This document shows positions 1 to 64,000 of a stretch of 64,000 nt of DNA, one piece after another (the first letter of the stretch is position 1; each line of letters starts with the position of its first letter). The DNA comes from Eledone cirrhosa. Taxonomy: Eukaryota. The notes beneath the pieces were generated by a model. That model did not search any database, was not told the origin of the DNA, and worked only from the letters and a program-made list of their open reading frames with translations. The stretch is from NCBI GenBank assembly GCA_964016885.1, contig OZ024746.1:57970001-58034000 (forward strand), given 5' to 3'. The translations under genes were made by a program, and so were the position numbers.

Positions 1-1454
1 TTGTTTATGGCTAATGAAATTTATGTGACTCCGCCTATTTCCGACTTTGATGAATGGTTAGATGAGTGAAGACTCTGTCGATTTTCTGGCGTGTTTGTGC
101 CAACAGTAGACACCAAAATACACTTAACAAATTAATTTGTTCTCAGAGAAAGTATGGCGTCGATTGGGATGGGAAATAGTATTTCGAGGGGGAAAAACGT
201 TCGATATTCCATCGGGCACCTTCTTTCCCCTTCCTGGACATATTATAGCTCTTGTTTTTCTATCAGTTCTACCTTATTTATGTCTATTTTTGTCTGGCTC
301 CCTCTTTCTTCCTCTCGTTTTGTCGCGCTGCCGTTCTTTTTCCCAATATATCTCTCTCATTCAGTCTCTTCTTTATATATTCTCATTTTCGCGTCACTTT
401 CCCATCAAAGTGTTTCGTTTCTTATCTGCTGTGTGCATCAGTAACTGTTTACTGTTTCTTTTATCGTTGTACGTCTGTGAGATATCAATGCCTCCCTTGC
501 ACTGTGTCTGTCCTAGTAAATGGTGCTATACAGCTCTTCATTCTTAATGTTTTTCCTTACTTTCTCCATCTTATTTGCTTTTTTTTCTTTCTGCATCTGT
601 TTTTATGTTTCCTTCTTATCTACTGCACCACCATCTCACATGTTGATCGTTCATTTACCATTACTAAAACATTTACCATTTACCATTACCAAAAAATTAC
701 ACTTTTTCCAACACATCTCTGATAGTCCCTCTGTTATTTTCCCACTTTCTACCGCTCATTTATGCACAGTTTCAGTTACACACTGCCATACTTTTTCTTC
801 GTTCCAATAGCATAGTCTATATTATATGTTCTCGCTTTATGGCACACAGACCCACTCACATAAGAAGCACAATTAGATCAAAAACAACACCACAAACCAC
901 ACTAACAACAACAACAACAACAACAATAGATCACAATGTTGCAGTTCACAGAAAAGTTGAGTGTAAATATTTGAAAAGTCCTGTCCGCCAAAGCCGAAGA
1001 TTGCTTAATAAGAATCTCTAAAATAATGGAGTTTTAAATCTAGCCGTCATGTTCGGAGCTATACTTAGACAGAAAGGAGATTCTGGTCTGAGATAGTCGG
1101 GAAGAAGAACAACAACTTTTGCTGGCTTTGATAAAAGAGCAAAATAAAGCGAGAATAAATAAATCAACGATGCCATCGATTCCTCGAAGAACAGCTGGAA
1201 TTTTGCCAAATTTTACAGCCCTTTTGACATTCGAAAAACACTGTAATAAAATACGATTTAATTGTATTAGATTTTAAGCTAAAGGAAAATAAATAAAAAT
1301 TAAACTGTATCGTTTTGTTTATTTATTGTTTTTATTAATCATTATTTTTATTTATTTATTATGATTTTTATTTTCGGTTTGTCTCAGACATTACTAAAAT
1401 ATAATTCTTCTCTTAATACTCCTATTAATTATTATTATTATTGGTAATATTAGA

Positions 1455-1665
1455 GCTGTGAATTGGTAGAGTCATTAGAGCTCTGGGCAAAATGATTGGC
1501 CTTTCCTTTCGACTCTTTACATTCTGTGTTCAAACCTCGCTGAATTAATATTTGCCTTTTTTTTCTCTCCAGTTGGCGATAAGATAAAAATCACCTAAAA
1601 TACTAGTGCCTAGTTAATTGATTTGGGCTTTCCCTCAATTTGTGGCCTTATGCTTAAATTAAAAG
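1455..1665 (+). mobile_element. Degenerate tRNA-derived SINE
   Basis: Diverged match to the SINE seen at 13029 and 18070 (gttcaaa B-box-like, tttgccttt, tggccttatgc tail). Confidence 0.5.
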
Positions 1666-2012
1666 GTATGATTATCTTTGATTCTGCTACTTGAACACAC
1701 ATTTCACTAGCACTGCATGTGCCTTTCTGAGGAAATACATGCATTGAATGACGAGTACATTTAGTTAACTTATAAGTTAAAAGTTTCAAGTTTAGCTAAG
1801 CAGAATTTTAAACTAGAATATCAATTTAGGTCACTCAATTTTTAAAAAATCATTTATTTCTGTTACAGCTCTAGCTTAGATAACAAAGTCAATATTGTGT
1901 TCTAATTTAATCATAAGGTCAGCGATTCTGGAGGAAACGATGAGTTAATTACATTAACCCAACTGGTTGACTGGTACTTTATTATATCGAGCACAGAAAA
2001 ACGAAAGTTTAA

Positions 2013-2094
2013 TATTGGGTGATCAAGTATGAAATTTGTAAAAATTTGTAAAAGAAATAACATTTCTACAAATTTCATACTTCACAACCCAATA
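2013..2094. mobile_element. Tiny mariner-like MITE next to SINE fragments
   Basis: About 28-bp imperfect terminal inverted repeats TATTGGGTGATCAAGTATGAAATTTGTA / TACAAATTTCATACTTCACAACCCAATA with TA ends. Confidence 0.55.
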
Positions 2095-4142
2095 GAAACC
2101 ACTAGCGCCCAGAGACCCTATAATAATAATTTGTATATAATTTAAGCACAAGGCCAGCAATTACGGAGAAAGTGATGAGTCGATAATAATTATGCCAATA
2201 TTTGAGTGATAACTTATTTTATCGCTCGCTAAATGATGAAAGGTAAAGTTGACGTCGGTACGATGTGAACCCACAAAGCCATGAATAGAATAAAAGGATA
2301 GGGTCGTATCTTTTGAAAACTGTTCCAAAGTTTTATAACAATTAAACTAAATAGCTAATGAGGAGTTTTCAAAAGTTTAAAGAATCCGGATTGGATTCAG
2401 TTTCGCAACATCCTATTATCGAAATGTTCCATAATCCAAGCCAGATTATAATTTTCTATGTTTTCTCCTCACAAATAAAATCCTTTGGAATGCAACGGTA
2501 CATGATAACATGTACAATTAGCTTGATAATACATGTTTCTACCTCCTATAAATATAATTTGTCACTTTCACAGAGCATCACTGATTGACGAGCATCAGCT
2601 AATGAATTGAAACTTGTTCAAGACTATTATTAACACAGCAATGAATGCTCATAAATATCAAAGAGGAAACTCAACTATAACCTTACACACGATATCATTC
2701 AATAACCATATTGCAATTGTAAAACTGCAAGATTGCAATGATCTCAATATACAAGAGATAATTATAATTAACAACAATGAGTGAGAATTGGTTACTATTA
2801 TTATCTAAATAATTGTGTAGGATTCAATTAACCTATATTGAAATCGGTTATATTTTACACATCTCACTCTCCTTTATTCTCATCAGACAATGCTGTACAT
2901 CATTTACATGTAATTAGTTATTTACGTGTATTTTATATCTAAATATAAACATTTTATTTTTGCAGTGAACTAGAATGTAAAGACACATGTTGTATGTGTT
3001 AAACGAATGGTTCCTTAACTTCTTAGCGGTGCCGTTTTCAAATAGAAAGTATATTAGGTATTAAAGACTGGCAGAGTTAATCTCACCCCAGTTAAGAGCA
3101 CAGCCGATTTCCTTCAGAGAAATACAGGTGGAAGTCAAAAAGAAGTATAGAGCACTTTCATTAGGTTATTTCTCATGAATATCACTGCCTATGAGCTCTA
3201 ACTAATGGCGAAAGAATTTGAAGGGATTTACTACGAAACATATTGTTCTCAATATGAAGATATTGATGAAACACAGTTAACAAAAGCGTTTTGAATAACA
3301 TCATATTGGGAGTTATTGAGATAAATATAAGCAATTTAAGTTTTGTATCGGGGCTTTTAGTATCAAATATTCTTATTAATTCCAATAGTAATTCAATATT
3401 CAACGGATTATACTTTAAACTATATTACATTATCGACACACGAGAAAAGGTTATCCTTTTACTCGGGATTTGTGAGGTGGTATTTGGTATACCTAACGAG
3501 ACTTGCCTAAGTTTGTGAATATTACTAATGCCATATCACTGCGTTTGATTATCCCGCGATAAGTAATCATTCTAATTAATGATTTGTAAAGAAATTGAGC
3601 ATATAATAGATTTTTCTCAGAGAAACACTCTGAGTGATGAGAAATATATTTATGAGAGAGTTATATACAGTTTCAGTTCAGCATGTGAAGTGTCTTTTTA
3701 TGTGAGACTGAATTCATGGTTACGTTTGAATTATGTTTAAATTTTTATCTCATCCTCTTTAATTATTTTCATTAAAATAGAAATTTTCAACTTCAAGTAT
3801 ATCATATTTTAATGAATTAATAAATGGCTTCTGTAAACCGCTAATAATTTGTTAAATATTTTAAAATATTCAACAGCGGATTTAAATAGATTGCACAAAA
3901 AAGCGTCCGAAGATTCTATTACATAGATTTTACTCTGAACATATAAAAAAGCGGTTCAAAGTTCTAGACCACAGAAAATATAGCTATTTCACACAAATTA
4001 TAGTTTTGACATCATTGGGTAATGAAAACATACGATTGCGTAAATGTTGGCAATTACTTAAAGATGTGGCATTCCATTACCGCAGAGAGTTTATCCACGT
4101 ACATGAAGTTGTATTTGTATCTAGATTATCGAAACCAATTCT

Positions 4143-4169
<27 letters not shown>

Positions 4170-4175
<6 letters not shown>

Positions 4176-4870
4176 AAATATTTCGTATCTCCAAAGAAAT
4201 ACGGTTTTAGGAAGCCGTAGCTATGCAATCACCGGGAGGCTAACGCCCTCTAGTGATGTCCCACAGAAGCAAGAGGGACAACCGTCTATGCAGTTCAGGC
4301 TTAACTGGCCTTAGTCAGGATGGTCCCTCCCACCGCTTGCGACTGGTGGACTAGAAGACAGGTGAGAATATATACTTTTCTCGACTGTGTAAATGAGGTG
4401 ATAAATCTCATTTGCATATGAAGCTGCATAAGTTGGCTCAACTTATAATAAAAAAAGAAATAGGATTTCGCTTCAAGCATAGCTTTATACAATATGTATA
4501 AATATTTCGTATCTCCAAAGAGATACGGTCCCTCCCACCGCTTGCGACTGCAGGACTTTTATTTTAAGTTAAGCCATATGCAAATGAGATTAATCACCTC
4601 ATTTACACAGACGAGAAAACTATATATTCTCAGCTGTCTTCTAGCCGAGCAGTCGCAAACGGTGGGAGGGACCATCCTGACTAAGGCCAGTTAAGCCTGA
4701 AATGCATAGACGGTTGTCCCCCTTGCTTCTGCTGGACATCACCAGAGGGGGTTAGCCCCCCGTTATTTGCATAGCTACGGCTTCCTAAAACCGTATTTCT
4801 TTGGAGATACGAAATATTTATACATATTGTATAAAGCTATGCTTGAAGCGAAATCCTATTTCTTTTTATA
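4170..4870. mobile_element. Retrozyme-like or non-autonomous PLE-associated element: 324-nt permuted unit plus an inverted copy
   Basis: ATTTCGTATCTCCAAAG recurs 324 bp apart (4180 and 4504); 4575-4870 is the reverse complement of the unit; flanked by (TA)n; contains an HHR-like motif. Confidence 0.65.
4667..4720 (+). ncRNA. Type-I hammerhead-like motif with variant core CUGACUA
   Basis: GGGACCATC-CTGACTA-AGGC(cagttaa)GCCT-GAAA-TGCA-TA-GACGGTTGTCCC. The inverted copy at 4275-4327 has GAAA>GAAC. Confidence 0.6.
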
Positions 4871-4941
4871 TATATATATACTACATTCCTATATTTTCCT
4901 ATCTACTTTTGTTCTGCTTTAGGAAATGTAACTGCACATAT

Positions 4942-5027
<86 letters not shown>

Positions 5028-5690
5028 CTCTGCACATATATACATATATATATATGTGTGTGTATATATATGTGCAGTTACACTTCCTAAAGCAGAAAAA
5101 AGTAGATAGGTAAATATAGGAATGTAATGCAAAATGTAAATGTTTTCTGATATGTTAGCATTTCAGAAGTGTTAACTCACAAAAATTTCTCTTGTGGCTT
5201 TAATTCCAAACATACATTTACATATCTAAATACTTGGCGAATCGAATTACTGTGTTTGTTAACGTCGTAAGCATTGTCAGTCATCTAAGTCCTACATAAC
5301 ATATATGTCTGCTTTGAAAACGAAAAATACGAAGCTATAAAATACTAGAATAACTTAACAGTTGAATTGTGAAGAGGCTTCTTACAACAAATATTATTAC
5401 ACGAGAAAGTGATATTGCTACCATATAAATAATACTTTAAGGTTTCTTAGAAACGTGTGTAATTGTGAACGTATTTGTGAGCATATGTGTGTTTGAGAAT
5501 GTATTTATGTGGGCCTGCGTGTTTGTAAGTATGAGTGTATGTGAATGGGAGAGAATCATTTTTCTCTTCGAGCCTGGATTCTTTGTACACTCCATATCCA
5601 CTTTGTATCGAAATACTGTGTCAACATATTTACAGCGAACGAAACAAAGAATTTGTAGCAAATAATCAAGGCTCTTGATAGATAAACTAA

Positions 5691-5790
<100 letters not shown>

Positions 5791-5856
5791 ATATAAACGG
5801 AAAAAATGAAACGAATCTTCATTTCTCCCTCTTAGTACGGCTGTTACTTAAATATA

Positions 5857-6304
5857 AGTATCTATACGTACATACATATATGTATACAGACGTACAGTAA
5901 TATGTATATATATACATACATACACACATATATATATATGTACGTATGGATTCACCGAACATTTATTATAATGCTTGGTGTGTTTGTAAACAAACATCCC
6001 GAATTAAGCCGTAAAGTGTCTAGCAACCATCGTTGCTGATTTGTTCACACAAAGGAACGCTGTATTTCAAGCGTATTAGCTATCGTCAGCAACGTATACA
6101 TTCCTACTAACCTTTGTCAGTGTTGAACAAATTAGCAACGCTGGTTGCTAGACACTGTACGGCTTAATTCGGAATGTTTGTTTACAAACACACCGAGCAT
6201 TATAATAAATGTTCGGTGAAACCATACGTACATATATATATGTGTGCATGTATATATACATACTACTGTACGTCTGTATACATATATGTATGTACGTATA
6301 CATA

Positions 6305-6309
<5 letters not shown>
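5857..6309. mobile_element. Foldback/MITE-like palindromic element
   Basis: About 200-bp imperfect inverted arms (5857-6055 and 6111-6309); related end fragments at about 22820-22925 and 52620-52730. Confidence 0.65.
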
Positions 6310-6392
<83 letters not shown>

Positions 6393-7229
6393 AAGGTATT
6401 AGGACTGGTGCCTTGAAATAGAGATGTATAAATGAATGTATGTCTAGTATATTTGGCAATATAGCGTATGTTTATTTAAGTGTAAATATGTATATATATA
6501 TATATATAGTTTGTGTGCCTGTATCTGGAAGCATATACCATATCTTTATATACAATAAGTTTATTGGTCGCCTTGCTAACTAACATACATAGTTTTTGCA
6601 ACGAATATAAACATTGTTCTTTCATAGCGAGACTATTAATATATTTATTATATGAAACTATATATTTATGTATTCATACATAACCACGGTATGCTTAACT
6701 GTTATCTTCCGTTTGCCGGCCCCAAGGTCTGCGGGCAGGATGAACCATGTCGTCCTACATCTTCGATTATCCATACACTGCCTCTCTCATGATTCATTAT
6801 GCACGCCACAACTCTTCATAATGTCCTTCATGTTATCCTTAAGGTGTGACAAATTCGGTGTTTTATATTTGTTAGCTGGCGAAACAAGTTATGTAACCCG
6901 CAAAGTTCTGACATTTCTTGAAGCTCCATGCCTTTTTTCTTATTGGTGCAAGTTGAGTGGCTAGTCATCTGCAAATGGTGTGGTGACCAGGTTATGCACG
7001 CGCAATTTAAGGTCAAATTTCATTTAACCCCTGTTTGGAGGTAAGCAGTGTCATCATAAAAAGGGGTACTTTGTTGTGAAAGAAGAAAATGGATCAGACA
7101 TTTGCTGGCATGTATTCTCAGAGGGAGTTATCTACCTTTCACCTTTCGTAACCTTTGTACAACGTTCATATCTGAGACGTCCAGCAATATGATCTACCTG
7201 ATTCTTTTGCTATACCTTTAGTCGTATGG

Positions 7230-7318
<89 letters not shown>

Positions 7319-7326
7319 ATATACAC

Positions 7327-7376
<50 letters not shown>

Positions 7377-7899
7377 GACATATACAATTACAAAGTACTA
7401 GAATTGATTTGCTGAACAACCTGCACAAAGGATTTGTTTAAAGTCGTAGGTTGTTTGTGCCATATAATATATACTCACTCCATTATAGCATAAAGCTATG
7501 TCCGGGTGCAGTGTGCCATATTTCAGATAGTTGTATATCTCCTTCGCTGATTGTCTTACGTGAACAGAGAGTCCGATCTACCTTAACGAGGACAGAACAA
7601 AAATATATAAAATTCTAAATATTATATAACTTATAAAAGGTTTTGTGTTATGATGAAAAAGACACACATACATCCAGTCACCCACACACCCACAGCATAT
7701 ATACTATGGGATGACCGTTGACTCTCCTGAATTATACTGCGGGGTGCCCCAAATCCCAATTCTCACCACGCAAGGATGGTGGTATTGCCGGTTTAGTCGC
7801 CAACGACTTGATCATAGGGCAGGTAGTACTGTGTCACCAGTTACCCATAGTACTCAAGAGTGACCTGACACACACACACACACACACAGACACACACAG

Positions 7900-7976
<77 letters not shown>

Positions 7977-8474
7977 GATATATCCAGAGGGAGAGAGAAA
8001 GAGAGAGAGACGGTGGGGTTAAATTGGAAATAGCACGGAAAATATATTTTAGGGTCTGTCTATTTATTTATCCTTTCGTTCTTTCGTCAAAGTGACATTA
8101 TTGAAAAAATGAGAGGGACATTCTTTTAAAAAAGAGTTTTATAATGTATATAAAGTATATAAAGTATTACCGGTTTCAATGTATTATTAAAATTCTTATC
8201 AAATGTTGAATATTACAATTGAAAAGAATTAAGAAGAATTAAAAACAAAAAATTAAATATTTAAGATTAAGAGGTTAGTTTTGTTCATCTTCCTTGCTGA
8301 GAAGGAGAATATATATATACATAACCAAATATCAATATGGTTCATTGATTTATCAATGAATATAGTTTTACAATAGATTAAAAGCCCTCTGCACGTCGTT
8401 TTGTAGAGTTATTTCTGTCAATACTGGAATTGAACTATCAAGACAGTTGAGGTATGTCATACATCAATTCATGT

Positions 8475-8540
8475 ATTTTATCTGACGAGGACGTACTGAA
8501 AGAAACAGCACAGTGCCTTCAAAATATATATAATGAAACA
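8475..8540 (+). ncRNA. Degenerate hammerhead motif (same family as 26964)
   Basis: CTGACGA-GGACGTACTG...CAGTGCCTTC-AAAA; GAAA is mutated; flanks are homologous to 26935-27050. Confidence 0.45.
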
Positions 8541-8859
8541 TATATTTTGATTATGTGAATGTCTTCATTTATTATTATTCTGAATAATTAAATCGTCGAT
8601 GACTAAACCTGCAACCTCACAGATCTTGTTTGTTTATGAAAGAGCTGGTGGTGTCCCATTGTAGGGAAGAGAAACAATTGAATTGAACTGCTCAATACAT
8701 CAGGTAAAGGGTTTACTTAATTTCCTTTCATTTAGAGGTGACGATAACAAGATTTGTTCAATTTCCTTCCATGATTATATCCTCAATATAATAAACGTCC
8801 CAATTTCATCAGTGAACCTAATGGCATTAGTCATTTAAATGTCGCGTCTAACTGAAATA

Positions 8860-9030
8860 ATGGTTTCTCATATAGGCTAGCAATGTTGGGCGAGGGGAAA
8901 GTCCTTTAAATCGACCCCAGTGCGTGACTGGTACTTTATTTTATTGATCCCATAAGGATGAAAGACAAAGTTAAGCTCGGCTGGATTTGAACTCAGATCA
9001 TAAAGGCCCGTAATTCTATGCTGCAAAGCA
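8860..9030 (-). mobile_element. 5'-truncated tRNA-derived SINE with a 17-bp tandem repeat at its junction
   Basis: Reverse complement of the SINE core; (TGTCTGAAATAATAAAA) x4 at about 9031-9098. Confidence 0.75.
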
Positions 9031-10920
9031 TGTCTGAAATAATAAAATGTCTGAAATAATAAAATGTCTGAAATAATAAAATGTCTGGAATAATAAAATA
9101 AATCGATATATTTATTATATGCGTAGAGATTTTTATACTTAATGATATGTTTGAAATAAATCATTTTATAGTCTGTCACAATAGAATAATCTGGCATTGG
9201 TTCGGATCCATGGGTCCCGGACAGTGTGTGTTGTACTGAAAAACGAACTTACTAAATGTAGCTTCTCTTCCATTTTTTTTTATATCGGTCTTTCCGCTGC
9301 CATCGAATTATAATATGCTATATTTCCATCACCAACTTGAATTCCGAGATGGAGAAATGACTTTCACATCGAAATATATTAGAAAATGATAAATCTATAT
9401 TTCTTTATAATGGAAGAGTTTTGGTAAATATATATTCATGTATATTTATACTTAAGCATGTACATGCAATAGTGTATGCATGCGTGTGATTGCAACAAGG
9501 CGCAATGGTGGTTATATGCCTACATATTCAAATAATGACATACTAACATATATATACATGTGTGTATATTTGCAATTATTATAGCACTCATTTCCTTTTT
9601 TATTTGTGTATGTGTTTGTTAAAATGAAGTGTATATGTCTTTCTTTGAGTTCAAATTTATTTGTGATTTTTCTATATTGAAGTGTGAAGTACTGATTATG
9701 ATATATATATAAATGTTATAAATGACAGTTATGATTGACAAAGGAGACACTTGGGAAGAAAGATACTAAGAAGAAAATGATTATTATTAAATGAAAATCA
9801 ATTAACCACGTACACGCACATCCCCAGCCAGTTATACGCACATAGGAAGACATACTCACACATACAATTAGAGGCATGGGGAGAAAAATCCTAATAATAG
9901 AAAGAATATGTGAATAAATGTTTAAGCAAATACAATCGTCTGTTATTTATAATCATTTATATTTCAATCTGACTATCGTAGTAAATTAGGCCGAAAATAA
10001 ACTGCAATGAAGAAAGGTTACTAAATGTTATGGCAGGGACAACTTTTGTTTTGACAAGTTACATTATTTGAACCAAGCACGAATTAACTGCTCTTTCTTT
10101 CTATCAACTGAAATTTCTAACTATAGTTTAATGTTGTGTCGATGCCAACGAGACTTTGGGCTTCTGCCTACTTGGCTCCGTTCGCTTTAGGGATTAAGGA
10201 AGTATTTCAAACGTTAAGACACAGAAAATAGACTGTATGTAATTATATAAATATGTGTTTGTGTGTGTATATATATATGTGTCTGCTTGTGTAAATATCT
10301 GTGAGTGTGTGGACGTTAAAAGGGTAATTCATTGTGTGCTTCTGTTCTATTTGTCAAAGTTTCCTATATATATAAAGGTAGATATAACTAGACAAATCCA
10401 CTAAGTTAGATAAGAGTAGATAATTGTGCAGGTAAAGTAGTTAGATAAGTTTTATTCTAGAGCCGTCACTTGCAATCAAATACGACGTGTACCTTCTTTT
10501 CCCTACGTGTTGTTTTGTTCCCTATGCAGTCGCAAGCATTTAAAAACATCGTATCGTACGCCCCTTCGATATTGTGGAATGTCCATAATGTGACAGCTGG
10601 TTTTATCTTTATCAAACTCGAAAGATTAAAAAGCAATGTGGCCCTCGGCGGCATTTCAACTCAAAAACCTAAAAGCCCGAATAGATAGCAACGCTCTAAA
10701 CAATCACTTGTTAAATACCTATATCTGTGATTAAGCATTTTTATTTGTACTGTTGCCTTGGTAGCACAGAAATCTTACTAAATAAAATATTAATGGGGAA
10801 GACTTTTGCTCACAATCTTGAGATATTGAAACTTTTTGTCTAACAGTGCTCACAACGATGGATTCTTCTTATAAGAAACTGAACTGACACTGTGTGTGTG
10901 TGTGTGTGTGTGTGTGAGTG

Positions 10921-10977
<57 letters not shown>

Positions 10978-11248
10978 TTACATAGTATTCTGGGTATAAT
11001 GTCGTATGCACGAGTGCATTAATGGCAATGAATTCGTTTATCAATAACTGTATTTCAGATGTGTATGAACGAAAGACAAACATGTAAGAAAGACATGGCT
11101 TGCATGCATGGATAATTACATTAATACTAGTGTATTCTAGTGATTCTACATGGATTACCATGTTATGGATGTCTATGGTCACTATATGTAAGACTACTTA
11201 TAATAAAACCACAGAGTAAAGCTAAATATTTCATGCCATTATTTTCAA

Positions 11249-12070
11249 TGGGCGGTGGGTTGGCAGTATCACTAGAGCCTGCGACGCTTTGCTGCATTGG
11301 GCTATGTCCCTTTACAATCTGAGTTCAAATCCCGCCGAGATTAGCTTTGCCTTTCATCTTTACGGGGTCGATATAATAAGTACCAGTAATATACTGGTCG
11401 AATTAATCGACTTTCCCATCCCCGCAAAAAATATTGTCCCTGTGAGTAAAGTAGAAACAATTATTTCTTAAGGGAGCTGGATTGGCAGTATCGGTAACCG
11501 TCAGACACCATGCTTTGTGTTATGGCCCTTTCTCTGTTCAAATCTCGCCGAAGTTAACTGTGCCTTTCATCCTTACGGGGTCGATGAAATAATGTAACAG
11601 TAATGCACTGGAGAAATTGTTGGCTCTGTAGCGCAAGTAGAAACAATTATTTCTGATTACTGATGGGCGGTGTATTGGCAGTATCGGGAGATCGTCGGAG
11701 ACCATACTTCGTGGCATAGAGTTACGACCCTTTACGTTCTGAGTTCAAATCCCGTCGAGGTTAGACTTGCCTATCATCCTTACGGGGTTCATGCACAGGG
11801 GTCGACTTAATCGACTTTCCCCTCCCTTCAAATTGCTAGCCCTGTGCCTATAGTAGAAATCATTATTTCTTATTACTGACAAACATCGGTAGAGGTTCGG
11901 ACGCCATGCTTTGACGCATAGAGTTACGGCCCTTGCAATTCTGAGTTAAAATCCCGCCGAGGTTAACTTTGCCTTTCATTCTTACGGGGTCGATAAAATA
12001 AAGTACCAGTAATGTACTGAGTAATTTCTGGCCTTGTGCCAATAGTAGAAACAATTATTTCTTATTACTG
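11249..12070 (+). mobile_element. Four head-to-tail tRNA-derived SINE copies
   Basis: The order GGCGGT..TGGCAGTATC, GAGTTCAAATCCCGCCGAG, TTTGCCTTTCATCCTTACGGGGTCGAT, AGTAGAAACAATTATTTC recurs at about 11249, 11472, 11665 and 11885. Confidence 0.85.
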
Positions 12071-12164
12071 ATATTCTATTAGCTTTATGATATATTATAA
12101 CATTTATTGTCAAGTTTGCCACATGCTCTCATATGAGTTTTGTTCATATTTCGGCTCCTGTGTT

Positions 12165-12510
12165 ACTCGGGACACATTAAAAACAGTACCCGTGTGTCAA
12201 TTTTGGCATAGAACTTCAATTCATACATATAAAAGGGCTGATTTAAGGTCTTTCTATCTATTTTGTAGCGATATTTTGTTTTGTTGAGCGCTAAAGACAT
12301 TGGTGTGAGTGCAATACAAAATACCAGTGGAGGAAACAAACCAACTTGAAAAATACCACAGGTATTATTTATGTTGCTGGAATTTATAGTTCTATCGCTG
12401 TGTAAAAGTGATAGCTTTGTATTCCATATAGACATGTGGTATTTCAGGAAGTTTGATATCACTGGAAAATTTCAAAATCCACGTATGGGAATACAGTCAA
12501 AATTATTATT
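12165..12510 (-). pseudogene. R4/Dong-like non-LTR reverse transcriptase fragment
   Basis: Translation GIFQVGLFPPLVFCIALTPMS...FYMYELKFYAK resembles the RT motifs GIFQGDSLSPL.FC.AL and LYMDDLKLYAK. Confidence 0.65.
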
Positions 12511-12599
12511 ATTATAGTGATTCACAGATTTGGGTGTTACCGCTGGTTATTCAGGAATCCTCATCCGGCTTCACATAGGCTTAAGGAAAATGACTGGCT

Positions 12600-13700
12600 T
12601 TTTTCTCATTTTGTGGAAAGAAGGTTTCGAAGAATATGTGTTGTACCCAATAGCACTGATTTCTGAAGAGTACTAGCTGAATTTTTCGAACGGCTGTGGA
12701 TATCTCGTGGGATTCATCTCAAAGCATTAATGATCATGGGGATGATGCTTATCATTTTATTCCACATCCTTGCTTTTATCTACGATTTACGCAGAGTGAT
12801 AAGCTAACTTTGCTTTATTCTTTTCCCCAAGACTGGTATCCACTTGACAGGCTACATCAATTATGAAAACCTTATTTGCCGTTTTCTCAATCACTACTAT
12901 GTCAGGTCATCTGTGTTCGAACATTCTATGCGTTTGAATCTTTATTTCTCACAATATCATAACATTTCGATTCCTACAACAGATTCTAGTTATTGCTGAT
13001 AACATGTTTCAATATTATTGCTAGAGTTGAGGGCGGTGGATTGGAGGTATCGGTAGAGAGTCGGACGCCATGCTTTGCAGCAAAGAGTTACGGACCTTTA
13101 TGATCTGAGGTTAACTTTGCCTTTCATCCTCACGGGGTCGATAAAACAAAGTACCAGTCACGCACTGGGGTCGATTTAATCGACTTTCCCCTCACCCAAA
13201 AGAACTGGCCTTGTGCCTATATAAGAAACCAATATTATTGCTAGAGTTCTCGAACAATATCCAATTCAGATTAGCACAAACCTTGTCATACCAACTCATA
13301 TCTGTATTATATTTCTGCTAATATTGTGCAGCGGCTAACAATATGCAACATATTCTCCACATGAATCCCAAATAATCTACATTTGTTTGACACAGCCATT
13401 ATATAAGTTTCTCTATTTACTGCATTGGTATTTAACATTTGCTCCTAAGCTTTCTATCCCCCTGTTTCCTTTTCTTAAGCAGTTCCATGATTCACACGAT
13501 TTTTTTGTTCCCTGTGTCTCTTTCACATTGGCTATGCACCGTATTTCTTCTGAACATTTCTTGCTTTATTTTCCTCCCTATTTCGTGGTATTCCTTGTTT
13601 TCAGAACTATCCTTTGACAACAATAATTCTCGCGTAAAGGCTTGAAATAATATCTCATCATTATTTGCCAAGAATTAGTGTAAGATTCTTATGTTTCTAT
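12600..13700 (-). pseudogene. R4/Dong-like non-LTR element C-terminus (CCHC knuckle + REL endonuclease), decayed
   Basis: Minus-strand translations CRLFGIHVENMLHIVSRC, HR*PDIVVIEKTANKVFIIDVAC and QKSVLLGTTHILR; interrupted by a SINE. Confidence 0.7.
13029..13229 (+). mobile_element. tRNA-derived SINE with 19-bp target-site duplication (TSD)
   Basis: Flanked by CAATATTATTGCTAGAGTT at 13010-13028 and 13230-13248. Confidence 0.9.
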
Positions 13701-14861
13701 CTGTCTGTTGGCCATAGCGACAGAGACCATGTGGTGGACACGTTTGAGAGGGTTGAAGACAGCCATTTTCTTCTTCGGTGAAGCCCTGATTAGCCTTTTC
13801 AGGTTTCACTTGAAGAGAAAAATCAGGGTGGAGAGGGACGTGCTGCCGTCCAACTAGTTTGTTGAAAGGTGGGTGTGAGTGACGAACATAGCCCTTGTGA
13901 ATGGACCTGCCTTGAGCATACGCCTGGAGAATGGATTAGAAAAACGGGGAGAGAGGCTTTTGCCCCCCTAACGGACAGGGTGATGATGGCTTTTGTGGTC
14001 CTTAGACGCTCCACAACTCTGCAGAATGTTATGTTTGTTTTAAATGAGTATTTTCTTAGTCTGTTATGAATTTTATTTCACACAGAAAAATCCACCCTGT
14101 ATCGCCCAGTACCGTCTTTAATTGATGTGAGACTGTGCGACTGATAAAAAAATTCTTATTATTATTAATATTAGTGTTATTATTATTATTATCTTTATTT
14201 CCTTCGCTCCTTTTGAAACTAAATTATATTAAAAGTGAAGGAATTTCCGAGTTATTTAATTAATATCGTTAATGTTAGATCAATAGTTTGCCGTGGCAAT
14301 GATTATGTTTCTATATCGTATCCAGGCTAGGAAGGAAGAACAACTAAATTTTGTCACTTCTCTTATTAGGATTTACACACGTCAAACCCATTTCCTTGAT
14401 CGTTAAAATTGCTTTATCAAATTACAGCAACCATGTTTACATACATCAGGTCAGTGATTCCTTCATTAGAGGCGGAACATCGTTTCTGACAACGACCGGA
14501 TGTACTATTATCATTGAATGCTCATCGGACACATTCAGAAGCCATTACATTTCTGATATAAGAAAGAAGTAATTCTCTCTGTATTCAATATTTGAAATAA
14601 ATGATTTGCTAAGAAATCAAAATGCGTATTTATAACATTCATTCAAGGGTTGCAAAATGTCTGATTTTGATGTGTAGCTAACAGGAAATTCTTCACTTGT
14701 CATGACTTTTGATGTTCATATTTTCTGCACCACTAGTCTGAATTAATATAATTGCGAACATCAAATCCCAAGAGCACAGATTTCCTGAAAATGGATTAGA
14801 TATATATTTCCTGTGATGTTTCTAAAAATAATTGTCCTTTTCATGAACATTCAACTATATA

Positions 14862-14928
<67 letters not shown>

Positions 14929-15399
14929 TTATGTATGTGTATATCTTTACAAATCCTAAGAGAATGAAGAATTGTTGACATCATAGTATTTATGCCATGT
15001 CTGAAAGCATCAAACATCAGCTATATTACTCAATCAAGTTAGCATAGTGTGGATGTACATTTAGGTAGTGTTACCTTGGTCATGTAACGAAGTGACCTGG
15101 AAATGTCATGAAGCTTTCTATTTCAAGAATGAAGAAATGCAATTAACAGCAATTTCACCAAATTTCATGCAAAGGTCTTCACAGAATTTCAGTTTTTCAT
15201 TTGATACGTATGCGGAGTGAAATAAAAGAGCGTTGTTAGATATTTAGTGAAGTTGATTTCTTCAGTTATATAGGAAATTACATTACTTAGCTGGTAACAT
15301 TCCATTAGTGAAAGCATAAAAACAATTACTGTTGAATGGAATACACGCGGCTTCTAATTCAGACCATATAAACTAGTGAGTTTGTAATGGGTTCTGCAA

Positions 15400-15592
15400 G
15401 ACACAGTCCTACATGGCCGTACCTTCACATTAGAGGTCTTCCATATCTAACGAGTTTAATAGAGTTTCCATCAATGGTCCACTCAGGGCTATGGTAGAAT
15501 TGTACTCCCCTAACATACAAGGACAAGGTACCAAATGCAGGACATTTTGGTTGTGATAATATGTTCTTAAGCACTCGACCATACCTGCACCA
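15400..15592 (-). mobile_element. Old SINE of a second family
   Basis: Degenerate tRNA-like head; weakly similar segments at about 21600-21740, 25060-25205 and 51580-51730. Confidence 0.35.
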
Positions 15593-17349
15593 ATATTAGA
15601 CAAACTGAGAGCCAGGCTTATATTCACGATTAATAGTAATAGATAAATAGATAGAGATCTACATGTGTATGTATGTATGTATGTATGTATGTATGAGAAC
15701 GGAAAAATAATTAATAGAATGGCAAAGAACCAGATATAAAAAGTAAAGTATGACAGAACTATTACTGCCGAGATTGATTGCATTGTCTTCTGTACTCTTC
15801 ATGTTTTATTTTTAATATACATCTTTATAAATATGTATTTTCTATAAAACTTATTTAGATCATCTCTTCTGTCTCCTCCAATGCTACTACACGAAGTATC
15901 TGAGTATCTGAACATACAAAATCAATTCACCGCCACCACCGTTGATAGAAAAATATCAAATAACAGGTATATGGATTAGCCAAATTCTGCATCCAATTCT
16001 AATGACATTCTTATTCACTGTTCCCTATTTAACTCATTAGATGTTTGCCAACTTTTAGCACTTTAGATTAACCAACAGACAAGCAGAATATTTGTAATCG
16101 AATACGTAGATGAATTTAAATTATTTGTATTTGATTAGTTTATAGTAAATGTTATTCAATTAAATGAGCTGGGAGCACAGACCCTTCGCATGCAGTATGT
16201 GAGTATTGGGAAGAATATATTTTCAAATGGATAACATACCTGAGATATTTCGAGGAGAGATCGGTCTGGCAAAGGCTTACACCAGAAATGTTTTATTATT
16301 AACATAGACGATAATGTACGTCTGCCATTCTAGAGTAATGGTTTCTCATTTAGACAAAATTACAGGAATTTATATGGAGGTGAAACTCGATTATATTGAC
16401 TCCGGGTCTGAAAGGTAATATTGATCTCGGTTAGATTTCAACATAGAACGTAAGAATCCGGAACCAATGCAGCAAAGCATTTTATACGAGGTTCTAACGA
16501 ACCTGACAATCTGGAAGGTTCCCTTGTAGTTCTACAAGAGACATTTCTAGAAGTTGCTGGAGCGCAACGAAAAATGCATTGGATTTGGAGGATTCTAATT
16601 TGAAGAAGACTTGAGTTTAGTGTTTATTTGATTTTAAAAAGTGTCTCTCTGATGAAAATCTCAAAACCTTTGGATTGTACCTGGTGTATATGTATGTAGT
16701 ATGTATGCATAAACAAATGTGCACGTGTTTTTTTTGTTTTTTTCGCATGTGTTTGAAAGTGTCTTATGCTCTATAACTTAGCAGCTTAACAAAACTGTAG
16801 ATCGATAAATTATGAACAACGCTTGAAAAATAAATAAGTAGCGATTTCTATATGATCAAATACAACTACCGTCTACCTAGCATGGTCGCAGTTAAATAAT
16901 TGAAACTGGTAAAAGAAATCTAAGCCTGTTATTCAATGCAAATATATATATCTATAGAAATACATTATTTCCACTATCCCCGTTTCAATATACGCAAATA
17001 TATTGAAGGAGCAATTTTGCCCGGAGTGAAACTCATTTGATGCACATATCGGAAGCTTCATGAAGAATTTGAGCATTATAATTATCATACCTGACAGTTT
17101 TTAAAAGATAGTTCATAGCTCTTTATTAGTGTGTTGCTGGTGGTTTCACCCGGGGGATATGGCAAACGTGAATAGATTTAAGAGGAAAATATGACATCTA
17201 TAACCGATGAGAATTATATCAAGTATGGTTCCTGATTATTAGTTATTGGAATCAAGCAGTATATAGATATATACACATTCAGACACACACACTCACATAT
17301 CTATCTATCTCTATATATGTGTGTTTCTATTTGTAATCGGTTATAGATG

Positions 17350-17386
<37 letters not shown>

Positions 17387-17822
17387 GAAGTCAAACAGAA
17401 GTAACAAAGCAAACGAGACGCAACAATGAAGAAATGTATTATTAGTTTTACGTTGTAGCAAGAAAAGTTTCTTAACGTTTCGGATTCTAGTCTTTCTTCA
17501 GAAAATAGAATGACAAATAAAAGAAGAAATACAAAAAGTTAGGCGTCAGGCAGTGGTGGAAACGGAAATATAAGAGGTCAATAACTGATGCCATTTCTAA
17601 GAAAACAGTTGATGATGGCGTTTCGTGTATGATATAGTTGTCTGAAAAGATGGTGATCGAGCGCGTCTAACTGAAAAGGAGAAAACTATTTTGTATATAG
17701 ATCTGTATGTTTGCACGGGCATATACGTGTCTGTGTGTGTGTGTCGGTAGAAAAAGGTGAGCAAACGTGTGTGTCGGTAGAAAAAGGTGAGCAAACGTGT
17801 GTGTATATAAGGGAATACATAC

Positions 17823-17854
<32 letters not shown>

Positions 17855-17877
17855 ATATATACATACATACACACACC

Positions 17878-17926
<49 letters not shown>

Positions 17927-18069
17927 GTATATATATATATGTGTGTGTGAGTGTGTGTTTGTGTGCAATCATGTGTGCACATTTGTATGTTTGTGTCTGT
18001 ATGAGTGTGTTTGGATATGGAGGTTATGAAAAGGTTCATACGACGGATACAGTAACAGAGCAATGTATA

Positions 18070-18288
18070 TAATGGTTTCTTATATAGGCACAAGGCCAGC
18101 AATTTAGGGCGCGGGGGAAGTCAATTAAATCGACCCCAGTGTGTGAGTGGTACTTTATTTTATCGACCTCGTGAGGATGAAAGGCAAAGTTAACCTCGGC
18201 GATATATGAACTCAGATCATAAAGGGCCTTAACTCTATGCTGCAAACATGGCGTCCGACCATCTACCGGTACTGCCAATCGACCGCCC
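18070..18288 (-). mobile_element. Full-length tRNA-derived SINE with TSD
   Basis: Complete SINE; GAGCAATGTA(T/A)ATAATG on both flanks (18058 and 18291). Confidence 0.9.
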
Positions 18289-19402
18289 TGGAGCAATGTA
18301 AATAATGAAAAATATTATTCCAAATATTGATATTAAATATTTTCAGTCGTCTGGAAATGTTTTTGTCTCCCCCGATAAAATTAAGACAAATATAATCAAC
18401 TTATCCTAAACACTATATTCAATAACTGCGAGAAAGCCAGAACAGTATCTATAACAATGTCAATGTCAGATCGATCCAGGGCCTGTCGGTCATAACCGAC
18501 AGGCCCGGTATCAGATTGCTAAGCCCATCTAAAACTGAATTAGGAAGAACATGTATTTACGAAGGACAACATTGATAGATTACAGTGAAAACTCTTCTTT
18601 TATTATGTCATTGTTCATAGCTATTCCTTCAAAATATAAGGTTAGTTTCACACATCAAGCCGGAAAAAAGAACCCTGATTAATAACGGCTCCATACGGGT
18701 TAAAATTTGGATCAACCGTATTCATTTGAAGTCTCGCTGTGCCGTATGACGGCACCGATATGTGCGATTTGGTTGGCTTATACTCTTCATACTTTTAATA
18801 CTAAATTTCCCACCAATTCTATTATTCTTTAACCGAGATACGGATCTTTGTGTATCGCACAATTGCGAGAGTCATACTTTGAATACGTTTCCTATTTGGT
18901 TGAAAGAATACCTTCGCAATCAAGGATTGAACACTGGTGTTGATACGAAGCTTTCTATTGTCATTTTCCTTGTCAATTTAGACTTGACTGCAAGTTGAAA
19001 GAAATACTCCATACACCTAATGACAATCTAGAATATGTTTACAGAAATGTTAAGTGTGCTCACTACCGTAGATACTTTTAATAGAGTTCTGATTATTAGT
19101 CATAGAATTTCTAAGTAAGGATATAATTGATAACGCAAAACTGTGCGATAGTAAATTTCCTCATGAAAGCGGCGTCAAAGACACTTTTAAGTAAATACAT
19201 AACTTCCCCGTACACAGCAGATGTAGAATTTTAATAGAAAAAATATGTAGTGTTTAGTCTAGTAACATAAGCTATTCCTGCAGTCATTCCAGGAGGCCGA
19301 TAATAACTGCTTGAAGCAAAGAAAATCCAGGATGTTTTTGTAGGATACAGCAAGACTGTCTCATGTAACAGAACTGTAACAAGAAGTCTATAATATATGT
19401 TG

Positions 19403-19527
<125 letters not shown>

Positions 19528-20050
19528 GCTTAACAAGCTATTATATATATTATGTTGCATTGCACTGCTTACTATACGTTTGGTATTTTTCACCATTAAA
19601 CCTGAAAATGATAAGTAATTCTTTGTTTAAATTAAATATTTATAGCTGCCGTTCTTTAAAATAATAATATTACATCTATGACATAAACCATATATCTAGC
19701 CAACAAATTACAACATCAATGTGATAGCTTTAATATTTCATTTTCCTGAAAAATATAAAGAAGAGAAATCGCTAATGCTCAGTATCATTTATATTCAATT
19801 ATAGTGTGATGACCTCCATTAACATCTTTGATTAATATGATAGACAATACTCTCATTTTAGTAGGGAGGAAAACCGATATATCTTAAAAGAGATACCTCT
19901 TCAGTTCTTTGCTACTCCTACTCTCAAATATAAAACGCCTCCCCCTCGAGAATTACTACAGAAAGCAGTTCAGTCAGATCAATAGCTTGTGTTTGCATAA
20001 CTAGACAAGAGCGATTATATACAAATAAGCCTATACGTACGCACACATAG

Positions 20051-20094
<44 letters not shown>

Positions 20095-20100
20095 ATTCAC

Positions 20101-20231
<131 letters not shown>

Positions 20232-20286
20232 CATATATATATATAATAAAGAAGAAATTAAAAGATGGTTAAAAGAGTTCCATATA

Positions 20287-20352
20287 TTTTATTATGCGCA
20301 TTTCGAATACAAAATCATCCTGGGACAAAAATTGTATGCTCATCAGATAAAA
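20287..20352 (-). ncRNA. Minimal type-I hammerhead ribozyme (PLE pLTR family B)
   Basis: TTTTAT-CTGATGA-GCATACAA...TTGTATTC-GAAA-TGCGCA-TA-ATAAAA on the minus strand. Confidence 0.85.
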
Positions 20353-20440
20353 TAAGGTAATATGATATGTGGCATAAAAGCACTTGTTTACAGGAAAGTG
20401 CTAAGTCTACATATGACAGAAATATATATATATATATATA

Positions 20441-20857
20441 TTGTTATGTTTTGGGAGGGTCATGTTGCCAATAAGAAACACACGCACCAGTTGTTTCACT
20501 CCAATTTATTATAAGTTAAATTTATAAATTTATAAATTTTCGATTGGCGTAGGACAGAACAAAGGAGATGCACAAAAACAAAGAAAAGAATCCCCAGTCA
20601 CTGAAGAGGTCACAGTATGTGTGACGAAAGACCTTTGACAATATATGAACAACGGTCCAGTTGTGGAACCAACCAACCAACCGGAAATTTATAAATTCAT
20701 ACATTCTTAAATTTATAAATTTAACTTATAATAAATTGGAGTGAAATCTTCTGGTGCGTGTGTTTCTTATTGGCAACATGACCCTCCCAAAGCATAACAA
20801 TATCGGTTTCAACACACGTTTTCAAATAAAGAATCTTGCTAAACAGATTCAGAAACG

Positions 20858-20860
<3 letters not shown>
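20441..20860 (+). mobile_element. PLE pLTR remnant (family C) with inverted 5' arm
   Basis: 20441-20540 is an inverted copy of about 20705-20800; homologous to 25346-25795; flanked by (TA)n. Confidence 0.75.
20597..20639 (+). ncRNA. Minimal type-I hammerhead ribozyme (family C)
   Basis: GTCA-CTGAAGA-G-GTCACA(gtatg)TGTGAC-GAAA-GACC-TT-TGAC. Confidence 0.8.
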
Positions 20861-20935
<75 letters not shown>

Positions 20936-21211
20936 GAAAATGAGTGATGTGCTTTCAACTGAAGAGTTAATACTTACACACGTATGTATGTTAGACTATA
21001 AGGAGGAGTAGTTTCTTCAATGGCTGTGGATCGTCCGTGATTACATCCTGTTTAAATGAAAGACAAATGGCAGACTCTGACAGCTATTCCTATGGCAATA
21101 GTATTAGTTTCAATTAGTTCATACGCTTTGTATATTTCACTACAATCCCCCCTCCCCCCTCTCTCTCTCTCTCTCTGTCTCTCTCTGAATATATATATAT
21201 ATATATGTAAT

Positions 21212-21262
<51 letters not shown>

Positions 21263-21814
21263 TGTATGTGCATGTGTAGGTGCGTGTGTGTGTGTATCCT
21301 TTCTCTCATCTTATCTTTGCAATCTTCCCAATAAACATAACCATCACACGAACGGCGAACATATTACAACAGCTTAGACAAGCTCTCCTGATAATATCGA
21401 ATTATCAAAAGTACCATATATACATGCAGCCAGTTTTTTGGCTAATTGTTTTATATTAAATATTTTTTGGGTTTTCTTAATTATCTTACTGGTTTCAGTC
21501 ATTAAGCTGCGGACAAGCTTTTTTTCTTTTGTCCTTTTTATTTATATAATCTGTTCACATCAGATGTTTTTTTTATTTTTTAATTCTCACATATATTGAT
21601 AGCATAGCTGTGTTTTTAAGAACGTAGGACTGCAGCCATATGACTTTGAGTTCAGACACAATATGTGTGACTGAAACCTTAGGCAAATGTCTACTACCAT
21701 ATACCGACTACATATGAGTACAATTTCGTACACACAAACAGGTGCACGCATAGTCACACACAGATATATATACATACACACACAAACTCACATACCCCCC
21801 CCCCCCAACACCAC

Positions 21815-21851
<37 letters not shown>

Positions 21852-22016
21852 AGCCATGACAATGCAGGTTTGGACGGGGAAGTTTTTAAAACATAAGAAA
21901 CAGCGTTTGTTTTTTTTATTTAAATTTATTCATATATCCTGATATTTGGAGATTAATATCTCTTCTTCCGAGGAAAATAAAGGAACTATTCCAGCGTCCG
22001 ATGTGGCTTGCTATAC

Positions 22017-22065
<49 letters not shown>

Positions 22066-22088
22066 AGTATATATATATATATATATAT

Positions 22089-22279
22089 TAACGAAGGAAA
22101 TGTGGTAAGGAACCAGGTGGACCATAACGCACCAAAGTACTCAATACTTGAGGTAGTAGAGTGGGTAATAGGAACCAGTAAGACCCCGACAGCTGGGCTC
22201 AAGCCGTTTCGACGGCTAATTCTCCGTCGAAATTAGCCGTCGAAACGGCTTGAGCTCAGCTGTCGGGGTCTTACTGGTT

Positions 22280-22285
<6 letters not shown>
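22089..22285 (-). mobile_element. Solo 3'-end remnant of the tandem PLE pLTR (family A) with inversion
   Basis: Near-identical to 33853-33985, then folds back; sits in (TA)n. Confidence 0.85.
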
Positions 22286-22320
<35 letters not shown>

Positions 22321-22478
22321 TTACGGTAAACATTGATGCAATTCAATTCACACACTCCACGTACTTTTTCCACTTATGAAAGACGGACCATATTTAGAAT
22401 AAGAATATGTTAAAATCCTTTATTGATAAGTCTGCGACACATGTGTTATTATATATATACATATATAGAGAGAGAGAG

Positions 22479-22775
<297 letters not shown>

Positions 22776-22938
22776 TGTCTGCGTGCGTGTGTATATATAT
22801 ATATATATATATATAGGTTGAAATAAAATGAAAACGAAATTTCATTTCTCACTCTTAGTACGGCACTTACTTAAATGTAAGTATGTATGTATACGTACAT
22901 ACATATATGTATACAGACGTACAGTGGCATGCACACAC

Positions 22939-22981
<43 letters not shown>

Positions 22982-23083
22982 CAGGTACACATACATATAT
23001 GCACGTATTAGTTTAGCGGACGCTTATTTTACCGCCGCTTTGTTCGTTTGTAAACTGATACGTGCATATATGTATGTGTACCC

Positions 23084-23186
<103 letters not shown>

Positions 23187-24910
23187 TCTATGTGTGTTTG
23201 TATATATTTATTTATTAAGGCCAGTTACGAAGGACGTAGATTTCGTTGGCCTTGAAGATCAACTCTTTCAACTTATACCAATGAAAAGAGATTTCCTGTG
23301 CAATGACACGTACGTTTCTGGTGTGATTCAGTTGTAATAACTGGCCTTATTAATTATATTTAAATCACGCTCTACGGGGTTTGATACCTTTGATATTTCT
23401 ACTAACTTATTACCACTTTTAATATATATATATATGCTCTTTTCTGGTGACCCTGTGATAAACAGGCGAATCTCCAGAATGACAAGAATCACTATTTAGC
23501 CTTAATAAATGGAATATCTCTCTCTATATATATCTATATACATGTATTAATACGTAACGTGTTATGTGATTATGAAGCAGGTGTATTGGCTCTGTCTTGG
23601 ATATATAACTACCTTACTACTTGTTGAATATAACGCCACACACATACGCCAATATATATATATATACATATATATATGTGTATGTGTGTGTGCATGTGTG
23701 CGTGGGCATGTGTGTGTGTGTGTTTGTGTGTGTGTGTTTGTGTGTGCCTGCTTGTGCATGTGTGTGCATGTAGATGTGTAAATAATGTGGTTTGTCCCTC
23801 ATTCTAAACTGTTTGCCACATCTACCGTGCTTTATGCCATGAGAATAAAAATATATATATACTAACATCATTTCGCAATGAATGGCAACCTGAAGTTCTT
23901 TTTTGCTAACAGATATCTCGTCAAGACGAAGATAGAACAAAAGTGAAAGACCAAAAATAAACAAATCACACAAAACCACAACGAAAAAAGACAGAATACA
24001 TCAAAAAGAAAACTGATGTACATCTCTGACTTGAACTAATCTAACAGATTTCCATGTTGTAAAGAGGAGAAGAAGACAAAGAATTGGCGCCAAAATGATT
24101 GCGTGCATATGGAGCGAAGTCTAAAGCAAGACACTACTCAAGCACCATGTAACAAAAAGTATAATTTTGAAATCCAATTAATTTCATTTAAAGTTAAAAC
24201 TTTACAGAACGCCGTTTCTGGTCTGGGAAGAAAAAAATATAGGCGAATGTATCAATATTAATAAGATACATTGAGAAAGAGAAATTGTCAGTAGGGAATA
24301 GAGGGTGGTTGAGAGCAAAATAATAGTGTTTGATAGCAGAGCTGGATGGCATAAAGTTTAGAGAGATGCAAGTAGAGATATAGGTGGTATGAGACATATA
24401 GGGATGTTGAGAGTAGCATGGGTGATTATAGAGGGTGGCGGATGGGGTATTCATAGCAGAGCAAAATAGTATAGAGCATGGAGAGAGGAGAGTAGCAGAT
24501 GAAGAAAATTGAGACAGAATGGTCAGGTGGTATATATATATATATATATTCTCGATTTATGAATAGAACTAATCATTTCAGCTAAGTTAGAGCATGTTTT
24601 TACAATCTCAGTTCTGCCAATTAACTCTGATTTAGGACAATCATTATAAACATCAACACAACTAATATCACATCAATCCAAGCTACCTATAGAAAACCTT
24701 GCAGCCAACACAACAATAAAACTCAGTCGACATAGAGACCATATTCTTAAGATACAACAACAACGTTAAGGTTGAATAGAATAATGTTGTGGATAAAACT
24801 TCTAACCCGGCTACAGATGCTGTCTAGAGGGGGTTAAACTACAAACTAGCGAAATGGTGAGAATAACGAAGATGCCTCTAAATTGTATAATATTGAATAT
24901 GATGATGATA

Positions 24911-24958
<48 letters not shown>

Positions 24959-25250
24959 CTGTTGATGAAGAAAGACAAACAAATTATTATCCCTAATTAT
25001 TAGGGGTAATAATTGTGTTTATTATTTCTTTGATTTTCTATTCCAGGAAGAGGTGCATCTTAGTGATTTGGTATGGTGAGTCCTTATTGTTAAATACAAG
25101 GCATTGGCAATACTAAGTTATATACCAAAGGGGTTCCACGCTGTAGAATTGAACTCGAAACTTCTAGGTTGCAAATAGAACTAGTGAACCACACTGTTAT
25201 TCATACCGGAACATATATATATATGTATATATATATAATATATGTATATA

Positions 25251-25795
<545 letters not shown>

Positions 25796-25853
25796 TATAT
25801 ATATATATTTATATATATATATATGTATATATATATATGTATATATATATATG

Positions 25854-25904
<51 letters not shown>

Positions 25905-25909
25905 GTATA

Positions 25910-26345
25910 TGTAGGAGGTGAGTTTTATTGTAGTACAATAAAGCAATGCAGATATCGGATAAGAAGCACTCTACAGTTTGTGGGACTGGAGTATGCATAA
26001 TATAAGATCAAAAGATGGTTAAAGGAGTTCAATATATTTTATTATGCGCATTTCAAAAACAAACATCATCAAAACAATAATATTTGTGTTTTCATCAGAT
26101 AAAACAGGAGAACATGATATGAAGGCTAAAAAAACACTTGTTGATAGTGCAGTTTTAAATCAACATATCATGATATGTTGATTTAAAACTGCACTATCAA
26201 CAAGTGTTTTTTTAGCCTTCATATCATGTTCTCCTGTTTTATCTGATGAAAACACAAATATTATTGTTTTGATGATGTTTGTTTTTGAAATGCGCATAAT
26301 AAAATATATTGAACTCCTTTAACCATCTTTTGATCTTATATTATA
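25910..26345. mobile_element. Palindromic PLE pLTR remnant (family B) with two divergent HHRs
   Basis: Near-perfect palindrome centred near 26170; HHRs at 26037-26104 (-) and 26237-26304 (+), CTGATGA...GAAATGCGCATA. Confidence 0.85.
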
Positions 26346-26701
26346 TATATGTATATGTATACTTATATATATAAATATAATTTCACCGAGATCGTATTTC
26401 GGCGGTAGCCAAAACAAAACGAAACACAATCTTCGTGATATGCAGACAAGCGGTCAATGGACTAAGAAGAAACCAGGGCAATTAACATGTGTTATAAAGG
26501 CGAGATAAAATGAAAACAGTGGTTGTGAATTTTGCAGCCAACCGTAGCCGAAAAAACGAATCGAGCTAAATATCTTCAATCTGGCGTAACCACAGTAAGT
26601 AAGGTACTCAATACTTAGCAGAGTATAAACATTTAATATATAAATGGCTTACTGATGATTTCTCCCGAATGAACCAGTTCTAGTCCTGTAGAAGCCATTT
26701 C

Positions 26702-26842
<141 letters not shown>

Positions 26843-26963
26843 GATTAAACGTGTTTTCATGTTTCAACTTAAGGTATATAAATATCGAGTTTTGTCATAA
26901 CTAATCACTGCCATGACTAAATTATAACCATCAACATAGTCAAGGTATGTCAAGCATCAACTT

Positions 26964-27028
26964 ATTATTTATCTGATGAGGACGTACTGTTGAAATAGCT
27001 CAGTATCTCTGAAATATATAGAATAAAA
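26964..27028 (+). ncRNA. Minimal type-I hammerhead ribozyme
   Basis: TTATTTAT-CTGATGA-GGACGTACTG...CAGTATCTCT-GAAA-TATA-TA-GAATAAA. Confidence 0.7.
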
Positions 27029-27566
27029 TATATTTGATCACATGAACGTATATATTAATTAATATTTTGAAGTAATATATATATATATATATATATGGAT
27101 GACTGTCGTTCGCTAGTCCTTTCTGCAATCGAGAATATATATATGAAAATAAATGAACACTTCGATCTAAATAAATTTGGTTTAGAAAGTGGTTCAGCAG
27201 ATATATCTAGGCTGCCTGCTAGTGAATGAGAGCGATTAAAATAACATATTGGTCCCCCACCCCCCACCGACAACCCCCATGTTCTCCCCGCCTTTCTCTC
27301 TTTCCCTTTAAATATGATAATAATAATAATAATAATAGCTCCAATAAAAAGGATAATGATAAATGTTTAGATATAGAGCGAATCAAAATAGAGTAGATAA
27401 TGATGTATGAGATATATCGTGATGCAGTGCGAAGAGATGACGTGCACATGATTGATTATGTACGGACGAGAGCAGTGCAAATTGTGTTGTTGAAATTTAT
27501 AAGAGGAAAGTTGAAAGATATAGACAAATATATAAAAATTCAGGTAAACAGAAATAATAATACTCT

Positions 27567-27604
<38 letters not shown>

Positions 27605-27664
27605 CAAATATATATATATATCGAATAAGGAAGAGCGAAGTAGTTTCAGATGTTCAAGTCCTTT

Positions 27665-27858
27665 AATAATAATTGTTTCTACTTTAGGCACAAGGCCAGC
27701 AATTACCCAGTGCATTACTGGTACTTTATTTTATCGACCCCGTAAGGATGAAAGGCAAAGTAAACCTCGGCGGGATTTGAACTCAGATCGTAAAGGGACG
27801 TAACTATGCTGGAAAGCATGGCGTCCGACCCTCTACCGATACTGCCAATCCACCGCCC
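27665..27858 (-). mobile_element. tRNA-derived SINE with 14-bp TSD
   Basis: CCTTTAATAATAAT on both sides; mirrored copy at about 28820-29000 (+). Confidence 0.9.
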
Positions 27859-27870
27859 TTTAATAATAAT

Positions 27871-27944
27871 GCTGTGATATATATTTCAATGGCGACACTG
27901 GCCACACTGTTCTGTGTGCGAGTGTCGTGACATCATCAGACAGC
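27871..27944 (-). ncRNA. Type-I hammerhead ribozyme with long stem II
   Basis: GCTGT-CTGATGA-TG..CGACACT..AGTGTCG.CATT-GAAA-TATATA-TC-ACAGC; the mirror copy at 28741-28814 (+) has GAAA>GGAA. Confidence 0.8.
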
Positions 27945-29138
27945 TTGTTACATAATAAGGTTATGTTTCCGAGGCAATCTTCTATGTCTGTTTTTCTTTG
28001 GTATTGTTCCATGTGATGGAAATTATGACTGTACCAGGTTGACTAATGCCATGAATGCTGTAGCTTACCCTCCGTTCTAATGTACGGCACTGTCGTTCAA
28101 TATGTGGATAGAGTAACTGTGACACTAGAACCCCTCACAGAACTTCTTACTTAAACATCTCTCTTCAAATTATTTACTCACTTCAATCTATATTTTTTTA
28201 CTCACCTCAATCCGAATTCTCACTTGAAAAAAATGTCTAACTTTTAATTACTAATTGTTAATTTTTTAATTGTTTAATTTATAATTTCTGATACTTGATT
28301 TAGGACTTTAATTTTTATTTCCAACTCTCACTCTTAACTTACAATGTAAAATCATGATACCTAGAATTAAGTTCATTTTCTCTTTGAGTTGATGGTCAGT
28401 CGTACTGTCCACGCTAGGTGAGAGGTAGTGTTATGACCTGTAAAAACTAACACTCTCCCACCCCCTCTGGCTTTCGACTGACTACCACAGTCGAGATGGG
28501 TAGCAGTAAACTATGGTACGGACCATTGTGTCACTGAGAGGGTGAACTGACTAAGCGAATTTCGTTGAAATCTGCGGTAGCTAATGGTCAACTTCCTTCG
28601 GACATGTGCACGCGCAGACCGGTGGGGGTGAATTGGAACTCACAGGGGAACGGGTGATAAACCCAAAAGCACGCATTTCATCCGTTCCCATGTCGATTCA
28701 ATTTGGATTGCCTCGGAAACATGACCTTATTATGTAACAAGCTGCCTGATGATGTCACGACACTCGCACACAGAACAGTGTGGCCAGTGTCGCCATTGGA
28801 ATATATATCACAGCATCATTGCAGTATCGGTAGAGGGTCAGACGCCATGCTTTCCAGCATAGTTACGTCCCTTTACGATCTGAGTTCAAATCCCGCCGAG
28901 GTTAACTTTGCCTTTCATCCTTACGGGGTCGATAAAATAAAGTACCAGTAATGCACTGGATAATTGCTGGCCTTGTGCCTAAAGTAGAAACAATTATTAT
29001 TAAAGGACTTGAACATCTGAAACTACTTCGCTCTTCCTTATTCGATATTTACTCCGTCACTCCTATGTGGAAAGAGTACGTTGAGTGCTTGAATTGAATT
29101 GCATCAATATTTACCCTAAAATATATACATATATATAT

Positions 29139-29435
<297 letters not shown>

Positions 29436-30200
29436 TTATATATATGTATATATATATATATATATAGCGGCGATGAATTAGTTTAGCGAGGTTTTTTATA
29501 TGAAATCGTGTGTCGAAACAGATATTGTTATTAATTCTGGCAATATTACGCAAATATGACCCTCCCCAAGTATAACAATATATATATATATATATATATC
29601 ATAAAACTAGGCTGCGCTTTCTAGCAATAAACCTACCCGCCGTAAGCAAGTAATCACATCCTTTCTAACTAGACGCCTGCCACGTCACGATTCTTAGCCA
29701 TTTTTTAATGTATTTTTGGCGCGATCACTTTGGAAAATTAAATGTCTTATTTTGAGCTCGCTCCTGATGATTTCGAAGCTCTGGACATTCGTTGTTATCG
29801 GATGTCTTAAAATACGGATCAAACCATGGTAGAGGTAATTAGGTATGTACGCAATACTTCTAAGTTCAATTTTACACCTGATTGTGTTTAGTTGACTGTA
29901 TATCTGGTCGATTTTTACATGCTGTCGAAATGTTAGATAAATAATCTATTGTAGCCACCGCGAAGGGGCTGCTTTCGGTTATTTGTCGGAGATTTCTTCA
30001 TAGGAGCCTTTCTTCTTATAGCATGTTCTAATTGATTTTTGATATGGTTAATTATACTAATTGGGAGAGGAAATGGTATATATTATATCTAGTGATTCTA
30101 AAGACATATTTTATGATATATAGCTCTGATTATTTAATTTAACTTATTAATTTCTCATTGAGCCACAACGTGACCGGTTGCAAAACACATATATATCTAC

Positions 30201-30278
<78 letters not shown>

Positions 30279-30433
30279 GTATACACAGGTGTGTATGATT
30301 GTGTATAGAAGATTATATTAATAAGAGGAATTCCAACTTTGTCTGATTTACTCGTTTTATTTACAATCCTTTAAAATTTATAATGGTATTATAATGAAAT
30401 AGTATGATAGAATATTAAATTCTAAGTGTTAAT

Positions 30434-30472
30434 TGAACAAGTACTTTCATGCTTTCGCAATCTTCAGGTTCA
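30434..30472 (-). ncRNA. Minimal type-I hammerhead ribozyme in pLTR
   Basis: Reverse complement of the motif at 33673-33711. Confidence 0.8.
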
Positions 30473-30786
30473 TAATATGTGGTGACAGTCAAGTTTGCAA
30501 TTTTCAACTGTAATAAGATGGGTAAATTTTCTACCTTTTCTACATTTTATACAGGGAAAAGTGGCTCCAGAATCCTAAGTCTTGCAAACTGTATTTCGAC
30601 CAATCAGTGTGTAGTTTCACTGAATTACTAAAGCTGATTGGTTTAAGCGTCACGGCTAGTTGAGTATGTCTAACGACCAATAATTAATCATATCCAAAGC
30701 ATCAATTGTTTTGCTATTTTTAGAAATTATGAAAATAGCATTTTCTATTAATCATCACCATCAACATCACTTTTATTATTATTATT

Positions 30787-30819
<33 letters not shown>

Positions 30820-30866
30820 AGTGGTCGTAGTCATAGTGATAGTAGAAGTAATACAAATAAGCGTTA

Positions 30867-32615
30867 TTATTGTTCATTTAGCTTGGGTTTGAATTTATCA
30901 ATAACATTCTTTTCTTTGATTTTTCTCTTGATTTCACTTGGGCTGTGTAATTTGTAGAATGGGAATATTATAAATATTCCCTGACCACATGTTGCTAGAT
31001 GGTTACTTAGCGGTATCTGACGGACATTTGGGTCTCTGATTTGTTGACGGTGTACCCGTGCACGTTCCGATAGTGCATTTCCAGTTTGACCGACATATAG
31101 TTTTTCACAATTCGGGCATTTAATGCAGTAAATTAGATTTCTGCTTTTGCAGTTCATATTTGCATTTGGGAATATTTTTCCAGTTTTTGTTTTCATATAT
31201 TCACCGGCGTGTATGGATTGACATGTGCCGCATCGACTATCATTGCATTTAGATACAGTGAATGATTGGTCTTTGTTGTTAAGGTCAAACTTTGCTTTTG
31301 TTAGTAATTGCTTCAAATTTTTTGGCTGTCTTTTACTAAGAGTCAAAGATCGATCTGTGATTAAGCCTTTTAATTCATTACTTTGAGCAATGATCGGTAG
31401 GTTTGCTTTGGCAGTGTTGAAGATATTCTGGTGACATGGGTTGTGTGTCATTATAAATGGTATGACCAGTTCTTGGTTTCTTCTTCCTTGGGTTGTCCTA
31501 AGTTGTGGTATAGCTATTTTTATAGCCCGCTGTATGCCATTTTCTATAAGTAGAGATGGGTATTTTTGTTTGAGCAAAAATTCTCTTAGTTCTGTTAGGC
31601 GTTTGTACCTGGTATTCGTATCTTCTACAATGGTACACATTATTCTGGCTAGGCAGTATGGGATGTTGCGTTTTGTATGAAGTGGATGGCACGACTTAAA
31701 ATTCAGATATTGATGGGTGTCTGTGTGTTTATAATATATATCCGTGGTAATGGTGGTGTCGTTTTTGATTAGCATTATATCTAGGAATGGTAATTTGGTC
31801 CTACTCATCTCTTTTGTGAATTGGAGAGATGGGGGTAGGTTATTCAGGAGGATATTGAACTCATCCAGAGTATCTAGAGATTCTGTCCAGATGATGAAAC
31901 AGTCGTCAAGGTATCTCTTCCAAGATTGTTTAATGTACTTTCTAAAGTCAGTACTATATTTTTCCTCTATTTCTTGGTAGAGTTGTTGTTCTAAGTATCC
32001 CATTACAGAGTTCGCGTAAACGGGAGCAAACTTCGTTCCCATCGCTGTGCCTCTAATTTGGATGTAATTATTTCCATTGAAGAAGAAAGTGTTGTTTTCC
32101 AGAATAAGTTTAACTGCGTCTAATATAAATGGCGCTCTGAATCTGATGGGAATCACTTCTCTATGTTTTTCCACCCAGTATTTAACCGCCTTTATTCCTA
32201 AATCATGTGTAATGTTGGTTTAAAGGCTTACCACATCAAAACTTAGTAGAAGTGAATTCGTTTCCGTGGTTTTGGGAAGATGGGACAGGAAGTCGATATC
32301 ATCCCGGATGAAACTGGGTATGTGAATACATAGTGGTTTCAAAATAATGTCAACAACATTGCTTTGACGGGGGGTGGGGCATGTTGGACCAGCTATAATA
32401 GGTCTAAGTTTTAAGTCTTTTGGGTGTAATAATTTAATCTACTCACTGTTTTGTTCTCTTACTGCAAGTTGTATTTCTTTTGACATATGAACTTTCGGTA
32501 GGCCATACAGGTTGCTGGGTTTCGGCTCAAAATTGGTGATGTAGTCTCTGTTTCCTTATCAGTAAGTGAGTTGTGGTATTTTGAAGCCAGGTTGTTGATC
32601 TTCTTCATGATGTTG
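30867..32615 (-). pseudogene. PLE reverse transcriptase + GIY-YIG endonuclease (435-aa open part; upstream stops and frameshift)
   Basis: YGLPKVH, LRPII, SFDVVSL*TNI, GTAMGT, WKRYLDDCF, LPFLDI, linker CNDSRCGTC, NLIYCIKCPNCEKLYVGQT. Confidence 0.9.
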
Positions 32616-32616
32616 T

Positions 32617-33278
32617 GGGCTATAAAAATACCTATACAACAACTTAGGACAACCCAAGGAAGAAGAAACCAAGAACTGGTCATACCATTTATAATGACAC
32701 ACAACCCATGTCACCAGAATATCTTCAACACTGCCAAAGCAAACCTACCGATCATTGCTCAAAGTAATGAATTAAAAGGCTTAATCACAGATCGATCTTT
32801 GACTCTTAGTAAAAGACAGCCAAAAAATTTGAAGCAATTACTAACAAAAGCAAAGTTTGACCTTAACAACAAAGACCAATCATTCACTGTATCTAAATGC
32901 AATGATAGTCGATGCGGCACATGTCAATCCATACACGCCGGTGAATATATGAAAACAAAAACTGGAAAAATATTCCCAAATGCAAATATGAACTGCAAAA
33001 GCAGAAATCTAATTTACTGCATTAAATGCCCGAATTGTGAAGAACTATATGTCGGTCAAACTGGAAATGCACTATCGAAACGTGCACGGGTACACCGTCA
33101 ACAAATCAGAGACCCAAATGTCCGTCAGATACCGCTAAGTAACCATCTAGCAACATGTGGTCAGGGAATATTTATAATATTCCCATTCTACAAATTACAC
33201 AGCCCAAGTGAAATCAAGAGAAAAATCAAAGAAAAGAATGTTATTGATAAATTCAAACCCAAGCTAAATGAACAATAA
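32617..33278 (+). pseudogene. Inverted duplicate of the GIY-YIG coding 3' end (part of the pLTR)
   Basis: Nearly identical to the C-terminal ~220 aa of the 30867-32174 ORF. Confidence 0.88.
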
Positions 33279-33325
33279 TAACGCTTATTTGTATTACTTC
33301 TACTATCACTATGACTACGACCACT

Positions 33326-33358
<33 letters not shown>

Positions 33359-33672
33359 AATAATAATAATAAAAGTAATGTTGATGGTGATGATTAATAG
33401 AAAATGCTATTTTCATAATTTCTAAAAATAGCAAAACAATTGATGCTTTGGATATGATTAATTATTGGTCGTTAGACATACTCAACTAGCCGTGACGCTT
33501 AAACCAATCAGCTTTAGTAATTCAGTGAAACTACACACTGATTGGTCGAAATACAGTTTGCAAGACTTAGGATTCTGGAGCCACTTTTCCCTGTATAAAA
33601 TGTAGAAAAGGTAGAAAATTTATCCATCTTATTACAGTTGAAAATTGCAAACTTGACTGTCACCACATATTA

Positions 33673-33711
33673 TGAACCTGAAGATTGCGAAAGCATGAAA
33701 GTACTTGTTCA
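33673..33711 (+). ncRNA. Minimal type-I hammerhead ribozyme in inverted pLTR
   Basis: TGAAC-CTGAAGA-T-TGC(gaaa)GCA-T-GAAA-GTAC-TT-GTTCA; palindromic stem III AGTACT. Confidence 0.8.
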
Positions 33712-33945
33712 ATTAACACTTAGAATTTAATATTCTATCATACTATTTCATTATAATACCATTATACATTTTAAAGGATTGTAAATAAAACGAGTAAATC
33801 AGACAAAGTTGGAATTCCTCTTATTAATATATATATATATATATATATATATAACGAAGGAAACGTGGTAAGGAACCAGGTGGACCATAACGCACCAAAG
33901 TACTCAATACTTGAGGTAGTAGAGTGGGTAATAGGAACCAGTAAG

Positions 33946-34039
33946 ACCCCGACAGCTGAGCTCAAGCCGTTTCGACGGCTAATTCTGGACTAAATGAAAA
34001 TTTGTCCTGGTATTTAAATAGCCGATCTTCTCAAGGGGT
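33946..34039 (-). ncRNA. Type-I hammerhead ribozyme, U3-A8 core variant
   Basis: ACCCC-TTGAGAA-GATCGGCTA...TAGCCGTC-GAAA-CGGCT(tgagctc)AGCTG-TC-GGGGT. Confidence 0.8.
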
Positions 34040-35136
34040 AATTCCATATATGGTCAAAGTGATTGTCAAAAATCAGTAGTAATTCTGTGGTTGCAAATTA
34101 GTAGGGGAGATGGTGGCTAAACCTGCCAGTAGGAGAAGGAGGGGAGGGGCTGGAGTAGACCCAATCAAGCGTTGGTAGTGCCAGCTACAGCTGGGCATGA
34201 GGTCAAAGAAGATACAGGGGAGGGGGAGGGGGAGGAAGTCGGAACGGTAGGTAGAACAATGGGGGGTAGAAATATATAGGAAAGAAAAAATACTGAGAGT
34301 GGAGAAAAGCAAATAAGTGTAAAGAAAAAAGTAAAGTAAATTCTACGACCTAGGTCTCTAGCTATTGTTAGGCTAGAATAAATAAATAAATAAAGAAATA
34401 AAGAAGTAAAGAAAGAAATAAAGAAATAACGAAATAAGTAAAAGAACTAGGTGGGACGAGATAGGCAAGGACCCTTTTAAGAGGTATAAGTACGTAAATG
34501 ATACGGTGACGGGTCAACAAAAAGGGCCAAAATACTAAAGAGACTTCCACGAAATAAACAATAAAGGTTTCCATCCCGGGCACAATGCCAGCAACCACCC
34601 AGTGCAGCAAAGTGAACTAGTACGAGATAATAATTCTGAGTCCCGAGAAAAATATATACTAATGCTAACTCTAAAAGATCTCAAACAAGCTACATGAAAG
34701 TTCGTACGAAGTAAAGCTAGAATACGGGAAAATAAATTCAGAATCCACCCCGCCCAAAAGAAAAGCGAAGAAAGAAATACTGAAACGAAAAAATAAGGCA
34801 TAAGTGCCACTAAGAAATATAGAGGGCACAGAGAATAGTGGGAGCGGTCGGAAAAAGGGGACAAGTATCCGGGGTCTAAACCAACTGCTATAAAGGGCGA
34901 AGTCCGCCAAATCTATCATAGACTAGGGGAGGGGGTGGGGGTACTAAGGCTACAAGGGGCCAAAGGGCAGCCTCGGGTGGGCGAGAAAAGACGCCGACAA
35001 AGGAGAAGAGCTGGGGTAGAAGGACTAAGGAGAGAGGGGGGGAGGAAATAAAGGAAGCGATAAAAGAATACAAAGAAGATCTTACGTCTCCCTTGGCAAG
35101 CAGGGGTTACACATTGCAAAATCGGCAAGTGGGGTG

Positions 35137-37305
35137 TTATAGCCCTAGTCTACCCCCCCCGGGGTCATTATGGGGTTTGAGGGCGAGGTAAGTCCTACGC
35201 AATCTATGTTTACATGCAGTAACCAGTTCATCTTTCTTGTTTAGGAGTTGGTCCGTCGAAAACAGCATTTGTAAAGTTTCCTCCGAGCATAAATTGCACG
35301 GACGGCGTCCTCCCGTGTAAGAATTGGCTCTGGACAGTAATCTCCAAGTGAGATCATAGGTGATGTTGTTGTCCTTGAGGTCCCATATGTGGCCCGAAAG
35401 TGTAGTGGCGTGACGCCGGGCCGGGTTTCGGAAGGTATGTCTATGTTGGTATAGCCGGGTCTTGAAGTCACATGCGGTAAGTCCTATATAGGCTTTGTTG
35501 GAGGTATCCGTCCTCACGTTGCACTGGTAGATCACATTACGGTCTCTGCATCTATTGTCGAGTGGGCAAATGGATCTATCCGGGCAGTTAGACCTCCTGG
35601 TCGGTTCTCCACTGCTATTTAGGTTATTTCTGCCATCGGGGTTGAGTTTTTTGTTGTTAGAGGAGACGATGTTTTGTGCGAAGTTTGGTGTAGTGCTGTA
35701 AGAGAGTTTGATGGTATTTTTGTTAATTATGTTGTGGTAGCGGTGTTGTAATGGGAAGTGTTTTTCAATGAGCCTAAAGAATAGTTTCCCGATGGGAGTT
35801 GTCACCTCTGCGTTGTGGGGAGGATTGAACCATGTCACATTGTGTGAGCGGCGGTGTCTCCTGCTGGTTCCGCTAATGGGAACTGGACAGTAGGATATTT
35901 CCTCCCGGAAACCACTCCGCTTGAGGGCCTGGTTGTAATAATGCGCATGTTCATCGAATATCCGCTCATTAGCTGACAAACGGGATATGCGGAGGGAGAT
36001 GTTTTTGACCAGGTTGTTTGTAATGTTCCTAGGATGGTTTGATCGGCGGTGGATGTAGTGCAGATTGTCATTAGGTTTCCTGTATGGGTAGTACAGGTCG
36101 TTTTCGAGGTCGAGGGTCACGTCCAGGAAGTTTACTCGGGTCAGGGACGTTTGTAGGGTTATTTTAAATCCCCAGTCGCGGAAGAATCTGATTAATTGTT
36201 TCCGGACCCGATCTGTACTACTGGGGTTGTACCCTTTAAGGGTAAGGAGCCCATCATCACGGTACAATCCACCACCGAATGCAGGAAACATATCAGTGAG
36301 TTTGGCTATTAGGAATAATCCTATAAGATCTGTGACCTCCGCCGAATCCGTGGCGCCCATGCTGACGTCGAAGGGTGAGTCGGGAGCTCTTTTTATCCAT
36401 TTAGAGTCGTCAAAGAGTAAGACTGTCTTCCTGGCGTGGAGGATGATTTTTTTTTCCTGGTCGGTGATGGGCACAAGTGTTTCGGCGAAGTCCAAGGCGG
36501 CAGTAAGTAGCGGTAAGGTGATTGAAGCATAGTAGCTCTCTATGTCGAACTGTATGAATTTAGTTTCTCGTTTATCCTCCATATTGCTGAACCAGGAGAT
36601 TACTTCCTGGGTGTTGATCCATAGGCTAAGTCGGGTGTGTTGCTTGACTTTTGGTATCACGCGGTCTAGGATTTTTTTGCTGATTCTCCCTATGTCGGAC
36701 TTCGTTGGGTTAATAAGCCTGATAGAGGGTTTACGGTCAAAATCGGATTTATGGTCCTTCAGTGTGAAGTATGGTGTCCGTGGGTCTAGAGGTTCCGTGC
36801 GGTCGGCGACCCCGAGGCTGGAGGTAATTTGTTGTCCATGTCGATTTATGTCCTCGATGCAAGAGTGGTTGGCCTTTTTATAGGTGGAGTTTAGGCTGCT
36901 CCTGATCGGTGTGTGGTATCTGTCAGGGTTGACAAATTATAGGTTCCCAGTTTTATCCGAATGCACCATGATGTCATTTGTGTTATCATACTCTGTTAAG
37001 TTGCTACGGAGTTTTTGTAGGAATCGGTTGTGTCTGGGTTTAAATTTAATGTTCTTGACCAGTTGGAAGAGGTCATTCTCGAAGGGTGCGAGCAAGGGGT
37101 TCAGGGGCGGAGATTTGTAGGTAATAAATCCGAATCTCTCCTTGGTGCCGAAGTCTTGGTTGTCGCAATATCTGTCATAGAAAAAAGTTCTCCATCTAAG
37201 TCTTTTCGCAAATAGATCGATTTTTTGCGTGAGCATCCGAAGGTAAAGTTTTTTCGGTGGGATTGGGATATTCTTGGTAGAGAAGTCAATGTTGTGTTTT
37301 CGCAT
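35137..37305 (-). pseudogene. PLE RT + GIY-YIG polyprotein (722 codons, one internal TAA at 36937-36939)
   Basis: MRKHNIDFSTKNIP...DKTGNL*FVNP...TLKDHK..IRLINPTKSDIG..QFDIESYY..LYRDDGL..FLDV..VIYQC..YIGLT..CNLC; the upstream and downstream ORFs are in the same frame. Confidence 0.9.
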
Positions 37306-37490
37306 GGTGCGGGTGAAGTGAATTGAGCCTAGCGGAAAAGTCTGGATACGGCGTGGTAGGGTCGGAAAGTGCTCTACTACGGGAGTAGGAGCTAGATAAC
37401 GAAGGAAATGTGGTAAGGAACCAGGTGGACCATAACGCACCAAAGTACTCAATACTTGAGGTAGTAGAGTGGGTAATAGGAACCAGTAAG

Positions 37491-37584
37491 ACCCCGACAG
37501 CTGAGCTCAAGCCGTTTCGACGGCTAATTCTGGACTAAATGAAAATTTGTCCTGGTATTTAAATAGCCGATCTTCTCAAGGGGT
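37491..37584 (-). ncRNA. Type-I hammerhead ribozyme, U3-A8 variant (copy 2)
   Basis: Matches 33946-34039. Confidence 0.8.
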
Positions 37585-38684
37585 AATTCCATATATGGTC
37601 AAAGTGATTGTCAAAAATCAGTAGTAATTCTGTGGTTGCAAATTAGTAGGGGAGATGGTGGCTAAACCTGCCAGTAGGAGAAGGAGGGGAGGGGCTGGAG
37701 TAGACCCAATCAAGCGTTGGTAGTGCCAGCTACAGCTGGGCATGAGGTCAAAGAAGATACAGGGGAGGGGGAGGGGGAGGAAGTCGGAACGGTAGGTAGA
37801 ACAATGGGGGGTAGAAATATATAGGAAAGAAAAAATACTGAGAGTGGAGAAAAGCAAATAAGTGTAAAGAAAAAAGTAAAGTAAATTCTACGACCTAGGT
37901 CTCTAGCTATTGTTAGGCTAGAATAAATAAATAAATAAAGAAAGAAAGAAGTAAAGAAAGAAATAAAGAAATAACGAAATAAGTAAAAGAACTAGGTGGG
38001 ACGAGATAGGCAAGGACCCTTTTAAGAGGTATAAGTACGTAAATGATACGGTGACGGGTCAACAAAAGGGGCCAAAATACTAAAGAGACTACCACGAAAT
38101 AAACAATAAAGGTTTCCATCCCGGCACAATGCCAGCAACCATCCAGTGCAGCAAAGTGAACTAGTACGAGATAATAATTCTGAGTCCCGAGAAAAATATA
38201 TACTAATGCTAACTCTAAAAGATCTAAAACAAGCTACATGAAAGTTCGTACGAAGTAAAGGTAGAATACGGAAAAATAAATTCAGAATCCACCCCGCCCA
38301 AAAGAAAAGCGAAGAAAGAAATACTGAAACGAAAAAATAAGGCATAATTGCCACTAAGAAATATAGAGGGCACAGAGAATAGTGGGAGCGGTCGGAAAAA
38401 GGGGACAAGTATCCGGGGTCTAAACCAACTGCTATAAAGGGCGAAGTCCGCCAAATCTATCATAGACTAGGGGAGGGGGTGGGGGTACTAAGGCTACAAG
38501 GGGCCAAAGGGCAGCCTCGGGTGGGCGAGAAAAGACGCCGACAAAGGAGAAGAGCTGGGGTAGAAGGACTAAGGAGAGAGGGGGGGAGGAAATAAAGGAA
38601 GCGATAAAAGAATACAAAGAAGATCTTACGTCTGTCTCCCTTGGCAAGCAGGGGTTACACATTGCAAAATCGGCAAGTGGGGTG

Positions 38685-40853
38685 TTATAGCCCTAGTCTA
38701 CCCCCCCCGGGGTCATTATGGGGTTTGAGGGCGAGGTAAGTCCTACGCAATCTATGTTTACATGCAGTAACCAGTTCATCTTTCTTGTTTAGGAGTTGGT
38801 CCGTCGAAAACAGCATTTGTAAAGTTTCCTCCGAGCATAAATTGCACGGACGGCGTCCTCCCGTGTAAGAATTGGCTCTGGACAGTAATCTCCAAGTGAG
38901 ATCATAGGTGATGTTGTTGTCCTTGAGGTCCCATATGTGGCCCGAAAGTGTAGTGGCGTGACGCCGGGCCGGGTTTCGGAAGGTATGTCTATGTTGGTAT
39001 AGCCGGGTCTTGAAGTCACATGCGGTAAGTCCTATATAGGCTTTGTTGGAGGTATCCGTCCTCACGTTGCACTGGTAGATCACATTACGGTCTCTGCATC
39101 TATTGTCGAGTGGGCAAATGGATCTATCCGGGCAGTTAGACCTCCTGGTCGGTTCTCCACTGCTATTTAGGTTATTTCTGCCATCGGGGTTGAGTTTTTT
39201 GTTGTTAGAGGAGACGATGTTTTGTGCGAAGTTTGGTGTAGTGCTGTAAGAGAGTTTGATGGTATTTTTGTTAATTATGTTGTGGTAGCGGTGTTGTAAT
39301 GGGAAGTGTTTTTCAATGAGCCTAAAGAATAGTTTCCCGATGGGAGTTGTCACCTCTGCGTTGTGGGGAGGATTGAACCATGTCACATTGTGTGAGCGGC
39401 GGTGTCTCCTGCTGGTTCCGCTAATGGGAACTGGACAGTAGGATATTTCCTCCCGGAAACCACTCCGCTTGAGGGCCTGGTTGTAATAATGCGCATGTTC
39501 ATCGAATATCCGCTCATTAGCTGACAAACGGGATATGCGGAGGGAGATGTTTTTGACCAGGTTGTTTGTAATGTTCCTAGGATGGTTTGATCGGCGGTGG
39601 ATGTAGTGCAGATTGTCATTAGGTTTCCTGTATGGGTAGTACAGGTCGTTTTCGAGGTCGAGGGTCACGTCCAGGAAGTTTACTCGGGTCAGGGACGTTT
39701 GTAGGGTTATTTTAAATCCCCAGTCGCGGAAGAATCTGATTAATTGTTTCCGGACCCGATCTGTACTACTGGGGTTGTACCCTTTAAGGGTAAGGAGCCC
39801 ATCATCACGGTACAATCCACCACCGAATGCAGGAAACATATCAGTGAGTTTGGCTATTAGGAATAATCCTATAAGATCTGTGACCTCCGCCGAATCCGTG
39901 GCGCCCATGCTGACGTCGAAGGGTGAGTCGGGAGCTCTTTTTATCCATTTAGAGTCGTCAAAGAGTAAGACTGTCTTCCTGGCGTGGAGGATGATTTTTT
40001 TTTCCTGGTCGGTGATGGGCACAAGTGTTTCGGCGAAGTCCAAGGCGGCAGTAAGTAGCGGTAAGGTGATTGAAGCATAGTAGCTCTCTATGTCGAACTG
40101 TATGAATTTAGTTTCTCGTTTATCCTCCATATTGCTGAACCAGGAGATTACTTCCTGGGTGTTGATCCATAGGCTAAGTCGGGTGTGTTGCTTGACTTTT
40201 GGTATCACGCGGTCTAGGATTTTTTTGCTGATTCTCCCTATGTCGGACTTCGTTGGGTTAATAAGCCTGATAGAGGGTTTACGGTCAAAATCGGATTTAT
40301 GGTCCTTCAGTGTGAAGTATGGTGTCCGTGGGTCTAGAGGTTCCGTGCGGTCGGCGACCCCGAGGCTGGAGGTAATTTGTTGTCCATGTCGATTTATGTC
40401 CTCGATGCAAGAGTGGTTGGCCTTTTTATAGGTGGAGTTTAGGCTGCTCCTGATCGGTGTGTGGTATCTGTCAGGGTTGACAAATTATAGGTTCCCAGTT
40501 TTATCCGAATGCACCATGATGTCATTTGTGTTATCATACTCTGTTAAGTTGCTACGGAGTTTTTGTAGGAATCGGTTGTGTCTGGGTTTAAATTTAATGT
40601 TCTTGACCAGTTGGAAGAGGTCATTCTCGAAGGGTGCGAGCAAGGGGTTCAGGGGCGGAGATTTGTAGGTAATAAATCCGAATCTCTCCTTGGTGCCGAA
40701 GTCTTGGTTGTCGCAATATCTGTCATAGAAAAAAGTTCTCCATCTAAGTCTTTTCGCAAATAGATCGATTTTTTGCGTGAGCATCCGAAGGTAAAGTTTT
40801 TTCGGTGGGATTGGGATATTCTTGGTAGAGAAGTCAATGTTGTGTTTTCGCAT
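38685..40853 (-). pseudogene. PLE RT + GIY-YIG polyprotein, second copy (internal TAA at 40485-40487)
   Basis: The 507-aa and 171-aa translations are identical to those of the first copy. Confidence 0.9.
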
Positions 40854-41038
40854 GGTGCGGGTGAAGTGAATTGAGCCTAGCGGAAAAGTCTGGATACGGC
40901 GTGGTAGGGTCGGAAAGTGCTCTACTACGGGAGTAGGAGCTAGATAACGAAGGAAATGTGGTAAGGAACCAGGTGGACCATAACGCACCAAAGTACTCAA
41001 TACTTGAGGTAGTAGAGTGGGTAATAGGAACCAGTAAG

Positions 41039-41132
41039 ACCCCGACAGCTGAGCTCAAGCCGTTTCGACGGCTAATTCTGGACTAAATGAAAATTTATCC
41101 TGGTATTTAAATAGCCGATCTTCTCAAGGGGT
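41039..41132 (-). ncRNA. Type-I hammerhead ribozyme, U3-A8 variant (copy 3)
   Basis: Same motif with one change in the distal stem II. Confidence 0.8.
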
Positions 41133-42369
41133 AATTCCATATATGGTCAAAGTGATTGTCAAAAATCAGTAGTAATTCTGTGGTTGCAAATTAGTAGGGG
41201 AGATGGTGGCTAAACCTGCCAGTAGGAGAAGGAGGGGAGGGGCTGGAGTAGACCCAATCAAGCGTTGGTAGTGCCAGCTACAGCTGGGCATGAGGTCAAA
41301 GAAGATACAGGGGAGGGGGAGGGGGAGGAAGTCGTAACGGTAGGTAGAACAATGGGGGGTAGAAATATATAGGAAAGAAAAAATACTGAGAGTGGAGAAA
41401 AGCAAATAAGTGTAAAGAAAAAAGTAAAGTAAATTCTACGACCTAGGTCTCTAGCTATTGTTAGGCTAGAATAAATAAATAAATAAAGAAAGAAAGAAGT
41501 AAAGAAAGAAATAAAGAAATAACGAAATAAGTAAAAGAACTAGGTGGGACGGTATAGGCAAGGACCCTTTTAAGAGGTATAAGTACGTAAATGATACGGT
41601 GACGGGTCAACAAAAGGGGCCAAAATACTAAAGAGACTACCACGAAATAAACAATAAAGGTTTCCATCCCGGCACAATGCCAGCAACCATCCAGTGCAGC
41701 AAAGTGAACTAGTACGAGATAATAATTCTGAGTCCCGAGAAAAATATATACTAATGCTAACTCTAAAAGATCTAAAACAAGCTACATGAAAGTTCGTACG
41801 AAGTAAAGGTAGAATACGGAAAAATAAATTCAGAATCCACCCCGCCCAAAAGAAAAGCGAAGAAAGAAATACTGAAACGAAAAAATAAGGCATAATTGCC
41901 ACTAAGAAATATAGAGGGCACAGAGAATAGTGGGAGCGGTCGGAAAAAGGGGACAAGTATCCGGGGTCTAAACCAACTGCTATAAAGGGCGGAGTCCGCC
42001 AAATCTATCATAGATTAGGGGAGGGGTGGGGGCACTAAGGCTACAAGGGGCCAAAGGGCAGCCTCGGGTTGGCGAGAAAAGACGCCGACAAAGGAGAAGA
42101 GCTGGGGTAGAAGGACTAAGGAGATAGGGGGGGAAGGAAATAAAGGAAGCGATAAAAGAATACAAAGAAGATCTTACGTCTCCCTTGGCAAGCAGGGGTT
42201 ACCCATTGCAAAATCGGCAAGTGGGGTGTAATAGCCCTAGTCTCCCCCCCCCCCCGGGTCATTATGGGGTTTGAGGGCGAGGTAAGTCCTACGAAATCTA
42301 TGTTTACATGCAGTAACCAGTTCATCTTTCTTGTTTAGGAGTTGGTCCGTCGAGAACAGCATACATATA

Positions 42370-42410
<41 letters not shown>

Positions 42411-42411
42411 G

Positions 42412-42703
42412 TATGCTTTGACGTATAGAGTTACGGCCCTTGTCATTCTAAGTTCAAATCCCGCCGAGGTTAACTTTGCCTTTCATCCTTACGGAGTCGA
42501 TAAAATAAAGTACCAGTAATAAACTTGATTATTGCTGGCCTTGTGCCAAGAGGTAGAAACAATTATATTATATTATATTATATTATATGATCTGAGTTCA
42601 AATCACGCCGAGGTTAACTTTGCCTTTCATCCTTCCGGGGTCGATAGAATAAAGTACCATTAATGCATTGGGTAATTGCTGGCCTTGTGCCAGAAGTAGA
42701 AAC

Positions 42704-42710
<7 letters not shown>
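42412..42710 (+). mobile_element. Two 5'-truncated tRNA-derived SINEs
   Basis: SINE core and tail at about 42412-42565 and 42588-42710. Confidence 0.85.
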
Positions 42711-42774
<64 letters not shown>

Positions 42775-42980
42775 ATATATATTAGAAAGTGAGGTTTTTT
42801 TTACAAAATGAAAAATAACCGAGGTGTCCTACACGAGTGAAAGTATAAAGAAAAAAAGACGAAATCGAAAATGCAACTGGATTCTTATTTTTTTTTTTTA
42901 AATATATATATTATTTGGTTCCTTTACCGGTTTCACAGTTCTCCTGCATTTCATAAGTAGAGTTGAGATGGAGGGTCTCT

Positions 42981-43083
<103 letters not shown>

Positions 43084-43121
43084 GAAAATAAAACAAAGAA
43101 GCCTTTCAATACATCAAAAGT

Positions 43122-43175
43122 CTTTATTAGCCAACAATGTTTCGTCCTATTAAGGACTCATCAGGGCAATTAAAA
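43122..43175 (-). ncRNA. Minimal type-I hammerhead ribozyme
   Basis: AATTGCC-CTGATGA-GTCC(ttaata)GGAC-GAAA-C(att)G-TT-GGCTAATAAA. Confidence 0.85.
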
Positions 43176-44084
43176 CAACAAGAAGTATTATCGGCCAATA
43201 CAAACCAGAAACTCCGAAGAATATGGAGTGTAGATACACTAAAGTATTGCAAGATTATGGGTAAAAATATATAATAAAAATCACTAAGGAGGTGTATAAC
43301 ATTTAGAACCATATTACAAATATAGTCCAAAGCAAAAAAGGCCTACAGCTAAGCAAAGGTGGTTATATAGAGCAGGAATTATATATAATACAATATAATA
43401 TAATATAATATACTTTTACCAATATTAAATTTACAATAAATATCAAAAGGTACAATATACATATGTATATATGTACGCACACGTACGCACACATACACAT
43501 ACATCAATACACATATCCATCTTCAACAGCACAAATTAAACCTTATTAAGAGTTTAAATATAAATAAGCATGATAGGAATAAAAATAATAATAATAATAA
43601 TAATACATATACCCAATATACATGAGGTAATAATATGATATTATTATAAGTAGCACATATAATATATAATAAACTATGCAATTATATACTATATAATATC
43701 ATATAATAGAATAGATAATATCCAGTTAATTTACACAAACAATATAGATGTCACAATAATACTATAATAATAATATAATAACATATATAATATACAATAT
43801 ATAATGGCATTCAGGTTAACAAATCAATTCATATAGAGTTACAGAGTAGGTGAGGAAAAACAATACCCAAAATTATGATGGTACAAAAATTATGATGGTA
43901 CAAAAATATAAAACTCTCACATGATACATAAAGTTTAACATATCACAATGTTACATATAATCAACGGTAAGTAATACGGATCGATAATACAATAACAAAA
44001 TACAATATAAAATAATTAACATAATATAGTATATAATTACTTATAATTACAAGGTTGGTAAACAGACATATATGTGGATGAGTG

Positions 44085-44778
44085 AGTAAATAGAATGCAC
44101 AGTAGAATAATATCTAAACATAGAAAGGACCCAGCAGATATGCAAATCAGGGAGGCCAGTGAAATAGAACTTAGAAGGCCAAGACTAAACAGAAAGAATG
44201 AATGGAATAACAACAACACCCAAACAAATAACACTGACCTAATAGAAGTATAAATAAATAAATAAATAGATAAATAAATAAATAAATACATACACAAGCA
44301 CAATAACAACAAACACATATACACACACACTAGTAAAGATAGAATACATTAACCAATACACAGTCACCCAATCACGAACACACATGAAACAAAACACTAT
44401 ACACACACGCAAACACATGCGCAAAGAAGACAAAATAAAATAAACAAACAAACAAATGAATAAATAAATATATAAACAAACTAAATAAAGATTGCGTAGA
44501 CATACAATGTAACGGGAGGAAACAATAGCACCACTGACGATGTTGCAGATGTGCAACGAAAGAACTTTGATAAACTATATATATGTGTTTGTGTCTATAT
44601 TGTATCTGTATTATTTTTGACCGTTGGTCAGTCAATGGCAACATTGAGGACCGAATAAATTAGATTACCGATATAAAAGACACAGAAGCGAAAAGCGAAA
44701 ACCTACCAAACAGTGAGTGTGTACTGTTATTAATTCTGGCAATATTACACAAATATGACCCTCCCCGAGTATACCAAT
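44085..44778 (+). mobile_element. PLE pLTR (family C-related) with HHR at 44530-44572
   Basis: CA-CTGACGA-T-GTTGCA(gatg)TGCAAC-GAAA-GAAC-TT-TG; homologous copy at 46645-47360 with a decayed HHR, and a fragment at 29467-29580. Confidence 0.75.
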
Positions 44779-44805
44779 ATATATATATTTATATATATAG
44801 TTAAG

Positions 44806-44870
<65 letters not shown>

Positions 44871-45864
44871 TAAGTTATTCCGGGTTGAATCGGATGTAAG
44901 CACAGCAAGTAAGGTACTCAATACATAGCAGAGTATAACAGTTTTAATATAGATGACATTCTATATTAAAACACACATATATATATATATATATATGATA
45001 AACAAGAAAACTATAACACTCATCAGCTTTTCATGAGATATAAATGATGTCAATATATACTAAATTATTTATATATATATCACATATATGAGTGTGTTTG
45101 TCCGTGTGTGTGTTACAATGTTAAGATAATTCATGTCTATCACGACTTCCGTTGTTTTGTACAAAGCATAGGAAAATCGTCCATCATGTCTGCTCATTCC
45201 CATCCTCCCTCCATCGGTTCTATTCATTTCCGCACAAAACTTGCCATTCATCACAGTATACATTTATGAAACCTTTGCTCAGTGACTTGGTTTCGTGTTT
45301 AAAAAAATAAAATAAAAAATAACGATTTTATATCTTTCCTTCCTATATTTTTGAATCGTTCTATCCCATCCATTAAGAATAACAAAAAGGTTCACTTCCA
45401 AATCCATTTTCATGATTTTTTTGTCCTTTATGTTTCCTCGAATGTGGTCATACGCAACGTTCTAGGTAAACGTATAGGGACCGGAACTGAAATTTAATTG
45501 CTTTCACCCGTTAAATAATATATCACATTGTTTGAGTATGTGAGAGAGAAAGAAAAAGCGAGAGAAAAGGGGTGGCGTGCTGGTGCTTTTGTGTGTGAGT
45601 GAGTATTTGTTTATGTAGAATCGATATAAATATGGTACAAGAAGCGTCGAAAATTAAACAAATGTGGAAGTTAAAATGAAATACATGGAACTTTAAAAGA
45701 GACGATATGTGCTGGACAAATTATATGTTACAAAAGCGTAAAAACATTGTGAATGAAAATATTTAAGCAGAATGAATAAAACTTGAAATGATTCGATATT
45801 TTCGGGTTAAACAATTTATTGTAATTGCGTAAAGGTAGAAAGTAATAATAAGCCTGCTCACCAG

Positions 45865-46471
<607 letters not shown>

Positions 46472-46644
46472 TGTATATATATTTATTAAAATAACAGTTT
46501 TAAGTTTTCGCAAAGAATCATTGCTTTAACCCTTAACATGATCTTCTGAAACTCTAAGGTTCTTATATATTTGATATATATATCCTTATCGAGCTCTCTT
46601 TGTATTTTAGTCTTCACATTTATTATTACTATATATATATATAA

Positions 46645-47356
46645 CGGCGATGAATTAGTTTTGCGAACATGCCAGACAACAACACGACGGTAACATAGAC
46701 AACATAGAAATTAGAATTATATCTAAACATAGAAATGACCAAGCAGATAGGCAAATCAGAGAGGCCAGTGAAATAGAACTTAGAAGGCCAAGGCTAAACA
46801 GAAAAAATGAATGGAATAACAACACCCAAACAACTCTTATCTAAGAGAAGTATAAATAAATAAATAAATAGATAAATAAATAATTAAATACATACACAAG
46901 CACAATAACAACAAACACTTATAAATACACACTAGTAAAGATAGAATACATTAACCAATACACATCCACCCAATCACGAACACACATCAAACAAAACACT
47001 ATACACACACGCAAACGCATGCGCAAAGAAGACAAAATAAAATAAACAAATAAATATATATATAAACAGACTAAATAAAGATGACGTAGAAAATACAATA
47101 CAACGGGAGGAAACAATAGCTCCACTTACGATGTTGCAGATGTGCAGCAAATGAACTTTGATAAACTATATATATGTGTTTGTGTCTATATTGTATCTGT
47201 ATTTTTGACCGTTTGTCTGTCAATGGCAACATTGAGGACCGAATAAATTAGATTACCGATATAAAAGACACAGAAGCGAAAACCAAACAAACAATGAGTG
47301 TGTTCTGTTATTAATTCTGGCAATATTACACAAATATGACCCTCCCCAAGTATAAC

Positions 47357-47360
<4 letters not shown>
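46645..47360 (+). mobile_element. Second copy of the 44085-44778 pLTR
   Basis: Colinear similarity; HHR core decayed (CTTACGA...CAAA). Confidence 0.7.
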
Positions 47361-47381
<21 letters not shown>

Positions 47382-47387
<6 letters not shown>

Positions 47388-49444
47388 GGGGTGAGTTTTA
47401 TTGTAGTACAATAAAGCAATGCAGATATCGGATAAGAAGCACTCTACAGTTTGTAGGACTGTAGTATACATAATATAAGATCAAAAGATGGTTAAAGGAG
47501 TTCCATGTATTATATTATGCGCATTTCAAAAACAAACATCATCATGCAATAATATTTGTGTTTTCATCAGATAAAACAGGAGAACATGATATGAAGGCTA
47601 AAAAACACTTGTGGATAGTGCAGTTTTAAATCAACATATGAAAAGTGGTTTTAGATTGATGTGTGATATTGGGAAAAATATTTTATTTAGAGAGGGGGGT
47701 GGAAAGGATGAAAAAGGGGAGGAGATGAGAGGGAGAGATGGGTGATAGAGAGAAAGAAAGAGATAGTTTTTATAATTGAGAGGAGATATATTGTTTTACA
47801 TAGAGAGGTTGAAAACCGTTGGAAGATAATGTATAAATTAAAAATTTGAAATTAACGAAGGGAGGATATGTGCGAGGAAAGAATATTTTATTTATGGAGG
47901 GGGGGGGAGGATGAAAAAAGGGGGAGGAGATGAGAGTGAAGGTGGAGAGGGAGAGATGGGTGATAGAGAGAAAGAGATAGTTTTTATAACTGAGAAAAAG
48001 ATATATTGTTTTACATAAATTAAAGGAATTTGAAAATTAACGAAGGGAATTTATGTATGAAGATAGAGAGAAAAAATAATAATTGTGGATGAATATTCTA
48101 ACGTCAAAAAAAGTGTGTGTTGATAAGTATTGTGGCAATTTCAAAATTAACGAAGAGAAAAATTATTAAGGTTTGTGTGTAGAAGGATTTGAGAAAAATA
48201 ATGTGAAGTTAAAGTTTGTATATTGAAGGAATTGATAATATATGCGAATAAAGAGTTAATATGTATTAAGAATGAGTTCATTGATGGGGAGAAAAAAATA
48301 ATAAATTAAGGATGAAATTGAGATTAAAAAGATTTATGATAGAGAGAAAAAATAATAATGATTGCGGATGAATATTCTAACGTCAAAAAAATAAATGTAT
48401 ATGTTATGAAGGATTTTACAAGGTGAAGATAGAATGAGGGTAATGAGTAAACAAGTATTATCTTTCAAATACAAACTTAAAAGAACCAACACTGCTCTCT
48501 CAGAACTCATATGGTCCTTAAAAGACAAAAACATTAAATATACCATCTTTTGGAAGAAGGTTTCTTCTGCATCCTCATACTTGAACAGCTCTCTATCTAA
48601 AATCTGTAATCTCTGCCTAAATGAAAAATTTACCATTATCTCTAACCTAGATTCTATAATAAATAGACGTACAGATTTATTTTCTATATGCCTCCATAAA
48701 TTCCATAGGACTTTTCACAAAGTATACAGTTAATATTCAATTCTTTATCAATTTAGAATCTTTTCTCAAAGGCACACATACATACACCTCTTTAAAATAT
48801 ACCCATCTTCCCACCTTACTTTAAAGGACATTATACACTCTATAATACTTGTTTACTCATTACCCTCATTCTATCTTCACCTTGTAAAATCCTTCATAAC
48901 ATATCCTTTAATTTATGTAAAACAATATATCTTTTTCTCAGTTATAAAAACTATCTCTTTCTCTCTATCACCCATCTATCCCTCTCCACCTTCACTCTCA
49001 TCTCCTCCCCCTTTTTTCACCCCCCCCCCCTCCATAAATAAAATATTCTTTCCTCGCACATATCCTCCCTTCGTTAATTTCAAATTTTTAATTTATACAT
49101 TATCTTCCAACGATTTTCAACCTCTCTATGTAAAACAATATATCTCCTCTCAATTATAAAAACTATCTCTTTCTTTCTCTCTATCACCCATCTCTCCCTC
49201 TCATCTCCTCCCCTTTTTCATCCTTTCCCCCCCCCTCTCTAAATAAAATATTTTTCCCAATATCACACTAAAACCACTTTTCATATGTTGATTTAAAACT
49301 GCACTATCCACAAGTGTTTTTTAGCCTTCATATCATGTTCTCCTGTTTTATCTGATGAAAACACAAATATTATTGCATGATGATGTTTGTTTTTGAAATG
49401 CGCATAATAAAATACATGGAACTCCTTTAACCATCTTTTGATCT

Positions 49445-49452
<8 letters not shown>
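47382..49452. mobile_element. 5'-truncated PLE (family B) with inverted pLTR; HHRs at 47510-47576 (-) and 49346-49412 (+)
   Basis: Long inverted arms around a GIY-YIG C-terminal fragment; (TA)n flanks. Confidence 0.85.
48460..48733 (+). pseudogene. GIY-YIG endonuclease C-terminal fragment
   Basis: TALSELIWSLKDKNIKYTIFW..SY..CNLCLNEK..INRRTDLFSICLH aligns with TTLSGHIWDLKDNNITYDLTW..SY..CNLCSEE..LNKKDELVTACKH of 35137. Confidence 0.85.
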
Positions 49453-49543
<91 letters not shown>

Positions 49544-50982
49544 AAGCGAGGGAGAGTGAAAGAGAGGAGGGTGAGATTAGAGATTAGTCCAATAGTTAAG
49601 GTCTCGGCTCAGGTAAATGCATTTTCCTCTGAGTAAATATTCATCTATTTTCTTCCATCATATTATACCCTGTATTCGATAATGTAATTTTAATGTTTAA
49701 CAGGTTTGTAATACGGAAACAATAACCCTGCACCAAGAATGCCAATTCCCAGTAAATCCTTACATAAAAACACACAAGATGAGAATGATCGGAGCTCTCA
49801 TACCAACCGAGAGGTTAAGCCTTTCTTTAATAGAGAAAATAGACTTAAAACTTTGTTGTTGATTTAGATATTGCAGTCATACATACTCTTCTTGAACAAT
49901 AGACTGGTGTTCATTGTCGATGCCCTATTTATGTGTATCTGGGTTTAAATATCAATGTAACAAATTAATCCCTTTCACCAGAGTATCCTAATACCCTCGG
50001 TCTGCCACTTATACAAAATACCACGTCTGTTATAATTTTCATTATTTTTCTGATCACGATCCGATGTCCAGACGCCACATAAATCCATTAGGTTAAGTTG
50101 TTTACCTCAGAACACTTGATTTTAAATGTATGAACATTTTTATTATACATTTCTAAGATAAATTTCTAATATGTCATGGTTGTGTCAAAATCTCTTTCGA
50201 AAGGAAACATCCTAGATTTGTATTTCTATTACATAACCTATTATTGAAAACCATCTTTTACGCATGTTCCATCTTAACACAACTGGCAAGATATTCAGTT
50301 ACATTAAAGCCTGACAGGAATCCACAGACATTGAATACCGAATCATGGAAGATATGAATTATATGAACTGATATCTCACTTGTAAAGCTTCTCATAACAA
50401 ACAATCTACTCGATCTTACAGATACTCAACCTTCTGGCGTATAGTATTTTTTTTCTTAAATCAATAGTTTTTTGGAATATATATATTTTGTAATTTATCT
50501 CGGAAGATTCCACTTGTATTCTACTGTATTACTACTACTTATGTATCGTCGTTGTGTAATCTAATCTACATTGTATGCACGCGATGTTTAAATAATAAAA
50601 GCCCATTGAAAGTTAAGTTTAATGACACCAATAGTTATTAACCTTCGGCATCTTGCAACGCTTTCACATATCTAAAACCGGAACGTATGTCTATAGCATA
50701 GAAATGGTTTATAGTTACGGTGAGATAACGTTTGCCTGTGTGATTTATAGCCCTCGTAGCCTGTCACTTACTTGTCACTGTATGACTTTCTAACTGATAT
50801 TGTTAATGAATCAGCTGCCTGTGAATGATAGCAAGCTTATTATTAGTGCCATGCTGATATCAACAAGATCTTAACTACTATTACTTCACTTCATCTTAAT
50901 GGCTGTTCAAATATCATTTCAATGTCTCCTGCAGAGGCGATACAATTTTCTGATGATTTCTTTTAAATTTTAACATTGAGTT

Positions 50983-51067
<85 letters not shown>

Positions 51068-51072
<5 letters not shown>

Positions 51073-51489
51073 GGAGGTGAGTTTTATTGTAGTACAATAA
51101 AGCAATGCAGATATCGGATAAGAAGCACTCTACAGTTTGTGGGACTGGAGTATGCATAATATAAGATCAAAAGATGGTTAAAGGAGTTCCATATATTTTC
51201 TTATGCGCATTTCAAAAACAAACATCATCAAGCAATAATATTTGTGTTTTCATCAGATAAAACAGGAGAACATGATATGAAGGCTAAAAAAACACTTGTT
51301 GATAGTGCAGTTTTAAATCAACATATATGTTGATTTAAAACTGCACTATCAACAAGTGTGTTTTTTTAGCCTTCATATCATGTTCTCCTGTTTTATCTGA
51401 TGAAAACACAAATATTATTGCTTGATGATGTTTGTTTTTGAAATGCGCATAATAAAATATATGGAACTCCTTTAACCATCTTTTGATCT

Positions 51490-51497
<8 letters not shown>
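51068..51497. mobile_element. Palindromic family-B pLTR remnant with two HHRs
   Basis: Palindrome centred near 51325; HHRs at 51196-51262 (-) and 51391-51457 (+). Confidence 0.85.
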
Positions 51498-51566
<69 letters not shown>

Positions 51567-52565
51567 TACAAGGATTACTGAATGTTTAGGAAGATCACTT
51601 ATCAATGTTGATGTCTCGGGCTTGATTTCGTATCATGGGCTTTTGAGCAAGTCACTTTATTACAGATTCCAGTTGCCGTTAACTTCGTGTTTGTAAGTTG
51701 GTCGACGGTGAAGGTGCGGACGTTAGTCGTGTTGATTAAAATTGCAATTCAAATGTCCAGTGTTGTCAGTTTGTCACATGTATTACGATTATTCAACATG
51801 GGAAATATGTTAACAGTACAATTATCTATAGAATACTAAACGACCTGCACGTTAATTCATGCTTTGTACGGCCATGCGATCGAACACCTAAATGCTCGTT
51901 GCTGAAAGGCTCGTTTAGGTTTGACAACTAATACAACCCGAACAACACCAACAACATTAAAACCAAAAGCGAAACTAGCACCATTACAAACACCATCATC
52001 AACAAGAAAAATATTATCAACACCTTCAAGAACAACAGTACTAAAAACATCCCCAAGGATAGTATAATCAAACTCCAGTATAACGATGGATCTCCATGTT
52101 CTTTCTTTGCAATTCGCATCCTAACCCTTGTTTATTTTCAATATCTAACCGCACAGACAACACATACAAACACACACAAACGCACACAAACACAAGCTTA
52201 CGCATTGAATATAAACGTAAATGTATTGTATATATACTGATCTCCTGTTTTACAAGATATAATTGTCAGGGTATGTCGGTTAACTTAAACAAACATTGAA
52301 ATTCCAACATTTGAAGCAATAATCCTCTTTTAAGTACAAACATACAATCTCTATTCACTTAATATAGATGGAAATGTCTTTTTGTTAATCCTTAAATATT
52401 TTACAGCTTCCATTCGCGCTAAAGTGATTTATATTGTAAACGTCACTTAAGTGCACATCTATACATCCATAATACACCCGTATGCACAGAGAAACACTCT
52501 CCGACACAAATACACGCACAAACACACATATAAATATATATATATGTATCTATATATATATATCT

Positions 52566-52617
<52 letters not shown>

Positions 52618-52827
52618 AAGTATGTATACGTACATGCATATATGTATACAGACGTACAGTAGTATGTATATATATATACATACATGCACATACTAAGAGT
52701 GAGAAATGAAATTTCGTTTCATTCTTTTACATTTATATATATATAAATACATATATACACCTACATTACACAAGTATATGTACATCGATATATGCATCTC
52801 TATAACCATATGTATGTGCATATGTAT

Positions 52828-52866
<39 letters not shown>

Positions 52867-52907
52867 CATATATATATATGTGTGTGTGTGTGTGTATGTG
52901 TGTGTGT

Positions 52908-52938
<31 letters not shown>

Positions 52939-53388
52939 TGTGTGTGTGTGTATATACATGTATATTTGTGTGTGAGTTTGTGTCTACATTTCACATTCCT
53001 GCAGGTTTCTCTTAAAATTGAATTCCGTTGGCAATCCAAGATTTAGAGAAATGTTTACTGTTTAAATGCGTTAAGTTATATAGCATTAAATTATATTATA
53101 ACATACCTTTCTATTGAAGGAGAATAAAAGAAAGCGCCATCCGATGCAATTTACCACCATCAACAACAACAATAACATCATAAATAATGATACATTAAGA
53201 GGGAAATATAACGTAGATTTTTGAGCACCATCCATTATCAGTAAAATGCATGCCTCTATAAAATTTGGCTTTTAAACATTTAACAATTCAATTTTGCCTA
53301 ATGAAATATCAAGGTTCTCTGATTTTCATTATCAACAAATCTGTTCTTTTAAAACCAGAATTTTTCCGTATATATATATTTATATTTG

Positions 53389-53420
<32 letters not shown>

Positions 53421-53421
53421 G

Positions 53422-53495
<74 letters not shown>

Positions 53496-54169
53496 TTGTG
53501 TATGTTTGTGCGTATCTGTGTGTGAATGTTGATATGTATCTAGCTGTCCAAACGGCCGGAGCTCAGCCAACAGGGTCCTGACTGTTTTCCTAAAGATAAT
53601 ATAATGTAATAATATAATATAATATAATATATGTAGAAGTGAAGGAAATAAATTCACAAGAATTATCTATACATACTTCAGTGAACCCGGTTGCAGTTTT
53701 GTAGTGCAAGGGTAATGTCAGACATCCTAGCAAACCAGGACACCTAACATCGGGAGAACATCACACTTTCAGGGGTTCCCCGCAATAAGCGAAAAATCTT
53801 CAACTTACCAATACATGTGTACTTTACCAAATGAGTAAACGTGGTGAGCGGCGGATATGAAGGAAATTAACATTTAAGAGGTGGCAAGTTAAAAGATGCG
53901 ATAGAAACAGCTCACCTACCACCATATCAGTTTCATACAACGAAAGTATGTATAGAAAAGTTATCAAATATATATATATATATATATATATTTGATAAGT
54001 CTAAGTAGAAGTACCAGCTCCATAGTGTCAATCCCACGGGAATCTACTTCACTTTCCCTGATGATTTTCACGCAATTTTGTACAGCAAAATCCACATCAA
54101 ATGATTGGTCTAGGGATACCATATGTATGCTATCTATTATACAGTCTGTCAGATAGTTTGCGTTCATTA

Positions 54170-54280
54170 TTCCCCCGAGGTTAACTTTGCCTTTCATCAT
54201 TACGGGGTCGATAAAATAAAGTACCAGTAATGCACTGGGTGATTGCTAGCCTTGTGCCAAATGTAGAAACAATTATTTCT
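54170..54280 (+). mobile_element. 5'-truncated SINE
   Basis: GAGGTTAACTTTGCCTTTCATC...GTAGAAACAATTATTTC. Confidence 0.8.
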
Positions 54281-54553
54281 GCTGAGCTGTTGCTCCGTAC
54301 TGCTTCATATGTCTGGGACATTTAAATTATGAGTCGTATGGTCATAGAAAGGAAATAGGAGAGCATGTGTTTGCTGTTACTATTGGCTCCATAGACTAAC
54401 CGTGCTTGTGGTTCAATAAACTGGATCACTATTTGTCGTAAGGTATTTCGGAAATCCTTTCTCTTCCCTCTGTCATTGTTATTTTCTAACTAGTTCTGTG
54501 CGTGTGTGTGGTGTGTGTGTGTGTGTGGGGGGGGGGGGGGGTTGTGTTTGCTT

Positions 54554-54593
<40 letters not shown>

Positions 54594-55314
54594 CTGTGTG
54601 TGTATATGTGTGTGTATCGGCCCGGCTACATAGACTAGTGGCAGATTCTGCTGCTTTGTTTTCGTCATCATCATTTTTATTGTTTTTGATTGAGTTGTAA
54701 TGTGGGTTATTGGCGTGGATGGCATATTGTTGTTTGTGTTGTTGCTGCTGCTAGTTTGGCTCCAGTGGTCCTGGATAGCAGGGCTTGTTTTATTTTTGCA
54801 GTTTGTGTTGCTGTTCTTTTATTTTTGTTTCTAAGTATTCATCAATATTTTGTAATATATTTGTCTATCTCAGATAGACATTCTAACATATTTAGATTCC
54901 TATATATGGAATAATTTATTGAAAACTTTAAGACAGACCTTTCGCCTGAATCTACTGTGGCCCTTTAATATATATTTGTGTTGTTAGTACTGAACACATC
55001 TATCAATAGCAGATCCGCCATGGTTACCTCATCGATCTCATCTAGGTATTTCTGCTTCTCTCCTGGAGACTCTTGCCTTAGTTACATTTGTTTTAACCAT
55101 GCTAATGTCTCGTTAAAGTGTTTAGAAATGCGCATGTCATAGCCTCAATGTAAGTTATAGTATTATTAACCAAACGTCACCCCGCAATAAAATTGGTGTA
55201 TTACTCATGATGTTAATGGAAAATAGCATAGCTATTAGCGTTATAAGTATATTTCAGTCCGGTATCTGTTAATTTAATTTCTTGAATATGAAAGGAAAAC
55301 TAAACAAGATATAA

Positions 55315-56012
<698 letters not shown>

Positions 56013-56171
56013 TAACTTCTGGTGGTAATCTATATTACCCTTGATGAAAATAGCTGAAGGGATATATTATCTTCACACTATGTTTTCAGATATGCTTGGC
56101 TGAAATAGACATTTAAAGATCTGAGCAACAGTAAACACGCACCCCCCACATACACATACATGCACATACAC

Positions 56172-56218
<47 letters not shown>

Positions 56219-58244
56219 CACATGCACGTGCACACACATACAAACACACACAAACACACCCTCACACACCACATGCACACTAACTTTATACTTCACGACT
56301 ATATGGTTTTAAATAATAGTGTCATAATGGTTTCCAGCAACTTCAGATTCTATGCAAGGAAAACGTCAATTGGATTGAATTCAGTACTTGACTTTATCGA
56401 CACTTGAATGGTGAATGACGAAATATGAAGACGAATTGTAAAGTGGGGTAAGAAAGAATTTTTCCGGCGTTCGGACAATCCCACACCCCGTTATTCATAA
56501 TAGGATTGGTTTTTAATTGAGGCACAATGTTAACAATTTGAAGGAAAGGGCTATCCAATGCTTTCGGTATATCAAAATTTGTTTTCAATGTTTCACATCC
56601 AGCCGCCCTGATATTTAAAGCATTCAATGTACTTGATTGTTCAGCCATCCCCTGCCATGAAATGTGTGTCTTCTTGATTTAAATGTACTATTTCAGTCTT
56701 CTTAACATTAAAGCGTTGCCTCACACACGTTAGTCCTGTTATCTCAATGCATATCCTCTGCATGCTTAATTTATTCTTAATTTGTTGGTATATCCTTCGC
56801 AAAGTCAGTGTCAATTAAGATATTTGGTTTAAGTCTGCGGTCAAGCATGAATCCTAGGTCTTCCTTTCAACTGTTGCCTTTTGCATTGCATAGTCAAGCA
56901 GAATTACATAATAATAGAGCTCAAGTATATCTCCTTCTAACACACTTGCAAATGCTGTAGTACCATACGCAGTGTATTTCATTAGAAATTTAGAAATGTA
57001 TGGGTAAAAATCGAATAGTAGTGAATAAATCATTGAAACAATATGACAAAAACTAAAACGAACATGCAAACATGCAAATTCATAAACACATGAATTAATC
57101 ACAACTTCAGAACAAAATAAGAAACATGACATATTAGCCAAATATTCTGTAAGTATATATACATATACAGGTGGTTCAGAATTTGTGGGGACCTAACTGG
57201 GGCCTAACTGCTTCACACCTCTTATGTTGTTATAATTGTTGTTATAATTATTTATTTTTATTTTATATTGTTTACTCGATTATATTGTAAACCTCCAATG
57301 TCATTGTCTTTTGTATTATTCTCTATATGTCGGCCCTTATGGCCAATAAAATAATTATGATTATTTTTATGGTTAATTTTTGTATATCTCAGACAGATAT
57401 TAAACGTGTGAGTGGCTGTGTATCTGTCTGTGTGTATGTGTCTGTGTGTGCATGTATGTGTGTATGGGTGTGTGTATGATTTTGTGTGTGCATGTGTGTG
57501 AGGGTGTGTGTGCGTGTGCATGTGTGTGTGTGAGTGTGTGTGTTTTCATCTTTTTCGATACTGTTATTTTTCTACGTTTCGTTCACACTTTTGTTATTTT
57601 TGGCCTGCCATTCATAGCATCTAATTGTTTAATGGCCGTTATATCAATGTAGTTAAGCGATGGTCTCTAGATTGGTTGGCCACATGGGAGGAAATATCCA
57701 AATACTAATCATACACTAATCTTGTTATAGAAGAACGCCATTTGACAGTCTTTTAACAATCACAGTTCATAAGCTGTTATAAGGTGAGCCATTGTCATAA
57801 AAAAGGGTTAAAGAAAGAAATCAGCAGTATACTATTATATGTTCCTACTGTTCAAACATATATTCACCAGTGGGAATTTAACAATTCGATTAATTCTTTT
57901 ATTCTGCGTTATGCAAGTAACAAACTACACGCCATATTGTATTTCAATTTCGCTCGTCAACGTTATATATTTTAACAATATCTTAGTGTAACTATTGTAT
58001 GCGTTAGGTTATGTGACTGATTGAAGTAGTTTAGTCACAAAAGAGGATAACTTAATGTCTAGCAATTCTCAAAATATAGTCTTTATTCACATGAGTCTAC
58101 ATGAGATAAATGAAACCAAGAAATGTTCTCAGGTTCACGGGTAATATATTCGACAGTTAATACAAGAATTACGACAAATACCGAACGATTGTACGTCAGA
58201 GAACGAAACTTTGTAGTTCCAGTAGTAGTGGTGGTAGTATCGTA

Positions 58245-58245
<1 letters not shown>

Positions 58246-58310
<65 letters not shown>
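58246..58310. repeat. (TAG)n microsatellite
   Basis: Seen directly. Confidence 0.95.
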
Positions 58311-58337
58311 CAGCAGTGCTGCAGATAATTTTTCTCA

Positions 58338-58991
58338 TCTATATATATAAAACTGAGGATGTCTGTCTGTGTGTGTGTGTGCGTGTATGTCTGTGAGTTT
58401 GAATCCTTAAAACTCGAGAAGTACCCAACTGATCGTTTTCAAACTTTACATGTGTATTACTTCTGTTTCAGGGAGTGTTACGCACATAGAAAATTCAACT
58501 TTTTTGTATACCCTAGGGCCCATTAGATGAAAAACTGCGTTTTTTCAGCTTTTTAGGGTTTTTTTGAGGCGTTACGTCAGACCGATTTCCATGAAATTGT
58601 AACTATGTATTATTCAGTCTCTTCGTCATACCGTGAGCAAAGAAAATCTAACTTGTTTATGGCCTAGGGACCGCATTAGGTGAAAGACGTCATTTTTTCA
58701 GCTTTTGTCAGCTTTTTGAGGCGTTATGTCTAGCCGATTTTCCCGAAATTTCAAGGCATATTTTGAACATAAAAAAAAATCATTTTCTTGATCCCCTAGG
58801 GCTCGAATTAGGTGAAAACCTGCATTTTTCCTGCTTCATTGCGGAAAATCTTAAAGATTATCCAGCCATCAGAGTATTCGGTTTATTTTCTTTACATATT
58901 GTCCAGGCATGCAATTTTTCCCCGATTAAATCTGTCGGCGGCCTGCCTACCAAAATACCTTATCCCATGCAACGCCGGGTACCACTGCTAG
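58338..58991 (+). mobile_element. Non-autonomous Helitron
   Basis: A|TC 5' end (TCTATATATATAAAA..GTCTGTCTG), 3' hairpin CCCATGCAACGCCGGG followed by CTAG|T; internal ~140-150-bp subrepeats. Confidence 0.75.
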
Positions 58992-59048
<57 letters not shown>

Positions 59049-59693
59049 TACGGAGTATTCACAACCTCTAACTGGATAACCTATAACGATAATTTGTTAT
59101 CCCATATATATATATATATATAATATATATAGTAATAATAATAAAATTGAAGACTAAAGTCCAAAGAGGGCTCGATAAGAATAAATATATATCAAATATA
59201 TAAGAACCGTAGAGCAAATATTTATTAAATAACAGATTAAAGTTTAAGCAAAGAATCGCTGCTTTCACCCTTAACGGGATCTTCTGAAACTAACAAAGTC
59301 AATCTGTAAACGCAGAACTGGATATTTCAGAAAACGTTGCAACCGGAGGAAGACAGGAAGACGATACTTTGGTTCGTGGAAACGTTCGGTGGCAAAGAAC
59401 GGGAAAAAACGAATAATACGTCATTAATAGGAGCGGTGAAAAACAATTACGCGCAAAGACAGAACCACGTTTATGGTATAAAAGAGGTCGTAGACTAATG
59501 TTCTCTTAGGTGGTGCATAGAGACGTTCTCTGGCAATGAACGAAAAAACGAAGATAATAAGTCATATGTGGAGCGTGGAGAACAATAGCACGCAAAGACA
59601 AAACCACGTAAATGGTATAGCAGAAGTCGTAGACTAAAATTCTAACTAGGAGACCAAATGAATCTCTGCTACAGAGTTAAGAAAAAAGTAAAT

Positions 59694-60237
<544 letters not shown>

Positions 60238-60337
60238 ATATATATATAAGCACGCATGCATGTTCCCCTAATTCCTGAGGGTGTCGTTTGGGCGTTTATA
60301 TATATTTAGTGTTGTTATTATTTTTCTCTATATATAC

Positions 60338-60512
60338 GGCGGTGGAGTGTCGGACGCCATGATTTGCAGCACATAGTTAAGGCCCTTTCCCGTCTGAGTT
60401 CAAATCCCGGTGAGATTAACTTCGAATTTCATCTTTACGGAGTGGATAAAATAAAATACCAGTAATGGACTGGAAAAATTGCTGGCCTTGTCCCAAAAGT
60501 AGAAACAATTAT
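60338..60512 (+). mobile_element. tRNA-derived SINE
   Basis: Diverged full match to the SINE family. Confidence 0.8.
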
Positions 60513-60596
60513 TTTTCTTCATATAGATGTAAAAATATGTGTTTATTAATTAGCAGAAAATGTATTATGTAGAGATATATTATACACAAAGGGAAA

Positions 60597-60725
<129 letters not shown>

Positions 60726-60740
60726 CTCTGATATATATAT

Positions 60741-62695
60741 ATATAGCTCTGATTCATCTGAATTATTGAGCCCTCTGCCGCTCTTATCGAATCTCGTTTA
60801 TCGTGAACTCGTGCGCCGATTTTTCGATACTCGATCTTTCTAATATATTTAGCTCTGGACATAGCTATCCACCAGTTAATTTTATTGCTCATTTTTTGTC
60901 GATTCTATTGAGTGATGAATAGCTTTTGTTTTATTTTAACATGTCTATTGAGCACTCTAATTCGATATGTGTATTTCCACATTCACTCGAATTGTTTTCG
61001 AGGATATAGGGGTCATCTCCCTTGTCTAATGCCATGTGCGTTTTTCACTGGTAGTTGGCTCCTCTGCCGCCAGGAAAAAACTCGTTGAGAAAGTAAACCT
61101 CCGTTCCGCTTACTCTAGTAGGCTTTTATATTTATATGTGAGCTGATAGAGTACAGTCTAAGGATTTACAGAAACCCATGAAGCTAGATTTAACACCTGT
61201 CTAGTGGGTCCGGGTATGATTTTACATTCATTTAAATTATTGACGTATTGTTTTATTGATATTTTTTATCTGTTTGTCCCGAATCTTCCTCTATCGATTT
61301 TAAATCGTATGGTTGATTGTAGACTTGTTCTATATGTGACGGTATTTTAACGATAGTTATAGCTCTGATTCATCTGAATTATTGAGCCCTCTGCCGCTCT
61401 TATCGAATCTCGTTTATCGTGAACTCGTGCGCCGATTTTTCGATACTCGATCTTTCTAATATATTTAGCTCTGGACATAGCTATCCACCAGTTAATTTTA
61501 TTGCTCATTTTTTGTCGATTCTATTGAGTGATGAATAGCTTTTGTTTTATTTTAACATGTCTATTGAGCACTCTAATTCGATATGTGTATTTCCACATTC
61601 ACTCGAATTGTTTTCGCGGATATAGGGGTCATCTCCCTTGTCTAATGCCATGTGCGTTTTTCACTGGTAGTTGGCTCCTCTGCCGCCAGGAAAAAACTCG
61701 TTGAGAAAGTAAACCTCCGTTCCGCTTACTCTAGTAGGCTTTTATATTTATATGTGAGCTGATAGAGTACAGTCTAAGGATTTACAGAAACCCATGAAGC
61801 TAGATTTAACACCTGTCTAGTGGGTCCGGGTATGATTTTACATTCATTTAAATTATTGACGTATTGTTTTATTGATATTTTTTATCTGTTTGTCCCGAAT
61901 CTTCCTCTATCGATTTTAAATCGTATGGTTGATTGTAGACTTGTTCTATATGTGACGGTATTTTAACGATAGTTATAGCTCTGATTCATCTGAATTATTG
62001 AGCCCTCTGCCGCTCTTATCGAATCTCGTTTATCGTGAACTCGTGCGCCGATTTTTCGATACTCGATCTTTCTAATATATTTAGCTCTGGACATAGCTAT
62101 CCACCAGTTAATTTTATTGCTCATTTTTTGTCGATTCTATTGAGTGATGAATAGCTTTTGTTTTATTTTAACATGTCTATTGAGCACTCTAATTCGATAT
62201 GTGTATTTCCACATTCACTCGAATTGTTTTCGCGGATATAGGGGTCATCTCCCTTGTCTAATGCCATGTGCGTTTTTCACTGGTAGTTGGCTCCTCTGCC
62301 GCCAGGAAAAAACTCGTTGAGAAAGTAAACCTCCGTTCCGCTTACTCTAGTAGGCTTTTATATTTATATGTGAGCTGATAGAGTACAGTCTAAGGATTTA
62401 CAGAAACCCATGAAGCTAGATTTAACACCTGTCTAGTGGGTCCGGGTATGATTTTACATTCATTTAAATTATTGACGTATTGTTTTATTGATATTTTTTA
62501 TCTGTTTGTCCCGAATCTTCCTCTATCGATTTTAAATCGTATGGTTGATTGTAGACTTGTTCTATATGTGACGGTATTTTAACGATAGTTATAGCTCTGA
62601 TTCATCTGAATTATTGAGCCCTCTGCCGCTCTTATCGAATCTCGTTTATCGTGAACTCGTGCGCCGATTTTTCGATACTCGATCTTTCTAATATA
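60741..62695. repeat. 616-bp tandem repeat, about 3.2 copies, near-identical
   Basis: AGCTCTGATTCATCTG recurs at 60745, 61361, 61977 and 62593; (TA)n on both flanks. Confidence 0.95.
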
Positions 62696-63055
62696 TATAT
62701 ATAAATATAAAATACATGCAGTACAGGAGGAAATTAACGTATTAATTACTTGGATTCAAATACTAAAACAATGTATTCAATGTTTCTTTGTAGACTTTAT
62801 TTATATATATATTATCATTCATGGATTTATTCTTCTATTTCGTTTGTAGTATTTGTTCGTATAAAACTATACTGAAACTAGTATGAGATGTACATTTTGG
62901 CCAAGTCTATTTATCTAACTCTAATACTCAATACTTCGTTTACAATTAGATCCTCATAGGATCGGTTGGGATCTCTGTTATAAAGTATTTATATTACATG
63001 TATTTTCAGAGTGTATAGAGAAAAGACATTCACAAGACGTTTAAAAATGATATTA

Positions 63056-63123
<68 letters not shown>

Positions 63124-63210
63124 AATAATATATATATATATATATATATATATGAACTCGTCGATAATTGCTGGCCTTGTGCCAAATGTAGAAACAATTA
63201 TATATATATG

Positions 63211-63289
<79 letters not shown>

Positions 63290-64000
63290 AACAAGGGGAG
63301 AAGAATACTGCGTGGTTGCACATGGATTACATATTATAAAATTAATCCCTCATTAGTGATTTGCCAACCATCATTGGTATTTCATCGCATTAAAAATCAG
63401 ATGTCTCAGGTTGGTGCGAGCAATAAATAAAATAAGCTATTGGGACAAGTGAAACGCGTAAAGCGAGTAAGACAAGTAAACAACAAGAAAGTAAAGCAAA
63501 CCGAAGGTTGGAAAAACAGCAAGCAACATGATGTTTATCCGATCAGCATAAGCTGGGTGAATTTCATGAGCGGTCAGAGAAGCAGACCGTACGCCGTGAA
63601 TGATATATATAGTATAAAAGAGAAAACACAGGTAAGCATTAAGAGAAGGATTTTATCCAGGTATTTACGACCGTTTCATTGGTAAGTGCAACCTTATATT
63701 GCTATACTGCAAATAGCAGCCACTCAATTATAATTGTTGTTCACAGTCCAAATTTTCAAAAGAATGAGTAAGTTGCTCTTGAAATAATTCTTAATATATA
63801 GAGAAAAACATTTATTTGGAATTGTATTTACTAGTATAGAGAGAGAGGAATTAGAAGGTGAGGTGACAAACGGAATAGTATAGAGAGGGAGGAAGGGGGA
63901 AGGGGTAGGAAGTAGAGTGACAAACTGAGATGGAGGGAGGGGTAGAGGTGGAAGGATTCATTGGTCAGTTTTGATAGCAGACTTCATGTCGTGGAATGTA

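Follow-up and report, generated by a model that had tools for sequence, protein, structure and literature searches.

The minus strand of the window (the whole 64,000-nt stretch of Eledone cirrhosa DNA that was analysed) carries a motif at positions 33946-34039 that, by all core features testable from sequence, is a type I hammerhead, located in the pLTR of what its protein motifs place as a young Hydra-clade PLE. The reading preferred here, with a probability of about 0.62, is that this hammerhead would cut a small share of the element's RNA at its GUC site in vivo, with most of the RNA staying uncut or being re-joined. Coordinates of the features discussed are collected in Table 1.

Table 1. 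Features of the hammerhead, its host element and a related duplication (positions in the window).
Feature	Position	Strand	Basis
Whole array, 2.4 units of ~3,545 nt between (TA)n tracts	33848..42362	-	
PLE ORF with RT and C-terminal EN, Hydra-clade marks; stop 36937-36939 (TAA)	35137..37305	-	
Second ORF copy, identical stop at 40485-40487	38685..40853	-	
PLE 'tail' between the two insertion ends, abutting (TA)n	33851..33931	-	260 copies
Hammerhead copy 1, type I, 3'-most of array	33946..34039	-	sequence and fold
Stem I 5' strand ACCCC, partner GGGGU at 33950-33946	34035..34039	-	sequence; three C-G pairs retained in 43/44 rows
Core U3 U4 G5 A6 G7 A8 A9; U3 = 34034, A8 = 34029	34028..34034	-	genome matches; N7 = A/C/G/U
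Stem II, G10.1-C11.1, bulge, CGGCUA/UAGCCG, long loop	33974..34027	-	covariation
Stem III ACGGC/GCYGU (5 bp), 9-nt loop NN-GAGCUC-N; palindrome 33963-33958	33952..33970	-	loop counts and covariation
Predicted cleavage site GUC/G (cut after C17); C17 = 33951, G1.1 = 33950	33950..33951	-	numbering; genomic 5' ends accumulate there
Hammerhead copy 2, 190 nt upstream of ATG at 37305, in recent tandem duplicate	37491..37584	-	
Hammerhead copy 3, within 5'-truncated upstream pLTR	41039..41132	-	
Core-less inverted duplication of 3' half, older subfamily (contains 60135-60160)	60021..60235	-	

Anatomy and covariation of the motif

Read on the minus strand from 34039 to 33946, the motif comprises ACCCC, UUGAGAA, stem II, GAA, stem III, GUC and GGGGU, which confirms the first-pass annotation in its description of a UUGAGAA core with a stem I of ACCCC/GGGGU, a long stem II and a GUC site. 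Three helices surround the core and the motif is open at stem I; U4 G5 A6 N7, A9, G12 A13 A14, an A15.1-U16.1 pair and H17 are all present. C17, G1.1 and the other position numbers follow general hammerhead numbering. Stem II runs in the order G-C, A-U, bulged U and CGGCUA/UAGCCG, with a loop of ~37 nt; A9 directly adjoins G10.1 without an extra base, and the bulged base follows the first or second pair of the stem. With its 5-bp stem III and no base between positions 9 and 10.1, the motif is not a min-HHR. An extended, bulged stem I is also predicted at 34040-34052 on the minus strand (AUAUGGA with UUCCUAU), the 5' strand of which is near-invariant across subfamilies.

Covariation was examined in 44 rows that had been selected to represent the range of subfamilies and core types; 89.3% of their stem cells are paired, versus 27-47% in slid controls. 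The G10.1-C11.1 pair that closes stem II is G-C in 36 rows and G-U in 4. In aligned rows that were picked with these letters, positions U4, G5, A6, A9 and G12 to A15.1 are invariant while N7 and loop II drift. Three pairs of stem II change on both sides (G-C/A-U 24/14). Conversely, none of the six pairs of stem III does so in these rows, five of them being near-invariant and the sixth broken in 33 of the 44, such that the covariation ascribed to stem III by the earlier annotation belongs to stem II instead. Nor does the sequence at 60135-60160, which had been cited as a covarying relative, serve as one; its sixth pair goes from U-A to a C-A mismatch, and it has no 5' core.

Host element and tandem array

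The element is placed as a young Hydra-clade PLE by protein motifs and by blocks compared by eye, rather than by a tree. Copies L225 and L226 have open frames of 789 aa that carry RWR, DKT, a CNC-x5-C linker, CNLC, CKH and a C-terminal EN, and the clade is defined by RWK-like and DKT motifs, a CxCX5C linker, and CxxC and CxH at the EN end (PMC8557442). The protein matches Hydra-1_Obim block by block when judged by eye; searches of Pfam, NCBIfam and PDB with it returned no RT match, and BLASTP to the adjoining GIY-YIG PLE of the window gave a weak alignment (E 4e-7). Habits of the clade are also present, namely (TA)n targeting, partial tandems of the pLTR, a tail and inverted 5' truncations. 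The family is young, the C-terminal 147 aa being 98-100% identical in every one of the 150 genome matches that were scored. The motif lies ~100 nt from the 3' end of the 3,545-nt unit, and ORF marks, array structure and 3' position thus agree with the earlier assignment of the hammerhead to a PLE pLTR.

The motif had also been described as present three times. Three copies are indeed found, but they do not represent three events, since units 1 and 2 share eight ORF substitutions, including the stop, that are absent from all of the 11-37 other copies compared. These two units are identical in the ORF part, whereas unit 3 differs by ~2%; the pLTR of unit 2 is a mosaic, and the outer pLTRs of the array differ by ~2%. 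The middle copy is accordingly read, from these sequence differences, as a recent duplication or an assembly duplicate. A rolling-circle origin of the tandem is ruled out by the private ORF changes common to units 1 and 2 and by the ~2% divergence of the outer pLTRs. Selenocysteine readthrough of the internal stop was likewise rejected, as the codon is TAA and other copies are open.

Several other repeats were observed in the window. Adjoining the array, at 30314-33831, is another PLE with GIY-YIG and a CxxxxCxxC linker, Neptune-like by motif, which is present as a 1,215-nt inverted repeat. A canonical CUGAUGA type I hammerhead of another repeat family lies at 43126-43170 on the minus strand (Rfam Hammerhead_1, E 0.0047, below the gathering score), and hammerhead-like motifs that have CUGAUGA and, in loop III, the palindrome UGCGCA are found at 25992-26349, 49348-49410 and 51393-51455, the pair near 26 kb forming a perfect 179-nt inverted repeat with zero spacer.

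Variation at core positions 3 and 8

Core types were counted genome-wide with identical flank patterns for U3-A8, C3-A8, U3-G8 and C3-G8. The 5,556 core matches comprise 4,337 with U3-A8 and 1,179 with the C3-A8 mismatch, together with 30 U3-G8 and 10 C3-G8 matches; reversed-pattern controls gave 0. All four bases occur at N7 across the U3-A8 subfamilies, and in an older subfamily, whose stem II differs, U3-A8 predominates among the 100 listed of its 114 matches. Since the variant core has 4,337 matches, is free at N7 and prevails in the older subfamily, U3-A8 is taken from these genomic counts to be a conserved lineage trait, in keeping with the expectation that UUGAGAA would recur in relatives. 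The first-pass annotation had further called the pair compensatory, which stands when the core is set against the CUGANGA of published Hydra hammerheads but not within the Eledone genome, given the 1,179 matches of the mismatched form. Its description as a rare functional covariant overstates the rarity, ~1,300 U3-A8 hammerheads having been reported from PLEs of Schistosoma (Cervera and De la Pena 2014; PMC4209133). For ribozymes with this pair, activity in vitro is stated in PMC3088659. In sequencing run X1, which may be the assembly's own sample, U3>C is present at about one quarter of the depth, with no A8>G row.

In a tree of 196 pLTR rows, built with the core masked, the 36 C3-A8 rows cluster (9 changes versus 33.5 when shuffled) and the 7 C3-G8 rows do not (7 changes). 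C3-G8 as an ancestral subfamily of family A was rejected on the grounds that its seven rows are singletons, six of them inside C3-A8 clades; the 10 genome matches are about the number expected from point mutation. A tree of the EN end, comprising 43 of 63 rows after exclusion of 20 near-identical young rows, gave a ladder of UUGA(A/C)AA, CUGAGAA and UUGAGAA, its tip being occupied by the window family, with the root unfixed and half of the branches weak. The order of the ladder is read from end-branch lengths of 0.015-0.076, up to 0.05 and up to 0.005, respectively. If this order is right, the active lineage long had a mismatched 3-8 pair and later regained U3. An earlier path from C3-G8 through U3-G8 to U3-A8 is plausible because the deeper branches have G8 forms and the published Hydra hammerheads are CUGANGA. 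Two distant single-copy relatives (L067 and L068) have a C3-G8 core and an identical stem III, with loop AA-GAGCUC-G in L067.

Since the C3-A8 grade made 1,179 copies, a paired 3-8 core appears dispensable for transposition, and the grade thereby provides a natural experiment on whether transposition needs catalysis. A literature search found no paper on catalytic activity of C3-A8 cores. G7 is present in 1,132 of the 1,179 C3-A8 matches and is compatible with a register slip in which C3 pairs with G7 in the CUGAGAA grade, although a single lineage cannot show constraint; that A-to-I editing of A8 could restore a C-I pair is speculation only.

Folding and cleavage as a monomer

The minimum free energy (MFE) fold of the 94-mer is the hammerhead, at -24.6 kcal/mol. 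With a z-score of -1.43, and 20 of 200 shuffles equally stable, the fold is not exceptional; the motif is judged not to be due to chance because of its conservation as opposed to its folding. An Rfam search of positions 33880-34120 returned no match at E<=10, so that the expectation of standard searches missing the motif holds for Rfam, the likely cause being the long loop II together with the variant core. Stems II and III of the isolated window motif form with a probability of 0.75 at 37 °C and 0.91 at 18 °C, and the changes of the youngest subfamily lift the probability of the active fold from ~0.25 to 0.75, the immediate predecessor subfamilies having hammerhead stem probabilities of 0.2-0.4. 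A competing hairpin, AGCCGU/ACGGCU, lies no more than 0.4 kcal/mol from the hammerhead fold, and the probability of stem I is ~0 in contexts of 350-650 nt. RNAalifold did not recover stems I, II and III together and returned a core-sequestering hairpin, which has a low probability in single-sequence ensembles.

Folding of the 5-bp stem III in these models makes monomer cleavage possible, and the motif could, as a first alternative to the preferred reading, be an efficient stand-alone monomeric ribozyme, the long stem III removing the need for a dimer and tandem transcripts being processed into templates of one unit that may be circular. This is favoured by the hammerhead being the MFE fold of the isolated motif, by the rise in active fold in the youngest subfamily and by the monomeric cleavage of a fungal PLE hammerhead with a large helix III (PMC4209133). 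However, the rival fold is close in energy, the C3-A8 grade amplified well, and the window tandem is a post-insertion duplicate that offers no rolling-circle evidence. Moreover, the cut site is spanned in most copies, which argues that their templates were uncut or re-ligated, and an efficient monomer is on the whole considered unlikely.

Insertion ends and copies starting at the predicted cut site

The 3' insertion ends lie ~20 nt (120 of 260 copies) or ~100 nt (126 of 260) downstream of the predicted cut; the short end, at 33931, coincides with the foot of the predicted extended stem I. Most truncated copies are inverted pairs that break off 1-32 nt upstream of GAAAC, and a broad 5'-truncation hotspot covers the 3' strand of stem II and the adjoining loop. 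Exact 3' halves number 69,558 genome-wide, versus the 5,556 matches with a recognisable core. Core-less mini-elements, made up of two inverted 3' hammerhead halves plus the tail within (TA)n, were observed in the window at 22060-22284, 22516-22811, 29141-29241, 46209-46344 and 60021-60235, and there are tens of thousands of these genome-wide with mostly distinct junctions.

Cut-site starts were scored as tailed copies that start exactly at G1.1 and are preceded by three non-element bases. There were 263 such genome matches, compared with 89 at a control site three nt upstream. Inspection of the first 30 loci identified true breakpoints in 28 of 30 at the cut site and 19 of 30 at the control, which scales to ~245 versus 56, for a single control position and with an unmatched filter that leaves out one (TA)n phase and palindromes that are symmetric about a single-base spacer. 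At ten of the 30 inspected cut-site loci the copy is a symmetric palindrome, each arm of which ends at G1.1, and eight of these have a single A/T spacer, whereas 20 inverted pairs taken in listed order, and truncated further upstream, included three that were symmetric and none with a one-base spacer. Direct junctions with microsatellite-type flank were seen at 7 of 30 cut-site loci and 1 control. A hand tally of 3' tags hints at a stronger cut-site enrichment in the U3-A8 subfamilies, but is not taken as evidence because the filters differ by subfamily; it assigned U3-A8 tags to 43 of 100 listed cut-site matches versus 12 of 89 controls, and the tag common to the C3-A8 grade to 23 of 100 listed versus ~44 of 89 controls. 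Some cut-site starts are seen in the C3-A8 grade also, under its shared 3' tag, which counts against the preferred reading. Among the 6 of 34 rows shown for X1, the best-supported upstream-side loose ends are at 33950 (3 contigs) and 33951 (2). At two loci (L205 and L220), the pieces to which arms starting at the cut site are attached come from the ORF or 5' region of the element itself, which looks as though RT had jumped from a cut 5' end to another RNA fragment.

The copies starting at G1.1 are likely a record of cleavage in vivo, as far as genomic ends can report on it. By a rough estimate the cut-site peak does not, per position, exceed the broad hotspot in stem II, and by rough scaling the share of insertions derived from cut RNA would be a few percent only. 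The predicted cut is situated at the base of stem III and next to a run of G, where RT stalling could mimic such 5' ends, and this forms part of a second alternative, in which the motif is a dead or irrelevant relic whose stems I-III act as a PLE protein binding or initiation signal. The 1,179 mismatched C3-A8 matches, placed along what appears to be the trunk of the tree, would suit a relic, as would the excess of exact 3' halves over copies with a core, the lack of covariation in stem III (as for a sequence-specific protein site) and the Poseidon PLE, in which catalytic mutants are without effect on insertion (PMC11167929). Against this, the positions held invariant while N7 and loop II drift are those of a hammerhead core, with the proviso that the rows were picked with these letters, although the freedom of N7 is also seen genome-wide; the lineage appears to regain U3-A8; and in the palindromes both arms end at G1.1, C17 is absent and one base is added. 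A relic is thus regarded as rather improbable, and copies starting at the cut would, on the preferred reading, amount to DNA-level evidence of cleavage that can be counted by subfamily without RNA.

Loop III palindrome

Positions 3-8 of loop III (NN-GAGCUC-N) are fixed in 247-256 of 260 copies (95-98%), with positions 1, 2 and 9 differing by subfamily. Two stem III strands could pair into an 18-bp dimer helix of -26.3 kcal/mol, versus 2 x -4.9 kcal/mol as hairpins, and the fixed palindrome thus favours a dimer, which in the model is possible alongside the monomer. The 2+6+1 geometry of the loop resembles that of the HIV-1 dimer initiation loop. Since the core-less mini-copies retain stem III, this stem probably also serves as a signal for protein binding or RNA pairing. 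An obligate dimer switch, in which a kissing loop would bring two element RNAs together as a precondition of cleavage or template switching, would draw on the loop's fixation, its helix energy and its likeness to the HIV-1 loop, and on the palindromic loop III being a hallmark of dimeric PLE hammerheads (PMC4209133, PMC6765202), but is very improbable, given that no palindrome-preserving change was seen in the 260 copies, that protein binding could explain the fixation, that any hairpin gains energy on dimerising and that the stem is sufficiently stable to form in the monomer.

Proposed mechanism

Under the preferred reading, namely occasional cutting of element RNA by the hammerhead, RT would start at the two insertion ends described above, which lie ~20 and ~100 nt 3' of the cut, and copy back through the ribozyme. 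RNA that had been cut would, as a template, yield only a stub of 20-100 nt. At the cut RNA end the enzyme would run off at G1.1, often adding one A or T, and the joining of two run-off cDNAs would create GACCCC-A/T-GGGGUC palindromes. Full-length copying would require an intact junction, in either uncut or re-ligated RNA, and selection should therefore favour a slow or conditional ribozyme. Catalysis of that kind would be consistent with the U-A pair, with the rival hairpin and with the long period spent at C3-A8, in a lineage presumably able to transpose with a mismatched core, and the palindromic loop may let two pLTRs pair into the 18-bp dimer helix.

A more ambitious picture can be drawn, in which the genome is the fossil record of an in vivo self-limiting hammerhead switch: cutting would kill the full-length template and leave palindromic stubs, the 3-8 pair would have walked through U-G, U-A and C-A and back in order to tune catalysis, and the kissing-loop stem III would couple cutting to RNA pairing. 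This picture is tentative and, taken whole, somewhat doubtful. Were it true, cut-site stubs would constitute a sequence-only activity assay applicable to every PLE subfamily in any genome.

Comparison with known systems

The founding paper on PLE hammerheads itself states that evidence from in vivo work is lacking (PMC4209133), and Frangieh et al. (2024) did not find RNA-seq reads that end at the Poseidon PAc hammerhead site (PMC11167929). A literature search found no genomic cut-site footprints and no amplified C3-A8 PLE lineage; the supplements of PMC4209133, Lunse 2017 and Przybilski 2007 may hold similar variants.

With the min-HHRs of Cercyon, from Schistosoma mansoni, the Eledone motif has in common a type I hammerhead in the pLTR, U3-A8, a long helix II and a helix I of 4-5 bp, as well as thousands of dispersed truncated copies and opposite-strand pairs (PMC4209133). 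The Cercyon forms lack a helix III stem and have an extra base between positions 9 and 10.1, whereas in the Eledone motif stem III has 5 bp and a 9-nt loop that is palindromic, no base is inserted between 9 and 10.1, and loop II is ~37 nt long. More generally, helix III is absent or 1-2 bp in metazoan PLE min-HHRs, compared with five near-invariant pairs and a 9-nt loop here, although a palindromic loop III is common to both. The long stem III emphasised by the first-pass annotation is thus longer than usual for a metazoan PLE, but large helices III are known in fungal and protist PLEs (PMC4209133). Those hammerheads, such as that of Serpula lacrymans, likewise have a stable helix III that permits monomer folding; they belong, however, to EN-deficient telomeric PLEs outside animals and have measured cleavage, with U3-A8 going unmentioned in the accessible text (PMC4209133), whereas the Eledone motif is known from sequence.

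The hammerheads of the Hydra clade (Craig et al. 2021, File S2; PMC8557442) share with the Eledone motif the clade, the 3' position and (TA)n targets. The Hydra rows listed in that file are all CUGANGA, none of them being U3-A8, with a stem III of 3-4 bp, loops of 1-3 nt and a loop II of 3-10 nt. Poseidon PAc of Anolis, finally, has two RT start sites downstream of the cut that bound a 'tail', as in Eledone (PMC11167929). Its hammerhead is protein-assisted, single mutants at positions 3 or 8 are dead, and the main insertion substrate is uncut RNA, which is the template proposed for Eledone too. However, the Poseidon core is C3-G8 and overlaps the start codon, and cut ends were not found in vivo (PMC11167929), whereas in Eledone there are DNA copies that start at the predicted cut. 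The U3-A8 core, being already published for PLE hammerheads, adds little alone; what is new is its combination with a 5-bp stem III and a 9-nt palindromic loop in a metazoan Hydra-clade PLE.
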